Positions 1 through 64,000 of a DNA stretch of 64,000 nt are shown one piece after another. The notes beneath the pieces are model-generated. The model had not been told where the DNA came from, made no database searches, and was given only the letters and a program-made list of their open reading frames with translations. Each line of letters starts with the position of its first letter. Position 1 is the first letter of the stretch. Location of the stretch: positions 96,001-160,000 of the forward strand of contig CAXXVO010000012.1 of the NCBI GenBank assembly GCA_963422645.2. Direction: 5' to 3'. The stretch is from Alphaproteobacteria bacterium. Lineage in GTDB: Bacteria; Pseudomonadota; Alphaproteobacteria; UBA828. The position numbers and the translations under genes are program-made.

Positions 1-146
1 GGATTGAGCGTGACCCGGCCGAGCCGCTTCGCCGTGTCGTCGCCGAGCTTGAGCGCGGCCCAGCCGTGGGCGGCTTCGTGCAGCGTGATGGCGAAGAGCA
101 CCGGTATGACCCAGACCGATGCGGCGAGGAGCCACGCCTCGGTCAC
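1..146 (-). CDS. Site-2 protease (M50 family) membrane metalloprotease, 5' part; runs off the window
   Basis: Manual translation from GTG at 146 gives MTEAWLLAASVWVIPVLFAITLHEAAHGW...LGDDTAKRLGRVTLNP (HExxH motif). GTGA overlaps the nagZ stop. Confidence 0.85.
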   Translation of the reverse strand, partial: MTEAWLLAASVWVIPVLFAITLHEAAHGWAALKLGDDTAKRLGRVTLN

Positions 147-1177
147 TGGGGCGACACCCGGGCCAGCAAGGCCTCCAGCTCGAGGCGGCCAGCGGCCTCG
201 TCGAACGAATCGGGCTCGTGCCGCGCAGATCGCATGCAGTCGAAGCGCTCCCGCGCGCGGCCGGCGAGCCGTGGCACCGCCGCCACGACCTCCTCCATTT
301 CGGTACGCTTGCCGTTGCAATGAAGGGCCAGGTCGCAGCCGGCCGCGAGAGCGGCCGCAGCCCGCGCGCCAACCGGCCCGATCAACGCTCCCATGGAGAG
401 GTCGTCGCTGAAGAGCAGGCCGTCGAAACCGATCGCGCCCCGCACGGCCTCGTCGATCACGGCCTTGGAGAGCGTACCCGGTCGTTCCGCGTCGAGCGCC
501 GTGTAGCAGACATGGGAGGTCAGGCCCGCCGGCACGTCACGCAGGGCCCGAAAAGGCGCGAAATCGAGGGTGCGGAGCGAGGCGAGCGAGGTATCGACGC
601 GCGGCAGTACCGCGTGACTGTCGGCAGTCGCCCGGCCATGCCCGGGCATGTGCTTGACCGCAGGCACGATGCCGCCCGCACGCAAGCCCTCCGCAACCGC
701 GCGGCCCAGCCGGGCCACCGTGTGCGGATCGGCACCGAGCGAACGGTCGCCGATGACCGTGCTGGCCTCAACGAAGCGGAGGTCCAGCACCGGGGCGCAG
801 TTGACCGTGATCCCGAGAGGATAGAGGTCCGCTGCCACCAGTCGGGCGCTCAGCGAGGCCGCGCACACACCGGCAGCCCCGTCGATCTCCGCCAACGCAC
901 CGAGTAGCGCCGGCGGCGGCGGCGCGCGCCAGTGCGGCGGGCCGAGGCGGGCCACCCGGCCGCCCTCCTGATCGACCAATACCGGCGCGTCGGGTCGCGC
1001 GACCGCATCGCGCAGTGAGGCGACCAGGGCCCGCACTTGTTCCGGGCTCTCGCAGTTGCGCTTGAACAGGATGAAGCCCGCCGGATCGGCGTCGGTCATG
1101 AAGCGGTACTCGCTTGCGTCGAGCGCTGTGCCCGCGCAGCCAAGCACCACCGCCCTCGGTGCGGCGTGCGACGTCAC
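143..1177 (-). CDS. nagZ: Beta-N-acetylhexosaminidase (GH3)
   Basis: DQEGGRV, KHMPGHG..DSH and SDDL motifs; typical argS-SPOR-nagZ synteny. Confidence 0.95.
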   Translation of the reverse strand: MTSHAAPRAVVLGCAGTALDASEYRFMTDADPAGFILFKRNCESPEQVRALVASLRDAVARPDAPVLVDQEGGRVARLGPPHWRAPPPPALLGALAEIDGAAGVCAASLSARLVAADLYPLGITVNCAPVLDLRFVEASTVIGDRSLGADPHTVARLGRAVAEGLRAGGIVPAVKHMPGHGRATADSHAVLPRVDTSLASLRTLDFAPFRALRDVPAGLTSHVCYTALDAERPGTLSKAVIDEAVRGAIGFDGLLFSDDLSMGALIGPVGARAAAALAAGCDLALHCNGKRTEMEEVVAAVPRLAGRARERFDCMRSARHEPDSFDEAAGRLELEALLARVSPQ

Positions 1178-1184
1178 GCCCGCC

Positions 1185-2465
1185 TCAATCCCGGGGCACG
1201 AAGCAATCGAGCCCGCGCGTCTTCAGCTGCGCACAGACCCGCTGCGCCGCCGCTTGGTTGCTGAGAGGGCCGGCGCGCAGCCGGTAGGTGATGCCGCTGG
1301 CGCCGCTGTCGACGGGCATGATCAGCGGGCTGAGGCCGATCAGCACGTCCTCGTGGCGGCGGCGCAGCATCTCCCAATGACCCTCCAGCGGCCCTCTGGA
1401 ATCGGCGGCACCGAGCTGGACGTATCGCCAGGTGCGGGAGTCAGATTGCACCGGCGCTGGCGCAGTATCCTGCGGGGCGGCGACGGTCTCTTGGATCGTG
1501 CGCTCGGCCGGCGCTGCCCTTGCGACGCGGGCCGGCTTGTAAAGCGGCAATGGCACCGGGTCCTCGTCCTCCGAAAGCAAGGGTTCGGACGGCGCCTCGG
1601 GCTCTCGCTCTTGCTGCAGCAAGTCCTCGATCAGGGCCAGTGTTTCGGGCTCTAGCTCCGGCAATTGGTCGTCTGCGACCTCTGGCTCGGCTTCCGGCGG
1701 AAGAGCTTCGCTCATGGCTGGTTCACCGAGATCCGGTAGCGGGGATTCCTCGATTCGAGCAGCCGCCAGCGTTCCCGGCTTGGGCGGCGGCGGCAGCAGG
1801 ATCCCGTCGATTTCCGAAATCTCCGATTCGAGCGGAATCGCCTCCTCGACCGAGATAGGATCCGCCGGCGCCTCGGATTCCGTCAGGAGTTCTTCCTGGA
1901 CCCCGGCGATTTCGGGCGCCTCGGGCTCAACCGGCGTCGCCTCCTCGACCGGCGGGGGCGCCGGCTCGTCGACAATGACCGTATCCGGTTGTTGCGTCGC
2001 GACCTCGTTCGCCGCACCGGATGCCGCAACCGCGAGCTCTTCGGCGCGGTCGGCCTCGGGCAAGGGCGGGCTCAGGGGCTCCTCCGGCGGCGGCAGGATC
2101 CGCTCCGGCGCTTCCTCGGGATCGGCCGTCGTCAGCGTCTCGTAGATCAGCGTGCCCTGGTTCGGAATCTCCATGCCGCCCGGATCATCGGGTCGGACCT
2201 TCCACGGCTCAACCGATGCGGCAATGAGCGGCACCGAAGTCTCGTCGGAGGACGATGGCCCGCCCCCCATACGCTCCGTCACCGCCCACGCGCCGCCTGC
2301 GAGCACTGCAGCGCCCAGGAGAAGCCACACCGGGAGCAGTCGAGGGCGCCTGCTCTCGGCCCCTTCCTCGCCGGCGGGCTCCGCCGGCTCTTGCTGCTCC
2401 TGCGGCTCTTGCGGGCTCGGCGGCTCGGGCGCCGACGGGGCCTCGGGGCCGTCTTCGCCGCTCAT
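1185..2465 (-). CDS. SPOR-domain cell division protein (FtsN-like) with single TM and long acidic/Pro-rich linker
   Basis: N-terminal TM, P.K.RP.DPGG motif, C-terminal YVQLGA...YRLRAGPL...C..LK..G.DC SPOR domain; lies between argS and nagZ. Confidence 0.85.
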
Positions 2466-4216
2466 CGCATCTCCTGCACCGGCTCGACTCCGAAGAGCGC
2501 CAGCCCCTCCGCAATAACGATCTTGACGGCGCTGATCAATGCGAGCCGAGCCCGCGTCTCGTCCGGCCGCTCGCCATCGACAATGCGAAGCCGCGGGTCG
2601 TCCTTGCCCCTGGTCCAGAGCAGATGAAAGTCGGCCGCAGTCTCATGCAGATAGAAGGCGATACGATGCGGCTCGTGGGCCAGCGCGGCGCCGGCCATCA
2701 CCCGCGGCCACTGACACAGCCGCCGGATCAGATCCAGCTCGGCTGGATCGCTCAGGCAAGAGAGATCGGCGCACGAGAGAAGGGCGGGCGTGAGCTCGGC
2801 TTCAGGCACGATCTCTGCTCCGCGGCGCAGCGCCGAGCACGCCCTGGCGTGGGCGTACTGGACGTAGAACACCGGGTTGTCCCGCGACTGCTCCAGGACC
2901 CTGCGAAGGTCGAAGTCAAGCGGCGCGTCGTTGCGGCGCGTCAGCATGATGAAGCGGACCACATCGCGGCCGACCTCGTCGACGACGTCGCGAAGCGTCA
3001 CGAAGCGCCCCGCGCGCTTCGACATCGCCACCGGCTCGCCGCCGTCCAGCAGCTTCACCATTTGGCATATCATCACATCGAGGGTCGCCGTCTCCTCGGA
3101 GAGCGCCGAGACGGCAGCCTTCATCCGCTTCACATAGCCGCCGTGGTCGGCGCCCCACACGTCGATCAGGTCGCTGAAGCCGCGCTCGATCTTGTCGCGG
3201 TGATAGGCGATATCGGTGGCGAAGTAGGTCCAGGTGCCGTCAGACTTTCGCAGCGGCCGGTCAGTGTCGTCGCCGAAGGAGGTGGCGCGGAAGAGGTCCT
3301 GCTCGCGTGGCTCCCAGTCCTCGTCGCGCTTGCCCTTGGGCGGCTCCAGCACGCCGCGATAGATCAAGTCGCTTGATTCCAGAGCGGCATACGCGTCATC
3401 CACTCGGCCTTCGGCGACCAGCGCGCGCTCCGAGCTGAACACGTCGTGCCGCACGCCGAGCGCATCCAGATCTTCTCGTATGAGGTCCATCATGGCGTCG
3501 ATGGCGAAGCTGCGGACCTCCGGCAGCCAGGTCGATTCGGGCTCCTCCAGCCAACGCCGGCCGTCGCGTGCGGCGAGTGCCTCGCCCACGGGCACCAGAT
3601 AGTCCCCCGGGTAGAGCCCCTCGGGAATGGCGCCGATGGTCTCGCCGCACGCCTCGCGGTAGCGGGCATGGACCGAGCGGGCGAGCGTATCGACCTGCGC
3701 GCCGGCGTCGTTCACGTAGTATTCCCGCGTCACGTCGAAGCCCATGTGCGAGAGCAGATTGGCGAGCGCGTCGCCCACCACCGCTCCCCGTGCATGGCCG
3801 ACATGGAGCGGCCCGGTGGGATTGGTGGAAACATATTCCACGTTTATGCGCTGCCCTTGACCCAGGTCATGCGCACCGTATCCGGGCCCGGTGACGAGCA
3901 GTTCGGCCAACCGCTCCCACCAGAATTCGTTGGTGAGCCTCAGGTTGACGAAGCCGGGTCCGGCAACCTCGACCGCGCGAATCTGCGGATGCACTTGCAA
4001 CCGTTCCGCCAGATGCTCGGCGATCTCGCGCGGCTTGCGGCGCGCCTGCCTGGCGAGCACCAGCGCCGCATTGCAGGCCGCATCGCCGTGCTCCGCATCG
4101 CGCGGCGGTTCGACAAGGACCGCCGAAAGATCGAGCCCCGCGGGCAACGCGCCGGCATTACCCAATGCTTCAATCTCTTCGCGAATAACGCCCGACAAGT
4201 AGCTGAAAACATTCAT
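2462..4216 (-). CDS. argS: Arginine--tRNA ligase
   Basis: [19 protein letters not shown] (HIGH), MSKRAG (KMSK-like), YVQYAHAR. Likely start MNVFSY at 4216 overlapping the dgt stop. Confidence 0.97.
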
Positions 4217-5424
4217 CTCCACAGCACCGTATCGAAGAGATCGCGATGTTCCTGGATGGCGAAGCGATCCGTCATTCCGGCGACGTAGTCGGCAACCACG
4301 CGCGCTGTACTCAATGTTCGCGGACCGTCGCACCGGGTCCGCCACTCCTCCGGCAGGCACTGCGGCTCCTCGATGAAGAGCTCGAAGAGCTCGCGCACGG
4401 TCCGGCGCGCCTTGCTGGCCATCCGGTTGACCTTGTGATGACGATACATGCGCTCGTGCAGAAAGGCCTTCAAGGCCTCACCGTGGTCCTGCATCGTCGC
4501 CGAGAAGGCGATCAACGGTGCGCCGTGGTTGCGCACGGCCTCGACGTCCCCAAGCCCGGCTTCTGCCAGGCGCCGCCCGCTGGAATCGATCACGTCTTCG
4601 ACCATGGCGCCGATCATGCGGCGGACCATCTCGTGAATCCGGCGGCTTTCCTCGCCGCCCGGATTATCGGTGGTCACGTCTTTCAGAATCGTCCCCACCA
4701 GGGGAACGTCCCGCAGGTCATCGACGGCGAAGAGGCCCGCGCGCAGCCCGTCGTCCACGTCGTGATTGTTGTAGGCGATATCATCTGCCAGCGCAGCGAT
4801 CTGGGCCTCCAGGCCGGCGTGGGTGTCGAGCTCCAGATCGTGCCGGCCCGAGTAGGTCTCGATGGCGCCGGGGGTTGCATCCGCCGGACGCGGGCCATTG
4901 TGCTTCGCCACCCCTTCCAGGGTCTCCCAGGTCAGGTTCAGGCCGTCGAAGTCGTTATAGCGCTGCTCCAGGGCGGTCAGGATGCGCATGGTCTGCGCGT
5001 TGTGATCGAACCCGCCGTAAGCAGCCATCGCCTGGTCCAGCGCGGCCTCGCCGGCATGGCCGAAGGGCGGGTGCCCGAGATCGTGAGCCAGCGCGAGCGC
5101 CTCGGCGAGGTCTTCGTTCACACCGAGCACGCGGCTGATCGAGCGCGCGATCTGCGCCACCTCCAGGCTGTGTGTCAGCCGGGTGCGGTAGTGATCCCCC
5201 TCGTGATAGACGAAGACCTGGGTCTTGTGCTGAAGCCGACGGAACGCCGCGCAGTGGATGATCCGGTCGCGGTCGCGCTGAAAGGCCGTCCGCGTGCGGC
5301 TTTCCGGCTCCTGATGGTGGCGCCCGCGGCTCCGCTCGGGGAACGAGGCGTAAGGGGCTGCCGCGAATTGCAGGGCAGATGTCGCCACACCTGACGCAGA
5401 GATGGCGCTCGTGCTCAAGCTCAC
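4213..5424 (-). CDS. dgt: Deoxyguanosinetriphosphate triphosphohydrolase (HD domain)
   Basis: [46 protein letters not shown] motifs. Confidence 0.95.
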
Positions 5425-5933
5425 ATCTCGCTTTCAGGCCCGCGGATCGCGTGCAGCCGCTTGGTCGGCAGCATGATCGGCGGCGGCACCGCGTAGAAGG
5501 TGTGGACCTCCGGCGCGGCCTCCTCCGATTCGGCCTCATCGCTACCCTCTTCGGCCGAGCGGATCACCACATCGTGGCCCGAGCGCCGGGTCTCGCGCAT
5601 GACCGACTGAAGCCGCTGGGCCGCCGCCTGGTCCCAGGGCAGCGCATAAAAGCGCGGCGTTCCATCGACGGAAAGCCAGAGATAGATCGCTTCGTCCTCG
5701 CGCAGTGCGGCCGAGAGCACCCGCGCGCCCGCTACGCTCTCCAGTTCGGAGGAGAGTGTCTTCGGCCGCGATAACAGCATTGAATAGCTGAAATAGCCGA
5801 TCACGACGAGGGCGGCGAACAGGACCACAGCAACGGCTTTCCAAAGCGCCCGTCGCCGGGACCAGACCGCGATGCTCGCGAGCGCAGCACCTACAAGCGC
5901 CAGGACGATGTAGAGGTAGGCGAAGCTATCCAC
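5421..5933 (-). CDS. Hypothetical membrane protein (two N-terminal TM helices)
   Basis: Hydrophobic N-terminus; overlaps both neighbours, consistent with translational coupling. Confidence 0.7.
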   Translation of the reverse strand: MDSFAYLYIVLALVGAALASIAVWSRRRALWKAVAVVLFAALVVIGYFSYSMLLSRPKTLSSELESVAGARVLSAALREDEAIYLWLSVDGTPRFYALPWDQAAAQRLQSVMRETRRSGHDVVIRSAEEGSDEAESEEAAPEVHTFYAVPPPIMLPTKRLHAIRGPESEM

Positions 5934-6248
5934 CCGGCCGCACCTCGCGAGAGCGGAGCTGGGATTGCGCGTATTCCCGTATCAGCGAGAGCCTGACGTC
6001 GTTGGCGCTGCCGTGTACGAGCGCGCCCTTGCCGGTCAGTGCAAAGCGGAACACGGTCGTCTCGTGACGCGGATAGCGCAGCTCGACCTCTTTATCGAGG
6101 ATCGGAGTCGGCCTGTCCTCCCCTTCGCGCTTGACGCTGACTACGACCTGGACCTGCACCGGCGTCGGGCGAATGGGGTCCTCCAGACGGTAAGCCTGGA
6201 CGTTGACGATCCACTCGCCGGGCACGATGCCCCGACTGTAGACAATCT
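5926..6248 (-). pseudogene. 3' remnant of a hypothetical protein (SRGIVPGEWIVNV motif, YfaP/DUF2135-like), 5' part lost at the IS66 junction
   Basis: Reading frame continues into the IS66 terminal repeat at 6249 with no native start. Confidence 0.6.
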
Positions 6249-6350
6249 GTAACTGCCCAGGTCTGATTCTGCCGAGCACTCGGACGTGATGGATTGATGG
6301 TTCTGACCAGCCAGGGGTCAGGCGGCGCTTTCCCGGAGCAGCGCAGGATT

Positions 6351-7892
6351 TCAGAAGCGCAATAAGGGGATCAGCTGGATTGGATCGGGGTGCGCCAGGG
6401 TTTCGAGGACATTCCAGCGCTGTTTTCGAGCGGTGGCGATGACGGATCGCAGGTTTGCGAAGTCGCGGGCGCCTTGTATCGAGCGGAAGCCGCCTGAGAT
6501 TTTCTGGCGCAGCTTGCCCATTCGGAGGTCGCGCTCGGCCTCGTTGTTGGAGAAGGGGGTTCGCGGATCGGTGAGGAAGCGCAGGCACCCCTCCTTGTAC
6601 TTCTGGAGTCGGAGGGCGAGGTTGTGACCGATGCGGCGCTTTTGTCGTCCGCGCTTTCCGGTCTGGAGCGGTGGCATTTCTTCGTGAGAGGCGATGGCAC
6701 GTTCGAGGATGCGGTCCCAGGCTCGCGAGATGCGGGCCACCAGTGAGGCGGGCACGTCGCGGTCGTTCTTGTGGGCGAAGCGGGCGGCTCTGTTGGCACG
6801 GATGAGGAGCCGGTGCGTGCTCGTTGCCCAGTCTTCCTTCTCGATCTCGATGAGGGCTTGGAGCTCGCGCAGGTGATGGGCGTTGCAGGCCCCGTGGCGC
6901 ACGCCCTCGAGAGCGAAGTAGGTGGCGTAGTCGTCATGGATGACGATGCCGTTGAGCTTCTCGTCGATGTGGCTGCGCCCGGTGGCGACGCGCAGGATGG
7001 TGAGCAACGGGGTGCACAGCACATGGAGCCAATGGGTCCGGGCGGCGATGCGGATGCCGGTCTCGTCGAGGTGTTTGACTGGGGCTGCGGTGCGGATGAT
7101 CTCCGCGAGGCGATCGAGGAAGCCCTCGAAGCGCCGGGCGGTGCGCCTTCCCATGGCGACGATGGTGGCTGTTGAGAGCTTGACCGCGAAGAGGTCGCTC
7201 ATGACCTCGGCGACCCGCTTCTCGGGAATGAACTGAGCGTGCAGCAGGTAGGTCACCCACGCGGTGATGCGCGGCCCGTATTGGACCGGTGCGCTCACGC
7301 CGTTCGGGAAGACGGCTGTCGTCACGGTGCCGCAGGCAGCGCAGAGGCAACGATGGCCGCGATGTTCGGTGACCTCGAGGGGCTGCGGCTCGGGCACATC
7401 GAAGACCTGCCGGCAGACGGGGGCTCCGTGACGGTCAGCGTCCGACAGCGGCGCGCCGCAGCCCTCACAGGCGGACGGATCATGATCGACGACATGGTCG
7501 GGCGTCGCGGTCCGCTCCAGGGTAGTTCCCTTGTGGCCCGGCTGGCCGCCACTGGGCCTGTCGGACTTGCCGCGCTGGCTCCGGGTGCGCTTCTCCCGGT
7601 CACCGCTCTTCTTCTTCAGACCGTCGCTGGCCGGCGGCTTGGAGCTGGTGGTGCTGTCGAGCGCGGCGCTGCGCTCGAGTTCGGCGATCCGCTCGCGCAA
7701 GCGGGCGTTCTCCCGCTCCAGCGCGTCGTTCTCCTTGACCAGGGCCGCGCTCAGGCGCAGCAACCTCTGGCCCCATTCCCGAATGGCTTTGACGGCGGTC
7801 ATTGCGAAGGATTGTGGGGTGAAAAGGTCCTGCAGGCACGCGAAGGCCTCGTCGTGGGCAGCGAGGTCCTCGTGCCAGCGCGACACTGTCAC
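6351..7892 (-). CDS. IS66 family transposase
   Basis: Coiled coil, SSKPPASD, GGQPGH, CxxC zinc finger, HLDETG, CNAHHLREL, NNEAERDLR. GTG start at 7892 overlaps the MTase stop (GTGA). Confidence 0.93.
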   Translation of the reverse strand: MTVSRWHEDLAAHDEAFACLQDLFTPQSFAMTAVKAIREWGQRLLRLSAALVKENDALERENARLRERIAELERSAALDSTTSSKPPASDGLKKKSGDREKRTRSQRGKSDRPSGGQPGHKGTTLERTATPDHVVDHDPSACEGCGAPLSDADRHGAPVCRQVFDVPEPQPLEVTEHRGHRCLCAACGTVTTAVFPNGVSAPVQYGPRITAWVTYLLHAQFIPEKRVAEVMSDLFAVKLSTATIVAMGRRTARRFEGFLDRLAEIIRTAAPVKHLDETGIRIAARTHWLHVLCTPLLTILRVATGRSHIDEKLNGIVIHDDYATYFALEGVRHGACNAHHLRELQALIEIEKEDWATSTHRLLIRANRAARFAHKNDRDVPASLVARISRAWDRILERAIASHEEMPPLQTGKRGRQKRRIGHNLALRLQKYKEGCLRFLTDPRTPFSNNEAERDLRMGKLRQKISGGFRSIQGARDFANLRSVIATARKQRWNVLETLAHPDPIQLIPLLRF

Positions 7893-8557
7893 GAACCCTC
7901 GTCGGCCTCGACGGCCATGATCGCGGCCAGCACCGCCAGGCGTTCGCCCGCCGGCATGGCCTCGTAGCGCCGGCCCCAGTTGGCCGCCTTGCGCTTGATG
8001 CACTGGCGCTCGGTGAAGTTCCGGCCGGCGAAGCTCGCCCAGTGCACCCGGTCAGGCGCGAAGTTGAACCACACGACCTCGGTCCGCACCTGGGCCTGGG
8101 TCGTCACCTGCAGCGCCAGCCGGCGCCAGCCCGCCAGCAGCTCGTCATAGAGCGCAGACGGGTGGCCCGAGACCATCACCTGGCAGGGCAGACCCTTGAG
8201 CAGTTCGAGGAGCGCGACGTGGTCGGCCTCCTCGTACTCGAAGCGGTAGCGCTGCGACGAACGCCGGGTCGCGTGCAGATAGGGCGGATCGCTGTAGACC
8301 AGCTCCGGGCCCAGAAACGGGAACGAGGCCAGGAAGGAATGGGCGCAGCCGTGCACCAACTCCACCGGGTAGTCGCAGCCAAAGGCCTCAAGCGCCCGCT
8401 CGTCGCGGTCGATCCCGATCGAGCGCATGGCCGCAGGCTTGCGCTTCATCAGCGCCCCGCCCCCAAGATGGCTCTCGATATAGACAGAGTGCGGCGGCAT
8501 CAGCGCAATCAGCGCCTAGCTCAGACCGGTCGTCGCCTTCGACCCGAAATACCCCAC
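7889..8557 (-). pseudogene. Dam/D12-class N6-adenine DNA methyltransferase with an in-frame TAG at codon 14
   Basis: GTG start after AGAGGAG gives VGYFGSKATTGLS*ALIALMPPH..YIESHLGGGA..YSDPPY; TAG at 8516-8518. Confidence 0.85.
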
Positions 8558-8603
8558 CGGCTGCTCCTCTCATGCGAGAGTGCAACCCATAGGCGAGAGA
8601 ACC

Positions 8604-10871
8604 TCAGACTTCCTGACCTCTGCTGATTTTAGGTGACACGAGCCGCGCGGATTCCGAGGCCCCGTCGATGTCGTAGACTATGCGCAGACGGGTGCCGGGG
8701 AAGACCGTTTCGGTGGCGTTCAGGTCGCTCAGAACCGCATCGATCCAACGGTCGCAGGCGTCGTTTGCGAGGCCAAGAATGTGGACCCGCAGGAGGCCAT
8801 TGCCAGGATCCGGCAGGATGTCGGCATCGGCGGTGAGCAGCGCTTGAAGCAGTTTCCGGGGATGGGGCTTGTGGCCCTGCGCCTGCATGACGGGAAGCAT
8901 CATGCGGGTTTCGGCGCGGTAGGCGATCATCCGGATGACGTCGAGGAGGAGGCGCTCGCGCGCGGGCAAGGCATCGAGCTGCTCGGCTTCGTCGAGGTCG
9001 CCGGCCCGGCAGTGCTTGGGCGTCTCCCTGCGGCTGGCCCTGACGATGTCGCGGACATCCTGGAGGTCCCTGACTTCCCTCCTGAGTTCCGCCGTCGGCT
9101 GCTTCTTCCGGGCCGTGTCGGCGATGCGGTTGCGCAGGCGGCCAAGCTGGCGGTCGAGGCGATGGATTGCCTTGTCATAGGCCCGCCGCAGCGGGTTGAC
9201 GACCATGGCGGCGGGATCGAGAGGCTCGAGCTCGTGGGTCGGCAGGGCGTCGAGATTGAACTCGTCACGCATGTACTTGAAGAAGTTCTCCTGCGACCAG
9301 CGCGAGAACATGGCGCCCGCAACCTCAGCCATCGGCTTGTGCGGATCGGTGGTGATCAGCGGCACCTGACGGCCGTTGTCGAGCAGGCGGCGGATCTGGC
9401 GCACCCTGAAGCCGTTCGGCAACGTCACCGGCTTCTCAGCCAGCCGCATGGTGGCGCTGCCGTCCGCCGCCGGTCCGTGAATGGGAACGGTCATCGCGCC
9501 GAAGTCCTCGGCCGGCCAGTCCTCGCCCCTGAAGTTCTTGTGCCAGGTCAGGCAGGCGACGCCGCGCCTCGCCAGCCGGCGGAACAGATCCGGGCTCCAG
9601 CCCTCGCGGTCGAAGACCAGGGTGAGCGCCGGCTGGCCGGGATGCTCGGCGGTCAGGTCCGGCGCCCCGGCGCCAACGATCCCAAGCTCCTGCAGCGCCG
9701 GCACCACGTCGGCTTCGATGGCCGCGACCATCTTCGGGTCCAGCGGCTTGTGCAGACAGAGCAGCGGCTTGCCGCCCAGAGCGTTGATCCAGTAGCTGGC
9801 GCTCGCCGGCAGGCACAGCTTCTCGCGCGAGACGAAGTGCTTGGGCAAGCGCCCCTTGCGGCCGGAGTAGACCTTGACGTGCCCGTCGATGGCCAGCGTC
9901 GCCCAGAGCTCCGGCTCGTCGGCGCCTGCCAGCGCCTGGCAAGGGCGAGCTGCCACGCCCGCACGCCGGCCTCGTCGTCGGCGATGAGAGCGATCTTGCG
10001 GCGCAGCGTCTTGACCTCGGGGCAGCGATCGAGGCCGAGAATGGCGCCCCATTCGCCCGGCGCCTGGTAGCGCAGGCTCTCGGGGTTGCGCACCCGCGCC
10101 AAGGTCATGAAGGCCAGGAAGAGCAGGATCGTAGGCAAGCCGTAATAGCCCTTCGGCAGCAATGGCAGGAGACCGGTCTCGGAGAGAAGACCTTCCTTCA
10201 GCAGGGCCGGCAGGGCGGCGAGCACGCCGCCGAAGCGGACACCGCGGGCGGCGGCGGCGAACTGCGGTTCGACCGGCCCCGCCTGTCCACAACTGGCCAG
10301 AACCCGAGCCGGAACATCGCAAGTCGCACGCCCCATCGGCGCCTGCCGGTCCCGCCGATCGCGCGCGCTGCGATCCGTTTGCGGCTGCGCTTCCAGCCCC
10401 GGCGCCGTCTCCGGCCCCGGGGCACCGGTACTCTCTTCATCGACACGGCCTTCAGGAGCCGCACCCGCGTCAGGCGGCGCAGCCAGCGCTGAGCGTCCGG
10501 GCTCCCCATCCGCCTCCGTGTTGCCGATCAGTCCCTGACGGCGCCACTTGTTGACCGATGGCGCTGACACGCCGAGAACCCGGGCCGCCGCAGAGCCGCT
10601 CAGGCCCGATGCCAGCAACGCCGTCGCCTTCTCCGCCAACTCCGGAGTGAACACCGACGGCCCGCGACCGCGCCGGGGCTTCATGAACCCCGCTTCGCCC
10701 TCGGCCAGGTAGCGCCGTCGTGCGCGCTGCACCGTCGCGCGCGAGACAGCGAAAGCGTCAGCCAGTTCCTGCGGCGAGACCGCGCTGATCGCCGCGAGGC
10801 GGCCGATCCGCAAGAGCATGGCCGTGCGGTCATCGGCGGCGTGGCTGTCAAATTGGGAGGGTACTGGGCAT
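8604..10871 (-). pseudogene. Frameshifted transposase of IS copy 1
   Basis: Split between ORFs 9653..10819 and 8604..10322; otherwise matches the intact ORFs at 24901 and 29781. Confidence 0.85.
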
Positions 10872-11027
10872 GGTTGAGACCCCGTGCAATTGGTATCAAA
10901 TTATAATATCAGACCTCGGGCGCGACACCCAGCGAAAAACCGCCTGAAACAACCGAAATGTATCAGAATTCAAGGAGTTCCCGGCACGCTGCCCAGAACA
11001 GCCAGCATCACGAGGTCAGGAAGTCTG
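8605..11027 (-). mobile_element. Unclassified (ISNCY-like) large DDE-transposase IS, copy 1, defective
   Basis: TIR CAGACTTCCTGACCTC at both ends, 5-bp TSD AACCT. Versus copy 3 it has a 92-bp 5' deletion and a +2 frameshift near 9922. Confidence 0.9.
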
Positions 11028-12456
11028 AACCTATACAGTCAAGCGGGGATCAACGACGCGCCGACGGCGAAACGGCACCGACGGCAAGCAACATCAGCAC
11101 GCACTCAGAACTGGCGGCGGGGTACCTGGGTAGTTACATTCGAAGTACATCGTGCTCTGGGCGATCAACACCATCAGCACCAATCTGCACCATTGGCCCT
11201 TCATCGCGGAGGCCCAGCGCCGCGGCGCCAAGGTGGTCGTGATCGATCCGGTCGCGACGCGCACGGCCAAGCAGGCCGATTGGCACTTGCCCATCACGCC
11301 CGGCACCGATGCCGCGCTGGCGCTCGGCATGATCAACGTGATCATCGCGGAAGACCTGGTCGATCACGACTATGTCGAGAAGTACACGCTGGGCTACGAC
11401 GAGCTGAAGGAGCGCGCGGCGAGCTTCCCGCCGGACGCGGTCGCGGAGATCACCGGGATTGCGGCCGACGACATCCGCACGCTCGCGCGCGAATTCGCCA
11501 CCACACAGCCTTCCGTCATCCGCATGGGGGTCGCCATCGAGCGCAATGCCTCCGGCGGCAACGCCGTGCGCGCCATGTCCTGCATCCCCGCTCTGGTCGG
11601 CTCGTGGCGCCATTGCGGCGGCGGCATCCTGCACATGCCGATCTGGGCGTTCCCGGTGAAATGGGACGACTTGAGCCGGGGCGACTGGATTCGCGAGGGC
11701 ACGCCGGTGGTCAATCAATGGCGGCTCGGTGCGGCGCTGGCGGGCGAGCTCGAGCACAAGGTCAACTCGCTCTTCGTCTACAACTCGAACCCGGTGGTGG
11801 TGGTGCCGGAGCAGGACAAGGTGCTGCAGGGCCTCGCGCGCGAGAATCTTTTCACCGTGGTCAGCGAGCACTTCATCACCGATACCGCGCGCTACGCCGA
11901 CATCGTGCTGCCGGCCACAACGCAGCTCGAGCAGTTCGACGTCATGTTCTCCTGGGGGCACCTCTACCTCACGCTCAACGTGCCGGCGATCGCGCCGCTC
12001 GGCGACTCGGTGCCCAACACCGAGATGTTCCGCCGCCTGGCCCGCGCGATGGGCTTCAACGATCCCTATTGGGATCGGACGGACGAGGAGATGGCGCAGG
12101 ACGCGCTGGACTGGAGCAACCCCGTGCTCGAGGGGATCGATCTCGACGGCCTGCGCAAGACCGGCTACGCCCGCCTCAAGGTCGGCTCGCCGGAGGAGTT
12201 CGTCCCGCACCGCGAGGGCAACTTCCCGACGCCTTCCGGCAAGGTCGAGTTCAAGTCCTCCATGGCCGAGGGCGTCGGCAACATGGTGTTGCCGCTCTTC
12301 CGCCAGGGCCATGCCGCCGATCAGTCGGGCGAGGCGCTGGATCCCTTGCCCAACTTCATGTAACTGCCCAGGTCGTCTGATTTGTCATTTTGGGCCAGTG
12401 GATTGAGGCGTTTCTCGTTCGGAGTTGGTGGAAAGGGCTTGACGGGAATTTCGGGA

Positions 12457-13507
12457 ACCGCTTATGCACATGGCTCCGGTTCGATCAACATGCTGTAGGT
12501 AAGGGGTTTTGCATTGGTGGCGATGCGGAAGAGCGAGCGGAAAGCAGCGTGGCGGGTTTTGCGGCGGTTGAAGCGAAAGGCGAACTCATCGAGATAGGCC
12601 TGCAGATGCTTGCGGCGCAGCCCGTGGTAGACGCCTCGCGCCCATCCTTTGAGGTTGGAGAAGACTTGGTGGATCCACGGCAGGACGAGGTGAGCGGCGG
12701 TCTTCCCGACGACATGGACATTGTGGCGATCGGCGGGGACCGCAGCGTAGCCGGACCAGCCGTCGGTTTTCGCGATGGCGTCGGGATCGGCGGCGGTTTC
12801 GACGAAGTGTCCGAGGTCGGCGGCGCCGTAGGAGGAGATTTCGGCCAGCCGCAGGCGGCCCGGGATGGTTCCATCCCCCAGTTCGATGGCGCCGACGATG
12901 AGCATCTTGCCGTCGTGGCTGCGTCCTTGCCCTCCGGTGGGAGGATCGTCTTTGGTCCGGAATGGAAGGCTGGCCTCGTCGATTTCCACCAGGCCCGACA
13001 ACGGGTTGCGCTCGGGGTCGACCATGCTGGCGCGCAGCTTGTGGGCGAGCAGCCAAGCGCTGCGGTAAGAGCCGATACCGAGCTGTTTCTGGAGCTGCAG
13101 GGCAGAGATGCCGTTGGAGTGGGTCGCCATCAGGTAGGCGGCCCAGAACCAGACGGTGAGCGGCAGCTTGCTGGCGTGCAGGATCGTCCCGGCCGTCACC
13201 GAGGTCTGCCGGCGGCAGCCGGCGCACTCGAAGGTGTGTGCTTTTCTGCGCAGCGCCCATCCCTTTTCATGGCCGCACGCGGGACAGACGAAGCCGTCCG
13301 GCCAGCGCATTTCGATCAGCCAGGCGGCGCAGGCGTCATCGTCCGGGAACATGTGCTGGAAGGCGAGGAGGCTGTCGGCGACCTGTTTCATGTGGTGGCT
13401 CCGTCGGCAGGAACGTATAGGCAACATTCTACCCGTTCTCCCGCCCTAACCTCAACCTCAACATCTGGTGGCAAACTCTCGCGACCGGAGCCATGTGCAT
13501 AAGCGGT
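12457..13507 (-). mobile_element. IS1595-family element
   Basis: 24-bp perfect TIR ACCGCTTATGCACATGGCTCCGGT; 8-bp TSD TTTCGGGA; empty site visible in the IS66 copy at about 37760-37790. Confidence 0.93.
12462..13427 (-). CDS. IS1595 family transposase
   Basis: RWPDGFVCPAC zinc ribbon, VEIDE, TDGW..Y, YLDEFAFRFNRR. True start may be an internal Met near 13391. Confidence 0.92.
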   Translation of the reverse strand: MLPIRSCRRSHHMKQVADSLLAFQHMFPDDDACAAWLIEMRWPDGFVCPACGHEKGWALRRKAHTFECAGCRRQTSVTAGTILHASKLPLTVWFWAAYLMATHSNGISALQLQKQLGIGSYRSAWLLAHKLRASMVDPERNPLSGLVEIDEASLPFRTKDDPPTGGQGRSHDGKMLIVGAIELGDGTIPGRLRLAEISSYGAADLGHFVETAADPDAIAKTDGWSGYAAVPADRHNVHVVGKTAAHLVLPWIHQVFSNLKGWARGVYHGLRRKHLQAYLDEFAFRFNRRKTRHAAFRSLFRIATNAKPLTYSMLIEPEPCA

Positions 13508-13532
13508 TTTCGGGAAATGACTCAACAACGAC

Positions 13533-15039
13533 ATGAGCAATCCCGAGTCGCCGCGCGGCCCTTCGACGGGAGCAGCGCCCGAAACGCCCGCGCAGAAGAT
13601 CGCCCGCCTGGAGGAGGAGAACGCCCGGCTTCGGGAGGAAAATGCCTGGCTTCGGCAGCAGAACGCGCGGCTGGAAGAGCAAGTCGCGCGTCTCGTCGAG
13701 CGCATCGAGGAGTTGGAGCGCCGTCTCGGCCTCAACAGCGGCAACAGCGGCAAGCCGCCTTCGAGCGATGGGCTGAGGAAGCCGAATTCGAAGCGGCGAA
13801 CCCGAAGCCTGCGCGGCAAATCGGGCCGCAAGCCCGGTGGCCAGCCCGGCCACAAGGGCAAGACGCTGCGCCGCGCCGATCACCCGGATCGGGTGAAGGA
13901 TCACGTCCCGGCTTCCTGCAAGGGATGCGGTTCGCCGCTTTCGGACGCGGCCAGGGCGGGAACGCCCGTCGCCCGCCAGGTGTTCGATCTGCCCGAGCCG
14001 AGCCCCCTGGAGGTGACCGAGCACCGGGCGCATGCCAAGTGCTGCGGGCATTGCGGGACGGTGACCCGGGCGGCGTTCCCCGACGGGGTGTCGGCGCCGG
14101 TGCAGTACGGCCCGCGCATTGCCGGGGTGGCGGTCTACCTTCAGCACGCTCACTTCCTGCCGGAGGATCGGCTGTCGCAGGTGATGGCCGAGCTCTTCGG
14201 CGCGCCGGTGACGGCTGCGACGTTGGCGACGATGAGCGAGAGGGCGGCCGAGCGGCTTGCGGGACGCGGCCTTGCACATACAGGACCTGGCGGCGGGCAC
14301 GGCGCGGGTGAAACACATGGACGAGACCGGCTTGCGGATCGGCGGTCAGACGCAGTGGCTTCATGTGATCTGCACGCCGCTGCTGGCGGCGTACCGGGTC
14401 AGCGGCAAGCGCGGCGCCCTGCTCTCGGGTGTCTCCGGCATCGTCGTGCACGATCACTGGAAGCCGTACTTCGCGATGGAAGGGGTGGAGCACGGCCTGT
14501 GCAACGCCCATCACCTGCGGGAGTTGCAGGCGCTGGTGGACATCGAAGGGGAGGCTTGGGCCCGGCGGATGCAGCAGCTCCTGCGCCGAGCCAATCGCGC
14601 CGCCCGCATCGCGCTGGACAAGGATATCGCCGTTCCGGCGAGGCTTGTGGCGCTGATCGAGCGCCGATACGACGAGATCATCGCCGATGCGCTGGCCTTT
14701 CACGAGAGCCAACCACCGTTCTCGCCTGGCAAGAGGAAGAAGCGCCGGAAGCGAAGGATCGGTCACAATCCGGCCTTGAGGCTGCGCGACCACAAATGCG
14801 CGGTGCTCCGGTTCCTGATCGACCTCGAGGTCGGGTTCACGAACAACGAGGCCGAGCGCGACCTTCGGATGATGAAGCTGCGCCAGAAGATCTCCGGGGG
14901 CTTCCGGTCCGCGCAGGGGGCCGAGAACTTCGCCATCCTGCGCAGCGTCATCACCACCGCCAGAAAGCAGGGCTGGAATATCATCGAAGCCCTGACCAGC
15001 CCATCGGATCGGCTCATCGCCACCGTCAAGTGCGCGTAA
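13533..15039 (+). pseudogene. IS66 family transposase, +1 frameshift near 14257
   Basis: GAGCGGCTTGCGG vs GAGCGGCTGCGG in the copy at 36379-37755; split ORFs 13533 and 14257. Confidence 0.85.
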
Positions 15040-15770
15040 GCTCACCTGGCACGGGTTCTCCAACAGCGGAGCCATTCTCATAAACGATCATGGTCGACGC
15101 CGTGCTGGACCACCCCATAGAATGAAAATCGGTGCCCGTCGCGCGGGCGGACTTCGGGCCACATCGGGGTAGCTTACCGGTCGCAGTCCGCAAGAGGGGC
15201 ATCGTGAGCTGTGAAACCCGGCGACCCCAGAGGAGCACACGGGCGTCGCGTGGGTAGCGTTGTGCCGAATCCCAGAGAATTTTCACAGCAAGAACCTGGG
15301 CAGTTACAACTTCATTCCGCGCAATGAATCGGCGGAGACCAGCCCCGAGCTCGCCGCGCGCTACCCGCTCAGCATGCTGTCGCCGAAGCCTCACGCCTTC
15401 CTCAACTCGTCCTTCGCCAACATGCCGACCCAGCTGCACCATGCCGGCGAGCAGTTGGTGATGATCAATCCGGGCGATGCGGGCACCCGCGGCATTGCCG
15501 ACGGCGACACGGTGCGTGTCTACAACGATCGAGGCACCTTCGAGGCGATGGCGCGGGTGAGCGAAGACGCGAGCCCCGGGGTCGTGGTCGCGCCGCTCGG
15601 CTACTGGGCGGAGCGCAGCCCAAACGGCCGCACGGTGAACGCGATCAACCCACCGGCCTTCGCCGACTACGGCAACGCGCCGACCTTCTCAGACACTCTG
15701 GTCGAGATAAGCGCCGCGTAGTCGGGACTGGCGCCTCGACCCGACGCGGTAGTGGCGACCGCCGCGAAGG

Positions 15771-16943
15771 TCAGAGCAACGGGTTGTCGCTTTCCAGGCC
15801 GAGCGCGAGCCGGCCGTAGGTGAGGGCGTTGGGGTCCCAGGTCTGGGTGATGTGGGCCGAGCCCGCGTGGATGTCGCGGAAGGCACGCGAGAGCGGGTTG
15901 CGGTCGTAGACCCCGCCGCCGCCGCTTGCAGCCGTGATCAAATCCACCGCCTGACAGCAGAGCTTGGCGGCGTAGGCCCCTTCGGCCCGGTAGCGGGCGC
16001 GGGCCTCGGCATCCGGTAGCGCGCCGCCCTCGGCGATCGCCGTCGCCTCGTCGCAGTTGCCGAGATAGATGCGCCGCGCGGTCGCCACGGCGGCGCGTGC
16101 CTCGGCGATCTTGACGTGGATGGTGCCGAGCTCGGCGAGCCGCTGGCCCGAATAGTGCGCGGCGCGCGTGCGGGTGGCCTCGACATAGCCCTCCACCGCC
16201 CCCTCGGCGATACCGAGCACCGCGGCGCCGACCCAGGTGAAGAACATGGCGAAGAGCGGCAGCCGATAGACCGCGCCGGTGTTCACCGCGTTGCCGGGTG
16301 CGGCGCCGTGGCGGGTGTCCGATGCGTCGATGGTGCGGTATTCGGGCACGAACACGTCGTCCACAGCCGCGTCGTTGCTGCCGGTGCCGCGCAGGCCCGA
16401 GGCGTGCCAGGTGTCGAGGATGGTATAGTCGTCCTTCGGCACCAGGAAGATGCGGAACTCCTGCGGCTCCTTGTCCGTCACCATGGCGGCGAAGAAATTG
16501 GCGCAGGCGTGGTCGATGCCGCTGCCGAAGGGCCAGCGCCCGTTGAGGCGATAGCCGCCGACCTCCCGCGTCGCCTTGCCGCAGGGGAAGATCAGGTTGC
16601 CCGTGAGCAGCGCGTCCTTGTCCGCGTCCCAAATCTCGCTCTGCGCTCGCTCGGGCCAGAGCGCGAGCTTGAAGGTGCAGCTCGCGAGGTTGCAGTAGAC
16701 CCAGCCGGTGGAGGCGCAACCGCGGGAAAGCAGCGCCACGATCTCCATCATCGTGCGGTAGCCCACCTCGGAGCCGCCGAGACGCGAGGGCAGCGTCGCC
16801 CGTATCAGGCCGCTGTCTACGAGATCGGCGATGGATTCGTCGGGGATGCGCCGCAGGGCCTCGGCCTCCGGCACACGCTCGCGCAGCGCAGGGATCAGCG
16901 CTTCCGCGCGGACGAGAAGCGTCTCCCGGTCGAGCGCCGCCAT
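15771..16943 (-). CDS. Acyl-CoA dehydrogenase-family flavin-dependent monooxygenase (HsaA/HpaH-like)
   Basis: G.W.FGSGIDHA, DTW...GL.GTGS.D, R.FRD.HA...H motifs. Confidence 0.85.
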   Translation of the reverse strand: MAALDRETLLVRAEALIPALRERVPEAEALRRIPDESIADLVDSGLIRATLPSRLGGSEVGYRTMMEIVALLSRGCASTGWVYCNLASCTFKLALWPERAQSEIWDADKDALLTGNLIFPCGKATREVGGYRLNGRWPFGSGIDHACANFFAAMVTDKEPQEFRIFLVPKDDYTILDTWHASGLRGTGSNDAAVDDVFVPEYRTIDASDTRHGAAPGNAVNTGAVYRLPLFAMFFTWVGAAVLGIAEGAVEGYVEATRTRAAHYSGQRLAELGTIHVKIAEARAAVATARRIYLGNCDEATAIAEGGALPDAEARARYRAEGAYAAKLCCQAVDLITAASGGGGVYDRNPLSRAFRDIHAGSAHITQTWDPNALTYGRLALGLESDNPLL

Positions 16944-16958
16944 CGCGCTTCGGCGGGG

Positions 16959-18233
16959 CTACTCGGCTGCGGCCTGCTGCACGACCCTCTGCCGCGCCTG
17001 GGGCGGCTTGTGATAGGCGCCGTCCTTCATGACCATGAGGATGTTCGCTTCGTCCTGGAAGAGCGTCAGGTCGGCGAGGGGGTTGCCGTCGATCAGCAGC
17101 AGGTCGGCGAGGCAGCCGGGCTTGATCCGGCCCAGCTCGTCCGGCGCAGCGAAGGCCTGGGCGCCGTAGTGGGTGGCAGCGCGCAGGATCTCGTAGGGCT
17201 TCATGCCGAGGTAGTTGGTGAAGTGCTCGAAGTCCCGCGCCATCTGGCCGTGGGGCGTCCAGGGGAAGCCGTAGTCGCCGAAGGGCAGCACCTTGATCCC
17301 GCGGGCGTGCATCTTCTTCAGCGTCTGGGCCCCGATCTCGAGCTCGCGGAGGAAGCCCCAGGACTCGGCCTCCTCAGGCGAGATGCCGAAATCGCCGGCC
17401 TCGTAGGCGGTCGCGTGGGTGAAGCCGATGGCCGGCACCACCCAGTGCTTGTCCTTGTGCTCCTCCAGCAGGTCGAGGGATTCCTCGTCCGCGTAGGTCG
17501 CGTGATAGATCAGCTCGATCCCGTACTTGACGCAGAGCCGGATCGATTCCGGGTTGCGCGCGTGCGCGGCGAGCCGGCGGCCCCGCTGGTGCGCCACGCG
17601 AGCGCCGGCGGCGATCTCGTCCTCGTCCATCGCGCTCTGGGTGGCATCGCAGGCGCCCGGAATCAGGTGATCGCCCGACGGCATGAGCTTGATGATGTCC
17701 ACGCCTTCGCGGACCAGCATGCGGCAGGCCTGGCGGATCTCCTCGGTCCCGTCGGCCAAGAGCGAGAGGTCGTTCTTGTAGTAGTGCAGCATGCGCTGGT
17801 CGCCGAGGCCGCCGGTGACCGTGATCTCCGGCGAGCACGCGCGGTAGCGTGGGCCGGGGATGCGGCCTGCGTCGATCTCGTTCCGGATCACGACATCGAG
17901 GCGGGTCTTCGCCGCGCCCGCGCCCACCGCCGCCGTCACGCCGTGGTCGATGATCGTCCTGGCGTTGTGCATGGTGATGAGCGTGTGTTCCTCGGGCGGA
18001 ATCTCGGACATCGATTGCGGTCCGGTGTAGCTCATGTGGCAGTGCGCGTTGACGAGGCCCGGCATCAGCGTCGCGCCCTCGCCGTCCACCACCGCAGCGC
18101 CCCGCCGCGACAGCTTCTGGCCGTTCCTCGCGACCTTCTCGATGCGGTTGCCCTGAATCGACACCTCGCCCCGATAGGGCCTCTTGCCGGTGCCGTCATA
18201 GATGCTGATGTTGGTGAAGACGGTGCGCGCCAT
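16959..18233 (-). CDS. Metal-dependent amidohydrolase (Xaa-Pro dipeptidase-like)
   Basis: PGLVNAHCH, GVDIIKL, AAHA, G.I.PG.LADLL..DGNP. Start MARTVF after GAGGGAGGAAGG RBS. Confidence 0.87.
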   Translation of the reverse strand: MARTVFTNISIYDGTGKRPYRGEVSIQGNRIEKVARNGQKLSRRGAAVVDGEGATLMPGLVNAHCHMSYTGPQSMSEIPPEEHTLITMHNARTIIDHGVTAAVGAGAAKTRLDVVIRNEIDAGRIPGPRYRACSPEITVTGGLGDQRMLHYYKNDLSLLADGTEEIRQACRMLVREGVDIIKLMPSGDHLIPGACDATQSAMDEDEIAAGARVAHQRGRRLAAHARNPESIRLCVKYGIELIYHATYADEESLDLLEEHKDKHWVVPAIGFTHATAYEAGDFGISPEEAESWGFLRELEIGAQTLKKMHARGIKVLPFGDYGFPWTPHGQMARDFEHFTNYLGMKPYEILRAATHYGAQAFAAPDELGRIKPGCLADLLLIDGNPLADLTLFQDEANILMVMKDGAYHKPPQARQRVVQQAAAE

Positions 18234-18331
18234 GTCCCCTTCCTCCCTGAGTACCATGATCGCAGAATCTCTTATGCTCGCGCGAAGCCGCGCGCCCGTC
18301 AATGAACGCGAGGCGCTCGCACACCGGGGGC

Positions 18332-18361
18332 TTGACGGGTGCCGCCAAGGGGCGCCATATC
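18332..18361 (+). promoter_or_regulatory. Putative sigma70 promoter for the sox cluster
   Basis: TTGACG-N18-CATATC upstream of soxY. Confidence 0.4.
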
Positions 18362-18395
18362 GTCTGTGACCCCGCGAGCGGGAGAAGGCTGCACG

Positions 18396-18815
18396 ATGGC
18401 TCCGACACGCAGGGATGTCTTGCTGCTCAGCGCCTCCGCCACCGCGGTTGCGCTCCTTCCTGCCGGTGCGGCCGAAGCCTCGAAGGGCGTCTGGCAGGCC
18501 ATCGACGAATTCACGGGCGGCGCGCTGCGCCTGGAAGGCGGCGTGCTGCTCGATGCGCCGGAGATCTTCGACAACGGCGGCGCCGTGCCGATCCGGGTCG
18601 TGGCCGAGGGCGCTCGGCGCATCGCGCTCTTCAACGACGGCAACCCGAATCCCGGCGTCGCGGTCTTCACGTTCGGGAGGCTGGTGACGCCGGAAGCCAC
18701 CATCCGCATCCGGCTGGCCCAGAGCCAGACCGTCTATGCGGTGGCGGAGATGGAGGACGGCACGTTCTACCAGGCCACCCAGAAGATCGCGGTGACGGTC
18801 GGCGGCTGCGGCTGA
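18396..18815 (+). CDS. soxY: Sulfur carrier protein SoxY
   Basis: Tat signal (TRRDVLL), C-terminal VTVGGCG swinging arm. Confidence 0.93.
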   Translation: MAPTRRDVLLLSASATAVALLPAGAAEASKGVWQAIDEFTGGALRLEGGVLLDAPEIFDNGGAVPIRVVAEGARRIALFNDGNPNPGVAVFTFGRLVTPEATIRIRLAQSQTVYAVAEMEDGTFYQATQKIAVTVGGCG

Positions 18816-18825
18816 GGAGCGGGCA

Positions 18826-19152
18826 ATGGCTGAACCCACGCCGCGCGTGAAGCTGCCGAGGTCGATCGAGCCGGGCGTCCCCTTCACGATCAAGACCCGG
18901 ATCACCCATCCGATGCACACCGGCGAGCGCCACGACAGCGAGGGCGCGCTCGTGCCCCGCCGGATCATCAACCGCTTCGTGGTGAGCTACAACGGCGAGG
19001 TGGCGATTTCCGTCAACCTGGAGCCGGCGGTCTCGGCCGATCCCTACATTCAATTCGAGATGGCGGTCCCGGGCTCGGGCCTTCTGGAGTTCCGGTGGTT
19101 CGACGATGACGGCTCGGTCTACAGCCTTCAAAAGCGGATCGACCTCGGCTAG
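18826..19152 (+). CDS. soxZ: Sulfur compound chelating protein SoxZ
   Basis: I.HPM.TG.R.D..G..VP, AVSADPY.F, W.DDDG motifs. Confidence 0.93.
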   Translation: MAEPTPRVKLPRSIEPGVPFTIKTRITHPMHTGERHDSEGALVPRRIINRFVVSYNGEVAISVNLEPAVSADPYIQFEMAVPGSGLLEFRWFDDDGSVYSLQKRIDLG

Positions 19153-19159
19153 GGCCACC

Positions 19160-19900
19160 GTGGGACACCGGCCGTGGAGCGCTGGTGTTGCGGCGTGTCT
19201 CGCCTCCGGGCTGCTCGCCGTGGCACTTCTGCTGGTACTCCCCGCCGCCGACGCATGGGGAAGCGACGCCGAGCGCGGCAAGGCGCTCTTCGGCCAATGC
19301 AAGCGCTGCCATCAGGTGGGCAGCGGCGCGGAACACCGGATCGGCCCGCACCTCAACGATGTCTTCGGCCGCGCGGCCGGCGCGCTCGCGGACTATCGCT
19401 ACTCCAAGGCGATGCAGGAAGCCGGCGCCGGCGGCCTGGTCTGGAGCGAGACGGCGCTCGATGCGTTCCTCGCCGACCCGCCCGCTCTCGTGCCGCGCTC
19501 GCGCATGAGTTTTGGGGGCATGGAAGGAGCGGAGGACAGGGCGGACCTCCTGGCGTGGCTGCGCGGCTTTTCGGGTGCCCACACCGATTCCTCACCGGCG
19601 GAGCCCACCGCCACGCCCGAGGAATACGGCCTCGACCCGCAGATCCTCGCCATCGAGGGAGACCCCGAATACGGCGCCTATCTCGCAGGCGAATGCATCA
19701 CCTGCCACCAGGTAGACGGCGCCGCCGAGGGCATCCCATCGATAACCGGATGGCCGCTCGATGACTTCGTGATAGCCTTGCAAGCGTACAGGCACGGAAA
19801 GAGGGAGCATCCCGTCATGCAGATGGTGGCCGGACGCCTCTCGGACGAGGAGATCGCTGCCCTCGCCGCGCATTTCCACAGGGCGGAAGACAGCCCGTGA
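19160..19900 (+). CDS. Diheme c-type cytochrome (SoxE-like)
   Basis: Signal peptide, CKRCH and CITCH heme motifs, upstream of a flavocytochrome c flavoprotein; start approximate. Confidence 0.85.
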   Translation: MGHRPWSAGVAACLASGLLAVALLLVLPAADAWGSDAERGKALFGQCKRCHQVGSGAEHRIGPHLNDVFGRAAGALADYRYSKAMQEAGAGGLVWSETALDAFLADPPALVPRSRMSFGGMEGAEDRADLLAWLRGFSGAHTDSSPAEPTATPEEYGLDPQILAIEGDPEYGAYLAGECITCHQVDGAAEGIPSITGWPLDDFVIALQAYRHGKREHPVMQMVAGRLSDEEIAALAAHFHRAEDSP

Positions 19901-21213
19901 GCCAGGGGAACCACGTCATGAGCAAAGCGAAGGGAAAGAAGGGCTTGAACCGGCGCCACTTCCTTGCATCTGCAGCTGCGGCGACCGCGGCGGTTTCGGC
20001 ACTGTCGGCGCCCACGGTGCTCGCGCAGGGCCGCCCGCGCGTCGTGGTCGTCGGCGGCGGCGCAGGCGGTGCGACGGCGGCACGCTACATCGCCAAGGAT
20101 TCCAAGGGTGCGATAGACGTGACGCTCGTGGAACCGAGCCGCGCCTACTACTCCTGCTTCTTCTCGAACCTCTATATCGGCGGCTTTCGCGAGTTCGCGT
20201 CGATCGGGCACAGCTACGGCGCGCTGGCCGCAAATCACGGGATCAACGTCGTGCACGACTGGGCGGTCTCCATCGACCGCGACGCGCGGAGCGTGGGGCT
20301 CGCGGGCGGGGGCAGCCTCGCCTACGACCGCCTCGTGCTCTCGCCGGGCATCGACTTCCGCGCTGGCTCCGTTCCCGGATGGGACCTGTCGCAGCAGAAC
20401 CGCATGCCGCACGCCTACAAGGCCGGCTCGCAGACCCAGCTCCTCAAGGCGCAGATCGAGGCCATGCCCGAAGGCGGCACCTATTGCATGGTCGCACCGC
20501 CGAACCCCTTCCGCTGCCCGCCGGGGCCCTACGAGCGGATCTCGATGGTGGCCCACGTTCTGAAGCAGTCCAATCCGACGGCGAAGATCATCATCGTCGA
20601 CCCCAAGGAGAAGTTCTCCAAGCAGGGGTTGTTCGAGGAAGGCTGGCAGCGCCACTACCCCGGCATGGTCGAGCGCATCGGCCCGGACTTCGGCGGCGAC
20701 AAGGTCGAGGTGCGGCCCGAGGCCATGGAGGTGGTGGTGGACGGCGAGGCGATGAAGGTGGATGTCTGCAACGTCATCCCCGGGCAGCAGGCGGGGCGCA
20801 TCGCGGCCATCGCGGGCATCACCAACGAAGCCGGCTGGGCGCCGATCGTGCCGCACACCATGCAGAGCCGGGCGGACGAGAACATCCACGTGCTGGGCGA
20901 CGCGGCGCACCAGGGCGACATGCCGAAGTCGGGCTTCTCGGCCAACAGCCAGGCGAAGGCCTGCGCCATGGCGGTGCGCGGGGCGCTTACCGAGTCCTCG
21001 GTGTTCCCGGCGCGCTTCTCCAACACCTGCTGGTCGCTCATCGCCACCGATGACGGCGTCAAGGTCGGCGCCACCTACGAAGCGACCGACGAGAAGATCG
21101 CCAAGACCGACGGCTTCATTTCCAAGACCGGGGAAAGCGCGGAGCTGCGCAAGGCGACCTACGAGGAATCGCTCGGCTGGTACGCCGCCATTTCCGGCGA
21201 CATGTTCAGCTGA
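19897..21213 (+). CDS. soxF: Flavocytochrome c sulfide dehydrogenase flavoprotein subunit
   Basis: Tat signal, GGGAGG, SCFFSN, CPPGPYER, MPKSGFSANSQ, NTCWS. Confidence 0.9.
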   Translation: MSQGNHVMSKAKGKKGLNRRHFLASAAAATAAVSALSAPTVLAQGRPRVVVVGGGAGGATAARYIAKDSKGAIDVTLVEPSRAYYSCFFSNLYIGGFREFASIGHSYGALAANHGINVVHDWAVSIDRDARSVGLAGGGSLAYDRLVLSPGIDFRAGSVPGWDLSQQNRMPHAYKAGSQTQLLKAQIEAMPEGGTYCMVAPPNPFRCPPGPYERISMVAHVLKQSNPTAKIIIVDPKEKFSKQGLFEEGWQRHYPGMVERIGPDFGGDKVEVRPEAMEVVVDGEAMKVDVCNVIPGQQAGRIAAIAGITNEAGWAPIVPHTMQSRADENIHVLGDAAHQGDMPKSGFSANSQAKACAMAVRGALTESSVFPARFSNTCWSLIATDDGVKVGATYEATDEKIAKTDGFISKTGESAELRKATYEESLGWYAAISGDMFS

Positions 21214-21232
21214 TCGTCTTGACGACGCCGCT

Positions 21233-22258
21233 TTAGCGAGCGGCCAGTAACACGCCTGTGGCCCTCGCGCTCGCTGCCATGGCGGCGAGCGCGAGCAGGG
21301 CGGCGAGGCTCGCGGTCGAGACGCCGGAGAGACCGGCGCCGACCGTGCAGCCGCCCGCCAGCACGCCGCCCACGCCCATCATCACGGCGCCGGCGAGGTA
21401 GCGTCCGGTCTGCCGCGGCCCCTCCAGGCTTTGCCAGCGGAATTCGCCGGCCGCCAGCGCCGCGGCCAGGCTGCCGAGAAGGACGCCCGCCGCGAGGCCG
21501 GTGCCGAAGCCGGCCGGAATCGAGGTCGCCGCCACGGCCCAGAAGAGCGTGTCCGCCATCGGGCCGGTGAAGCCCATGGACTGTGCGGGGATCGGGTCGA
21601 AATCGTCCAGCAGCACGAACCCCGTGCCGATCCAGCCGAGCGGCACCAGCAGCCCGATTGCGGCCGCCATCGCCAGATGCGAGATCCGCGCACGGGAGAA
21701 GAGCGCGAAGAGAAACGCGGCGCCCGCAATGATGAGCGGCCAGACCTCGCCCCCGGGCCAGGCCGAGAGCGCGGACACCGCGCCGCCGGGAAGGGTGGCG
21801 TCGCCCACCGCCACGCGGATCGGCGCCAGCGCGCCTTTCATTACCGCATGGGCGGTGACGGCGAAGACGATCAGTACGAGCAGTGCGCGCAGATTGCCGG
21901 TGCCGACCAGCACCGTGAGGCGCGAGACGCAGCCCCCCGTTAGCACCATGCCGGCCCCGAAGAGCGCCCCGCCCAGAAGCACGGACGCGACCGGCAGGTC
22001 GGCCGCGAGAAAGCGGTGCGCTTCGAGGGAGATCAGGTCCAGGGCGACCGCGAGCCGGGTGCCGGCGATCGCCGTCGCCAGCGCCATGACCCAGGTGCCA
22101 AGCGCCGGCAGGCAGTCGCGCCACTCGCCCACCAGGCTGCGGCGCAGGCAGAAGGCGCTGCGCTGCGCCAGCGCGCCGTAGGCCAAGCCCAGCACCAGCC
22201 CCAGCAGGACAGAGGCCGTGATCGGCGTCAGCTCCTCGAACCCGAACTCCTCGAACAT
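21233..22258 (-). CDS. YeeE/YedE family sulfur-compound transporter
   Basis: FCLR, GMVL.GGC, GG.LAGGC.VG Cys motifs; multi-TM. Confidence 0.88.
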   Translation of the reverse strand: MFEEFGFEELTPITASVLLGLVLGLAYGALAQRSAFCLRRSLVGEWRDCLPALGTWVMALATAIAGTRLAVALDLISLEAHRFLAADLPVASVLLGGALFGAGMVLTGGCVSRLTVLVGTGNLRALLVLIVFAVTAHAVMKGALAPIRVAVGDATLPGGAVSALSAWPGGEVWPLIIAGAAFLFALFSRARISHLAMAAAIGLLVPLGWIGTGFVLLDDFDPIPAQSMGFTGPMADTLFWAVAATSIPAGFGTGLAAGVLLGSLAAALAAGEFRWQSLEGPRQTGRYLAGAVMMGVGGVLAGGCTVGAGLSGVSTASLAALLALAAMAASARATGVLLAAR

Positions 22259-22310
22259 GGGGAAGCGCCTCCTCCCGGCCGGGACGCCGTCGGGGCGTCC
22301 TCACCGACGG

Positions 22311-22339
22311 TTGAGTTCACGGCCGTTCTGGGCTATCTC
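22311..22339 (+). promoter_or_regulatory. Putative tRNA promoter
   Basis: TTGAGT-N17-TATCTC ending 11 nt upstream of the tRNA. Confidence 0.45.
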
Positions 22340-22350
22340 CAGTGAGCCGC

Positions 22351-22426
22351 GTCCCCATCGTCTAGTGGCCTAGGACACCGGCCTCTCACGCCGGAAACGG
22401 GGGTTCGAGTCCCCCTGGGGACGCCA
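22351..22426 (+). tRNA. tRNA-Glu (anticodon CTC)
   Basis: Acceptor stem GTCCCCA/TGGGGAC, anticodon arm CCGGC-CT-CTC-AC-GCCGG, GTTCGAGTCC T-loop, encoded CCA. Confidence 0.97.
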
Positions 22427-22521
22427 TCTATTCCGATTTTCTGGCGCTTGTCACGGGCCTAGGCCCGCTGACCCCTCTGCGCCGTCCATATCGCGCCCGC
22501 CCTTGAGGGACATGATTAGGG

Positions 22522-22728
22522 GGGTAAAGAGGGCCGGACCGCAGGTCCGGAGCGCGCGACTGCGCGCCGCGCCGAATGGCGCGTAGGCAAGCGAACGGAG
22601 TGAGCGCCCGCCGTCGAGGGAAATGAATAAGGGTAAAGAGAACCGGACCGCAGGTCCGAAGCGCGCGCCTGCGCGCCGCGCCGAATGGCGCGTAGGCAAG
22701 CGAGCGGAGCGCGCGCCCGCCGTCGAGG
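22522..22728. repeat. Tandem 109-bp-period repeat (two near-complete copies)
   Basis: GGGTAAAGAG..CCGGACCGCAGGTCCG..GCCGAATGGCGCGTAGGCAAGCG..CGCCCGCCGTCGAGG at 22522 and 22631. Confidence 0.9.
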
Positions 22729-22781
22729 TTTAAAAAAACTAGCGCCCGGCTACGGCCGATAGGTCGATCCCGCCCCGTCCC

Positions 22782-23766
22782 TCACCATGCCGAGGGGTCG
22801 AGGGGAATCTCCGGTGGCCACAACTCGCCGCCCCAGGCCCAGCGATTGGGGCGCGCGATATGCGGAACGTCGTCCGCGTCCTGCGCTCTGCGCGCGTGGC
22901 CGACATCGTGCGCTCTGCGCGCGTGGCCCATATCCTGTTCTTCGCACGCAGCTCCCGCGTCGGGGGCCTCTCGTGCGTCCTCCGGGTCGCGCTCTTCATG
23001 CGCGTCTTCGGAGAGATGCGCGTCCCGCGCGCCGCCCCCATCGTGCGCTCCGCGCACGTGGCCCACATCGTGCGCTTCCGGCTCTCCCCAGGCGAAATGC
23101 CCGGCGCTCGAGTCCGGCGATGGCTCCGGCGGGGCGGCCTCGGGCCCGGCAGGCGCGTTGGCATCCGGCCAGGCCTCCCACGGCTTCGAGCCGAGGCGCT
23201 CGGGGTGGAACCCCGCCTTGATGGCCGGGCCGAGGAGGGCCCTCATTTCCTGCGTGGAAGGGGGCTTGCGCGGGGCCTGAGGAGCGGCGCTCTCGGCCGC
23301 CGTCCGCTCCCCTTTGAGGCGGTGCTTGTCGACGACTTCGATGCGGTGGAGCGCAAGCGCAAGACACGCGATCTCGTCCGGCGAAGGCGGCTCCTCGCGC
23401 GCGGCGAGCTCGCCCATCTTGAGCAGCAAGAGCGACCGCACGCCCTCGACGGCGAGGCGTGCGGTGTGATTCTCTCTACCGGGTCCCTGCCTCTCCGCCC
23501 ATTCCGCGGCTTGGGCGCTGACCTCGCGCTGCAGGTCGATCAGGCCGTGAATGTGTGCGGTGAAGAAGTCGTCGGCGGAATCCGAGCTCTCACCCTCGTG
23601 CGGATCCGCGCGGAGGAACGCGGTCGGGCGAATACTTGCCGCGATTGCGTCGACGGCAGCACCGTCTTCGATCTCTGCCGCAGCGCCCTCCCGGCCCGCG
23701 TCCTGCGCCGGCTCGCCCGCCGAGCCCCCGCCCGTCTCGCCCCTGCCGCCCTGTCGCCTCATCATG
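22782..23766 (-). CDS. Hypothetical protein, possible DUF3486/Mu gp27-like core with His/Asp-rich C-terminal repeats
   Basis: Helical core (RLAVEGVRSLLL..LALALHRIE..DK) and 9-aa repeats AHDVGHARR; start uncertain. Confidence 0.45.
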
Positions 23767-23850
23767 CCCCGCCGCCTGCGTCGCTCGCGATTCATGCCGC
23801 GATCCTGACGCGTCCGCCTCCGCCCTGTGCACCGCACCATGGTGCGGGGG

Positions 23851-23921
23851 GTCGCTCGCGCCCGAAGGGTCGCGAGCGCGAAACAAGTCGCTCGCGCCCG
23901 AAGGCTCGCGAGCGCGAAACA
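23851..23921. repeat. Two tandem 36-bp palindromic units
   Basis: GTCGCTCGCGCCCGAAGG(G/C)TCGCGAGCGCGAAACA at 23851 and 23887. Confidence 0.85.
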
Positions 23922-24021
23922 CAAAAGCCGCGGGTCGCGCACGCCCCCACCACAGGTCATGCCCCGACATGCCCGGACTCGTTCCGGGTATCCGGGCATC
24001 CCTCGCCACCAACCGCCACTT

Positions 24022-24057
24022 CGTCATGCCCGGACTTGATCCGGGCATCCACGGCTT
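24022..24057 (+). repeat. CGTC-type palindromic repeat, left arm flanking the GIY-YIG gene
   Basis: CGTCATGCCCGGACTTGATCCGGGCATCCACGGCTT; a degenerate copy lies at about 23956-24001. Confidence 0.9.
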
Positions 24058-24066
24058 CCTGCAAGG

Positions 24067-24360
24067 CTACGGCAGGGTTTCGAAAAGATCGTCCCAATTG
24101 GGGTTCTGTTTGCGGATGAGTCTGACCTTCCAGGCGCGCGGCCAGTGCTTCAAGGTCCGCTCTCGCTGAATGGCTGCGGCGATTTCCTCGTGCCGTTCCG
24201 CGTAGACAAGCCGGGTCAGGTCGTACCGCTTGGTGAACCCTTCAAGCAGTCCTTCGCGATGTTCCCACGCCCTGCGCACGATGTTGCTGGTCATGCCGAG
24301 ATAGAGCGTGCCGTTGGGTCGATTGGTCATGATGTAGACCCAGCCCGCGCCCTTTCTCAT
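24067..24360 (-). CDS. Stand-alone GIY-YIG nuclease (97 aa)
   Basis: WVYIMTN..NGTLYLGMT.NIVRR..EH, FTKRY....LVY.E, AIQRE..LK.W.R.WK..LI...NP.W.DL. Confidence 0.92.
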   Translation of the reverse strand: MRKGAGWVYIMTNRPNGTLYLGMTSNIVRRAWEHREGLLEGFTKRYDLTRLVYAERHEEIAAAIQRERTLKHWPRAWKVRLIRKQNPNWDDLFETLP

Positions 24361-24373
24361 GTCCTTATGCTGC

Positions 24374-24409
24374 AAGCCGTGGATGCCCGGAACAAGTCCG
24401 GGCATGACG
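24374..24409 (-). repeat. CGTC-type palindromic repeat, right arm (inverted)
   Basis: Reverse complement matches the left arm at 35/36 nt. Confidence 0.9.
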
Positions 24410-24421
24410 ATGCAAGGAACC

Positions 24422-24685
24422 GGCCTTGCGGATGCGGGCATCATGGCGAAGCGCGCCATGCGGGAGCCCGGCGAGATGTGCCCGACGCCCGCCCACGACA
24501 TGCCGACCGAGACGATCCGGGCCCTCCGCCCGCACGAGACCGCCAGTCAAGCGGTGCTCGCGCGTCACCCGAACGTGACCACGAGACTGGTGAGCCAGCT
24601 GGAGCGGGGCGAGAAACGCCCTCGCGGCGCCTCTCTCAAGCTCCTGACCCTGGTGGCGAAGAGGGGCCTCAGCGCGGTCGTGTGA
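24422..24685 (+). pseudogene. Degenerate XRE/HigA-like antitoxin, 5' truncated
   Basis: IRALR..E.ASQAV.AR..NV...LVSQ.ERGEKRP.G.SLKLL HTH; no intact N-terminus and no toxin partner. Confidence 0.65.
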
Positions 24686-24746
24686 GGGTGGTTGCTGGAC
24701 AACACGCAACAGTTGTGAAGTAACGGCGCACGAGCCATCATAAAAT

Positions 24747-27260
24747 CAGACTTCCTGACCTCGTGATGCTGGCTGTTCTGGGCAGCGTGCCGGGAACCCC
24801 TTGAATTCTGATACATTTCGGTTGTTTCAGGCGGTTTTTCGCTGGGTGTCGCGCCCGAGGTCTGATATTATAATTTGATACCAATTGCACGGTCTCAACC
24901 ATGCCCAGTACCCTCCCAATGTGCCCTCCAGAGGCGGTCTCGATCGGCAACAGCTGCTTCGCCGTCCTGATCTCGGACGACACCTTCACCTACTTTTCCA
25001 ACCTCATTCCCTTTGACAGCCACGCCGCCGATGACCGCACGGCCATGCTCTTGCGGATCGGCCGCCTCGCGGCGATCAGCGCGGTCTCGCCGCAGGAACT
25101 GGCTGACGCTTTCGCTGTCTCGCGCGCGACGGTGCAGCGCGCACGACGGCGCTACCTGGCCGAGGGCGAAGCGGGGTTCATGAAGCCCCGGCGCGGTCGC
25201 GGGCCGTCGGTGTTCACTCCGGAGTTGGCGGAGAAGGCGACGGCGTTGCTGGCATCGGGCCTGAGCGGCTCTGCGGCGGCCCGGGTTCTCGGCGTGTCAG
25301 CGCCATCGGTCAACAAGTGGCGCCGTCAGGGACTGATCGGCAACACGGAGGCGGATGGGGAGCCCGGACGCTCAGCGCTGGCTGCGCCGCCTGACGCGGG
25401 TGCGGCTCCTGAAGGCCGTGTCGATGAAGAGAGTACCGGTGCCCCGGGGCCGGAGACGGCGCCGGGGCTGGAAGCGCAGCCGCAAACGGATCGCAGCGCG
25501 CGCGATCGGCGGGACCGGCAGGCGCCGATGGGGCGTGCGACTTGCGATGTTCCGGCTCGGGTTCTGGCCAGTTGTGGACAGGCGGGGCCGGTCGAACCGC
25601 AGTTCGCCGCCGCCGCCCGCGGTGTCCGCTTCGGCGGCGTGCTCGCCGCCCTGCCGGCCCTGCTGAAGGAAGGTCTTCTCTCCGAGACCGGTCTCCTGCC
25701 ATTGCTGCCGAAGGGCTATTACGGCTTGCCTACGATCCTGCTCTTCCTGGCCTTCATGACCTTGGCGCGGGTGCGCAACCCCGAGAGCCTGCGCTACCAG
25801 GCGCCGGGCGAATGGGGCGCCATTCTCGGCCTCGATCGCTGCCCCGAGGTCAAGACGCTGCGCCGCAAGATCGCTCTCATCGCCGACGACGAGGCCGGCG
25901 TGCGGGCGTGGCAGCTCGCCCTTGCCAGGCGCTGGCAAGGCGCCGACGAGCCGGAGCTCTGGGCGACGCTGGCCATCGACGGGCACGTCAAGGTCTACTC
26001 CGGCCGCAAGGGGCGCTTGCCCAAGCACTTCGTCTCGCGCGAGAAGCTGTGCCTGCCGGCGAGCGCCAGCTACTGGATCAACGCTCTGGGCGGCAAGCCG
26101 CTGCTCTGTCTGCACAAGCCGCTGGACCCGAAGATGGTCGCGGCCATCGAAGCCGACGTGGTGCCGGCGCTGCAGGAGCTTGGGATCGTTGGCGCCGGGG
26201 CGCCGGACCTGACCGCCGAGCATCCCGGCCAGCCGGCGCTCACCCTGGTCTTCGACCGCGAGGGCTGGAGCCCGGATCTGTTCCGCCGGCTGGCGAGGCG
26301 CGGCGTCGCCTGCCTGACCTGGCACAAGAACTTCAGGGGCGAGGACTGGCCGGCCGAGGACTTCGGCGCGATGACCGTTCCCATTCACGGACCGGCGGCG
26401 GACGGCAGCGCCACCATGCGGCTGGCTGAGAAGCCGGTGACGTTGCCGAACGGCTTCAGGGTGCGCCAGATCCGCCGCCTGCTCGACAACGGCCGTCAGG
26501 TGCCGCTGATCACCACCGATCCGCACAAGCCGATGGCTGAGGTTGCGGGCGCCATGTTCTCGCGCTGGTCGCAGGAGAACTTCTTCAAGTACATGCGTGA
26601 CGAGTTCAATCTCGACGCCCTGCCGACCCACGAGCTCGAGCCTCTCGATCCCGCCGCCATGGTCGTCAACCCGCTGCGGCGGGCCTATGACAAGGCAATC
26701 CATCGCCTCGACCGCCAGCTTGGCCGCCTGCGCAACCGCATCGCCGACACGGCCCGGAAGAAGCAGCCGACGGCGGAACTCAGGAGGGAAGTCAGGGACC
26801 TCCAGGATGTCCGCGACATCGTCAGGGCCAGCCGCAGGGAGACGCCCAAGCACTGCCGGGCCGGCGACCTCGACGAAGCCGAGCAGCTCGATGCCTTGCC
26901 CGCGCGCGAGCGCCTCCTCCTCGACGTCATCCGGATGATCGCCTACCGCGCCGAAACCCGCATGATGCTTCCCGTCATGCAGGCGCAGGGCCACAAGCCC
27001 CATCCCCGGAAACTGCTTCAAGCGCTGCTCACCGCCGATGCCGACATCCTGCCGGATCCTGGCAATGGCCTCCTGCGGGTCCACATTCTTGGCCTCGCAA
27101 ACGACGCCTGCGACCGTTGGATCGATGCGGTTCTGAGCGACCTGAACGCCACCGAAACGGTCTTCCCCGGCACCCGTCTGCGCATAGTCTACGACATCGA
27201 CGGGGCCTCGGAATCCGCGCGGCTCGTGTCACCTAAAATCAGCAGAGGTCAGGAAGTCTG
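24747..27260 (+). mobile_element. Unclassified (ISNCY-like) large IS, copy 2
   Basis: TIR CAGACTTCCTGACCTC; 5-bp flanks AAAAT/AAATT do not match. Confidence 0.9.
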
Positions 27261-27261
27261 A
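24901..27261 (+). CDS. Putative DDE transposase (786 aa) with two N-terminal HTH regions
   Basis: HTH-like segments, IDGHVKVYSG, VFDREGW, RWSQENFF; multi-copy with TIRs. Confidence 0.88.
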   Translation: MPSTLPMCPPEAVSIGNSCFAVLISDDTFTYFSNLIPFDSHAADDRTAMLLRIGRLAAISAVSPQELADAFAVSRATVQRARRRYLAEGEAGFMKPRRGRGPSVFTPELAEKATALLASGLSGSAAARVLGVSAPSVNKWRRQGLIGNTEADGEPGRSALAAPPDAGAAPEGRVDEESTGAPGPETAPGLEAQPQTDRSARDRRDRQAPMGRATCDVPARVLASCGQAGPVEPQFAAAARGVRFGGVLAALPALLKEGLLSETGLLPLLPKGYYGLPTILLFLAFMTLARVRNPESLRYQAPGEWGAILGLDRCPEVKTLRRKIALIADDEAGVRAWQLALARRWQGADEPELWATLAIDGHVKVYSGRKGRLPKHFVSREKLCLPASASYWINALGGKPLLCLHKPLDPKMVAAIEADVVPALQELGIVGAGAPDLTAEHPGQPALTLVFDREGWSPDLFRRLARRGVACLTWHKNFRGEDWPAEDFGAMTVPIHGPAADGSATMRLAEKPVTLPNGFRVRQIRRLLDNGRQVPLITTDPHKPMAEVAGAMFSRWSQENFFKYMRDEFNLDALPTHELEPLDPAAMVVNPLRRAYDKAIHRLDRQLGRLRNRIADTARKKQPTAELRREVRDLQDVRDIVRASRRETPKHCRAGDLDEAEQLDALPARERLLLDVIRMIAYRAETRMMLPVMQAQGHKPHPRKLLQALLTADADILPDPGNGLLRVHILGLANDACDRWIDAVLSDLNATETVFPGTRLRIVYDIDGASESARLVSPKISRGQEV

Positions 27262-27970
27262 AATTATGTCGCTTGGGCAGTTTCAAGCCAATCAATTGTT
27301 CTTGGACGCATTCATCTCTGTTGTTAAGGAGAAGGGGTTTTACGTAACACTTGGCGACTATGACCGTGACAAGAAAATTATCCTCAACGCTTCGGCTAGA
27401 TGAATCTTAGGTAGCATTTCTGTGGGAACAACTGTTGAGAACAACTTGCATCGCTATTGTTGCAGAGGAGACAATTGCGTCGACAGTCGTGTGTCGCGCC
27501 GGGGTCATTTCGCCGTCCTCTCTTACCTTCGGGCGAACGCGGGGGTTGCATCTCACCCGGCGCCGCCGCATCCTGCCGTGGCTCCGGGTGCGCGGAGTCG
27601 TGCCATGAGAGTACCGCGCGTTCCGTGCGCCCGGAGCACCGCGCCTTCGGCGTGACGCAACGAGGAGGTATCGCAATGCCGGCTGACGATCTGAGCCTCG
27701 CGATACGCATCCGTGCCGACACGCAGCAGGCGGCGGACGAGATGGGCAAGTTCAACGGCCGCCTCGACGATGCGGGCGGGCCCCGCCGCGAGAGCGCCGC
27801 AGTCGCGGCCTGTCGCGCGTCCGTCCAAGTCGGACGCGCTCTAAGTCCCAGCGTGGAAGCACCCGATGGACCGCTCCATCCGAATATGCCGCCCGCGCCG
27901 AACAGGCACGCCGCTGCCGCCACTCCATCGCTCGATTGGTTTTGGACCGGTGCACCGCGGGAGGCAGAGG

Positions 27971-28852
27971 CTAACGAACAAGAGGCCGCTCAGGGATGCT
28001 ATTGCTGATCGCAGAGTGAGTGTGGAACTCGCTCTCTATCGAAGCGACCAAATCGTCAACGTCGTTCTCGTCGACCACCTCCGCCTTGAACGGCACTTTC
28101 CCCAGGATCGCCTTGGCCTTTTCGTAGGCGTCCATGAGCGACGTGTCCTGAGGGCGGCCCAGCAAGAAGTGAAGCTCGATCTGCTCGGACGCTCCGTCGT
28201 GAACGGCTGCCAGGTGGCCAAGCCATCTGCGCGCCTTGACCTTGATGCCTTCGGCATCGGCGAGATCCAGTGACAGTGCCTCGTACGCGTGCCACTGTCC
28301 GTTCTTCCACGCCCTCTCGAATTCAATCCGGTCCTGCGCGCCTACCACCGCCTTGGTTTCGAATGGGACGTCGATGCCACGTTCCGTGAGTTTGTCGCGG
28401 ACGGGCCGCCAGATGTCTTCATCCGTCCTGCGTTTGTCCGCCTTGAGGTCGTACCGAGCTACGTAGCGTGTGTAGAGACGCTCGAACGTCTTGGCAGGAT
28501 CAGCGGTCAGCCCTGTCCCGACCGGCGACCACTGGAGTGCACTGTCGTCGTTGGGGAGAACCTTCAAGGCATGACAGCGGGCATCGGCGTCCTCATCGAA
28601 CAAGGGCGCGTTGCTCGCCTGCTTCGCGACAGCCGCAACGCCGCGGTCGACCGCGCGCATGGACATTACGAAGGCACTGCGGTCCAGGTCGGGAAAGGCC
28701 TGCTTCAGCCGGCCGATGGTCTTGCGTGTGCGCACCTTCAGGAACTCGGCCTTCGGCGCGTGCATGACGACGCCGACGTTGAGTGCTTCTCCCGACACGA
28801 CGTCATGGACGTAGCGCAGCACCGTGTAGCTGTAGGCTTGCTTCTCGGTCAT
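27971..28852 (-). CDS. DUF3037-like protein
   Basis: YSYTVLRYVHD...GE.LNVGVV N-terminal signature; overlaps the upstream kinase (ATGA). Confidence 0.8.
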   Translation of the reverse strand: MTEKQAYSYTVLRYVHDVVSGEALNVGVVMHAPKAEFLKVRTRKTIGRLKQAFPDLDRSAFVMSMRAVDRGVAAVAKQASNAPLFDEDADARCHALKVLPNDDSALQWSPVGTGLTADPAKTFERLYTRYVARYDLKADKRRTDEDIWRPVRDKLTERGIDVPFETKAVVGAQDRIEFERAWKNGQWHAYEALSLDLADAEGIKVKARRWLGHLAAVHDGASEQIELHFLLGRPQDTSLMDAYEKAKAILGKVPFKAEVVDENDVDDLVASIESEFHTHSAISNSIPERPLVR

Positions 28853-29643
28853 TGCAGCACCCGTTCCACCTCGGCGATCACTCCGTCAAAATTATCCTTG
28901 GCATCCCGGACCCGGCCCAGCGCCTCGTCGATGGCCGGAAGGGCTTCGCCCCATTCCGGCGGGATCGCCGCTCTGTACTCTGACAGACGATCATCCGATA
29001 TCGCGGACCATAGCGCCGCAAGCGAGGCAAAGTCGAGGCGATGCCGCTTGAGCTCGCTGGCGAAGATGTGTCCGTCGACTTCGCCAAGCCGCCGAAGCGC
29101 GCCGGCTTGCCAGGGAGGTTGCCAGCCTAGCAGTCCCACCGTTCGGGGGAACGCCAACTCGTGATCGATCAGGCGAAGGTCGTTTCCGGATACGAGGCAG
29201 TTCGGGTTTGACGGCCTCCTGTCGGCGTTGTCGATGACGGCGTCGAACACCAGCGCCCCAAGCGCCGCAGGCAGCATGGCATCGGTTACGCGGGTGCCGG
29301 TCGTCCACACACCGAACTGCTTTTCGACACTCTTGGAGCCGAACCCCACAGGAGAGCTATTCTGAAGACGGCTTGCAATGTCGCCATCTTTTAGGGCCGA
29401 AGCCAAATCGGAAGGAATCTCGACAAGATAGGGGGTGGGCACGGGCAAATTCAGGTCAACCGCGAGGCAAGCCGCCACGACTTCCCGAGCCAGATTGACA
29501 ACCCCCTCGAAACAACCTGCCGACAACTTGCAAAAGACCTCGAGCGGCTGATCGGATTCGGCCTCGCACAGCACTATTATTGGTCCAGTCCGTCCAGAAT
29601 ACGCTTGCCGTACCACCTCGTCGGCCGTCACACGGCTGATCAT
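28849..29643 (-). CDS. HipA-like Ser/Thr kinase
   Basis: GRTGP, FCKL, FD..IDNADRR..NPN.L, LIDHELAF. Confidence 0.85.
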   Translation of the reverse strand: MISRVTADEVVRQAYSGRTGPIIVLCEAESDQPLEVFCKLSAGCFEGVVNLAREVVAACLAVDLNLPVPTPYLVEIPSDLASALKDGDIASRLQNSSPVGFGSKSVEKQFGVWTTGTRVTDAMLPAALGALVFDAVIDNADRRPSNPNCLVSGNDLRLIDHELAFPRTVGLLGWQPPWQAGALRRLGEVDGHIFASELKRHRLDFASLAALWSAISDDRLSEYRAAIPPEWGEALPAIDEALGRVRDAKDNFDGVIAEVERVLQ

Positions 29644-29780
29644 CCGGCCTCCCCGGCGAATACCTGCCTCAGCAGGGTGTCCGCGCCTTCTGTATCGCCC
29701 GGTTCGGTCTCATCCTGCTTGGTCTCCGGGCGCGCGGAGCCCCGCGGCCATCGTAACGCGGACCTCCGGCGCGAACAGTT

Positions 29781-32138
29781 TCAGACTTCCTGACCTCTGC
29801 TGATTTTAGGTGACACGAGCCGCGCGGATTCCGAGGCCCCGTCGATGTCGTAGACTATGCGCAGACGGGTGCCGGGGAAGACCGTTTCGGTGGCGTTCAG
29901 GTCGCTCAGAACCGCATCGATCCAACGGTCGCAGGCGTCGTTTGCGAGGCCAAGAATGTGGACCCGCAGGAGGCCATTGCCAGGATCCGGCAGGATGTCG
30001 GCATCGGCGGTGAGCAGCGCTTGAAGCAGTTTCCGGGGATGGGGCTTGTGGCCCTGCGCCTGCATGACGGGAAGCATCATGCGGGTTTCGGCGCGGTAGG
30101 CGATCATCCGGATGACGTCGAGGAGGAGGCGCTCGCGCGCGGGCAAGGCATCGAGCTGCTCGGCTTCGTCGAGGTCGCCGGCCCGGCAGTGCTTGGGCGT
30201 CTCCCTGCGGCTGGCCCTGACGATGTCGCGGACATCCTGGAGGTCCCTGACTTCCCTCCTGAGTTCCGCCGTCGGCTGCTTCTTCCGGGCCGTGTCGGCG
30301 ATGCGGTTGCGCAGGCGGCCAAGCTGGCGGTCGAGGCGATGGATTGCCTTGTCATAGGCCCGCCGCAGCGGGTTGACGACCATGGCGGCGGGATCGAGAG
30401 GCTCGAGCTCGTGGGTCGGCAGGGCGTCGAGATTGAACTCGTCACGCATGTACTTGAAGAAGTTCTCCTGCGACCAGCGCGAGAACATGGCGCCCGCAAC
30501 CTCAGCCATCGGCTTGTGCGGATCGGTGGTGATCAGCGGCACCTGACGGCCGTTGTCGAGCAGGCGGCGGATCTGGCGCACCCTGAAGCCGTTCGGCAAC
30601 GTCACCGGCTTCTCAGCCAGCCGCATGGTGGCGCTGCCGTCCGCCGCCGGTCCGTGAATGGGAACGGTCATCGCGCCGAAGTCCTCGGCCGGCCAGTCCT
30701 CGCCCCTGAAGTTCTTGTGCCAGGTCAGGCAGGCGACGCCGCGCCTCGCCAGCCGGCGGAACAGATCCGGGCTCCAGCCCTCGCGGTCGAAGACCAGGGT
30801 GAGCGCCGGCTGGCCGGGATGCTCGGCGGTCAGGTCCGGCGCCCCGGCGCCAACGATCCCAAGCTCCTGCAGCGCCGGCACCACGTCGGCTTCGATGGCC
30901 GCGACCATCTTCGGGTCCAGCGGCTTGTGCAGACAGAGCAGCGGCTTGCCGCCCAGAGCGTTGATCCAGTAGCTGGCGCTCGCCGGCAGGCACAGCTTCT
31001 CGCGCGAGACGAAGTGCTTGGGCAAGCGCCCCTTGCGGCCGGAGTAGACCTTGACGTGCCCGTCGATGGCCAGCGTCGCCCAGAGCTCCGGCTCGTCGGC
31101 CTGCCAGCGCCTGGCAAGGGCGAGCTGCCACGCCCGCACGCCGGCCTCGTCGTCGGCGATGAGAGCGATCTTGCGGCGCAGCGTCTTGACCTCGGGGCAG
31201 CGATCGAGGCCGAGAATGGCGCCCCATTCGCCCGGCGCCTGGTAGCGCAGGCTCTCGGGGTTGCGCACCCGCGCCAAGGTCATGAAGGCCAGGAAGAGCA
31301 GGATCGTAGGCAAGCCGTAATAGCCCTTCGGCAGCAATGGCAGGAGACCGGTCTCGGAGAGAAGACCTTCCTTCAGCAGGGCCGGCAGGGCGGCGAGCAC
31401 GCCGCCGAAGCGGACACCGCGGGCGGCGGCGGCGAACTGCGGTTCGACCGGCCCCGCCTGTCCACAACTGGCCAGAACCCGAGCCGGAACATCGCAAGTC
31501 GCACGCCCCATCGGCGCCTGCCGGTCCCGCCGATCGCGCGCGCTGCGATCCGTTTGCGGCTGCGCTTCCAGCCCCGGCGCCGTCTCCGGCCCCGGGGCAC
31601 CGGTACTCTCTTCATCGACACGGCCTTCAGGAGCCGCACCCGCGTCAGGCGGCGCAGCCAGCGCTGAGCGTCCGGGCTCCCCATCCGCCTCCGTGTTGCC
31701 GATCAGTCCCTGACGGCGCCACTTGTTGACCGATGGCGCTGACACGCCGAGAACCCGGGCCGCCGCAGAGCCGCTCAGGCCCGATGCCAGCAACGCCGTC
31801 GCCTTCTCCGCCAACTCCGGAGTGAACACCGACGGCCCGCGACCGCGCCGGGGCTTCATGAACCCCGCTTCGCCCTCGGCCAGGTAGCGCCGTCGTGCGC
31901 GCTGCACCGTCGCGCGCGAGACAGCGAAAGCGTCAGCCAGTTCCTGCGGCGAGACCGCGCTGATCGCCGCGAGGCGGCCGATCCGCAAGAGCATGGCCGT
32001 GCGGTCATCGGCGGCGTGGCTGTCAAAGGGAATGAGGTTGGAAAAGTAGGTGAAGGTGTCGTCCGAGATCAGGACGGCGAAGCAGCTGTTGCCGATCGAG
32101 ACCGCCTCTGGAGGGCACATTGGGAGGGTACTGGGCAT
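29781..32138 (-). CDS. Putative DDE transposase (785 aa)
   Basis: Matches copy 2 except for one codon (WQAD vs WQGAD). Confidence 0.88.
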   Translation of the reverse strand: MPSTLPMCPPEAVSIGNSCFAVLISDDTFTYFSNLIPFDSHAADDRTAMLLRIGRLAAISAVSPQELADAFAVSRATVQRARRRYLAEGEAGFMKPRRGRGPSVFTPELAEKATALLASGLSGSAAARVLGVSAPSVNKWRRQGLIGNTEADGEPGRSALAAPPDAGAAPEGRVDEESTGAPGPETAPGLEAQPQTDRSARDRRDRQAPMGRATCDVPARVLASCGQAGPVEPQFAAAARGVRFGGVLAALPALLKEGLLSETGLLPLLPKGYYGLPTILLFLAFMTLARVRNPESLRYQAPGEWGAILGLDRCPEVKTLRRKIALIADDEAGVRAWQLALARRWQADEPELWATLAIDGHVKVYSGRKGRLPKHFVSREKLCLPASASYWINALGGKPLLCLHKPLDPKMVAAIEADVVPALQELGIVGAGAPDLTAEHPGQPALTLVFDREGWSPDLFRRLARRGVACLTWHKNFRGEDWPAEDFGAMTVPIHGPAADGSATMRLAEKPVTLPNGFRVRQIRRLLDNGRQVPLITTDPHKPMAEVAGAMFSRWSQENFFKYMRDEFNLDALPTHELEPLDPAAMVVNPLRRAYDKAIHRLDRQLGRLRNRIADTARKKQPTAELRREVRDLQDVRDIVRASRRETPKHCRAGDLDEAEQLDALPARERLLLDVIRMIAYRAETRMMLPVMQAQGHKPHPRKLLQALLTADADILPDPGNGLLRVHILGLANDACDRWIDAVLSDLNATETVFPGTRLRIVYDIDGASESARLVSPKISRGQEV

Positions 32139-32292
32139 GGTTGAGACCGTGCAATTGGTATCAAATTATAATATCAGACCTCGGGCGCGACACCCAGCGA
32201 AAAACCGCCTGAAACAACCGAAATGTATCAGAATTCAAGGAGTTCCCGGCACGCTGCCCAGAACAGCCAGCATCACGAGGTCAGGAAGTCTG
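29782..32292 (-). mobile_element. Unclassified (ISNCY-like) large IS, copy 3
   Basis: Same TIRs; 5-bp TSD AGTTT. Confidence 0.92.
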
Positions 32293-32359
32293 AGTTTAGC
32301 GCGTGCATTCGGTGCGATCGTGTTAGTGCGCGCGTTCCGCGCGACGCCGGCCGAGACCC

Positions 32360-32750
32360 TCACTCAGCGTCAACCTCGATCATCAGCCGGCAATGGTCGC
32401 TCGGACCCCATTCGTCCGCCCTGTTGAGCGCGCGCACCTTCACCCGTTCGTGGAAGCCGCGCGAGGCGATGGCGTAGTCGAACTGGCGGTTGGCCTCTTC
32501 CGGCTTGCGCCCGGTTTGCACCCACGTCGGCACGTTCTTCGTGTCGGGCGGCACGTCGGGTTGAGGCCCGGAGGGCTGCCATCCATGCGGCGCCTGCGGG
32601 CCCAGGAGTTCCAGGCCGAGCGCCGCCACCCGGTCCCAAAAGGCGCGCTCGCGCTCGGGCAGCGCCAGTGTGTTGCCCGTCGCGCCATAGATCATGTTCA
32701 GATCGCCCGCCGCGAGAATGCGGTGCCGGGACGGGTCCTCGTGGCCGATT
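32360..32750 (-). pseudogene. C-terminal fragment of an endonuclease/exonuclease/phosphatase (EEP) protein
   Basis: AGDLN, PTW, QFDY..AS, SDHC motifs; N-terminal half absent. Confidence 0.7.
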
Positions 32751-34144
32751 AACCCGCATTTCTCACCACCAACACGGTTGGGCGCGCCGTCGCGCATAAC
32801 CATTTCATTTCAATAGCTTGGGAGAAGACACGAGCGTGCGCCCGACGCCGGAACGAGGAAAATAATCACCCAGTAACCACCCCGAAGTAAACTCCAGACC
32901 ACTCCTGACCTCAAAAGCCCGCGGAAACCCTGGCAGCGGGATCGCCGCCCCGTCCTCCGCAGCCGCGCACGGCCCAGCCATGCCGTCGCCCATCCGGGCC
33001 TCGGCGGCGCCGCAGGGCCGCCCGGCCCGGCGGCGTGCGGCCCCCCGCCTGCAACCCGCATCACGATCCTTGCTCCGCGCCGGCGCCCTCACGCCGGCAG
33101 GAGGGAGAGCCCGGCCTGAAGCGGGGCGCGGCGTGCGGCGTCCGGCGAGAGGCGTCCTCGCCGCTTCCACTCACAGGCTAGCGGGAGGCGGCACATGCAG
33201 ATCAACGGCACACTCCATGGAAACGCCCGAACCTACCTCACCCACCTGTTCGGGCAAGGGCTCGATGACCAGCGCTACGTGGTCGAGCGGTACCTGTCCG
33301 ACTACTAGGGCCAGATCCGGCCCTGGCGGCCCGGCAAGGGATCGAAGGGCGGACGCAAGCAGGCGCGCAAGGCGATGAGCTTGCGGGCCGTTCAGCGGCT
33401 GCGGCCCGAGCGCCACGAGGTCATCGTCTGCACCGGGGTCAACCTGACGGACTCGGGCATGCAAATGTGGGGGAGCTACGCGGCGGGCATTTTCGTCGAC
33501 GCCCGGCGCCGCTGATCCACCGTCGGCGGGGTGTCCGCTGCGGGCGCCCCGCCGCCTCTTCGTCTCTCCCTGCCGTCTTCAACGACCGGGCTCGCCATGG
33601 CACGATGCGTCTCGATCCCCGGCATCAGCCCTCTATCCCGGACACGACCATGCCCGAAGCCGATCTTCTGCAAGCCTGCCTCGACGAGCTCGACGGCTTC
33701 GACGACTTCCTCGACCGAAGGGAGCTGGCGGAGGAGCACGCGCCGGTGCTTCTCGGCAGGACGGGCATCGCTTCCATGCTCGCCGCCCGCATCGCGCGGA
33801 CCGCGGACCCGGAGCGCAACGCTCCGCTCGACCTGTTCGGGGTCCTGGTCGAACGGGCGCAACGCGATGCCGAGAACCGACGCCGCTTCGGCGAGCCCTT
33901 CCTCGCCGAGGCGCGCGGCGCCATCGATACCCAGCCTGCGGCTGCCAAGGCCCAGTCCCCGCGCCTGGCCCAGGGTCCGGGACGCCCTCATCCGCCAACG
34001 CGCTATCGGCACCGACGTGCTCGAAGCCTGCCACGGCCGAGGCCTCCTCTACGCCGATGACAGGATCAACGCCGTCTTCATCTGCCGAAACGCCAGCGGG
34101 CACACGACCGGCGCCGAGATCCTCGGCACCGCGCCGCAGCCCGG

Positions 34145-35915
34145 AACAAAACAGTCATGGTCCCCGCGGTTCTGAGCCACCCCGTGGCATGAAACAGGAG
34201 CGGTTCGGCTGACGTTTTCCTTGCGCTTGCACCCATTTGCCGTGTCAGGATGGGTATTGGCGGAGGTGGGGACGTGTGAGCGTCGTTATATCGGTGACGT
34301 AGTTCCCGATGACAAAACTGCTTCCGGCGGCCGGCTCCGCACCCCGTATTGTACCCGGCCCGTGGCCGTGGACGCGCGGCAAATTGCACCGCACCCGCTC
34401 GTCGGATGCGTGTTCTTCCGACCGCTGTCCCCGCCTCCACCGTGGCGATGCCACGGCGTGATCGTACGCCGCCGTGGCGAGAGCGCAAATGAGGAGGAAG
34501 GCGATGAAGACGGAAGGCTTGCACGTCGTCCGGCCGCGCGCGGCGGGTCTGGACGTGCACAAGATGGAGATCACCGCGACGGTTCGCCTCTGTGAGGGCG
34601 AGGGTGAGCCGGTGGTGGAGACGCGCTGCTTCGGCACGCTGCCGAGCGGTCTGGAGGAGATGGTCGCGTGGCTGACCGGTCACGGCGTCGAGGCTGCGGT
34701 GATGGAAGGGACCGGGGTCTACTGGCAGGCGCCCTTCGCGGCCCTGGAGGCGGCCGGGCTCGAGGCGATCCTGGTGCATGCGCGTCAGGTGAAGCAGTTG
34801 AAGGGGCGCAAGACCGACGTGGCGGACAGCGTGTGGCTGGCCTGCGTGTGCCAGTTCGGGCTCTGCACGCCTTCCCACGTTCCGCCTGAGCCGTTCCGGG
34901 AGCTGCGCGCACTGAGCCGCCAGCGCCGCGTCCTGGTCAGGCAGCGCTCCGCCGTGCGCAACCGCGTGCAGAAGATCATCGACCGCGCCGGTGCGCGCAT
35001 CGGCGGCATCCTCTCCGACGTCTTCGGCGTCAACGGCCGGAAGATCCTCGACGGCCTGGCGCAGGGGACGGCGCGCGAGGTCATCCTCGCCTCGCTCACC
35101 AGCCACGTTGCGAACAAGCTGGAGGGGCTCGGCGAGGCGCTCACCCTGAGCCTGGGCGACAACGACCGCTTCATGCTCAACGACCTGCTGGAGGAGCATG
35201 ACGCGCTTGAGGCGCGCATCGCGTCCTACACCAGGAAGATCGACGGGCAGATGACACCGTGGGAGGAGCAGCTCCGTCTGCTGACCACCATCCCCGGCAT
35301 CGACCGCACCGCCGCCTCGACCATCCTCATCGAGATCGGCCCCGACATCGGCGTGTTCGCCTCCAAGGAGCACTTCGCCGCCTGGGCCGGGCTCTGCCCC
35401 GGCAACAACGAGAGCGGGGGCAAGCGCCGCAACGCACGCACCCGCATGGGCTCCAAGACCCTGCGCGCCTGCCTCGTCGAGTGTGCCCACGGCGCGGCCC
35501 GAACCAAGGGGTGCCAGTTCGAGGCTCATCACCGCGCCCTCGCCGCCCGGCGCGGCTACAAGCGCGCCATCGTCGCCGGCGCTCACAAGATGCTGCGCAT
35601 CATCTATGTGGTGCTCAAGACCGGCAGGCCCTACTACGACCGCACGGCCGACTACGACGCTCTGATGGTCAAGCGCAACGCTCCTCGGTGGATCCGCATG
35701 CTCCGCCGCTACGGCTACATCGAGCCCGTAGGCGCGGAACTCAAGGCCGCCTGAGCGGCCCGCATCTCGTCAGCCGGCTACGCGGGACCGCTTCGGACCA
35801 CATCGGGGAAGTCCACCGCTCGTCTCCGCCGCGCCGACCCTGGCGGTCTCAGCCAACGCCGTGACCTCGGGGTTGGAGCGTCACCGCGCGTCCCTCGCCA
35901 GAATCTGTTTCACGG
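34145..35915 (+). mobile_element. IS110/IS1111-family element
   Basis: CGG core at both junctions; sub-terminal IR AAACAG/CTGTTT; empty site CAGCCCGGCAAACGC encodes QPGKR in frame. Confidence 0.85.
34504..35754 (+). CDS. IS110 family DEDD recombinase/transposase
   Basis: GLDVHK, MEGTG, KTD..D, TIPGI, WAGLCP...ESGG; RBS GAGGAGG. Confidence 0.93.
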   Translation: MKTEGLHVVRPRAAGLDVHKMEITATVRLCEGEGEPVVETRCFGTLPSGLEEMVAWLTGHGVEAAVMEGTGVYWQAPFAALEAAGLEAILVHARQVKQLKGRKTDVADSVWLACVCQFGLCTPSHVPPEPFRELRALSRQRRVLVRQRSAVRNRVQKIIDRAGARIGGILSDVFGVNGRKILDGLAQGTAREVILASLTSHVANKLEGLGEALTLSLGDNDRFMLNDLLEEHDALEARIASYTRKIDGQMTPWEEQLRLLTTIPGIDRTAASTILIEIGPDIGVFASKEHFAAWAGLCPGNNESGGKRRNARTRMGSKTLRACLVECAHGAARTKGCQFEAHHRALAARRGYKRAIVAGAHKMLRIIYVVLKTGRPYYDRTADYDALMVKRNAPRWIRMLRRYGYIEPVGAELKAA

Positions 35916-36378
35916 CAAACGCTTCAGGGGCATGGCCCCGGGATCGCGCAAGGCGCGTGGCGGCTTCTGGCTCCACTGCGACCGAAACCAGCCCGCCCTC
36001 GTCATCCTCACCGAGAGCGCCGTCGACGCCATCTCTGCACGAAGCCTGCGCGTCGAGGGGACGCGCGAGAACGGCGCCGTCGTCGCCTCAACCGCCGGCA
36101 TCGCCAGCTCGGTCCCGCCCTGGATCAAGGAGTGGAAGCCACGTCGCATCGTCTGTGCCTACGACGCAGACAGCGCCGGCGACACTGCCGCCGAGCATCT
36201 CGTGCTCAACGATCCAAGGGTGAAAAGGTTGCGCCCACGACACGCCAAGGACTGGAACGAGATGCTCCTGCGGTCTCGATGAAAGCCAGGCCACTCACCG
36301 CTCTCGCAGATCAACCAAGCGCCGCATCACGAACATCAAATAATCCGAAAACCGCACCATCAAATGCTGGGCGCACGC

Positions 36379-37755
36379 TCAGCGGAAGCCCCCGGAGATC
36401 TTCTGGCGCAGCTTCATCATCCGAAGGTCGCGCTCGGCCTCGTTGTTCGTGAACCCGACCTCGAGGTCGATCAGGAACCGGAGCACCGCGCATTTGTGGT
36501 CGCGCAGCCTCAAGGCCAGATTGTGACCGATCCTTCGCTTCCGGCGCTTCTTCCTCTTGCCAGGCGAGAACGGTGGTTGGCTCTCGTGAAAGGCCAGCGC
36601 ATCGGCGATGATCTCGTCGTATCGGCGCTCGATCAGCGCCACAAGCCTCGCCGGAACGGCGATATCCTTGTCCAGCGCGATGCGGGCGGCGCGATTGGCT
36701 CGGCGCAGGAGCTGCTGCATCCGCCGGGCCCAAGCCTCCCCTTCGATGTCCACCAGCGCCTGCAACTCCCGCAGGTGATGGGCGTTGCACAGGCCGTGCT
36801 CCACCCCTTCCATCGCGAAGTACGGCTTCCAGTGATCGTGCACGACGATGCCGGAGACACCCGAGAGCAGGGCGCCGCGCTTGCCGCTGACCCGGTACGC
36901 CGCCAGCAGCGGCGTGCAGATCACATGAAGCCACTGCGTCTGACCGCCGATCCGCAAGCCGGTCTCGTCCATGTGTTTCACCCGCGCCGTGCCCGCCGCC
37001 AGGTCCTGTATGTGCAAGGCCGCGTCCCGCAGCCGCTCGGCCGCCCTCTCGCTCATCGTCGCCAACGTCGCAGCCGTCACCGGCGCGCCGAAGAGCTCGG
37101 CCATCACCTGCGACAGCCGATCCTCCGGCAGGAAGTGAGCGTGCTGAAGGTAGACCGCCACCCCGGCAATGCGCGGGCCGTACTGCACCGGCGCCGACAC
37201 CCCGTCGGGGAACGCCGCCCGGGTCACCGTCCCGCAATGCCCGCAGCACTTGGCATGCGCCCGGTGCTCGGTCACCTCCAGGGGGCTCGGCTCGGGCAGA
37301 TCGAACACCTGGCGGGCGACGGGCGTTCCCGCCCTGGCCGCGTCCGAAAGCGGCGAACCGCATCCCTTGCAGGAAGCCGGGACGTGATCCTTCACCCGAT
37401 CCGGGTGATCGGCGCGGCGCAGCGTCTTGCCCTTGTGGCCGGGCTGGCCACCGGGCTTGCGGCCCGATTTGCCGCGCAGGCTTCGGGTTCGCCGCTTCGA
37501 ATTCGGCTTCCTCAGCCCATCGCTCGAAGGCGGCTTGCCGCTGTTGCCGCTGTTGAGGCCGAGACGGCGCTCCAACTCCTCGATGCGCTCGACGAGACGC
37601 GCGACTTGCTCTTCCAGCCGCGCGTTCTGCTGCCGAAGCCAGGCATTTTCCTCCCGAAGCCGGGCGTTCTCCTCCTCCAGGCGGGCGATCTTCTGCGCGG
37701 GCGTTTCGGGCGCTGCTCCCGTCGAAGGGCCGCGCGGCGACTCGGGATTGCTCAT
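36379..37755 (-). pseudogene. IS66 transposase lacking about 43 C-terminal residues
   Basis: Ends at ISGGFR*, whereas the other copy continues SAQGAENF... Confidence 0.8.
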
Positions 37756-37869
37756 GTCGTTGTTGAGTCATTTCCCGAAATTCCCGTCAAGCCCTTTCCA
37801 CCAACTCCGAACGAGAAACGCCTCAATCCACTGGCCCAAAATGACAAATCAGACGACCTGGGCAGTTAC
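36381..37869 (-). mobile_element. IS66-family element (same as 12360-15307), 3' truncated
   Basis: Left TIR at 37856-37869; identity with the other copy stops at ISGGFR; right TIR absent. Confidence 0.88.
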
Positions 37870-38975
37870 GACTCGGGAGAAAGCGGAGCAGGCCGAGGCT
37901 GCGGCAGATAGAGCAGACGAAGCGCGGCCAGGATCGCCGTAAAGACCACCATCGCGCCCACCTGATGCGCCGCGCCGAGCGGCACCGGCACGAAGGTGAG
38001 CAAGGTGACGATCCCGAGAACGAACTGGCCGAGCACCGCCCCTGCCGCCGCGTGAAGTGCGACCCGGGCTGGCGACGGCCCCAGCCAACGCACCGCGGCG
38101 GCCCAGAGCAGGATCACGACCAGAGCGGTGAGCATCGCCAGCAGGCGGTGGTCGAGCTGCACCAGCGGCACGTTCTCGAAGAAGTTCCGCCACAGCGGCT
38201 CGATCAGGAAGATGTCCGGCGGCACGATGGCATCGGCCATCAGCGGGAAGGTGTTGTAGGCGAGACCCGCGTCGTTGCCGGCGACGAAGGCGCCCGAGAT
38301 GATCGTCAGGAACACCAGTCCCGTGGCTCCCCACACGGCGGCCCGCCACCGGCCTGCCAGCCGGACGCGCTCGACCGCGCCTCCCATCAAGAGACCGAGC
38401 GCGACCCAGATCAGGCAGCCGTAGATTGCCACCGCGAGGCCGAGATGGGCGGCGAGCCGGTAGGGGCTGACGTCGGGGCGGTCCACCAGCCCGCTCTGCA
38501 CCATGTACCAGCCGAGCAGCCCTTGAAGCCCGCCTAGAATCCCGATGGCGAGCACCTTGAGCGCCAGCGTCCGGTCGAAGGCGCGTCGGATCAGGAACCA
38601 GAGGAAGGGCAGCGCAAAGGCAATGCCGACGATGCGCCCCAGCAGCCGGTGCGCGTATTCGAGCCAGAAGATTCCCTTGAACTCGTCGAGGCTCATGCCC
38701 CGATTGATTTCCTGATACTCGGGGAAGCGCCGGTAATCGGCGAAGAGCGCCTGCCACGCCTCCTCGCCGAAGGGCGGCAGCACCCCCACCAGCGGCCGCC
38801 AGTCCACGATCGAGAGCCCGGCGTGGTGGAGACGCGTGATCCCGCCGAGCACGACCATCGCGAGCACGAGGCCGGCCAGCGCCAGCAGCCAGCAGGCGAC
38901 GCTACGGCGGCGTCGCGCGGCCCGCTCGGGTGCGACGCCGCTGCGGCGGGCAGGCCGGAGGGCCGCGGCGTCCAC
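37866..38975 (-). CDS. ctaA: Heme A synthase (COX15/CtaA type 2)
   Basis: GGITRL..AGLSI..W.P, FW.EYAHRLLGR, LQG.LGW.MV.SGL, VSPYRLAAHL, HQ motifs. Confidence 0.93.
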   Translation of the reverse strand: MDAAALRPARRSGVAPERAARRRRSVACWLLALAGLVLAMVVLGGITRLHHAGLSIVDWRPLVGVLPPFGEEAWQALFADYRRFPEYQEINRGMSLDEFKGIFWLEYAHRLLGRIVGIAFALPFLWFLIRRAFDRTLALKVLAIGILGGLQGLLGWYMVQSGLVDRPDVSPYRLAAHLGLAVAIYGCLIWVALGLLMGGAVERVRLAGRWRAAVWGATGLVFLTIISGAFVAGNDAGLAYNTFPLMADAIVPPDIFLIEPLWRNFFENVPLVQLDHRLLAMLTALVVILLWAAAVRWLGPSPARVALHAAAGAVLGQFVLGIVTLLTFVPVPLGAAHQVGAMVVFTAILAALRLLYLPQPRPAPLSPES

Positions 38976-39016
38976 GCCTGATTCGGGAGGTGTCGGCGAA
39001 AGCGGCTGCGGGCGCG

Positions 39017-40321
39017 TCAGGCGCCGGGATGCTGGGCGGAGCTGTCGATATCTCCTGCCCCGTCCGCATCACTCACGCCGCCCGCATCGTCGCGACGCGG
39101 ATAGCGCTTCGCCACGTAGTCGGCGACGATCTTCTGGAACTCCTCGGCGATGCCCGCACCGCGCAGCGTCAACGCCTTCTTGCCATCGATGAAGACCGGT
39201 GCCGCCGGCGCCTCGCCGGTCCCCGGCAGGCTGATGCCGATATCGGCATGCTTGCTCTCGCCAGGGCCGTTGACGATGCAGCCCATGACGGCGAGTTGCA
39301 TGGTCTCGACCCCTTCATAGTTCTCGCGCCAGAGCGGCATCTGCCGGCGCACGTAGTCCTGAATTCGCTCGGCGAGCTGCTGGAACACCGTGCTCGTGGT
39401 GCGCCCGCAGCCGGGGCACGCCGCCACAAGGGGCACGAAGGAGCGGAACCCCATGGTCTGGAGAATTTCCTGCGCGACGATCACCTCCTGGGTGCGGTCG
39501 CCGCCGGGCTCCGGCGTGAGCGAGATGCGGATGGTGTCGCCGATGCCCTGCTGGAGCAGGACCGAGAGCGCGGCGGTCGAGGCCACGATCCCCTTGGAGC
39601 CCATGCCCGCCTCGGTGAGCCCGAGATGGAGCGCGTAGTTGCTGCGCGCGCCGAGCTCGCCGTAGACCGCGATCAAATCCTGCACCTGCGAGACCTTGGC
39701 CGAGATCACGATCTTGTCTCGCGCGAGCCCGATCTCTTCGGCCAGCGCCGCGCTGCGCAGCCCCGACTCGACCAGCGCTTCGCGCATGACCCCGGCGGCA
39801 TCCTTGGGCTCGGGCCGGGCCGCGTTCCGGTCCATGAGCTGGGCCAGCAGGTCCTGGTCGAGGCTGCCCCAGTTGACCCCGATGCGCACCGGCCGGTCGT
39901 ACTTGAGCGCGACCTCGATCATGGTCTGAAATTGCCGGTCGCGCTTCTCGCGAAAGCCGACGTTACCCGGATTGATCCGGTACTTGGCCAGCGCCTCGGC
40001 GCACGCCGGATACTCGGTGAGCAGCCGATGGCCGTTGTAGTGAAAGTCGCCCACCAGCGGCACTTGGCAGCCGGCCGCCTCCAGCCGCTCCCGGATGTCC
40101 GGCACCGCGGCGGCAGCCTTCGGCGTGTTGACGGTGATGCGCACGATCTCCGAGCCCGTGTCGGCCAGCGCCATGACCTGCTCCGCCGTGGCGTGGGCGT
40201 CCTCGGTATCGGTATTGGTCATGGACTGGACAACGACCGGCGCGCCGCCGCCGATCGTGACGCTGCCGACCCGCACACCGACGCTCTCGCGCCGTCCCTC
40301 ACCGGAGCCATTCGTCGCCAT
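39017..40321 (-). CDS. ispG: (E)-4-hydroxy-3-methylbut-2-enyl-diphosphate synthase
   Basis: [46 protein letters not shown]. Confidence 0.97.
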
Positions 40322-40488
40322 ATCTGCTCCTCCAGCCGGTCAGGGACTCCATCGGCCGCTGTCTACCACAGCCCGCCTACGCCAGCCACCATACCGGCTA
40401 TCTCGAACTTCGGAGCCCGGATTCGGGCGTCCGACATGCACAAGTTCCGCGTCAACGCAGGTGCCTGAATCTCGCAATCTATGAACTA

Positions 40489-40851
40489 CTACGGGTCGAT
40501 CCGAACGATACGCTCACTGAACCAAGCAGTCAGTTCTTCGTACCCCATTTCGCCCTTGGCAACAGCGAGAATTATTTCGACGACTTCTTCGTCAGTTTCG
40601 ACGAATTCATAACCGCTGCGTTGCACCAATAGCTCGACCAAGTACAAAGCCGTACGCTTGTTCGCATCTATGAAGCCGTGATTGCAAACGACGCCGTGAA
40701 GCAGAGCGGCTGCCTTTTCCTGTATTCGTCGATGGTAACCGTCGTAGGGGCGGGCGAGCGCGGACAGAATGCCGTGTTCGTTCAGGAGGCCAAGTCTGCC
40801 GCCATCCTTCAGCGCTTCCTCGTGGCCATGAACCGCATCGGCCCACGTCAC
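40489..40851 (-). CDS. Doc/Fic family toxin
   Basis: NHGFIDANKRTA motif; start may lie a few codons upstream. Confidence 0.88.
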   Translation of the reverse strand: MTWADAVHGHEEALKDGGRLGLLNEHGILSALARPYDGYHRRIQEKAAALLHGVVCNHGFIDANKRTALYLVELLVQRSGYEFVETDEEVVEIILAVAKGEMGYEELTAWFSERIVRIDP

Positions 40852-40864
40852 CCGGTAATGCCTC

Positions 40865-41062
40865 TTACCGATTTGCCAGCACCTTCATGGCCTTTCTCCG
40901 CTTCACCGAGGTCTTTGTGATCACACGTTTGGAAGTCGGTGAAACAGGGAGCGTCTTGGGCTTAGTTGATGTGCCTCGCTTGTTCGAGATCGCAGGAGCG
41001 GCCTTGCTGTGACAGCTGGGCCTCGGGCCTCCTGACCGTGATGTGTTCTGCTTCTCTTGCAT
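40865..41062 (-). CDS. Small basic protein, putative antitoxin of Doc
   Basis: RBS AGAGGGG; C-terminus RRKAMKVLANR resembles Phd-type Doc-binding tails; directly upstream of doc. Confidence 0.55.
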   Translation of the reverse strand: MQEKQNTSRSGGPRPSCHSKAAPAISNKRGTSTKPKTLPVSPTSKRVITKTSVKRRKAMKVLANR

Positions 41063-41166
41063 GACATTTCCCCTCTGACCGAAAAATGCACATCGTCGCG
41101 CGTCGTATCAAGTCCGGGAAAGGCGCTGTTGTGACCGCAGCTGACATCGGCGCCGCACCGCCTTCC

Positions 41167-41997
41167 CTACCCCAGCACCTTCTCCTTCGCGCGGTGGAGG
41201 AAGGCGGTGGCGGACGCGATGGTCTTCTCCGGGCACTCGACCAAATCGGCGTGGCCGATGTCCTCGTAGACGATCGCCTCGCAGCCCGGCACGTTGTCCA
41301 CGACCCATTGTGCACCGGCACCGTCCGGCCCGGTCAGTATGGGCGTGAGCATGTCCTTGGCCGCGGTAATGACCAGCGTCGGGTTCTTGATCTGCTTGCA
41401 GTCCTCGCGCAGGTCCATCTCCTCCATGGCGATGCAGGCCTGGACCACGGTCTCCACCGCGTTCAGCCCCACGATGGTGCGCACCATCTCGATCAACGGC
41501 TGGCCGTTGGGCCCGTCGAGGAAGTCGGCGCCGACGGCCTGGGTCACCACGTGATCGGCGAATTCCGGGCCGCAGCCCCAAGTCTGCGCCATGTGGCGCC
41601 AGGTGCGGAACATGATCCGGCGCATGGTGTCGCACTTCGCAAAGGCGCAGTCGCTGACCGCCCCGATGCAGCGGTCGGGATACTTCGCCGCGAACTTCAA
41701 CGCGATCATGCCGCCGGCCGAAGTCCCCATCACATGTGCGCGTTCGATCCGAAGCTCGTCGAGCAGCGCCGCCAGGTCGTCCGCCCAGATATCGAGGTCG
41801 TATTGCATCAAGGGGCGGTCGCTCTGGCCGTAGCCCCGCTGGTCGTAGCTGATCAGCTGAAAGGTTTCGGCGAGCCCCTCCCACACCATCGCGAAGTTCT
41901 GGCGCCCGAAGAGCGAGCCGCCGATCAGCGCCAACGGGTCGCCTTTGCCCATCAGCTCGTAGTACATATTGATTCCGTTGGCCATGACCTTCGGCAT
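41167..41997 (-). CDS. Alpha/beta fold hydrolase
   Basis: YDQRGYG.S, GTSAGG nucleophile elbow, D...P, GH. Confidence 0.88.
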   Translation of the reverse strand: MPKVMANGINMYYELMGKGDPLALIGGSLFGRQNFAMVWEGLAETFQLISYDQRGYGQSDRPLMQYDLDIWADDLAALLDELRIERAHVMGTSAGGMIALKFAAKYPDRCIGAVSDCAFAKCDTMRRIMFRTWRHMAQTWGCGPEFADHVVTQAVGADFLDGPNGQPLIEMVRTIVGLNAVETVVQACIAMEEMDLREDCKQIKNPTLVITAAKDMLTPILTGPDGAGAQWVVDNVPGCEAIVYEDIGHADLVECPEKTIASATAFLHRAKEKVLG

Positions 41998-42065
41998 GAC
42001 GAAATTCTCCCCCTCAACAGCCCCCTTCGTCGGGGGCTCGGTTGCATGATGGCCCGAGAGCGCCC

Positions 42066-45000
42066 GTGAACATAGCATCGGAATGGAAGGAGGCGGCGCG
42101 GCCTCCCCTGCCTGCGGACGAGGCGGTGCTCGCTCTCTGCTGGGAGCGCTGGCGCGAGAACGCGGCCTGGAGCGAGGACGAGGGCCTCATCGCCTTCGCC
42201 GAGGCGTGCGAAGGCGATGCCACCGCCAACGCGCTGCTTGGCGCGCTCTTCGGCAACAGCCGCTACCTCAGCCATTGCCTCACCGCCGACCAGGACTTCG
42301 CGCGCCTGTTGATCGAGCGGGGGCCGGGTGCCGCCTACGCCGCCGCCCGCGCCATGGCGGCGGACACCAGCGTCCTCGGCGACGAATCGCGGCAACAGGT
42401 GATGAAGCGCCTGCGCGTGGCGAAGCGCCGCGCGAGCCTCGCCATCGGCATGGCCGACATCGCCTCGGTCTGGCCGCTGGAGCGGGTGACCGGCGCGCTC
42501 TCGGATATCGCCTCGGTCACGCTCAGCGCCGTCTGCGCCCATCTGCTGCGCAACCTGCACGATCGCGGCAAGCTCGCGCTCCCCGAGCCGGAGGCGCCCG
42601 AGCGAGGTTCCGGCCTCATCATCCTCGGCATGGGCAAGCTCGGCGCAGGCGAGCTCAACTATTCGAGCGACGTCGACATCATCGTCCTCTTCGACGAGGA
42701 GATCGCGTCCGACCCGAGCGGCGACGGGCTGCAGCAGACCTTCGCCCGCCTCGCCCGCAACCTGGTCACGATCATGGACGAGCGGACCGCGGACGGTTAC
42801 GTCTTCCGCACCGACCTCCGCCTCCGCCCGGACCCCGGCTCCACCGCCGCGGCCCTCTCGGTCCGCGCCGCCGAGGCCTATTACGCGACCACCGGCGAGA
42901 ACTGGGAGCGGGCCGCCATGATCAAGGCGAAGCCCGTAGCCGGCGACATCAAAGCCGGCAACGGCTTCCTCGAGCGGCTCGAGCCCTTCATCTGGCGCCG
43001 GCACCTCGACTTCGCCGCAATCCAGAACATCCGCTCGATCAAGCGCCAGATCGATGCCCACCGCGGCACCGGCCAGGTCGCCGTGGTCGGCCACAACATC
43101 AAGCTCGGGCGCGGCGGCATCCGCGAGATCGAGTTCCTTGCGCAGACCCAGCAGCTCATCTGGGGCGGGCGCGATCCTGCGCTGCGCGTGCGTGGCACGC
43201 GGGAGGCCTTCGACGGGCTCGTTGCCGCCGGCCACGTGCGCCGCCGGGCGGTGGACGAGCTGATGGAGGCCTACACCTTCCACCGCACCGTCGAGCACCG
43301 GCTGCAGATGGCGGACGACCGCCAGACCCACAGCCTGCCGGACGACGAGGGCGGCGTGGCGCAGGTCGCCGTCTTCCTGGGCTATGACAATCTCGACGAC
43401 TTTACCGAGGCGCTGCTTGCCCGCCTGCGCACGGTGGAGCGCCACTACATGGCGCTCTTCGAGGAAGAGCCCGCGCTCACGACCGAGGGCACTCTCGACT
43501 TCAGCGGCGCCGGCGACGGCGATGCCACGCTGGAGACCCTCGCGGCCATGGGCTACGCGCATCCGGAGCGCGCCTTCGAGACGCTGCGGGCTTGGCACGA
43601 GGGCCGCTACCGCGCTGTGCGCGGCGAGGAAGCGCGCGAGCGACTGGCGGAGCTGCTGCCGACGGTCCTGGACGTCTTCGCCGCCTGGCCGGTCCCCGAT
43701 TCGGCGCTCGCCCTCTTCGACGGCTTTCTCGCGCGCCTGCCCGCCGGCTCCCACCTCTTCTCCATGTTCGCGGCCCACCCCGAACTCTTCGATCTGATCA
43801 CGGAGATCATGGGTTCTGCCCCTCGCCTCGCCAATTGGCTGGAGCACCGGCCCATGCTGCTCGACAGCGTATTGAGCCGCGAGTTCTCCGACCTAGACGT
43901 GCCGGACGCCGACGATTTGGGCCCCGAACTCGCGATCATCGCGCGGCGTGGCCTCGTTCGCGTGTTCTACCAGCGCGAGTTCGGCACGGAGGAAATTAGG
44001 TCCGAGCTCGCCGACGTGGCGCTCCGCGCGCGCGACGTGCAGGACTTCCTCGACTCCGAGCGGCGCTGGGCCAACGACAAGATCTTTCACATCGGCGTGC
44101 ACATGCTGCGGGGGCTGCTCTTCCCGGTCGAGGCTGCGATGCCGCTCTCCGACATCGCTGATGCCTGTCTCGGCGCCGCGCTCCCCGTCGTCGCCAATGC
44201 CTTCGCCGAGACGCACGGCCGGCTGCCCGGCGGCCGCTTCGCCGTGGTCGCTTTGGGCCGCCTCGGCAGCCGGGAGATGACGGTGACCGCCCCGCTCGAC
44301 CTCATTCTGGTCTACGATCATCCGCCGAACGCCGAGGAGTCCGACGGGCGCAAGGCGCTCCGGCCCGACCGCTACTACGGGCAGCTCAGCCGGCGCTACG
44401 TCGCTGCGATCCGTGCGGCAACGGCGGAGGGCACGCTCTACGACGTGGACATGCACCCACGCCCATCCGGCAACGCCGGGCCCATCGTCACCTCGCTCGA
44501 CTCCTTCATCGAGCATTTTTCTGCCGGCGTTCCGACCTGGCAGCACCAGGCGCTCGCCCGCGCGCGCGTGGTCTGGGCCGAGGGCGACCTGGGCGAGCGC
44601 TTCGAGGAGGCGCGCCGCACCACCCTCAGGCAAGCGCGTGAGGCGGAAGATCTCTCCGCCCAAATCGCGGGCTTACGCGAGGACTTGCGCGGCGGCGATC
44701 CCGGCGACGACATTTGGGATATCGAGCAGAAGCGCGGCGGCCTGATCGACGTCGAGTTCATCGCGCAATACCTCCAGCTGCTGCATGCGGCCGAGTCCGA
44801 GGCGGTGCTCGCCGGCGACCCGGTCTCGGTCTTCGAGGCTGCGGGCAAGCACGGGCTGATCGAGCCCGAGACCGTGCGCGAGCTCGCGGACGCGACGGTG
44901 CTGTGGCGCAACCTGCATGGCATCCTGAGCCTGACAGTGGAGGAGGAGCGCTTCGTCGAGGCGACCGCACCGCCGGCGCTGCTCGCGGTGATCGAGCGCG

Positions 45001-45104
45001 CCTGCGACGTCACCAATATCGACTCGCTCAAGGAGTCGATGCGGGAGACCACGGCCCGCACCGCAGGCCACTACGATCGCCTGTTGGGAAACGGCACGGG
45101 CTGA
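42066..45104 (+). CDS. glnE: Bifunctional glutamine synthetase adenylyltransferase/deadenylylase
   Basis: GMGKLGAGELNYSSDVD, DLRLRPDP, WERAA.IKA, KLGRGGIREIEF; second NT domain present. Confidence 0.93.
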   Translation: MNIASEWKEAARPPLPADEAVLALCWERWRENAAWSEDEGLIAFAEACEGDATANALLGALFGNSRYLSHCLTADQDFARLLIERGPGAAYAAARAMAADTSVLGDESRQQVMKRLRVAKRRASLAIGMADIASVWPLERVTGALSDIASVTLSAVCAHLLRNLHDRGKLALPEPEAPERGSGLIILGMGKLGAGELNYSSDVDIIVLFDEEIASDPSGDGLQQTFARLARNLVTIMDERTADGYVFRTDLRLRPDPGSTAAALSVRAAEAYYATTGENWERAAMIKAKPVAGDIKAGNGFLERLEPFIWRRHLDFAAIQNIRSIKRQIDAHRGTGQVAVVGHNIKLGRGGIREIEFLAQTQQLIWGGRDPALRVRGTREAFDGLVAAGHVRRRAVDELMEAYTFHRTVEHRLQMADDRQTHSLPDDEGGVAQVAVFLGYDNLDDFTEALLARLRTVERHYMALFEEEPALTTEGTLDFSGAGDGDATLETLAAMGYAHPERAFETLRAWHEGRYRAVRGEEARERLAELLPTVLDVFAAWPVPDSALALFDGFLARLPAGSHLFSMFAAHPELFDLITEIMGSAPRLANWLEHRPMLLDSVLSREFSDLDVPDADDLGPELAIIARRGLVRVFYQREFGTEEIRSELADVALRARDVQDFLDSERRWANDKIFHIGVHMLRGLLFPVEAAMPLSDIADACLGAALPVVANAFAETHGRLPGGRFAVVALGRLGSREMTVTAPLDLILVYDHPPNAEESDGRKALRPDRYYGQLSRRYVAAIRAATAEGTLYDVDMHPRPSGNAGPIVTSLDSFIEHFSAGVPTWQHQALARARVVWAEGDLGERFEEARRTTLRQAREAEDLSAQIAGLREDLRGGDPGDDIWDIEQKRGGLIDVEFIAQYLQLLHAAESEAVLAGDPVSVFEAAGKHGLIEPETVRELADATVLWRNLHGILSLTVEEERFVEATAPPALLAVIERACDVTNIDSLKESMRETTARTAGHYDRLLGNGTG

Positions 45105-45138
45105 GCGCCGCGGGCAGGCCCCTGGTGAGAGCTCTGGA

Positions 45139-46389
45139 CTAAAACCGATCCGGCCGAAGGCCCGTCATGTCGATCTCGGGCTCCCGGCCCGAGACGATGT
45201 CCGCGATGATCCGGCCTGAGCCGGAGGAGTAGGTCCAGCCGGTGCTGCCGTGGCCGGTGTCCAGGTAGAGACCGGGGACGGCAGTCTTGCCGATGATCGG
45301 CAGGCAATCCGGCGTCATCGGCCGGAAGCCGATCCAGCGTTCCGCCTTGCTGCGATCGCCGCAGCTCGGGAACACGGCCATCGCCGCGTCCAGCGTCGCG
45401 GTCGCCCGGTCGGCGCGAATGGTGGCATTGTGGCCGTCGAGCTCGGCCGTTCCGGCGCAGCGCAGCCGGTCGCCGAGGCGGCTCATCACGATACGCCGGT
45501 GGCCGTCGTGGATGGCGCGGGTCGGCGCGCCGTTGTAGCCCTCGGTGGGGACGGTCACCGAATAGCCCTTGAGCGGGTAGATCGGAGCCCGCACGCCAAG
45601 CCGCTTGAGGAAGCGCGCGCTGTAACTCGCCAGGCTCATCACCACGGCGTCGGCCTCGATAACCCCCTTGTCCGTCTCGGTCCCGGTCACGCGCCGGCGG
45701 TCGCCGCTCAGCCGCTTCACGGTCTCGCCGAAGCGGAAGGTCACGCCGTTGGCAGCCGCAGCCGCAGCAAGGGAAGCCGTGAACTTGTGCGCGTCGCCCG
45801 ATTCGTCGTTCCGAAAGAAGGTGGCGCCCGCGAATTGATCCGCGGTCTGCTGCAGCGCCGGCTCGGCCTCGAGCATCTGATCCCGATCCAGGCGTTCGGG
45901 ATGGAAGCGGGTGTCCGCCATCCGCGTCTCGTAAGCGTAGGACGCGTCCAGCTCCGTCTCGTCGCGGTAGAGGTGGAGCACCCCCTCGGCGCGCTGGTCG
46001 TAGGCGATCCCCTCCGTCTCGCGCAACGTCTTGAGGCAGTCGTAGCTGTAGGTCGAGAGCCTGAGCGAAACCTGCTGGGAGCGCTCGAATTGCGCGCGCG
46101 TACAGTGGCGCAGGAAGCTCACGGCCCAGCGCCATTGAGCGAGATCGGGGCGGAGGCGAAACAGATAGGGCGCATCCTCGCGCCCGAACCACTTGATCAG
46201 CATGCGGGGCACCTCGGGGTGCGCCCAGGGCCGCGAGCTGTAGGCGCCGACGATGCCGCCGTTGGCGAAGCTGGTCTCCAGACCGGCGCCGGCCTGGCGC
46301 TCCACCACCGTAACCTCGTGGCCGGCCTGGTTCAGGAAGTAGGCCGCCGCGGTGCCGACGACCCCGGCGCCGAGCACCAGAACCCGCAC
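45139..46389 (-). CDS. dadA: D-amino acid dehydrogenase
   Basis: GAGVVG, ETSFANGG, DESGDA..F, IYPLKGYS, GFRPMTPD, GHG..GWT. Confidence 0.88.
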   Translation of the reverse strand: MRVLVLGAGVVGTAAAYFLNQAGHEVTVVERQAGAGLETSFANGGIVGAYSSRPWAHPEVPRMLIKWFGREDAPYLFRLRPDLAQWRWAVSFLRHCTRAQFERSQQVSLRLSTYSYDCLKTLRETEGIAYDQRAEGVLHLYRDETELDASYAYETRMADTRFHPERLDRDQMLEAEPALQQTADQFAGATFFRNDESGDAHKFTASLAAAAAANGVTFRFGETVKRLSGDRRRVTGTETDKGVIEADAVVMSLASYSARFLKRLGVRAPIYPLKGYSVTVPTEGYNGAPTRAIHDGHRRIVMSRLGDRLRCAGTAELDGHNATIRADRATATLDAAMAVFPSCGDRSKAERWIGFRPMTPDCLPIIGKTAVPGLYLDTGHGSTGWTYSSGSGRIIADIVSGREPEIDMTGLRPDRF

Positions 46390-46429
46390 GCCCCGCCTCC
46401 GGCCGCCGGCGCAATCGTCCGTGCGCGGT

Positions 46430-46645
46430 CTATTCGATCACCACCGCGAGCTGGCCCACGTCGACGGCATCCTCTTCCTTGACGTGGAGGGCCTTGATCA
46501 CCCCGTCGTTCTCGGCGTCGTGGGGCACCTCGGTCTTCATCACTTCGAGAATGAAGAGCGTATCCCCGGCCTTGACCGAATCGCCCTGCTTCACCAGGAC
46601 CTTCCACACGTTGCCCGGCGCCTGGGTCAGAACCTCCTCCGCCAT
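46430..46645 (-). CDS. Biotin carboxyl carrier protein (stand-alone)
   Basis: PG.VWKV.V..GD.V..GD..FILEVMK.E biotinyl motif. Confidence 0.88.
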   Translation of the reverse strand: MAEEVLTQAPGNVWKVLVKQGDSVKAGDTLFILEVMKTEVPHDAENDGVIKALHVKEEDAVDVGQLAVVIE

Positions 46646-46659
46646 CGACCGATCTCCTC

Positions 46660-47628
46660 TTATTCGATGCTGTCGAGCGAGCAGGCCTCGTCGAGGGTGA
46701 AGCGCAGCTCCTGCGCCTCCCCCACCGAGACCTCGCGAAACTTGATGTACTCGTTGGGCTTCATCTGGCCGAGCTTCCAGAAGGCGGCGGACGGCACCGT
46801 GTAGGGGCAGATGAAGCCGCCCATGCTGGGGCCGTCGTTCATCAGGATGATCGGCGTCTGGCCGCCCAGGTTGACCGCGCCCAGCGGATAGCCTTGGTCG
46901 ATGATGTTGGACGGAAAGTCGCCGTGCTCCGGCGCCTTGTCGGTGGCCTTCTCGGTGAAGGTCCAGTCCGGCCCGCTCAGGCGATAGCCCGTGCGGTCGC
47001 TCCGCGCCTCCAGCATCCAGGCCGTCTCGATAAAGCGCTCGTGGCCGGCGTCGTCGATCCAGTCGTCGTTGGGGCCTCGCACCGCCTGGATTTCCCAGGT
47101 CTTGCCGCCCGGGAAAGCCGGCCGCGCGCGATCCGCAACCCGCCGGCCCGGCGTGCCTGCGGCCTCCCTCACCGGGAGCACCTGCCCCGCCTGCACCGCG
47201 TGGCCGTCGAGCCCGCCGACTCCGGCCTTGTGGAAGGTAGACGCCGAGCCCAGCCACTCCGGTGCGTCGATGCCGCCCGCCACTGCGAGATAGCCGCGGG
47301 CGCCCGCGACCGCCGGCCCCATCACGAGGGTCTGCCCGGCCCCGACGGCGACACTCTCCCACATCGGGATCGGCTGTCCGTCCACGATCGGGCGCATGTT
47401 GGCGCCGGTCACCGCGATCATGCCGCTGCGCTGGAAGCGGATGGTCGGCCCCATGAACTGGGCCTCCAGCCCCGGCGCGCCCTCGTCGTTGCCCACCGCC
47501 AGATTGGCGAGGCGGAACGACCACATGTCCATCGGGCCCGAGGGCGGGAAGCCCTGGTTCCAGTAGCCGACACGACCGGGGTAATCCTGAATGCTGGTCT
47601 CGAGTCCCGGCTTGACGATCTCAAGCAT
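46660..47628 (-). CDS. Biotin-dependent carboxyltransferase / PxpC (KipA)-like subunit
   Basis: PG..TSIQD.PGR.G, PPSGPMD, AN.AVGN, RSDRTGYRL, DGP..GG. Confidence 0.88.
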   Translation of the reverse strand: MLEIVKPGLETSIQDYPGRVGYWNQGFPPSGPMDMWSFRLANLAVGNDEGAPGLEAQFMGPTIRFQRSGMIAVTGANMRPIVDGQPIPMWESVAVGAGQTLVMGPAVAGARGYLAVAGGIDAPEWLGSASTFHKAGVGGLDGHAVQAGQVLPVREAAGTPGRRVADRARPAFPGGKTWEIQAVRGPNDDWIDDAGHERFIETAWMLEARSDRTGYRLSGPDWTFTEKATDKAPEHGDFPSNIIDQGYPLGAVNLGGQTPIILMNDGPSMGGFICPYTVPSAAFWKLGQMKPNEYIKFREVSVGEAQELRFTLDEACSLDSIE

Positions 47629-47727
47629 GAACGCGCTCTCCTGGTGTACTGGTGTCGTGTTTCCGTTGTTCATTCCGAACCAGTGGGGTTGGCGAACGAC
47701 CTCTCACACCAAGCCTCTGCCACACAC

Positions 47728-47821
47728 CGTCATGCCCGGACTCGTTCCGGGCATCTCTCTCAGCCAGACCCACCGGATGCTGGGACATGCGTGGATGGCC
47801 GGGACAAGCCCGGCCATGACG
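47728..47821. repeat. REPIN-like inverted doublet of the CGTC palindromic repeat
   Basis: CGTCATGCCCGGACTCGTTCCGGGCATC...GTGGATGGCCGGGACAAGCCCGGCCATGACG. Confidence 0.88.
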
Positions 47822-47867
47822 TGTTGGGGGCACCGTATACATGGATAGTGACTTCTCGTACCGGTCA

Positions 47868-48797
47868 CTAGTGAAGGTGCTTGAGGTACTGGGCCACGAA
47901 ATCGAAGCCGATGAGCTTGCAATAGAGCCCCATCAGCCGCTCCGTCGTCGGGCCGGGGATCCTGCGCTCGGCGAAGGGCACGTCGTTGATGGTCGCCACC
48001 GGGCAGATGCAGAAGCTCGTCGACGTAATGAATGCTTCGTCGGCGCCGTGGGCGTCGAAGAGATCGAGGTCGCACTTCACCACCTCGATGTCCGCCTCCG
48101 CCGCAAGCTCCAGCACGGTCTCGCGGCTGATGCCGTTGAGCACGTAGCGATCCTGCGGGGTGTAGAGCACACCGTCGGTGACGAGAAAGATGTTGGAGCC
48201 GACGCCTTCGCTGAGATTGCCATTGTGATCGAGGAAGAGTGCCAGGGCATTGGGGTCGCGGCGGCGCACCTCGTCGTTACCGACGAAGAGACTCAGGTAG
48301 TTGTGGGTCTTCGCCCGGGGGGAAATCGAATCGGGCGCCGCGCGGCGGTTCGAGGGAACCATCAACGGAATCCCGTCGCGGTAATAGTGGGCGCGCTGGG
48401 GAATCGGAAGCGGCGTGCAGTCGATGATGAGCACCGGGTCGGTCGAGCCGTGAAAATCGCCCCCCGCCGGCTCGAGACCGCGGGAGATGCGCTGGAAGAC
48501 CCAGTAGTCCTCGTCCGGCCCCAGCAGGTGGAGGTTGCGGGCGAGCACCTCCTCGGTGTGGCGCTTCATCTCCGACGGCGCCATGCCGGGGTCGATCCGC
48601 AGATAGCGCAACGTCTTGTAGAAGCGCACGATGTGCTCTTCCAGCTTGAAGATGCGGTGCCCGAAGGTGCGGGTGGTATCGAAGGCGCCGTCGCCGTAGC
48701 GGAAGCTCCGGTCGCGGAAGGAGACCAGGGCCCGGCTCTCCGGCACGATCTCCCCGTTGAAGTAGCAGACCCGCTCGTTGGCGCGCTCAACGACCAT
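47868..48797 (-). CDS. Class IV PLP aminotransferase (branched-chain/D-amino acid)
   Basis: DR.F.YGDG.F, AKTHNY, EG.GSN.F, L.GISR, ADEAF.TST. Confidence 0.88.
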   Translation of the reverse strand: MVVERANERVCYFNGEIVPESRALVSFRDRSFRYGDGAFDTTRTFGHRIFKLEEHIVRFYKTLRYLRIDPGMAPSEMKRHTEEVLARNLHLLGPDEDYWVFQRISRGLEPAGGDFHGSTDPVLIIDCTPLPIPQRAHYYRDGIPLMVPSNRRAAPDSISPRAKTHNYLSLFVGNDEVRRRDPNALALFLDHNGNLSEGVGSNIFLVTDGVLYTPQDRYVLNGISRETVLELAAEADIEVVKCDLDLFDAHGADEAFITSTSFCICPVATINDVPFAERRIPGPTTERLMGLYCKLIGFDFVAQYLKHLH

Positions 48798-48890
48798 CTC
48801 TTCGCCCCCTGCCTCTGGCGACTCCCCTGCCCGTCGGCGCGCGATCATGGCGCAAAAGCCCGACGGGTGCGAGTGCCCTCCGCGCGACCC

Positions 48891-49430
48891 TTATATGACA
48901 CGCGGCGGCCGGCGCACCACCAGGCAGCGCGCCAGCATGTCGTGCAGTCCCTGCTTGCGGCGGGTGAACGCGATCGCGATGCAGGCGGCGATGGCGGCGA
49001 AGCCCACGATGAAATTGAGGCCGACGACCATGCTGACGAGGCCGGGCAGCCAGAGGGGCCAGCAGCGATAGCTCGCCCTGAGCAGCGAGATCCGCCCGCC
49101 GTCGAGCCCCGTGACCCGAAGCCCCAACATGCGCTTGCCGAGCGTCGCCTGCGCCGGCCCGGCCTCCTGCAGTGCCGTGTAGACCCCCAGCGCGATGCCG
49201 AAGACGATGGAGCCGAGCCAGGAGAGCGCGTAGCTCACCACCTCCAGACGCGCGCCATCGCTCTCGGAAACGTGCGTCGTGTTCTCCACCAGATCGGGCC
49301 AGAGGAACGATCCGACGAGGTAGACGCCCACCAGCACGATGATCGTATCGATGACCCACGCCGCGACACGTCGCCAGAATCCGGCGGGGATGACGCCGAT
49401 GACGCCGCCCTCGGGCGCCTCGTCAGTCAT
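48891..49430 (-). CDS. RDD family membrane protein
   Basis: AGFWRRVAA..ID, QATLGKR..GLRV, QGLHD. Confidence 0.9.
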   Translation of the reverse strand: MTDEAPEGGVIGVIPAGFWRRVAAWVIDTIIVLVGVYLVGSFLWPDLVENTTHVSESDGARLEVVSYALSWLGSIVFGIALGVYTALQEAGPAQATLGKRMLGLRVTGLDGGRISLLRASYRCWPLWLPGLVSMVVGLNFIVGFAAIAACIAIAFTRRKQGLHDMLARCLVVRRPPRVI

Positions 49431-49444
49431 GGGCCCCTAACGTT

Positions 49445-49475
49445 GGAAGGGCCGCCCGGCTGGGGCGGCCCTTCC
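49445..49475. terminator. GC-rich hairpin, probable terminator
   Basis: GGAAGGGCCGCCC-GGCTG-GGGCGGCCCTTCC; weak U-tract. Confidence 0.55.
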
Positions 49476-49511
49476 CCGTCAATCCGCGATCCGCAGATCG
49501 CGTCGTCACCG

Positions 49512-49586
49512 TCAGCCGTGGACCCCATCGCAGGGGGAGATCCAGATTGCGGTGACCGCCGATCGCGGTTTACGACAGTCAGACAC
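49512..49586 (-). CDS. Putative 24-aa small peptide (MSDCRKPRSAVTAIWISPCDGVHG)
   Basis: Extended SD AAAGGAGGTGAT with GGAGG 8 nt before GTG; promoter and hairpins bracket the ORF. Confidence 0.5.
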   Translation of the reverse strand: MSDCRKPRSAVTAIWISPCDGVHG

Positions 49587-49621
49587 TAGGATCACCTCCT
49601 TTCGTTGTTGACGACATCTGG

Positions 49622-49650
49622 TATATGGCGCGCGCGTTCCAGCGGTGCAA
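49622..49650 (-). promoter_or_regulatory. Putative sigma70 promoter of the small transcript
   Basis: TTGCAC-N17-CATATA. Confidence 0.5.
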
Positions 49651-49657
49651 GCACCAT

Positions 49658-50128
49658 CTAAAGGGTCGTGCGATCCCCGCTGTCCCACCACGCCCTGAAC
49701 ATGGCATAGGTCTCATCGCCCAGCAGGCGCCGGTAGGGGAGGCTGCGCTGCTCGCTCGCAGTCGCGACCTCTTTGTCCAGCCCGGCGATGTCGATCCCGA
49801 GGTCGGCCGCGTGGGAGAGCAGATTGCCGTAGAACACCCGGTCGATTCGCGCCCACCAGATCGCCGCCGCGCACATCACGCAGGGCTCCCAGGTCGTGTA
49901 GAGCACCGAGCCAGAGAGGTCCCAGTTGCCGGTGCGCTGGCCCGCATCGCGGATGGCGTTGATCTCGCAGTGGCCGGTGGCGTCGTGGGTCTCGGCCACG
50001 TTGTTCCAGCCCTCGCCGATCACCTCGCCGTCCTTCACGATGATGGTCGCGCAGTAGCCGCCTTCGCCCGCCGCCATCTTCTCTTCGCAGAGCGCGATGG
50101 CGCGCCGCATGTAGCCTTCGTGGTCCAT
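49658..50128 (-). CDS. Nucleoside/guanine deaminase (CDA superfamily)
   Basis: D.TGHCEINAIR, EPCVMC..AIWWARI. Confidence 0.88.
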   Translation of the reverse strand: MDHEGYMRRAIALCEEKMAAGEGGYCATIIVKDGEVIGEGWNNVAETHDATGHCEINAIRDAGQRTGNWDLSGSVLYTTWEPCVMCAAAIWWARIDRVFYGNLLSHAADLGIDIAGLDKEVATASEQRSLPYRRLLGDETYAMFRAWWDSGDRTTL

Positions 50129-50142
50129 CGTCCCCTCCCTCG

Positions 50143-51102
50143 TCAGCGCTTGGCCTCGGCCACCGCCTCCGCCAGCACGCACAGGATTTCGAACATCATG
50201 GTCGCGCCCACCAGCGCCGTGTTGCCGCTGGGGTCGAAGGGCGGTGCCACCTCCACCACGTCGCCGCCCACCAAGTTCAGGCCGCGCGTGCCGCGCAGCA
50301 TGCGTTGCGCCTCGTGGGTGGAGAAGCCGCCGATCTCGGGCGTACCGGTGCCGGGCGCGTAGACCGGATCGAGCCCGTCCACGTCGAAGCTGATGTAGGT
50401 CGGGCCATCGCCGACCACAGCGCGCGCCTCCGCCACCACCTTCTCCCAGCCGAGATCGAAATACTCCTCGATGGTGACGACGCGCATCCCCGAGTCGTAA
50501 GCGAAGTCCAGGTCGTGGAGATCGTAGACCGAGCCGCGAATGCCGATCTGGATGGTCCGCTTCGGGTCCAGCAGCCCCTCCTCCACCGCGCGGCGGAAGA
50601 GCGTGCCGTGGGTGATCGTGTGGCCGCCGAAGTAGCTGTCCCAGGTATCGGAATGGGCGTCGAAGTGGATCAGGCCAACAGGACGGTCCCTGGCGATGGC
50701 GCGCATGATCGGGAGCGTAATCAGGTGGTCGCCGCCGGCCGAGAGCGGCACCGCGCCGGCGGCATGCAGGTCGGTGAAGAAGCGCTCGATGCGCCCGATG
50801 GTGTCGTGCAGGTCGATTGGATTGATGCTCGCATCGCCGCAGTCGGCGACCCGGCAAAGCTCGTAGGGGCAGATGCCGAGGATGTGATGGGTGCGCCGCA
50901 TCAGGCTCGACATGTTGCGAATCTCGCGCGGGCCGTGGCGGGCGCCGGCACGGTTGGTGGTGCCGTTGTCCCAGGGCACACCCAACAGCGCGATATCCAC
51001 GGCCGAGAAATCGGTGACGTGGGGTAGCCGCATGAAGGTCGGTATCCCGCTGAAGCGCGGCATGTCCATGCCGCTGACCGGCTCATAGAAGCCCTCGCTC
51101 AT
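50143..51102 (-). CDS. Agmatinase-like ureohydrolase (guanidino-compound hydrolase)
   Basis: GGDH, HFDAHSD, HGT, SFDVDGLDP..APGTG, EVAP; substrate not assignable. Confidence 0.9.
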   Translation of the reverse strand: MSEGFYEPVSGMDMPRFSGIPTFMRLPHVTDFSAVDIALLGVPWDNGTTNRAGARHGPREIRNMSSLMRRTHHILGICPYELCRVADCGDASINPIDLHDTIGRIERFFTDLHAAGAVPLSAGGDHLITLPIMRAIARDRPVGLIHFDAHSDTWDSYFGGHTITHGTLFRRAVEEGLLDPKRTIQIGIRGSVYDLHDLDFAYDSGMRVVTIEEYFDLGWEKVVAEARAVVGDGPTYISFDVDGLDPVYAPGTGTPEIGGFSTHEAQRMLRGTRGLNLVGGDVVEVAPPFDPSGNTALVGATMMFEILCVLAEAVAEAKR

Positions 51103-51119
51103 GGCTGGCGTTCCCTTCC

Positions 51120-51920
51120 CTATTCGGCGGCGATGTCCTGGCGTCGCAGTCCGAAAATCTCGATCAGCGCGGCGCTCATGCCGTCCACGTAGTCGGCGAC
51201 GAAGCGCTCGCCCTTCTCCGCCGTCGCGGCAACGGAGGGCGAGAGCGCCCCGGTCCAGGGCACCCGCGACGTGTCCGTCGGGTAGATGTCGTAGAGCGGG
51301 AAGTCCGCCGGCGGATGGTCTGGCGCCTTCGTCATGTCCACGAGCTTCGGGTAGAGGTGCAGCATGACCGAAGTCTCCATCAGGCCCGCGTGTTCCAGCG
51401 GCCATCCGGGGAAGCCTTCGGGCCATGCGGCCTCCATGGTCTCTTCGGTGACATATTCCCAATAGGGGATCTTGGCGATCCTCATGTCGTGGATGCCGTC
51501 TCGCCGGAGCCCGCGCAACGCGAGGTCGATCCCCTCCACCAGGAACATGTTGTTCTCGTAGTGGCCGTCCACCACCGCCATGCGGCGCACGCCGTGGCGC
51601 GCGAACTCGCTGACGATATCGCGGACCATGTGGATCAGGGTCTCGCCGTCGAGGCTGGTGGTGCCGGGAAAATGGTTGCCGCCGCCGGACTTCGGCTGTG
51701 ACTTGTAACCGTAGCAGAGGGTCGGCGCGACTAGGTCGCCGGTGCGGGCAGCGACCCGCTCGGCGAGCGCGGTCGGGATCGCGGCGTCGCAGTTCATGGG
51801 CAGATGCGGCCCGTGCTGCTCCAGCGAGCCGACCGGAAGGATCACCACCGGCTGCTCCTCCCGCACGCGCCGGTCATACTCGGTCCAGTCGATCTCAGCG
51901 ACACGCACGGAGCGGGTCAT
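51120..51920 (-). CDS. Creatininase (creatinine amidohydrolase)
   Basis: GSLEQHGPHLP..D, YGYKSQPKSGGGNHFPGT, GHYEN, EHAG..ETS. Confidence 0.9.
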   Translation of the reverse strand: MTRSVRVAEIDWTEYDRRVREEQPVVILPVGSLEQHGPHLPMNCDAAIPTALAERVAARTGDLVAPTLCYGYKSQPKSGGGNHFPGTTSLDGETLIHMVRDIVSEFARHGVRRMAVVDGHYENNMFLVEGIDLALRGLRRDGIHDMRIAKIPYWEYVTEETMEAAWPEGFPGWPLEHAGLMETSVMLHLYPKLVDMTKAPDHPPADFPLYDIYPTDTSRVPWTGALSPSVAATAEKGERFVADYVDGMSAALIEIFGLRRQDIAAE

Positions 51921-51952
51921 GGCGGCCTCCTCTTCGCGCTTGGCCGGCAGCT

Positions 51953-53479
51953 TTACCGGTTGGTCGGCCAGCGCGGCTGATTGTCGCTGCCCCAGCGGTT
52001 GATTCCGATATCGGTCTCGGCGCAGCGACGCCAGACCTCGGCAAGGGGCGGGATGAACGCCTTGTTCTTCGCCTCCAACCGCTCCTGATCGGCCTTGATG
52101 GCCGGCATCATGTCGCGCAGCTCGTCCATCAGCGCCTCTTCGTCGACCCGCGTGAGCCTGCCATCCTCCACCATGATCTCGCCGTTGACGATCACCGTCT
52201 CCACCGAGGAGCCATTCTCGCAATAGACCAGGTGGTTGCGCACATCGTTGAGCGGCGTGAAGTTGGCCGTGCGCATGTCGAGGATCGCCATATCGGCGCG
52301 CTTGCCGGGCTCCAGCGAGCCGATCTCGTCCTCCATGAGCACGCTGTAGGCGCCGCCGAGGGTCGCTGCGTGCAGCACCTCGTGGGCGTCGAGCCAGTAG
52401 GCGTTGTCGGGCGAAGAGATGTTGTGCATCAGGCCCGCGCACTGCATCACGCTGAACATGCGCGGCGTGTCGCTGGTGGACATCCCGTCCGAGCCCAGCG
52501 CCAGATTGACGCCGGAGTCGAGCAGCCGGCGCACCGCGCAGATGCCCGAGCCGAGCTTGAGGTTGGAGAGCGCGTTGTGGACCACCGAGCAGCGCGCCTC
52601 GCCCATCAGCGCGATGTCGTCGTCGGTGAGCCAGATGCCGTGCGCGATGGTGGTGTTGCGATTGAGCAGGCCGAGATCGTGCATGTAGCGGATCAGGGTC
52701 TTGCCGTAGAGCTCGCGGCCCGTGACCGCCTGAACCTTCGATTCCAGGATATGGGTGTGGAAGGGCAGCCCGTTCGCGCGCGCGAACTCGTCGGCGGCAT
52801 GCATCAGGGGCTCGGTGCAGCGCTGGGGGCCGGAGGGTGCCGGCATGAAGCGGAGCCTGCCGGCCCGGTTGTGATAGAGGGAGAGCGCCTCCTCGCAGAA
52901 CGCGACGAACTCGTCCGCCGTCGGCGGCTCCATCTCGTCGATCTCTCTCTTGAGTTCGCCCGGCAGAAGGTCGTTCAGATAGACGATCGAGTCGGGCAGC
53001 TTGCGGTTGATCACGTGGCCCGAGATGGAGGCGCGCAAGCCCACATCCTCGTAGGCCTGAAACACCGCGCCGATGCTCTCCATGGACTGCAGCGGGAATT
53101 CGAGAATGTCGTCGGAGAAGAATGTCACGCCCGTCTTGATCGCATCCATGGCGCAGAGCGCCGAGCGCAGATAGATCATGCGCGGGGTAAGCTCGGCGGC
53201 GCCAAGGATGCCGTATGCGAGCGTCATCCAGAGCTCCAGCGGCATGTTGTCGTAGCGCCCCTTGGCGAAGGCCTCCGGCGTGTGGATGTGGCCGTTGATG
53301 AGGCCGGGGATTACCAGCTTGCCCTGGCCGGGAATCACCCGTTCGGCCTCGACGTCGGGTGCGGTCTCGCCGATGGCGGCGATGCGCTCGCCCTCGATCA
53401 GGATGTTGCCCTGGAAGGGCTCGCTCCCGTGCTCCGGGTCCATCGAAACGATGGTGGCCCCCTCGATCAGTATGGACAT
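51953..53479 (-). CDS. Amidohydrolase, AtzA/SsnA (deaminase-like) family
   Basis: PGLINGHIH, H.H..E, AHG.W, SN.KLGSG, LGSDG, GSLE.GK.AD. Confidence 0.88.
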   Translation of the reverse strand: MSILIEGATIVSMDPEHGSEPFQGNILIEGERIAAIGETAPDVEAERVIPGQGKLVIPGLINGHIHTPEAFAKGRYDNMPLELWMTLAYGILGAAELTPRMIYLRSALCAMDAIKTGVTFFSDDILEFPLQSMESIGAVFQAYEDVGLRASISGHVINRKLPDSIVYLNDLLPGELKREIDEMEPPTADEFVAFCEEALSLYHNRAGRLRFMPAPSGPQRCTEPLMHAADEFARANGLPFHTHILESKVQAVTGRELYGKTLIRYMHDLGLLNRNTTIAHGIWLTDDDIALMGEARCSVVHNALSNLKLGSGICAVRRLLDSGVNLALGSDGMSTSDTPRMFSVMQCAGLMHNISSPDNAYWLDAHEVLHAATLGGAYSVLMEDEIGSLEPGKRADMAILDMRTANFTPLNDVRNHLVYCENGSSVETVIVNGEIMVEDGRLTRVDEEALMDELRDMMPAIKADQERLEAKNKAFIPPLAEVWRRCAETDIGINRWGSDNQPRWPTNR

Positions 53480-53512
53480 GCTCTCCCCTCCCCCGTTTCC
53501 GGCGCCTCGAAC

Positions 53513-54598
53513 TCACGCCGGCAGCACATAGGTATCCTCCGCCCGCCAGGACGCGCGAAATGTCTGGCCCGGCGTGATGTCGACCGTGTCGAGCTCGTGC
53601 GCCTGCTTCTGGACGCGAAACACCGCACCGCCGCCGATATCGAGGTGCAGCGTCACCACCGAGCCGATGAACTCCTCGCTGATCACGGTGCCGGTGACGG
53701 CGTTGTTGTGCGCCTCGGTCTCCGCGTTGAGGGCGACCCGGTCGGCGCTCACCACCAGATTGAGCGACTCGCCCAGCGCCGGCGCGCGCGCCGGCGGCAC
53801 CGCAGCTTCGACACCGCCGTGGGCGGTCTCCACGCCGATGCGCCCGCCATCGGCGGAGCGCACGCGCCCTTCGATGATGTTGTTGGTGCCGACGAACTCG
53901 GCGACGAAGCGGTTGGCGGGCGCGCGGTAGACCTCGCGCGGCGCGCCGATCTGCTGGATGAGGCCCGCGTCCATGATGACGACGCGGCTCGCCATGGCAA
54001 AGGCCTCGGACTGGTTGTGGGTCACGTAGACGAAGGTGATGCCGAGCCGGCGCTGAAGCTCGGTAATCTCCGCCTGCATTCGGACCCTGAGATGGGCATC
54101 CAGCGCGCTCAACGGCTCGTCGAGCAGGAGGATGCGCGGCTCGGTTACCAGTGCACGAGCGAGCGCCACCCGCTGCCGCTCGCCGCCGGAGAGCTGTGCG
54201 ATGTTGCGGTTGGCGTAATCGGCGATGCCGACCTGCTCCAGCCACTTGAGCGCCCTCGCGCGCCGCTCCCTGGCCGGCATGCGGCGCATCTTCAGGCCGA
54301 ATTCGACATTCCCGCGCACGCTGAGATAGGGGAAGAGCGCGAGGCTCTGCCACACCATGGGTGTGTCGCGTTCCCAGGGCTTGCGCTCGTTGATTCGCTC
54401 GCCGTTGAGCCGCACCTCCCCGCTGGTGGGCTCCTCAAGGCCTGCGATCATGCGCAGCGTCGTGGTTTTGCCGCAGCCGGACGGCCCCATGAGCGCGATG
54501 AACTCGCCCTCCGCGATTTCCAGGTCAATTCCGCTCACGGCCTCGTGCTCGCCGAAGCGCTTGGTCAGGCCATCGAGCTCCAACAGGGGTTCAACCAT
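53513..54598 (-). CDS. ABC transporter ATP-binding protein (PotA-like)
   Basis: GPSGCGKT, LSGGE, LLLDEP, TOBE-like C-terminus. Confidence 0.93.
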   Translation of the reverse strand: MVEPLLELDGLTKRFGEHEAVSGIDLEIAEGEFIALMGPSGCGKTTTLRMIAGLEEPTSGEVRLNGERINERKPWERDTPMVWQSLALFPYLSVRGNVEFGLKMRRMPARERRARALKWLEQVGIADYANRNIAQLSGGERQRVALARALVTEPRILLLDEPLSALDAHLRVRMQAEITELQRRLGITFVYVTHNQSEAFAMASRVVIMDAGLIQQIGAPREVYRAPANRFVAEFVGTNNIIEGRVRSADGGRIGVETAHGGVEAAVPPARAPALGESLNLVVSADRVALNAETEAHNNAVTGTVISEEFIGSVVTLHLDIGGGAVFRVQKQAHELDTVDITPGQTFRASWRAEDTYVLPA

Positions 54599-54612
54599 CG
54601 CGCGATACCTGG

Positions 54613-54699
54613 CTAGACCGGTGCCCTGAGGCGGCCGAGCAAGCGAGCGCCGTCGACTTGCTCAAGGACCGAGGTATCAAACTCGAAGCGATGACTCAT
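54613..54699 (-). pseudogene. PIN/VapC toxin N-terminal remnant
   Basis: MSHRFEFDTSVL start (DTSV motif) overlapping the antitoxin end; then runs into the duplicated permease tail. Confidence 0.5.
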
Positions 54700-54919
54700 G
54701 AGCCTGCTCGCGGACGCGTGCCAGTTCGAAAGAACCTCGTCCACGCCTGAGCTTGCCGCGCAACGGCGCGAGGCGTGCATGACCGAGACGCCGGTGCTGC
54801 GGCAAAAAGCCGCTCGAGTCCTCCTGCAGTTCGAGCTGGTCGCCGTACTTGATGCCCGTAGCCTTCAGGACGCGAGCTGCCAAGGCGGCCAAGTGTCTCA
54901 ATGTCACAGTCACAAACAT
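54677..54919 (-). pseudogene. AbrB/MazE (VapB-like) antitoxin, degenerate
   Basis: MFV.VT......ARVL.A.GIK.GD.LEL.E...GF pattern. Confidence 0.6.
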
Positions 54920-54944
54920 CACCCTTCTCCGCACCGCCCCCCCC

Positions 54945-55754
54945 CTAAACCGGTGCCTTGAGGCGGCCGGTGCCGCGGCGGGTCAGCAGAAAGACCTGCG
55001 CCAGGATAACGAGCGTGATGGAAACCGCGAAGCAGACGCTGCCGACCGCGTTGATCCGGGGGCTCACCTGCCCCTGCATCATGTTCAGCACGCGCACGGG
55101 CAGGGTCTCGTTCACGCCGCCGACAAAGAACGCGATCATGAACTCATCGAACGAGACGGCTGCGGTGAGGAAGAGCGCCGCGAAGATCGAGGGCATGGTG
55201 AAGGGCAGGATCACGTACACCATCGCCCGCCAGTTGGTGGCGCCGAGGTTCCAGGCGGCCCGCTCCAGGTCCGGGTCCATCTGCGAGAGGCGCAGGCGGA
55301 TCAGCGCCATGGCGAAGGGCGTGCAGTACACCACGTGCGAGAAGATCACCGAGTGGAGCTCGCCCACCAGGCTCACACGGCCCAGGAACATCAGCATGAC
55401 AAGCCCTAGAATCAGCACCGGAATCGTCGGCGGCAGCAGGGCCAGGGCGAGGTAGACGTTCTTGCCGAAGAAGCGGTAGCGGAAGTCGGTGTACGCGGTC
55501 GCAAAGCCGATGAAGGTGGAGATGGCCGCGACCGAGAGCCCGACGATGATGCTGGAGCGAAAAGCGCGCGGCACCGGCGCCTCGTTCCAGATCGCCTCGT
55601 ACCAGACCGTGGAGAAGGTCTCGATCGGCAGGACCGGGAAGCGCCCCTCGTTGAAGGAGAAGATGAAGCTGATCACGATCGGCACGAAGATGAAGCCGAG
55701 CGCCACGAACACGTAGCCCAGAAGCGAGCCGCGGATGATGCGGTCGAGGCTCAT
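54945..55754 (-). CDS. ABC transporter permease (PotC-like)
   Basis: LERAA.NLGA EAA loop, SFDEF, TLPV. Confidence 0.92.
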   Translation of the reverse strand: MSLDRIIRGSLLGYVFVALGFIFVPIVISFIFSFNEGRFPVLPIETFSTVWYEAIWNEAPVPRAFRSSIIVGLSVAAISTFIGFATAYTDFRYRFFGKNVYLALALLPPTIPVLILGLVMLMFLGRVSLVGELHSVIFSHVVYCTPFAMALIRLRLSQMDPDLERAAWNLGATNWRAMVYVILPFTMPSIFAALFLTAAVSFDEFMIAFFVGGVNETLPVRVLNMMQGQVSPRINAVGSVCFAVSITLVILAQVFLLTRRGTGRLKAPV

Positions 55755-56647
55755 CGCCGCGCCCGCCCGTGGCCGTAAGCGAAATAGAGCGCGGTGAAGG
55801 CGACCACGATGAGGGTCGCCACCATGGTCACCGCCACCACCGCGGCGCGCGGCCAGTGATTGCCCTGTTTCACCGTGTCTACGATCAGAATACTGAGCGT
55901 CGGCGGCCTGCTCCCGCCGAGGCTCACCGGGCTCACGAAGTCGCCGAAGCAGAGGATGAAGGTGAAGGTCGCGGCCAGGATCAAGCCCACCTTGGCCGAC
56001 GGGATGATCACCAGGAAGATGGTCCTTATCCGCCCGCAGCCGAGATTGTGAGCGGCTTCGATCAGGCTCCGGTCGATGTTCGCCAGGCTGAAGAGCTGGA
56101 GCAGGATGACCAGCGGCAGGCAGAGCGTCAGATAGCCGACCACGGTGCCGAAGAGCGTGTTCAGCATCTCCACCGGGCCGAAGCCGAGAAAGTCGAAGAG
56201 CGTGTTCAGGATGCCGTTGTCGGAGATCACCGCCTGCCAGGAATAGACCCGCACGACGTAGCTGGTGAAGAAGGGCGTGATGAGCAGGAAGATCCCGAGG
56301 CGCCGCGTCGCGGGCGAGACCTTGAAGGCGAGCGCGTAGGATGCGGGAAAAGCCAAGACACTGCACACCACGGCCGCGAGCACACCGTAGCCGAGCGTGC
56401 GCAGATAGGTGTCCACGACATAGCCCTTGCTCCACATATTGACCCAGTTGACGGTGTCGAAATCGGGCTCGAGCCGGAAGTTCTTCACCGACCAGAAGGT
56501 CATCACGACGAGGAACGCGAGCGGGGCGAGGAAAAACACCCCCTGCCAGAGCGCGAGCGGCAGGCCCCAGAAGAGCGCGTAAGCGTCGGGCCGAGATGCG
56601 TTGCGGCCGGCGGAGGCCGTTACGCCTTCAGTCTCGGCAACAGCCAT
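55751..56647 (-). CDS. ABC transporter permease (PotB-like)
   Basis: PFFTSYVVRVYSW, LIEAA.NLG. Confidence 0.92.
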   Translation of the reverse strand: MAVAETEGVTASAGRNASRPDAYALFWGLPLALWQGVFFLAPLAFLVVMTFWSVKNFRLEPDFDTVNWVNMWSKGYVVDTYLRTLGYGVLAAVVCSVLAFPASYALAFKVSPATRRLGIFLLITPFFTSYVVRVYSWQAVISDNGILNTLFDFLGFGPVEMLNTLFGTVVGYLTLCLPLVILLQLFSLANIDRSLIEAAHNLGCGRIRTIFLVIIPSAKVGLILAATFTFILCFGDFVSPVSLGGSRPPTLSILIVDTVKQGNHWPRAAVVAVTMVATLIVVAFTALYFAYGHGRARR

Positions 56648-56678
56648 GAACTAGGTCGTGTACGCGCACCCGGAAATT

Positions 56679-56703
56679 GGGGGGCCGCGAACGCGCGGCC
56701 CCC
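56679..56703. terminator. Intra-operon hairpin after the substrate-binding gene (mRNA stabiliser/attenuator)
   Basis: GGGGGCCGCG-AACG-CGCGGCCCCC. Confidence 0.5.
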
Positions 56704-56711
56704 GCTTGACG

Positions 56712-57860
56712 TTAAATGTTCTTGTATTCGTTCCAGACCTCGGTCCAGTCGTCGATCGACTGCTGCTCCGGGGTCTTGCGAAGCTGGATCTTGCCGTCCT
56801 TGTACTCGTCCATGACGTTCCGCTTGTCGAAGCGGTGCCGCAGCAGGTCGGACAATTCGGGATCGTTCTCGTTGAGCGCCTCCCAACCCTTCTTGTTCGG
56901 AATCGAGGCGTTGTAGGAGGGCTTGGCCGCGACGCGCCACTGCCCCTCGGGGCTGGCCAGGTACTGAATGAACTTCGCGGCCAGGTCCTGCTTCTCGGAC
57001 CCGGCGCCGATCGAGCACGACTCGGTCCACTGGATACCGCCCTCATCCGGGATGGTGGTGGTGATCGGCAGGCCGCCCCTGTGCAGGATGATCGAGATCC
57101 ACTCGCCGATGCCGGGCATGACCCAGGCGTCCTGGTTGGTCATCGAGGTGAACACGTCGGCCATGGCGTAATAGCCGGCAAGCTGCGGCGCCAACGAGAA
57201 GGTGGTGTCGCGCAGCTTGTCGAACGCCGCGTCGTCGATGTTGAAGGGGTCCTTGTTGCCGTTGTAGAGGCTCAGGCACCCCATGGTCGGCAGATACCAG
57301 TCGAAGTGGCCGACCTTGCCCTTCACCTTGTCTTCCCACATTACGCCGTAGCTGCTGCAATCCGCCTCGCTGAGGTGATCGGTGTTGTGGACGAGGCCGA
57401 GATAGCCGAAGTCCACCATCACCGAGTAGAGATCGCCGTCCAGCCAGTGGCCCTCGAGTTGCTGGAACTCGGGCCAGAAGTCGTCGAAGGGATAGTCGGC
57501 CGGGTTCATCTTGTCGATGAAGCCGGCATCGCGCAGCTGCACGATGTACTCGCGGTCAGACAGAATGACGTCGTAGGTGCCGGGCGGCGACTGGTTGACG
57601 AGGGCGAGCATTTGCTCGCCGCCGACATATTCCTTGCCGACGATCTTGACGCCGTGCTCCTGCTCGAAGGGCTCGACGATGAAGGGGTCGGCATGGCCCG
57701 GCCAGCTCAGATAAGTGAGCGTGTTTTCCTGCGCGCCGGCCCGGCGGCCGGCGAGGGTGCTGGAGAGCGCCGCCGTGCCGGCGACCGCCGTTGCACCCTT
57801 CAAGAATCCGCGCCGCGACAGGCGCCAGCCGCGCGGGTCACTGTTCCACATGTTACCCAT
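56712..57860 (-). CDS. Tat-exported ABC substrate-binding protein (PotD/F-like)
   Basis: SRRGFLK Tat motif, L..LSW.G, P.EG...W. Confidence 0.9.
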   Translation of the reverse strand: MGNMWNSDPRGWRLSRRGFLKGATAVAGTAALSSTLAGRRAGAQENTLTYLSWPGHADPFIVEPFEQEHGVKIVGKEYVGGEQMLALVNQSPPGTYDVILSDREYIVQLRDAGFIDKMNPADYPFDDFWPEFQQLEGHWLDGDLYSVMVDFGYLGLVHNTDHLSEADCSSYGVMWEDKVKGKVGHFDWYLPTMGCLSLYNGNKDPFNIDDAAFDKLRDTTFSLAPQLAGYYAMADVFTSMTNQDAWVMPGIGEWISIILHRGGLPITTTIPDEGGIQWTESCSIGAGSEKQDLAAKFIQYLASPEGQWRVAAKPSYNASIPNKKGWEALNENDPELSDLLRHRFDKRNVMDEYKDGKIQLRKTPEQQSIDDWTEVWNEYKNI

Positions 57861-57963
57861 GAAGTTTCTCCCCTACATGTTCTCTGGTCATTGTAGCAGA
57901 ACTGGCCTATCTCCCCACCGTCACGGCGCGGCCTTCATTACCGCGCGCCACGGGAGAAGAGCA

Positions 57964-59007
57964 GTGCTGCAACTCGGGCTCGTGCTCGGCTATTCTGGCC
58001 GGGACTTCGCCATCGACATTGACCTGATCCGCGAGGCGGAGTCTCTCGGCTACCAGTCGATCTGGACCTCCGAGGCTTATGGCTCGGACGCGGTGACTCC
58101 GGCCGCCTGGATCCTGGCCCAGACCGAGCGGATGACGGTCGGCACCGCGCTCATGCAGATGCCGGCGCGCACGCCGGCCTGCGCCGCCATGACCGCGATG
58201 ACCCTGCAAGCGCTCTCGGGCGGCCGCTTCGTACTCGGCGTCGGGCCGTCCGGGCCGCAGGTGATCGAGGGCTGGCACGGGGTCGCTTACGGCAAGCCTC
58301 ACGAGCGGCTTCGGGAATACGTCTCGATCGTGCGCCGCATCGTGGCGCGGGAGGAGCCGGTCGTCCACGAGGGCATGCACTACGCCATGCCCTATCGCGG
58401 CCCGGATTCCACCGGGCTCGGCAAGCCGTTGAAGAGCATCATCCACGCCCGCCAACCGCTTCCGATCTACACCGGTTCGGTCTCGCCTGCGGGTCTGAGG
58501 CTCGCCGGCGAGATCACCGACGGCCTGTTCCCGCTATTCATGATGCCGGAGCGCGCTCACGTCTATCGCGAGCCGCTGGTCGAGGGCTTCCGCCGGGGCG
58601 GCCACGGCGAGCGGCGCGAGGACTTCGCCATCGCCCCCTTCGTCGACGTGAAGATCGACGACGATCACACCCGCGCCCTGCTCTCGGTTAAGCAGTCGCT
58701 CGCACTCTACGTCGGCGGCATGGGCGCACGGGGCCGCAACTTCTACAACGACTACGCGCGCCGGCTCGGCTTCGGCGAGGCCGCCGAAGTCATCCAGGAC
58801 CGCTTTCTCGCCGGCGACAAGCAAGGCGCGGTGATGGCCGTGCCCGACGAGTTCGCCGACGGCATCGCCCTGGTCGGGCCGAAGGCGCACATCAGGGAGC
58901 GGCTTGCGGCATGGAAGCAGGCGGAGGCCGAGGGCTCAGTGACGGCGCTCCTGCTCGCCGGCGCCGGGCGCGAGGAAATCCGCTTCCTCGCCGAGGAGCT
59001 TCTCTAA
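57964..59007 (+). CDS. LLM-class (luciferase-like, F420-type) oxidoreductase
   Basis: W.SEAYGSDA, LSGGRF.LG.G.SGPQV.EGWHG, LYVGGMGA. Confidence 0.88.
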   Translation: MLQLGLVLGYSGRDFAIDIDLIREAESLGYQSIWTSEAYGSDAVTPAAWILAQTERMTVGTALMQMPARTPACAAMTAMTLQALSGGRFVLGVGPSGPQVIEGWHGVAYGKPHERLREYVSIVRRIVAREEPVVHEGMHYAMPYRGPDSTGLGKPLKSIIHARQPLPIYTGSVSPAGLRLAGEITDGLFPLFMMPERAHVYREPLVEGFRRGGHGERREDFAIAPFVDVKIDDDHTRALLSVKQSLALYVGGMGARGRNFYNDYARRLGFGEAAEVIQDRFLAGDKQGAVMAVPDEFADGIALVGPKAHIRERLAAWKQAEAEGSVTALLLAGAGREEIRFLAEELL

Positions 59008-59033
59008 CGGGGATTGTCGGCGGGAGGCGCACC

Positions 59034-59687
59034 GTGAGGCGCTGGCTGATCGGGCCGGCGCTCGCGGTCTGCGCCGCCCTGCTCGCCACCTGCGAAACCG
59101 CGCCGCCGCCGATCGCGCCCGACGACGAGGGCCCGCGCACCCACCTCATCCAGGTTGCCAGCAACGGCTGGCACACGGCGATCGTCGTGCCCGTGCCGGC
59201 AATCGCAGCCACCGGCCTGCTACCCGAGACGGCGGACTTCCCCGGCGCCCGCTTTCTCGAATTTGGATGGGGGGACCGCGTCTACTATCCGGCGGAGGAG
59301 AAGTCCATCGGCATGACCCTCGCCGCCGCGCTTGCGCCGACTCCGGCGGTGATGCACATGGCGGGGCTCGCGGACGCGCCGAGAGAGGGCGGTTCCAGCC
59401 GCGAGGTCGTCACTGTGGCGCTAACCGAGGCTGGCTTTCTCAGACTGATCGAAGCGCTCGCGGCGGAGTTCGAGCGCTCCGCTGGCGGCCGTGCCGCCTC
59501 CGTCGCTCGCGGCCTCTATCCGGGCAGCCGCTTCTACAACGCCCGCGGCTCGTTCCACCTTCTCAACACGTGTAACACCTGGACGGCGCGCATGTTGCAC
59601 GCCGCCGGCGTCGCCGTCTCTCCCTCGGGTGTCGTGACCGCCGACGGGCTGATGTCCCGCCTGCGGGCGGCGCTAGCCGTCTATTGA
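59034..59687 (+). CDS. DUF2459-like lipoprotein
   Basis: Lipobox-like LATC, SNGWHT.I, FGWGD..YY, NTCNTW. Confidence 0.75.
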   Translation: MRRWLIGPALAVCAALLATCETAPPPIAPDDEGPRTHLIQVASNGWHTAIVVPVPAIAATGLLPETADFPGARFLEFGWGDRVYYPAEEKSIGMTLAAALAPTPAVMHMAGLADAPREGGSSREVVTVALTEAGFLRLIEALAAEFERSAGGRAASVARGLYPGSRFYNARGSFHLLNTCNTWTARMLHAAGVAVSPSGVVTADGLMSRLRAALAVY

Positions 59688-60011
59688 GCTCAGCGCCACT
59701 TCGCGGGAATCGTGGATCGGAATGATCTTGTCGAAGCCGCTGATCTCGAACACTTCCTTGACCGGGCCGGAAAGCGAGCATAGCGCGAACTTGGCGTCCC
59801 GCTTCCACAGGGTCTTGGCGGTCATCAGCACGGCGCGGAGCCCCGCACTGCTGATGTAGGAGAGCTTCTCGAAGTCCATGATCACGGCACGATCGCCGTC
59901 TTCGATCTTGGTTCGGATCGCTTCCTCGAAATCGCGGGCATTGGTGCTGTCGATGCGCCCATTCACACGAGCGGTCAGGGCGCTGTCACCGCGTTCGATC
60001 GTCAACTCCAT
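59673..60011 (-). CDS. STAS-domain anti-sigma factor antagonist
   Basis: GRID, D...LSYISSAGLR, EVFEISGF. Confidence 0.9.
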   Translation of the reverse strand: MELTIERGDSALTARVNGRIDSTNARDFEEAIRTKIEDGDRAVIMDFEKLSYISSAGLRAVLMTAKTLWKRDAKFALCSLSGPVKEVFEISGFDKIIPIHDSREVALSSIDG

Positions 60012-60123
60012 TGCCGTCGTCTCCTGTGGCCATGTTGCCGCGATCATACAGCGTGTTCGCGATACGCCACACCCCAAATCGCCTGAGTCCCGCGGCGGCG
60101 CGGCGTACCCCGCCGCCGCGATG

Positions 60124-61464
60124 TCAGTCGTCTACCTCGGGCATCAGCACGAACTCGGGATAGGACTCGATTCCAAGCTCCGCCGCATCCTGGCCAAGCT
60201 CCTCGTGCACGGGCGGGATCCGCGCTCCCAGCGGGGACTTGTCGATGATGAACCACGCCAGGAACGATGTGCCGAACACGAAGGCGCCGATGGCGAGGAT
60301 GCCGATGATCTGCACGCCAGGATCGCCACCCGCCGCGATGCAGACCGCCAGCGTTCCCCATATGCCCGCGAAGAGATGCGCCGGAACCGCGCCGACCACA
60401 TCGTCCACCTTGATGATCTCCAACAGCCTCACGCCGAGGACGACGATGGCGCCGCCGATTGCGCCGATGATGACGGCCCAGTAGTGATCGACGATGTCCG
60501 GTCCCGCCGTGATCGCCACCAGGCCCGCGATGGCGCCGTTCAGGCTGGTGACCAGGTCGACACGCCCCATGATCGGCCGCGAGAGCGAGATCGCAGCAAG
60601 CACGCCGGCCGCCGCCGCGAGGTTGGTGTTGGCCAGGATGTTGCTCAGCGCCACCGCATCGATGGCACCGCTCAGCGCCAGTTGCGAGCCACCGTTGAAC
60701 CCGAACCAGCCAAGCCAGAGGATGAACACGCCGAGCGTCACCGCCGGCACGTTCGAGGGCGCTGTGGTCTTGACGCTTCCATCGGCGCGGAACTTGCCTT
60801 TCCGCGCGCCGATGACGATGGCGCCGGCGAGCGCCGCCCAGCCGCCAGTCGAATGCACGATCGTGGACCCGGCGAAATCCTGGAACCCCATCTGGGCGAG
60901 CCAGCCGCCGCCCCAGGTCCAGGAACCGATCACCGGATAGATGAAGGCAGTCAGCAGCGCGATGTAGATGAAGAAGGACCAGAGCTTCACGCGCTCCGCC
61001 AGGGTGCCCGAGACGATCGAGGCGGTGGTCGCCACGAACACCATCTGGAAGAACCAATCGGACATCGTGGAATAGCCGTTCCCGATGACGGCCTCGGCCG
61101 CGGCTTCGTCGCCTCCGAGCAGCGCGATCTCCTCGGGCGTCGTAGAGTAGGGCAGCGCGAACGACCCCACCCAGCTCCCGACATCCACGTACATCAGGTT
61201 GTAGCCGACCAGGTAGTAGGTGAGGCCGGCGATGGAATAGAGGCCGATGTTCTTCAGGCAGATGACCGAGGCGTTCTTGGTCCGCACCGAACCGGCTTCC
61301 AGCATGGTGAAGCCGGCGCACATCCACATCACCAGCGCGCCCCAGATGAGGAACGAGAAGCTGTTGAGGATGAATTGTGTCTCGGCGGCTACCGCGGCGT
61401 ATGCCTGCGGCACCACGAACACCAGCGAGACCGTGAACATGAGGATCAGACCGATGGTCCTCAT
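60124..61464 (-). CDS. amtB: Ammonium transporter
   Basis: FQMVF, SG.LAER, DFAGS.IVH, GWFGFNGGS, DD.VGA...H; start approximate. Confidence 0.93.
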   Translation of the reverse strand: MRTIGLILMFTVSLVFVVPQAYAAVAAETQFILNSFSFLIWGALVMWMCAGFTMLEAGSVRTKNASVICLKNIGLYSIAGLTYYLVGYNLMYVDVGSWVGSFALPYSTTPEEIALLGGDEAAAEAVIGNGYSTMSDWFFQMVFVATTASIVSGTLAERVKLWSFFIYIALLTAFIYPVIGSWTWGGGWLAQMGFQDFAGSTIVHSTGGWAALAGAIVIGARKGKFRADGSVKTTAPSNVPAVTLGVFILWLGWFGFNGGSQLALSGAIDAVALSNILANTNLAAAAGVLAAISLSRPIMGRVDLVTSLNGAIAGLVAITAGPDIVDHYWAVIIGAIGGAIVVLGVRLLEIIKVDDVVGAVPAHLFAGIWGTLAVCIAAGGDPGVQIIGILAIGAFVFGTSFLAWFIIDKSPLGARIPPVHEELGQDAAELGIESYPEFVLMPEVDD

Positions 61465-61756
61465 GCGGGACTTGCCGGCGAATCTGAAGGGTGTGAAGCC
61501 CAGGCGAGAGAGGCCCGGCAGCGCTTCGCGCGTAGCTCTCCGATCATGCCGCATCGTTCGATCCCTGTCCTCGGGTTCACACTTACGCAAACCATGACCA
61601 CGCTCGCCGGGGCTGTCAAATGTTCTCGCAAAGGGTCATCGCACCCGTCTGAAGCAACGCCCATAATCTTATGATGTAGTGAATTTTCTCTCCAAGAGCG
61701 GCACGGCGCGTGCTGCTGGTCTCGCCCGCTTCCGTACCGCTCGAGTCGTCATCTGC

Positions 61757-63217
61757 TCACAATGCCAAGTCTCGGAGCACGTCCGGCAGCGATTCGCTCA
61801 GGTCCTCGGCGATCACACCGGGGCCGAAGGCGACGGCGGCGGCACCGTGCAGCCAGACTCCCGCTGCCGCCGCCTCGAACGCCGGAATTCCCTGCGCCAG
61901 CAGGCCGAGGATGAAGCCGGCCAGCACGTCGCCCGAGCCCGCCGTCGCCAAGGTGGGCGGCGCATTGGCATTGATTAGCGCACGGCCGTCGGGCGCCGCG
62001 ATCACGCTGTCGGCGCCCTTCAGCACCACCACGGCCCCGCATTCCACGGCCGCGGCGCAGGCGCGAGAGAGCTTGTCGCCCTCGTGGCCGAAGAGCCGCC
62101 GGTATTCACCCTCGTGCGGGGTCAACACCGCATCGGGCCCGAGCGCCGCGAAGAGCGCCGACGGCTCGGCCTGAAACACGGTGAGCGCGTCGGCGTCCAG
62201 CACGCAGCGCTTTCCCGCGCCGAGCGCCTGAAGCGTGCGCACACGGGTTGCGGGGCTCACGCCGCAGCCGGGGCCGATCAGCAGCGCGTTGCGGCGCTCG
62301 TCGGCAAGCGCCGACTCCAGATCGTCCAGGGACGCAACCATGACGGCGGTCAGCTGAGCGGCATAGACCGGCAGCGCGGCTTCGGGCGCGTGAACCGTGA
62401 CCAAACCGGCGCCGATTCGGAGCGCCGCCCGGGCCGCGAGTCGCGCCGCGCCGGAATGCGTGCCGTCGCCGCCCACCACGAGCGCATGGCCGCGGCTGTA
62501 CTTGTGGTCGACCGCTTCAGGGCCGGGCAGCAGCCCTTGCCAGAGCGCCGGCGCGTTCTCGTGTACCCCAAGCCCCAGCTCGTCGATCGCCGCCTCCGGA
62601 ATGCCGATGTCGGCGACCACCACCTCGCCGGCGCGCGCGCGCCCCGGCAGCAGCAGGTGCCCGTACTTGCGCCGGCCGAAGGTCACCGTCAGCGCCGCCT
62701 CGAAAGACCCGCCCAAGACGTCGCCGGTATCGCCGTGCACGCCGCTCGCCACATCGACCGCGACACAGACGAGATCGCGTGCGGCGCATGCTTCGGCCAG
62801 CGCCAGCGCCACGCCCGCCAGCGGCCGCGCCAGCCCGGCGCCGAACAGAGCATCGACCACCAGCGGCTCGCCCTCGAGCAGCGCCGGATCGAGCGGTTCG
62901 ACTGGGTGCTCCCAACGCGCGGCCATGGCCGCAGCGTCGCCTTTCAGGCGCTCGCGCTGACCCAACAGCCCGAGCCGCACCGGCCAGCCAGCCTCCGCCA
63001 GCAACCGCGCCACGACGAAGCCGTCGCCGCCGTTGTTGCCTGGGCCGCAGAGCACCGCCACGGGCCGGGGCGCCCAGCGCCGCACGATGGCCTGTGCCAC
63101 GGCCCGGCCGGCGTTCTCCATCAGCGTGAGCCCCGGCGTGCCCGCGCGCGCCGCCGCGGCATCGGCCGCATACATGTCGGCAACGGAGAAAAGCGCGAGA
63201 GCGCCGGCGTCACTCAT
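61757..63217 (-). CDS. nnr: Bifunctional NAD(P)H-hydrate epimerase/dehydratase
   Basis: LMENAG, GPGNNGGDG, DALFGAG, HKYSRG, LTPH.GE, ATAGSGDVL. Confidence 0.93.
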   Translation of the reverse strand: MSDAGALALFSVADMYAADAAAARAGTPGLTLMENAGRAVAQAIVRRWAPRPVAVLCGPGNNGGDGFVVARLLAEAGWPVRLGLLGQRERLKGDAAAMAARWEHPVEPLDPALLEGEPLVVDALFGAGLARPLAGVALALAEACAARDLVCVAVDVASGVHGDTGDVLGGSFEAALTVTFGRRKYGHLLLPGRARAGEVVVADIGIPEAAIDELGLGVHENAPALWQGLLPGPEAVDHKYSRGHALVVGGDGTHSGAARLAARAALRIGAGLVTVHAPEAALPVYAAQLTAVMVASLDDLESALADERRNALLIGPGCGVSPATRVRTLQALGAGKRCVLDADALTVFQAEPSALFAALGPDAVLTPHEGEYRRLFGHEGDKLSRACAAAVECGAVVVLKGADSVIAAPDGRALINANAPPTLATAGSGDVLAGFILGLLAQGIPAFEAAAAGVWLHGAAAVAFGPGVIAEDLSESLPDVLRDLAL

Positions 63218-63915
63218 TCCGAGTCGACGTGGAGCAGATCGACCCGCATCGGTTGCACGAAGGCGTAATCGCCGGCGTCCGTGCGGCCGGCCTCGAAGAG
63301 GCGCTTCACGGTCTCGCTCCGCACCGCATCGGCGCCATAGCTGTTGTAGGTGAGGCCCGAGAAGAGGCCGACGAATTCGTCGTGACTCTCGAAGCGCCGT
63401 TCGATCTCGTAATGGACCTCCCGCGCGCGGGCGAAGAGCGGGGCCGAGTCGCAGACCGCCTCGCGCGCCTGGGCGCGGACCTCGGTCTCGTCGTGGAAGG
63501 GCTTGATGACGGCCGAAAACGGCCCTTCCATCACCGGCTCCATCACGTAGACAAAACCGCCCGGCGCGAGTACGCGGCGTGCCTCGGCGAGCGCAGGGCG
63601 CATGGCGGCTTGCGGCACGTGGTGCAGGGAGCGCCCGAAGATCACCCCGTCGACCGTGCCGTCGCCTGCCGGGAGCGATTCGGCCCGACCCTCGGCGAAG
63701 GTCACGCCCTCGGTCTCCGGCACTGCGCGGTTGCGCTCGGCCTGGACCGGATCCGGCTCGACGCCGAGCACCGCGGCACCGCGCTCGCCGAGCGCTCGGG
63801 CCAGGGCGCCGCCGCCGCAGCCCACGTCGATCAGCGAGCGCCTGCTGACCTGCACGAGCCGGTCCAGCACCGCGAGATCGGTGCTCGCGCCCCAGTGTTC
63901 GACGGTCCCGGGCAT
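63214..63915 (-). CDS. Class I SAM-dependent methyltransferase
   Basis: IDVGCGGG, SLHHV, RVL.PGG. Confidence 0.85.
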   Translation of the reverse strand: MPGTVEHWGASTDLAVLDRLVQVSRRSLIDVGCGGGALARALGERGAAVLGVEPDPVQAERNRAVPETEGVTFAEGRAESLPAGDGTVDGVIFGRSLHHVPQAAMRPALAEARRVLAPGGFVYVMEPVMEGPFSAVIKPFHDETEVRAQAREAVCDSAPLFARAREVHYEIERRFESHDEFVGLFSGLTYNSYGADAVRSETVKRLFEAGRTDAGDYAFVQPMRVDLLHVDSE

Positions 63916-64000
63916 GGCGCGAGCATAGCCCCCGCCCTGCCGCCGGGCCAGCGCTGAACTCGGTTGCCTGCTGTGGAAGCTGCGCAATCATAGCAAGTTT

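Follow-up and report, generated by a model that had tools for sequence, protein, structure and literature searches.

The locus described here raises the question of why a gene for a small nuclease should fill almost all the space between two inverted copies of a hairpin repeat, and of what the nuclease and the repeat might have to do with each other. It lies in the window, as we call the whole 64,000-nt stretch of DNA that was analysed. In a preliminary description of this DNA, a stand-alone GIY-YIG reading frame of 97 aa had been placed between near-identical 36-nt arms, each a hairpin tagged with CGTC, and a degenerate third copy of the repeat, a gene-less doublet near 47728 and a 5'-truncated antitoxin gene adjoining the cassette had been noted. 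All of these features were found again (Table 1), the 36-nt arms differing from each other at one base of the loop. The nuclease had been read as the dedicated partner of the repeat, in a position like that of RAYT transposases beside REP repeats. This core of the interpretation holds, and has been published as the system of site-specific single-stranded DNA (ssDNA) nucleases (Ssn) with Ssn-related motifs (SRM/NTS) by Chenal et al. (Nat Commun 2025; PMC11893778). The further proposal, that the cassette is a mobile unit of about 390 bp with derivatives, met with evidence both for and against it.

Table 1. Features of the ssn locus and related repeat copies in the window.
Feature	Coordinates	Strand	Description
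ssn gene	24067-24360 (stop codon included)	minus	97-aa single-domain GIY-YIG nuclease, Ssn family (predicted)
Upstream arm (relative to gene), SRM hairpin repeat	24368-24410	minus	inverted repeat; nhmmer E 6.9e-11
Downstream arm (relative to gene), SRM hairpin repeat	24021-24063	plus	inverted repeat; nhmmer E 5.5e-11
Degenerate solo SRM copy	23962-23996	plus	one hairpin-core mismatch; nhmmer E 7.5e-05
Gene-less convergent SRM doublet	47728-47820	.	hairpin-core matches; nhmmer E 7.7e-07 and 8.9e-11
Xre/HTH antitoxin-like gene	24443-24685	plus	HTH_31 E 0.0019; TIGR03070 E 3.2e-05, under cut-off
Two inverted IS copies, 100% identical	24741-27263 and 29779-32298		with Transposase_29 gene

The two inverted arms, each 43 nt long, are 93% complementary, and nearly all of the space between them is taken up by the ssn gene. 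Read on its own forward strand, each arm has a CGTCAT tag followed by a stem of 9 bp, the two halves of which enclose a loop of 5 nt (CTTGA or CTTGT), and then CCACG, and both arms face outward from ssn. Folded as ssDNA, the downstream arm reached -13.0 kcal/mol (z -5.2) and the upstream arm -14.4 kcal/mol (z -4.3). The hairpin core ATGCCCGG-N7-CCGGGCAT, with up to two mismatches, was matched five times in the window (at 23969, 24026, 24383, 47732 and 47795), against a mean of 0.09 in shuffled sequences, and none of 100 shuffles reached five. The solo copy stands in tandem orientation with the downstream arm, and its tag and 3' side read CGAC and ATCCGGG. The doublet occupies the spacer of two minus-strand genes (46660-47673 and 47868-48848); its members belong to different stem subtypes, GCCCGG and GGCCGG, and folded together they give one long hairpin that contains two smaller ones (-28 kcal/mol, z -4.0). 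Both arms, at 24022-24052 on the plus strand and 24379-24409 on the minus strand, and the left member of the doublet fit the degenerate SRM motif of the paper exactly, and the solo copy does not fit it; in the whole window the motif gave three real matches and one likely chance match, against 0.62 per shuffle. A promoter scan of 23800-24750 found no sigma-70-like site, and an Rfam scan of 22500-25500 at E<=1 returned a single chance-level snoRNA match and nothing else.

The antitoxin-like gene next to the cassette has had its 5' end replaced by an SRM arm, and is shorter by about 15-17 N-terminal codons than the syntenic copy in one related locus (L002). The same truncated junction between arm and antitoxin-like gene is found in another related locus (L001). 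The antitoxin-like gene is a neighbour and no functional part of the Ssn/SRM system. The stretch around the cassette is rich in mobile DNA: one of the two identical IS copies sits beyond the antitoxin-like gene, to the right of the cassette, and transposase genes of IS66, IS1595 and IS110 type are found elsewhere in the window. A RAYT had been named in the preliminary description as another possible cause of the repeat, and no Y1/RAYT transposase domain (PF01797) was detected in the 47 window reading frames scanned against Pfam.

We compared the ssn product with known proteins. Pfam assigned it the GIY-YIG domain (PF01541) alone, at residues 6-78 (E 2.7e-11), and a separate DNA-binding domain, as in homing endonucleases of the I-TevI type, is absent from the 97-aa protein. 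With the translated ssnA-type locus of Neisseria gonorrhoeae, an NTS-flanked locus that served as a proxy for the N. meningitidis protein, it shares 51% identity over 86 residues (BLASTP, E 1e-32), and a tblastn search with the window protein hit the same locus at E 3e-22, which lies below the threshold of E < 1e-10 used in the paper. Residues Y9, Y20, E67 and N86 were invariant among 20 homologs, and the first three of these align with Y6, Y17 and E64 of the Neisseria protein, the residues whose single replacement by alanine (Y6A, Y17A, E64A) abolishes cutting by SsnA (PMC11893778). At E<=0.001 the window protein had 6871 homolog clusters, and identity ranged from 67 to 97% among the 120 listed. 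NCBIfam held no specific model for it, giving a weak match to TIGR01453 (E 0.0027) under the cut-off, and the nearest solved structures by profile were PDB 1zg2 (E 1.3e-05) and 1ywl (E 0.021), both of UPF0213 / YhbQ type. Many predicted homologs begin within the repeat and thus carry its translation (MPGLVPGIH...), and the C-terminal end of one homolog is the translation of the opposite arm.

The properties of the family are known from the 2025 paper. The SsnA protein of N. meningitidis has 94 aa and a single GIY-YIG domain, is assigned to the CDD family cd10448, and binds the oriented NTS hairpin repeat solely as ssDNA; its cut lies a few nucleotides upstream of the repeat, and the reverse strand, duplex DNA and RNA are left uncut (PMC11893778). 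Cutting depends most on the three bases in front of the palindrome and binding on the C behind it, and the identity of the loop is dispensable in Neisseria (PMC11893778). Loss of ssnA raised transformation with NTS-bearing DNA about 5-fold, and the role shown in Neisseria is the restriction of incoming ssDNA, not transposition (PMC11893778). A degenerate motif was reported to flank 71% of homolog genes, 42% on both sides, and binding and cleavage were directly assayed for four members, from Neisseria, N. elongata, N. wadsworthii and Wolbachia (PMC11893778).

Taken together with the gene layout, the sequence evidence makes it very probable, at roughly 85%, that the locus consists of an ssn gene and the SRM cognate to it and that the protein would be an Ssn-family GIY-YIG endonuclease acting strand-specifically on ssDNA hairpins. 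The observation is real and, since the pairing of gene and repeat was described and tested in 2025, not new; the locus is a member of the published system that is itself uncharacterised. Its cutting specificity is a prediction from enzymes of about 50% identity that have different stems (ATTCCCGCG vs ATGCCCGG), and the role found in Neisseria may not transfer to the alphaproteobacterial host, which may not be naturally transformable. In titles and abstracts, we found no further paper on the Ssn family or its mobility, and no mention of this pairing of gene and repeat in bacteria in the literature on GIY-YIG proteins and REP-type or miniature inverted repeats.

To see how regularly gene and repeat occur together, we turned to related loci. 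One genome per species was scanned for relatives, 568 of 583 candidate stretches were confirmed, and the best 80 of the 568 were taken. In the window's clade the published motif is a poor detector, placing a flanking element at 20 of 80 genes as against 71 of 80 by a profile of our own, and the common GGCCGGG stem falls outside what it accepts; our own 47-nt profile, made from 287 pattern matches, was therefore used for the counts, at E<=0.01. It found 315 SRM elements in 1.276 Mb (the 80 loci and the window). Among the 85 full-length ssn genes, 80 had at least 130 nt on both sides and could be tested, and outward-facing arms were present on both sides of 55 of these, on one side only of 16 and on neither of nine, so that 71 of the 80 had at least one. 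Some of the nine have a whole doublet on either side; also among them are two syntenic loci (L055 and L077), whose arms are present and too divergent for the profile, and a 34%-identical paralog (L004) with a different repeat family. Within 130 nt of ssn genes the density of SRM elements was 3.99 per kb, against 0.103 per kb elsewhere, a 39-fold difference. A test for such enrichment had been proposed in the preliminary description.

The 80 loci and the window contain 116 adjacent convergent arm pairs. Spacers of 281-480 nt occur in 49 of them, every one of which encloses ssn, and spacers of at most 150 nt in 65, which are gene-less doublets; the remaining two have spacers of 164 nt and more than 2000 nt. 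No cargo other than ssn was seen. Cassettes and doublets have the arm sequence, the orientation and the inner CCACG extension in common. In about 14 cases ssn is found in the opposite arrangement, with a doublet on each side and the nearest arms facing inward. More distant homologs of 45-58% identity were collected from plasmid records, and arms of the same design were present in six of six inspected, from 35 records: Rhizobium, Sinorhizobium, Novosphingobium, Azospirillum, Neisseria gonorrhoeae and Aeromonas, which span the Alpha-, Beta- and Gammaproteobacteria and have lineage-specific arm stems. The arms of N. gonorrhoeae read ATTCCC-N8-GGGAAT, the form in which the paper defines the dRS3 repeat (PMC11893778). 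Copies on short contigs binned to Acidobacteriota, Verrucomicrobiota, Patescibacteria and Bacteroidales were left unused as evidence of transfer because misbinning is possible.

The SRM hairpin is under selection as a structure. Across 143 distinct elements, 94.1% of the 1287 stem cells showed standard pairing, as against at most 45.7% in a control in which the partner was slid by 1-3 columns. Changes on both sides were seen at eight of nine stem pairs, with 148 cells changed on both sides compared with 33.7 in shuffles, none of 500 of which reached 148. Among the unpaired positions, those most conserved in 290 distinct elements were GTCAT before the stem, CTTG in the loop and CC after the stem, and the conserved GTC before the stem and C after it are the bases on which cutting and binding critically depend according to the paper. 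The identity of the loop is dispensable in Neisseria whereas CTTG is strongly conserved here, and recognition may therefore differ.

We also asked whether proteins and repeats vary together, a check proposed in the preliminary description. Within the window's clade no co-variation between protein and arm was detected (Mantel r 0.107, a value reached in 208 of 2000 permutations). The two arms of the same cassette differed at 3.65 positions in 32 nt, compared with 6.16 for arms of different cassettes, and arms differed from gene-less copies of the same locus at 3.79 positions in 32 nt, compared with 6.82 for copies at other loci. This resemblance within cassettes and within loci can be explained by shared ancestry.

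How the pair might work can be proposed by analogy with the characterised enzymes. The Ssn protein would bind an arm when the latter is single-stranded and folded into a hairpin, on the strand that reads CGTCAT-stem-loop-stem-C, and would then hydrolyse the bound strand a few nucleotides to the 5' side of the motif, leaving double-stranded DNA (dsDNA) and RNA uncut. Because the arms in the window point away from ssn, cutting is predicted just beyond each end of the cassette, once on either strand, and the solo copy and the doublet would be further targets. The most likely picture resembles that of RAYT and REP, with a low-copy nuclease gene among hairpin repeats that it probably helps to maintain or spread. 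Cutting of single strands that bear SRM may influence the recombination of incoming or replicating DNA, and the SRM-ssn-SRM module itself would be moved or exchanged rarely. It is a matter of speculation that cuts made during replication, repair or DNA uptake would promote recombination and inversion between arms, and occasional copying of arms or of the whole module.

A stronger reading makes the cassette an autonomous mobile element, the ends of which are cut by Ssn while the host completes the movement, and the doublets its non-autonomous derivatives of MITE or REPIN type. We consider this a real possibility that stops short of being probable, and it overlaps with the RAYT/REP-like explanation and is not an alternative to it. 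The likeness of the arms in doublets and cassettes and their two classes of spacers argue for it, and the authors of the paper describe the arrangement NTS-ssnA-NTS as identical to the one found in insertion sequences and draw, as a hypothesis, a parallel to IS200/IS605, RAYT and REP/BIME (PMC11893778). Further support comes from Azospirillum lipoferum 4B, in which a doublet-ssn-doublet arrangement lies between sufB and sufC, just past the sufB stop codon, and the sufB-sufC span is 1901 nt, compared with 1316-1413 nt in 11 other listed Azospirillum records, whose flanks are 90-96.5% identical to those of A. lipoferum 4B. No SRM-like element was found between the two genes in two aligned Azospirillum records. 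A separate ssn with its own stem type is located in the same spacer in Shinella sp. PSBB067, which belongs to another order. An inversion that the window's cassette has undergone in situ likewise speaks for mobility. One related locus (L048) is without a cassette or any repeat at the place where another (L019) has a cassette, the flanks being about 75% identical. A 36-nt solo SRM in L039, with GGCTC on both sides, is absent from the matching segment of L075, and this indel is the one possible case of a 5-nt target-site duplication, no consistent duplication being found. For the copy in Rhizobium sp. CIAT894, a megablast search for an empty site returned IS4 and peptidase flanks only and no informative site.

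The empty orthologous sites that the preliminary description had called for came to light, in L048 and in the shorter Azospirillum spans, and their junctions were not readable; the intergenic sequence around the Azospirillum insertion is unalignable, so that neither junction nor duplication can be read there, which counts against an autonomous element. Several other observations weigh on the same side. GIY-YIG enzymes hydrolyse DNA without a covalent intermediate, and the protein alone would therefore be incapable of strand transfer, to which this chemistry has no known route. The gene is kept at low copy number: it was located at 39 places in a set of 35 records of plasmids or chromids, one or two per replicon, and extra ssn copies within loci are tandem duplicates. 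In at least four groups of syntenic loci the cassette has kept its place from species to species, the missing co-variation of protein and arm within the clade is a further point against brisk transposition, and the genes that lie between doublets with inward-facing arms are unlike anything with fixed terminal inverted repeats.

Alternatively, ssn could be a selfish gene of the homing type, the product of which cleaves doublets that lack a gene and so lets ssn be copied into them through recombinational repair, with the arms as homology. The gene is located exactly at the position of the doublet spacer, and symmetric arms would permit either orientation, in keeping with the window cassette, which is inverted relative to L001 and L002 between flanks that are collinear. 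However, the window and L001 share the junction of arm and antitoxin-like gene, which indicates that the cassette was flipped in situ between its arms and not inserted anew. The characterised Ssn enzymes leave dsDNA uncut (PMC11893778), the protein has no separate DNA-binding domain of I-TevI type, arms of 30-43 bp offer little length for copying by recombination, and most doublets are still gene-less despite an ssn nearby, all of which makes homing quite improbable. That the association is incidental, with ordinary intergenic palindromes or terminators gathered around a short DNA-repair gene, is hardly credible: the repeats are intergenic and GC-rich and small COG2827-type nucleases were once proposed as repair enzymes in Caulobacter (PMC1839093), yet the arms lack a T-run and no terminator was called in them, elements are 39-fold enriched by the gene, all 49 convergent pairs spaced 281-480 nt hold ssn, the same design surrounds homologs in three proteobacterial classes, and binding and cleavage have been assayed for four family members (PMC11893778).

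To a family valued as a source of programmable ssDNA cutters the locus adds an uncharacterised Ssn/SRM pair, the stem of which is distinct and the loop conserved. The remaining interest of the locus is the spread of the repeats and the cassette, a question that the paper raises and leaves unanswered (PMC11893778), and for which empty sites, the reuse of one operon spacer, inversion between arms and an exclusive cargo offer starting points. It is rather unlikely that cassette and doublets form a true class of mobile element, in which a hydrolytic, hairpin-guided ssDNA nuclease would start a movement that host replication or repair completes. If they did, the sufB-sufC insertions, the bimodal arm spacing and the in-situ inversion would be footprints of mobility, and nuclease-driven movement would add a fourth mechanism to those of the DDE, HUH and serine/tyrosine enzymes. 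Should mobility be shown, a new mechanism of transposition or homing would be at hand, and with it an explanation for a class of intergenic repeats that is very abundant in proteobacteria.

Homing endonucleases of the I-TevI type have an extra DNA-binding domain and cut dsDNA, whereas the Ssn protein is without a second domain and its characterised relatives leave dsDNA uncut (PMC11893778). The Ssn family itself agrees with the window in having a protein of about 95 aa that consists of one GIY-YIG domain with conserved catalytic Tyr, Tyr and Glu, a gene between inverted CGTCAT-palindrome-C hairpin repeats, and further repeat copies scattered in intergenic DNA. It differs in that the Neisseria stem is ATTCCCGCG, whereas here the stem is ATG(C/G)CCGG(A/G) with the conserved CTTG loop, and the host is an uncultured alphaproteobacterium. 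Proteins of UPF0213 / YhbQ type (1zg2, 1ywl) are similar in size and likewise of a single domain, the relation being distant, and we know of no association of theirs with a repeat. Insertion sequences with MITE derivatives resemble the cassette in having one small gene between terminal inverted repeats and gene-less copies that consist of the ends only; in contrast to these, the cassette shows no recognised transposase chemistry, no consistent target duplication and a low gene copy number, and some ssn genes lie between whole doublets, not single arms. RAYT with REP, REPIN and BIME offers a parallel in arrangement, a likeness of layout only, in which a low-copy gene is likewise bracketed by inverted, tagged palindromic repeats, and single copies and inverted doublets of the repeat are found without a gene as well. 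The tags differ, being GTAG in REP and CGTCAT in SRM, and the chemistry is unrelated, hydrolytic GIY-YIG for Ssn and HUH/Y1 with a covalent 5'-phosphotyrosine intermediate for RAYT. In both systems a hairpin on ssDNA is recognised strand-specifically, as we infer for the window protein.

Same-orientation arms, each a single hairpin repeat of the Ssn-related motif (SRM), were found in tandem beside the Ssn-family nuclease gene ssn, either upstream or downstream of it, at window positions 23962-24052 and in the related locus L039 (9891-9970). The additional 36-nt arm of L039 is a clean indel in comparison with the related locus L075, with GGCTC at either side. This arrangement hints at the gain of single arms beside existing arms. 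In Azospirillum lipoferum 4B the spacer between sufB and sufC carries an ssn cassette, and Shinella sp. PSBB067 has a separate one in its own sufB-sufC spacer. Other small genes are annotated within the matched sufB-sufC stretch in Paracoccus and Sphingomonas records. This spacer seems to be a favoured landing place for small insertions.

Features in the window and in related records
Feature	Record	Positions	Strand	Remarks
IS with Transposase_29 (PF21804) gene	window	24741-27263; 29779-32298		inverted pair, 2.5 kb each, 100% identical
Transposase_29 gene, third in window	window	8607-10322		partial
Molybdopterin oxidoreductase gene	window	11152-15718		split appearance
GC-rich palindromic unit, not SRM	window	23851-23921		2 tandem copies, 36 nt each, 97% alike
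Tandem repeat, ~100-nt unit	window	22525-22728		
GIY-YIG paralog	L004	4771-5055	-	34% identical; canonical ssn in same assembly
ssnA-type reading frame	L085	1470-1775		N. gonorrhoeae
ssn cassette	L084	1354-1972		doublet-gene-doublet; A. lipoferum 4B
ssn cassette	L089	650-1160		single arms; Shinella sp. PSBB067

On each side of the GIY-YIG paralog of L004 lie several copies of another repeat, ~45 nt long and distinct from the SRM (L004 4500-5350), an arrangement suggestive of a single genome with two nuclease-repeat pairs. In the N. gonorrhoeae record, the ssnA-type frame contains no in-frame ATG, an ATG near it reaches a stop after 10 codons, and no feature is annotated at this locus in the collection's gene table, which is itself known to be incomplete. 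In this strain, the ssnA-type gene is possibly nonfunctional.

The palindromic pair is located just downstream of the window cassette on the minus strand, where one of the two copies received a terminator-like call, and no more copies of the unit were found in the whole window with up to 3 mismatches. Both copies of the ~100-nt unit match L001, the nearest relative of the window, at 8912-9017 and 4984-5081 with 93-95% identity, and this unit is therefore another dispersed repeat common to the two. The inverted IS pair, together with the 2515 nt that it encloses, has the appearance of a composite transposon or, alternatively, of a duplication that took place very recently. The molybdopterin oxidoreductase gene appears to be in two pieces, with IS1595 and IS66 transposase genes between its Molybdopterin (11152-12360) and Molydop_binding (15260-15718) domains.

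The GGCCGGG stem, dominant in the alphaproteobacterial clade (the window and L001-L080, the best 80 of 568 confirmed related loci), is not accepted by the published degenerate SRM motif (Chenal et al. 2025, PMC11893778). In lineages of this kind, the gene-repeat association may thus be stronger than the published figures show.
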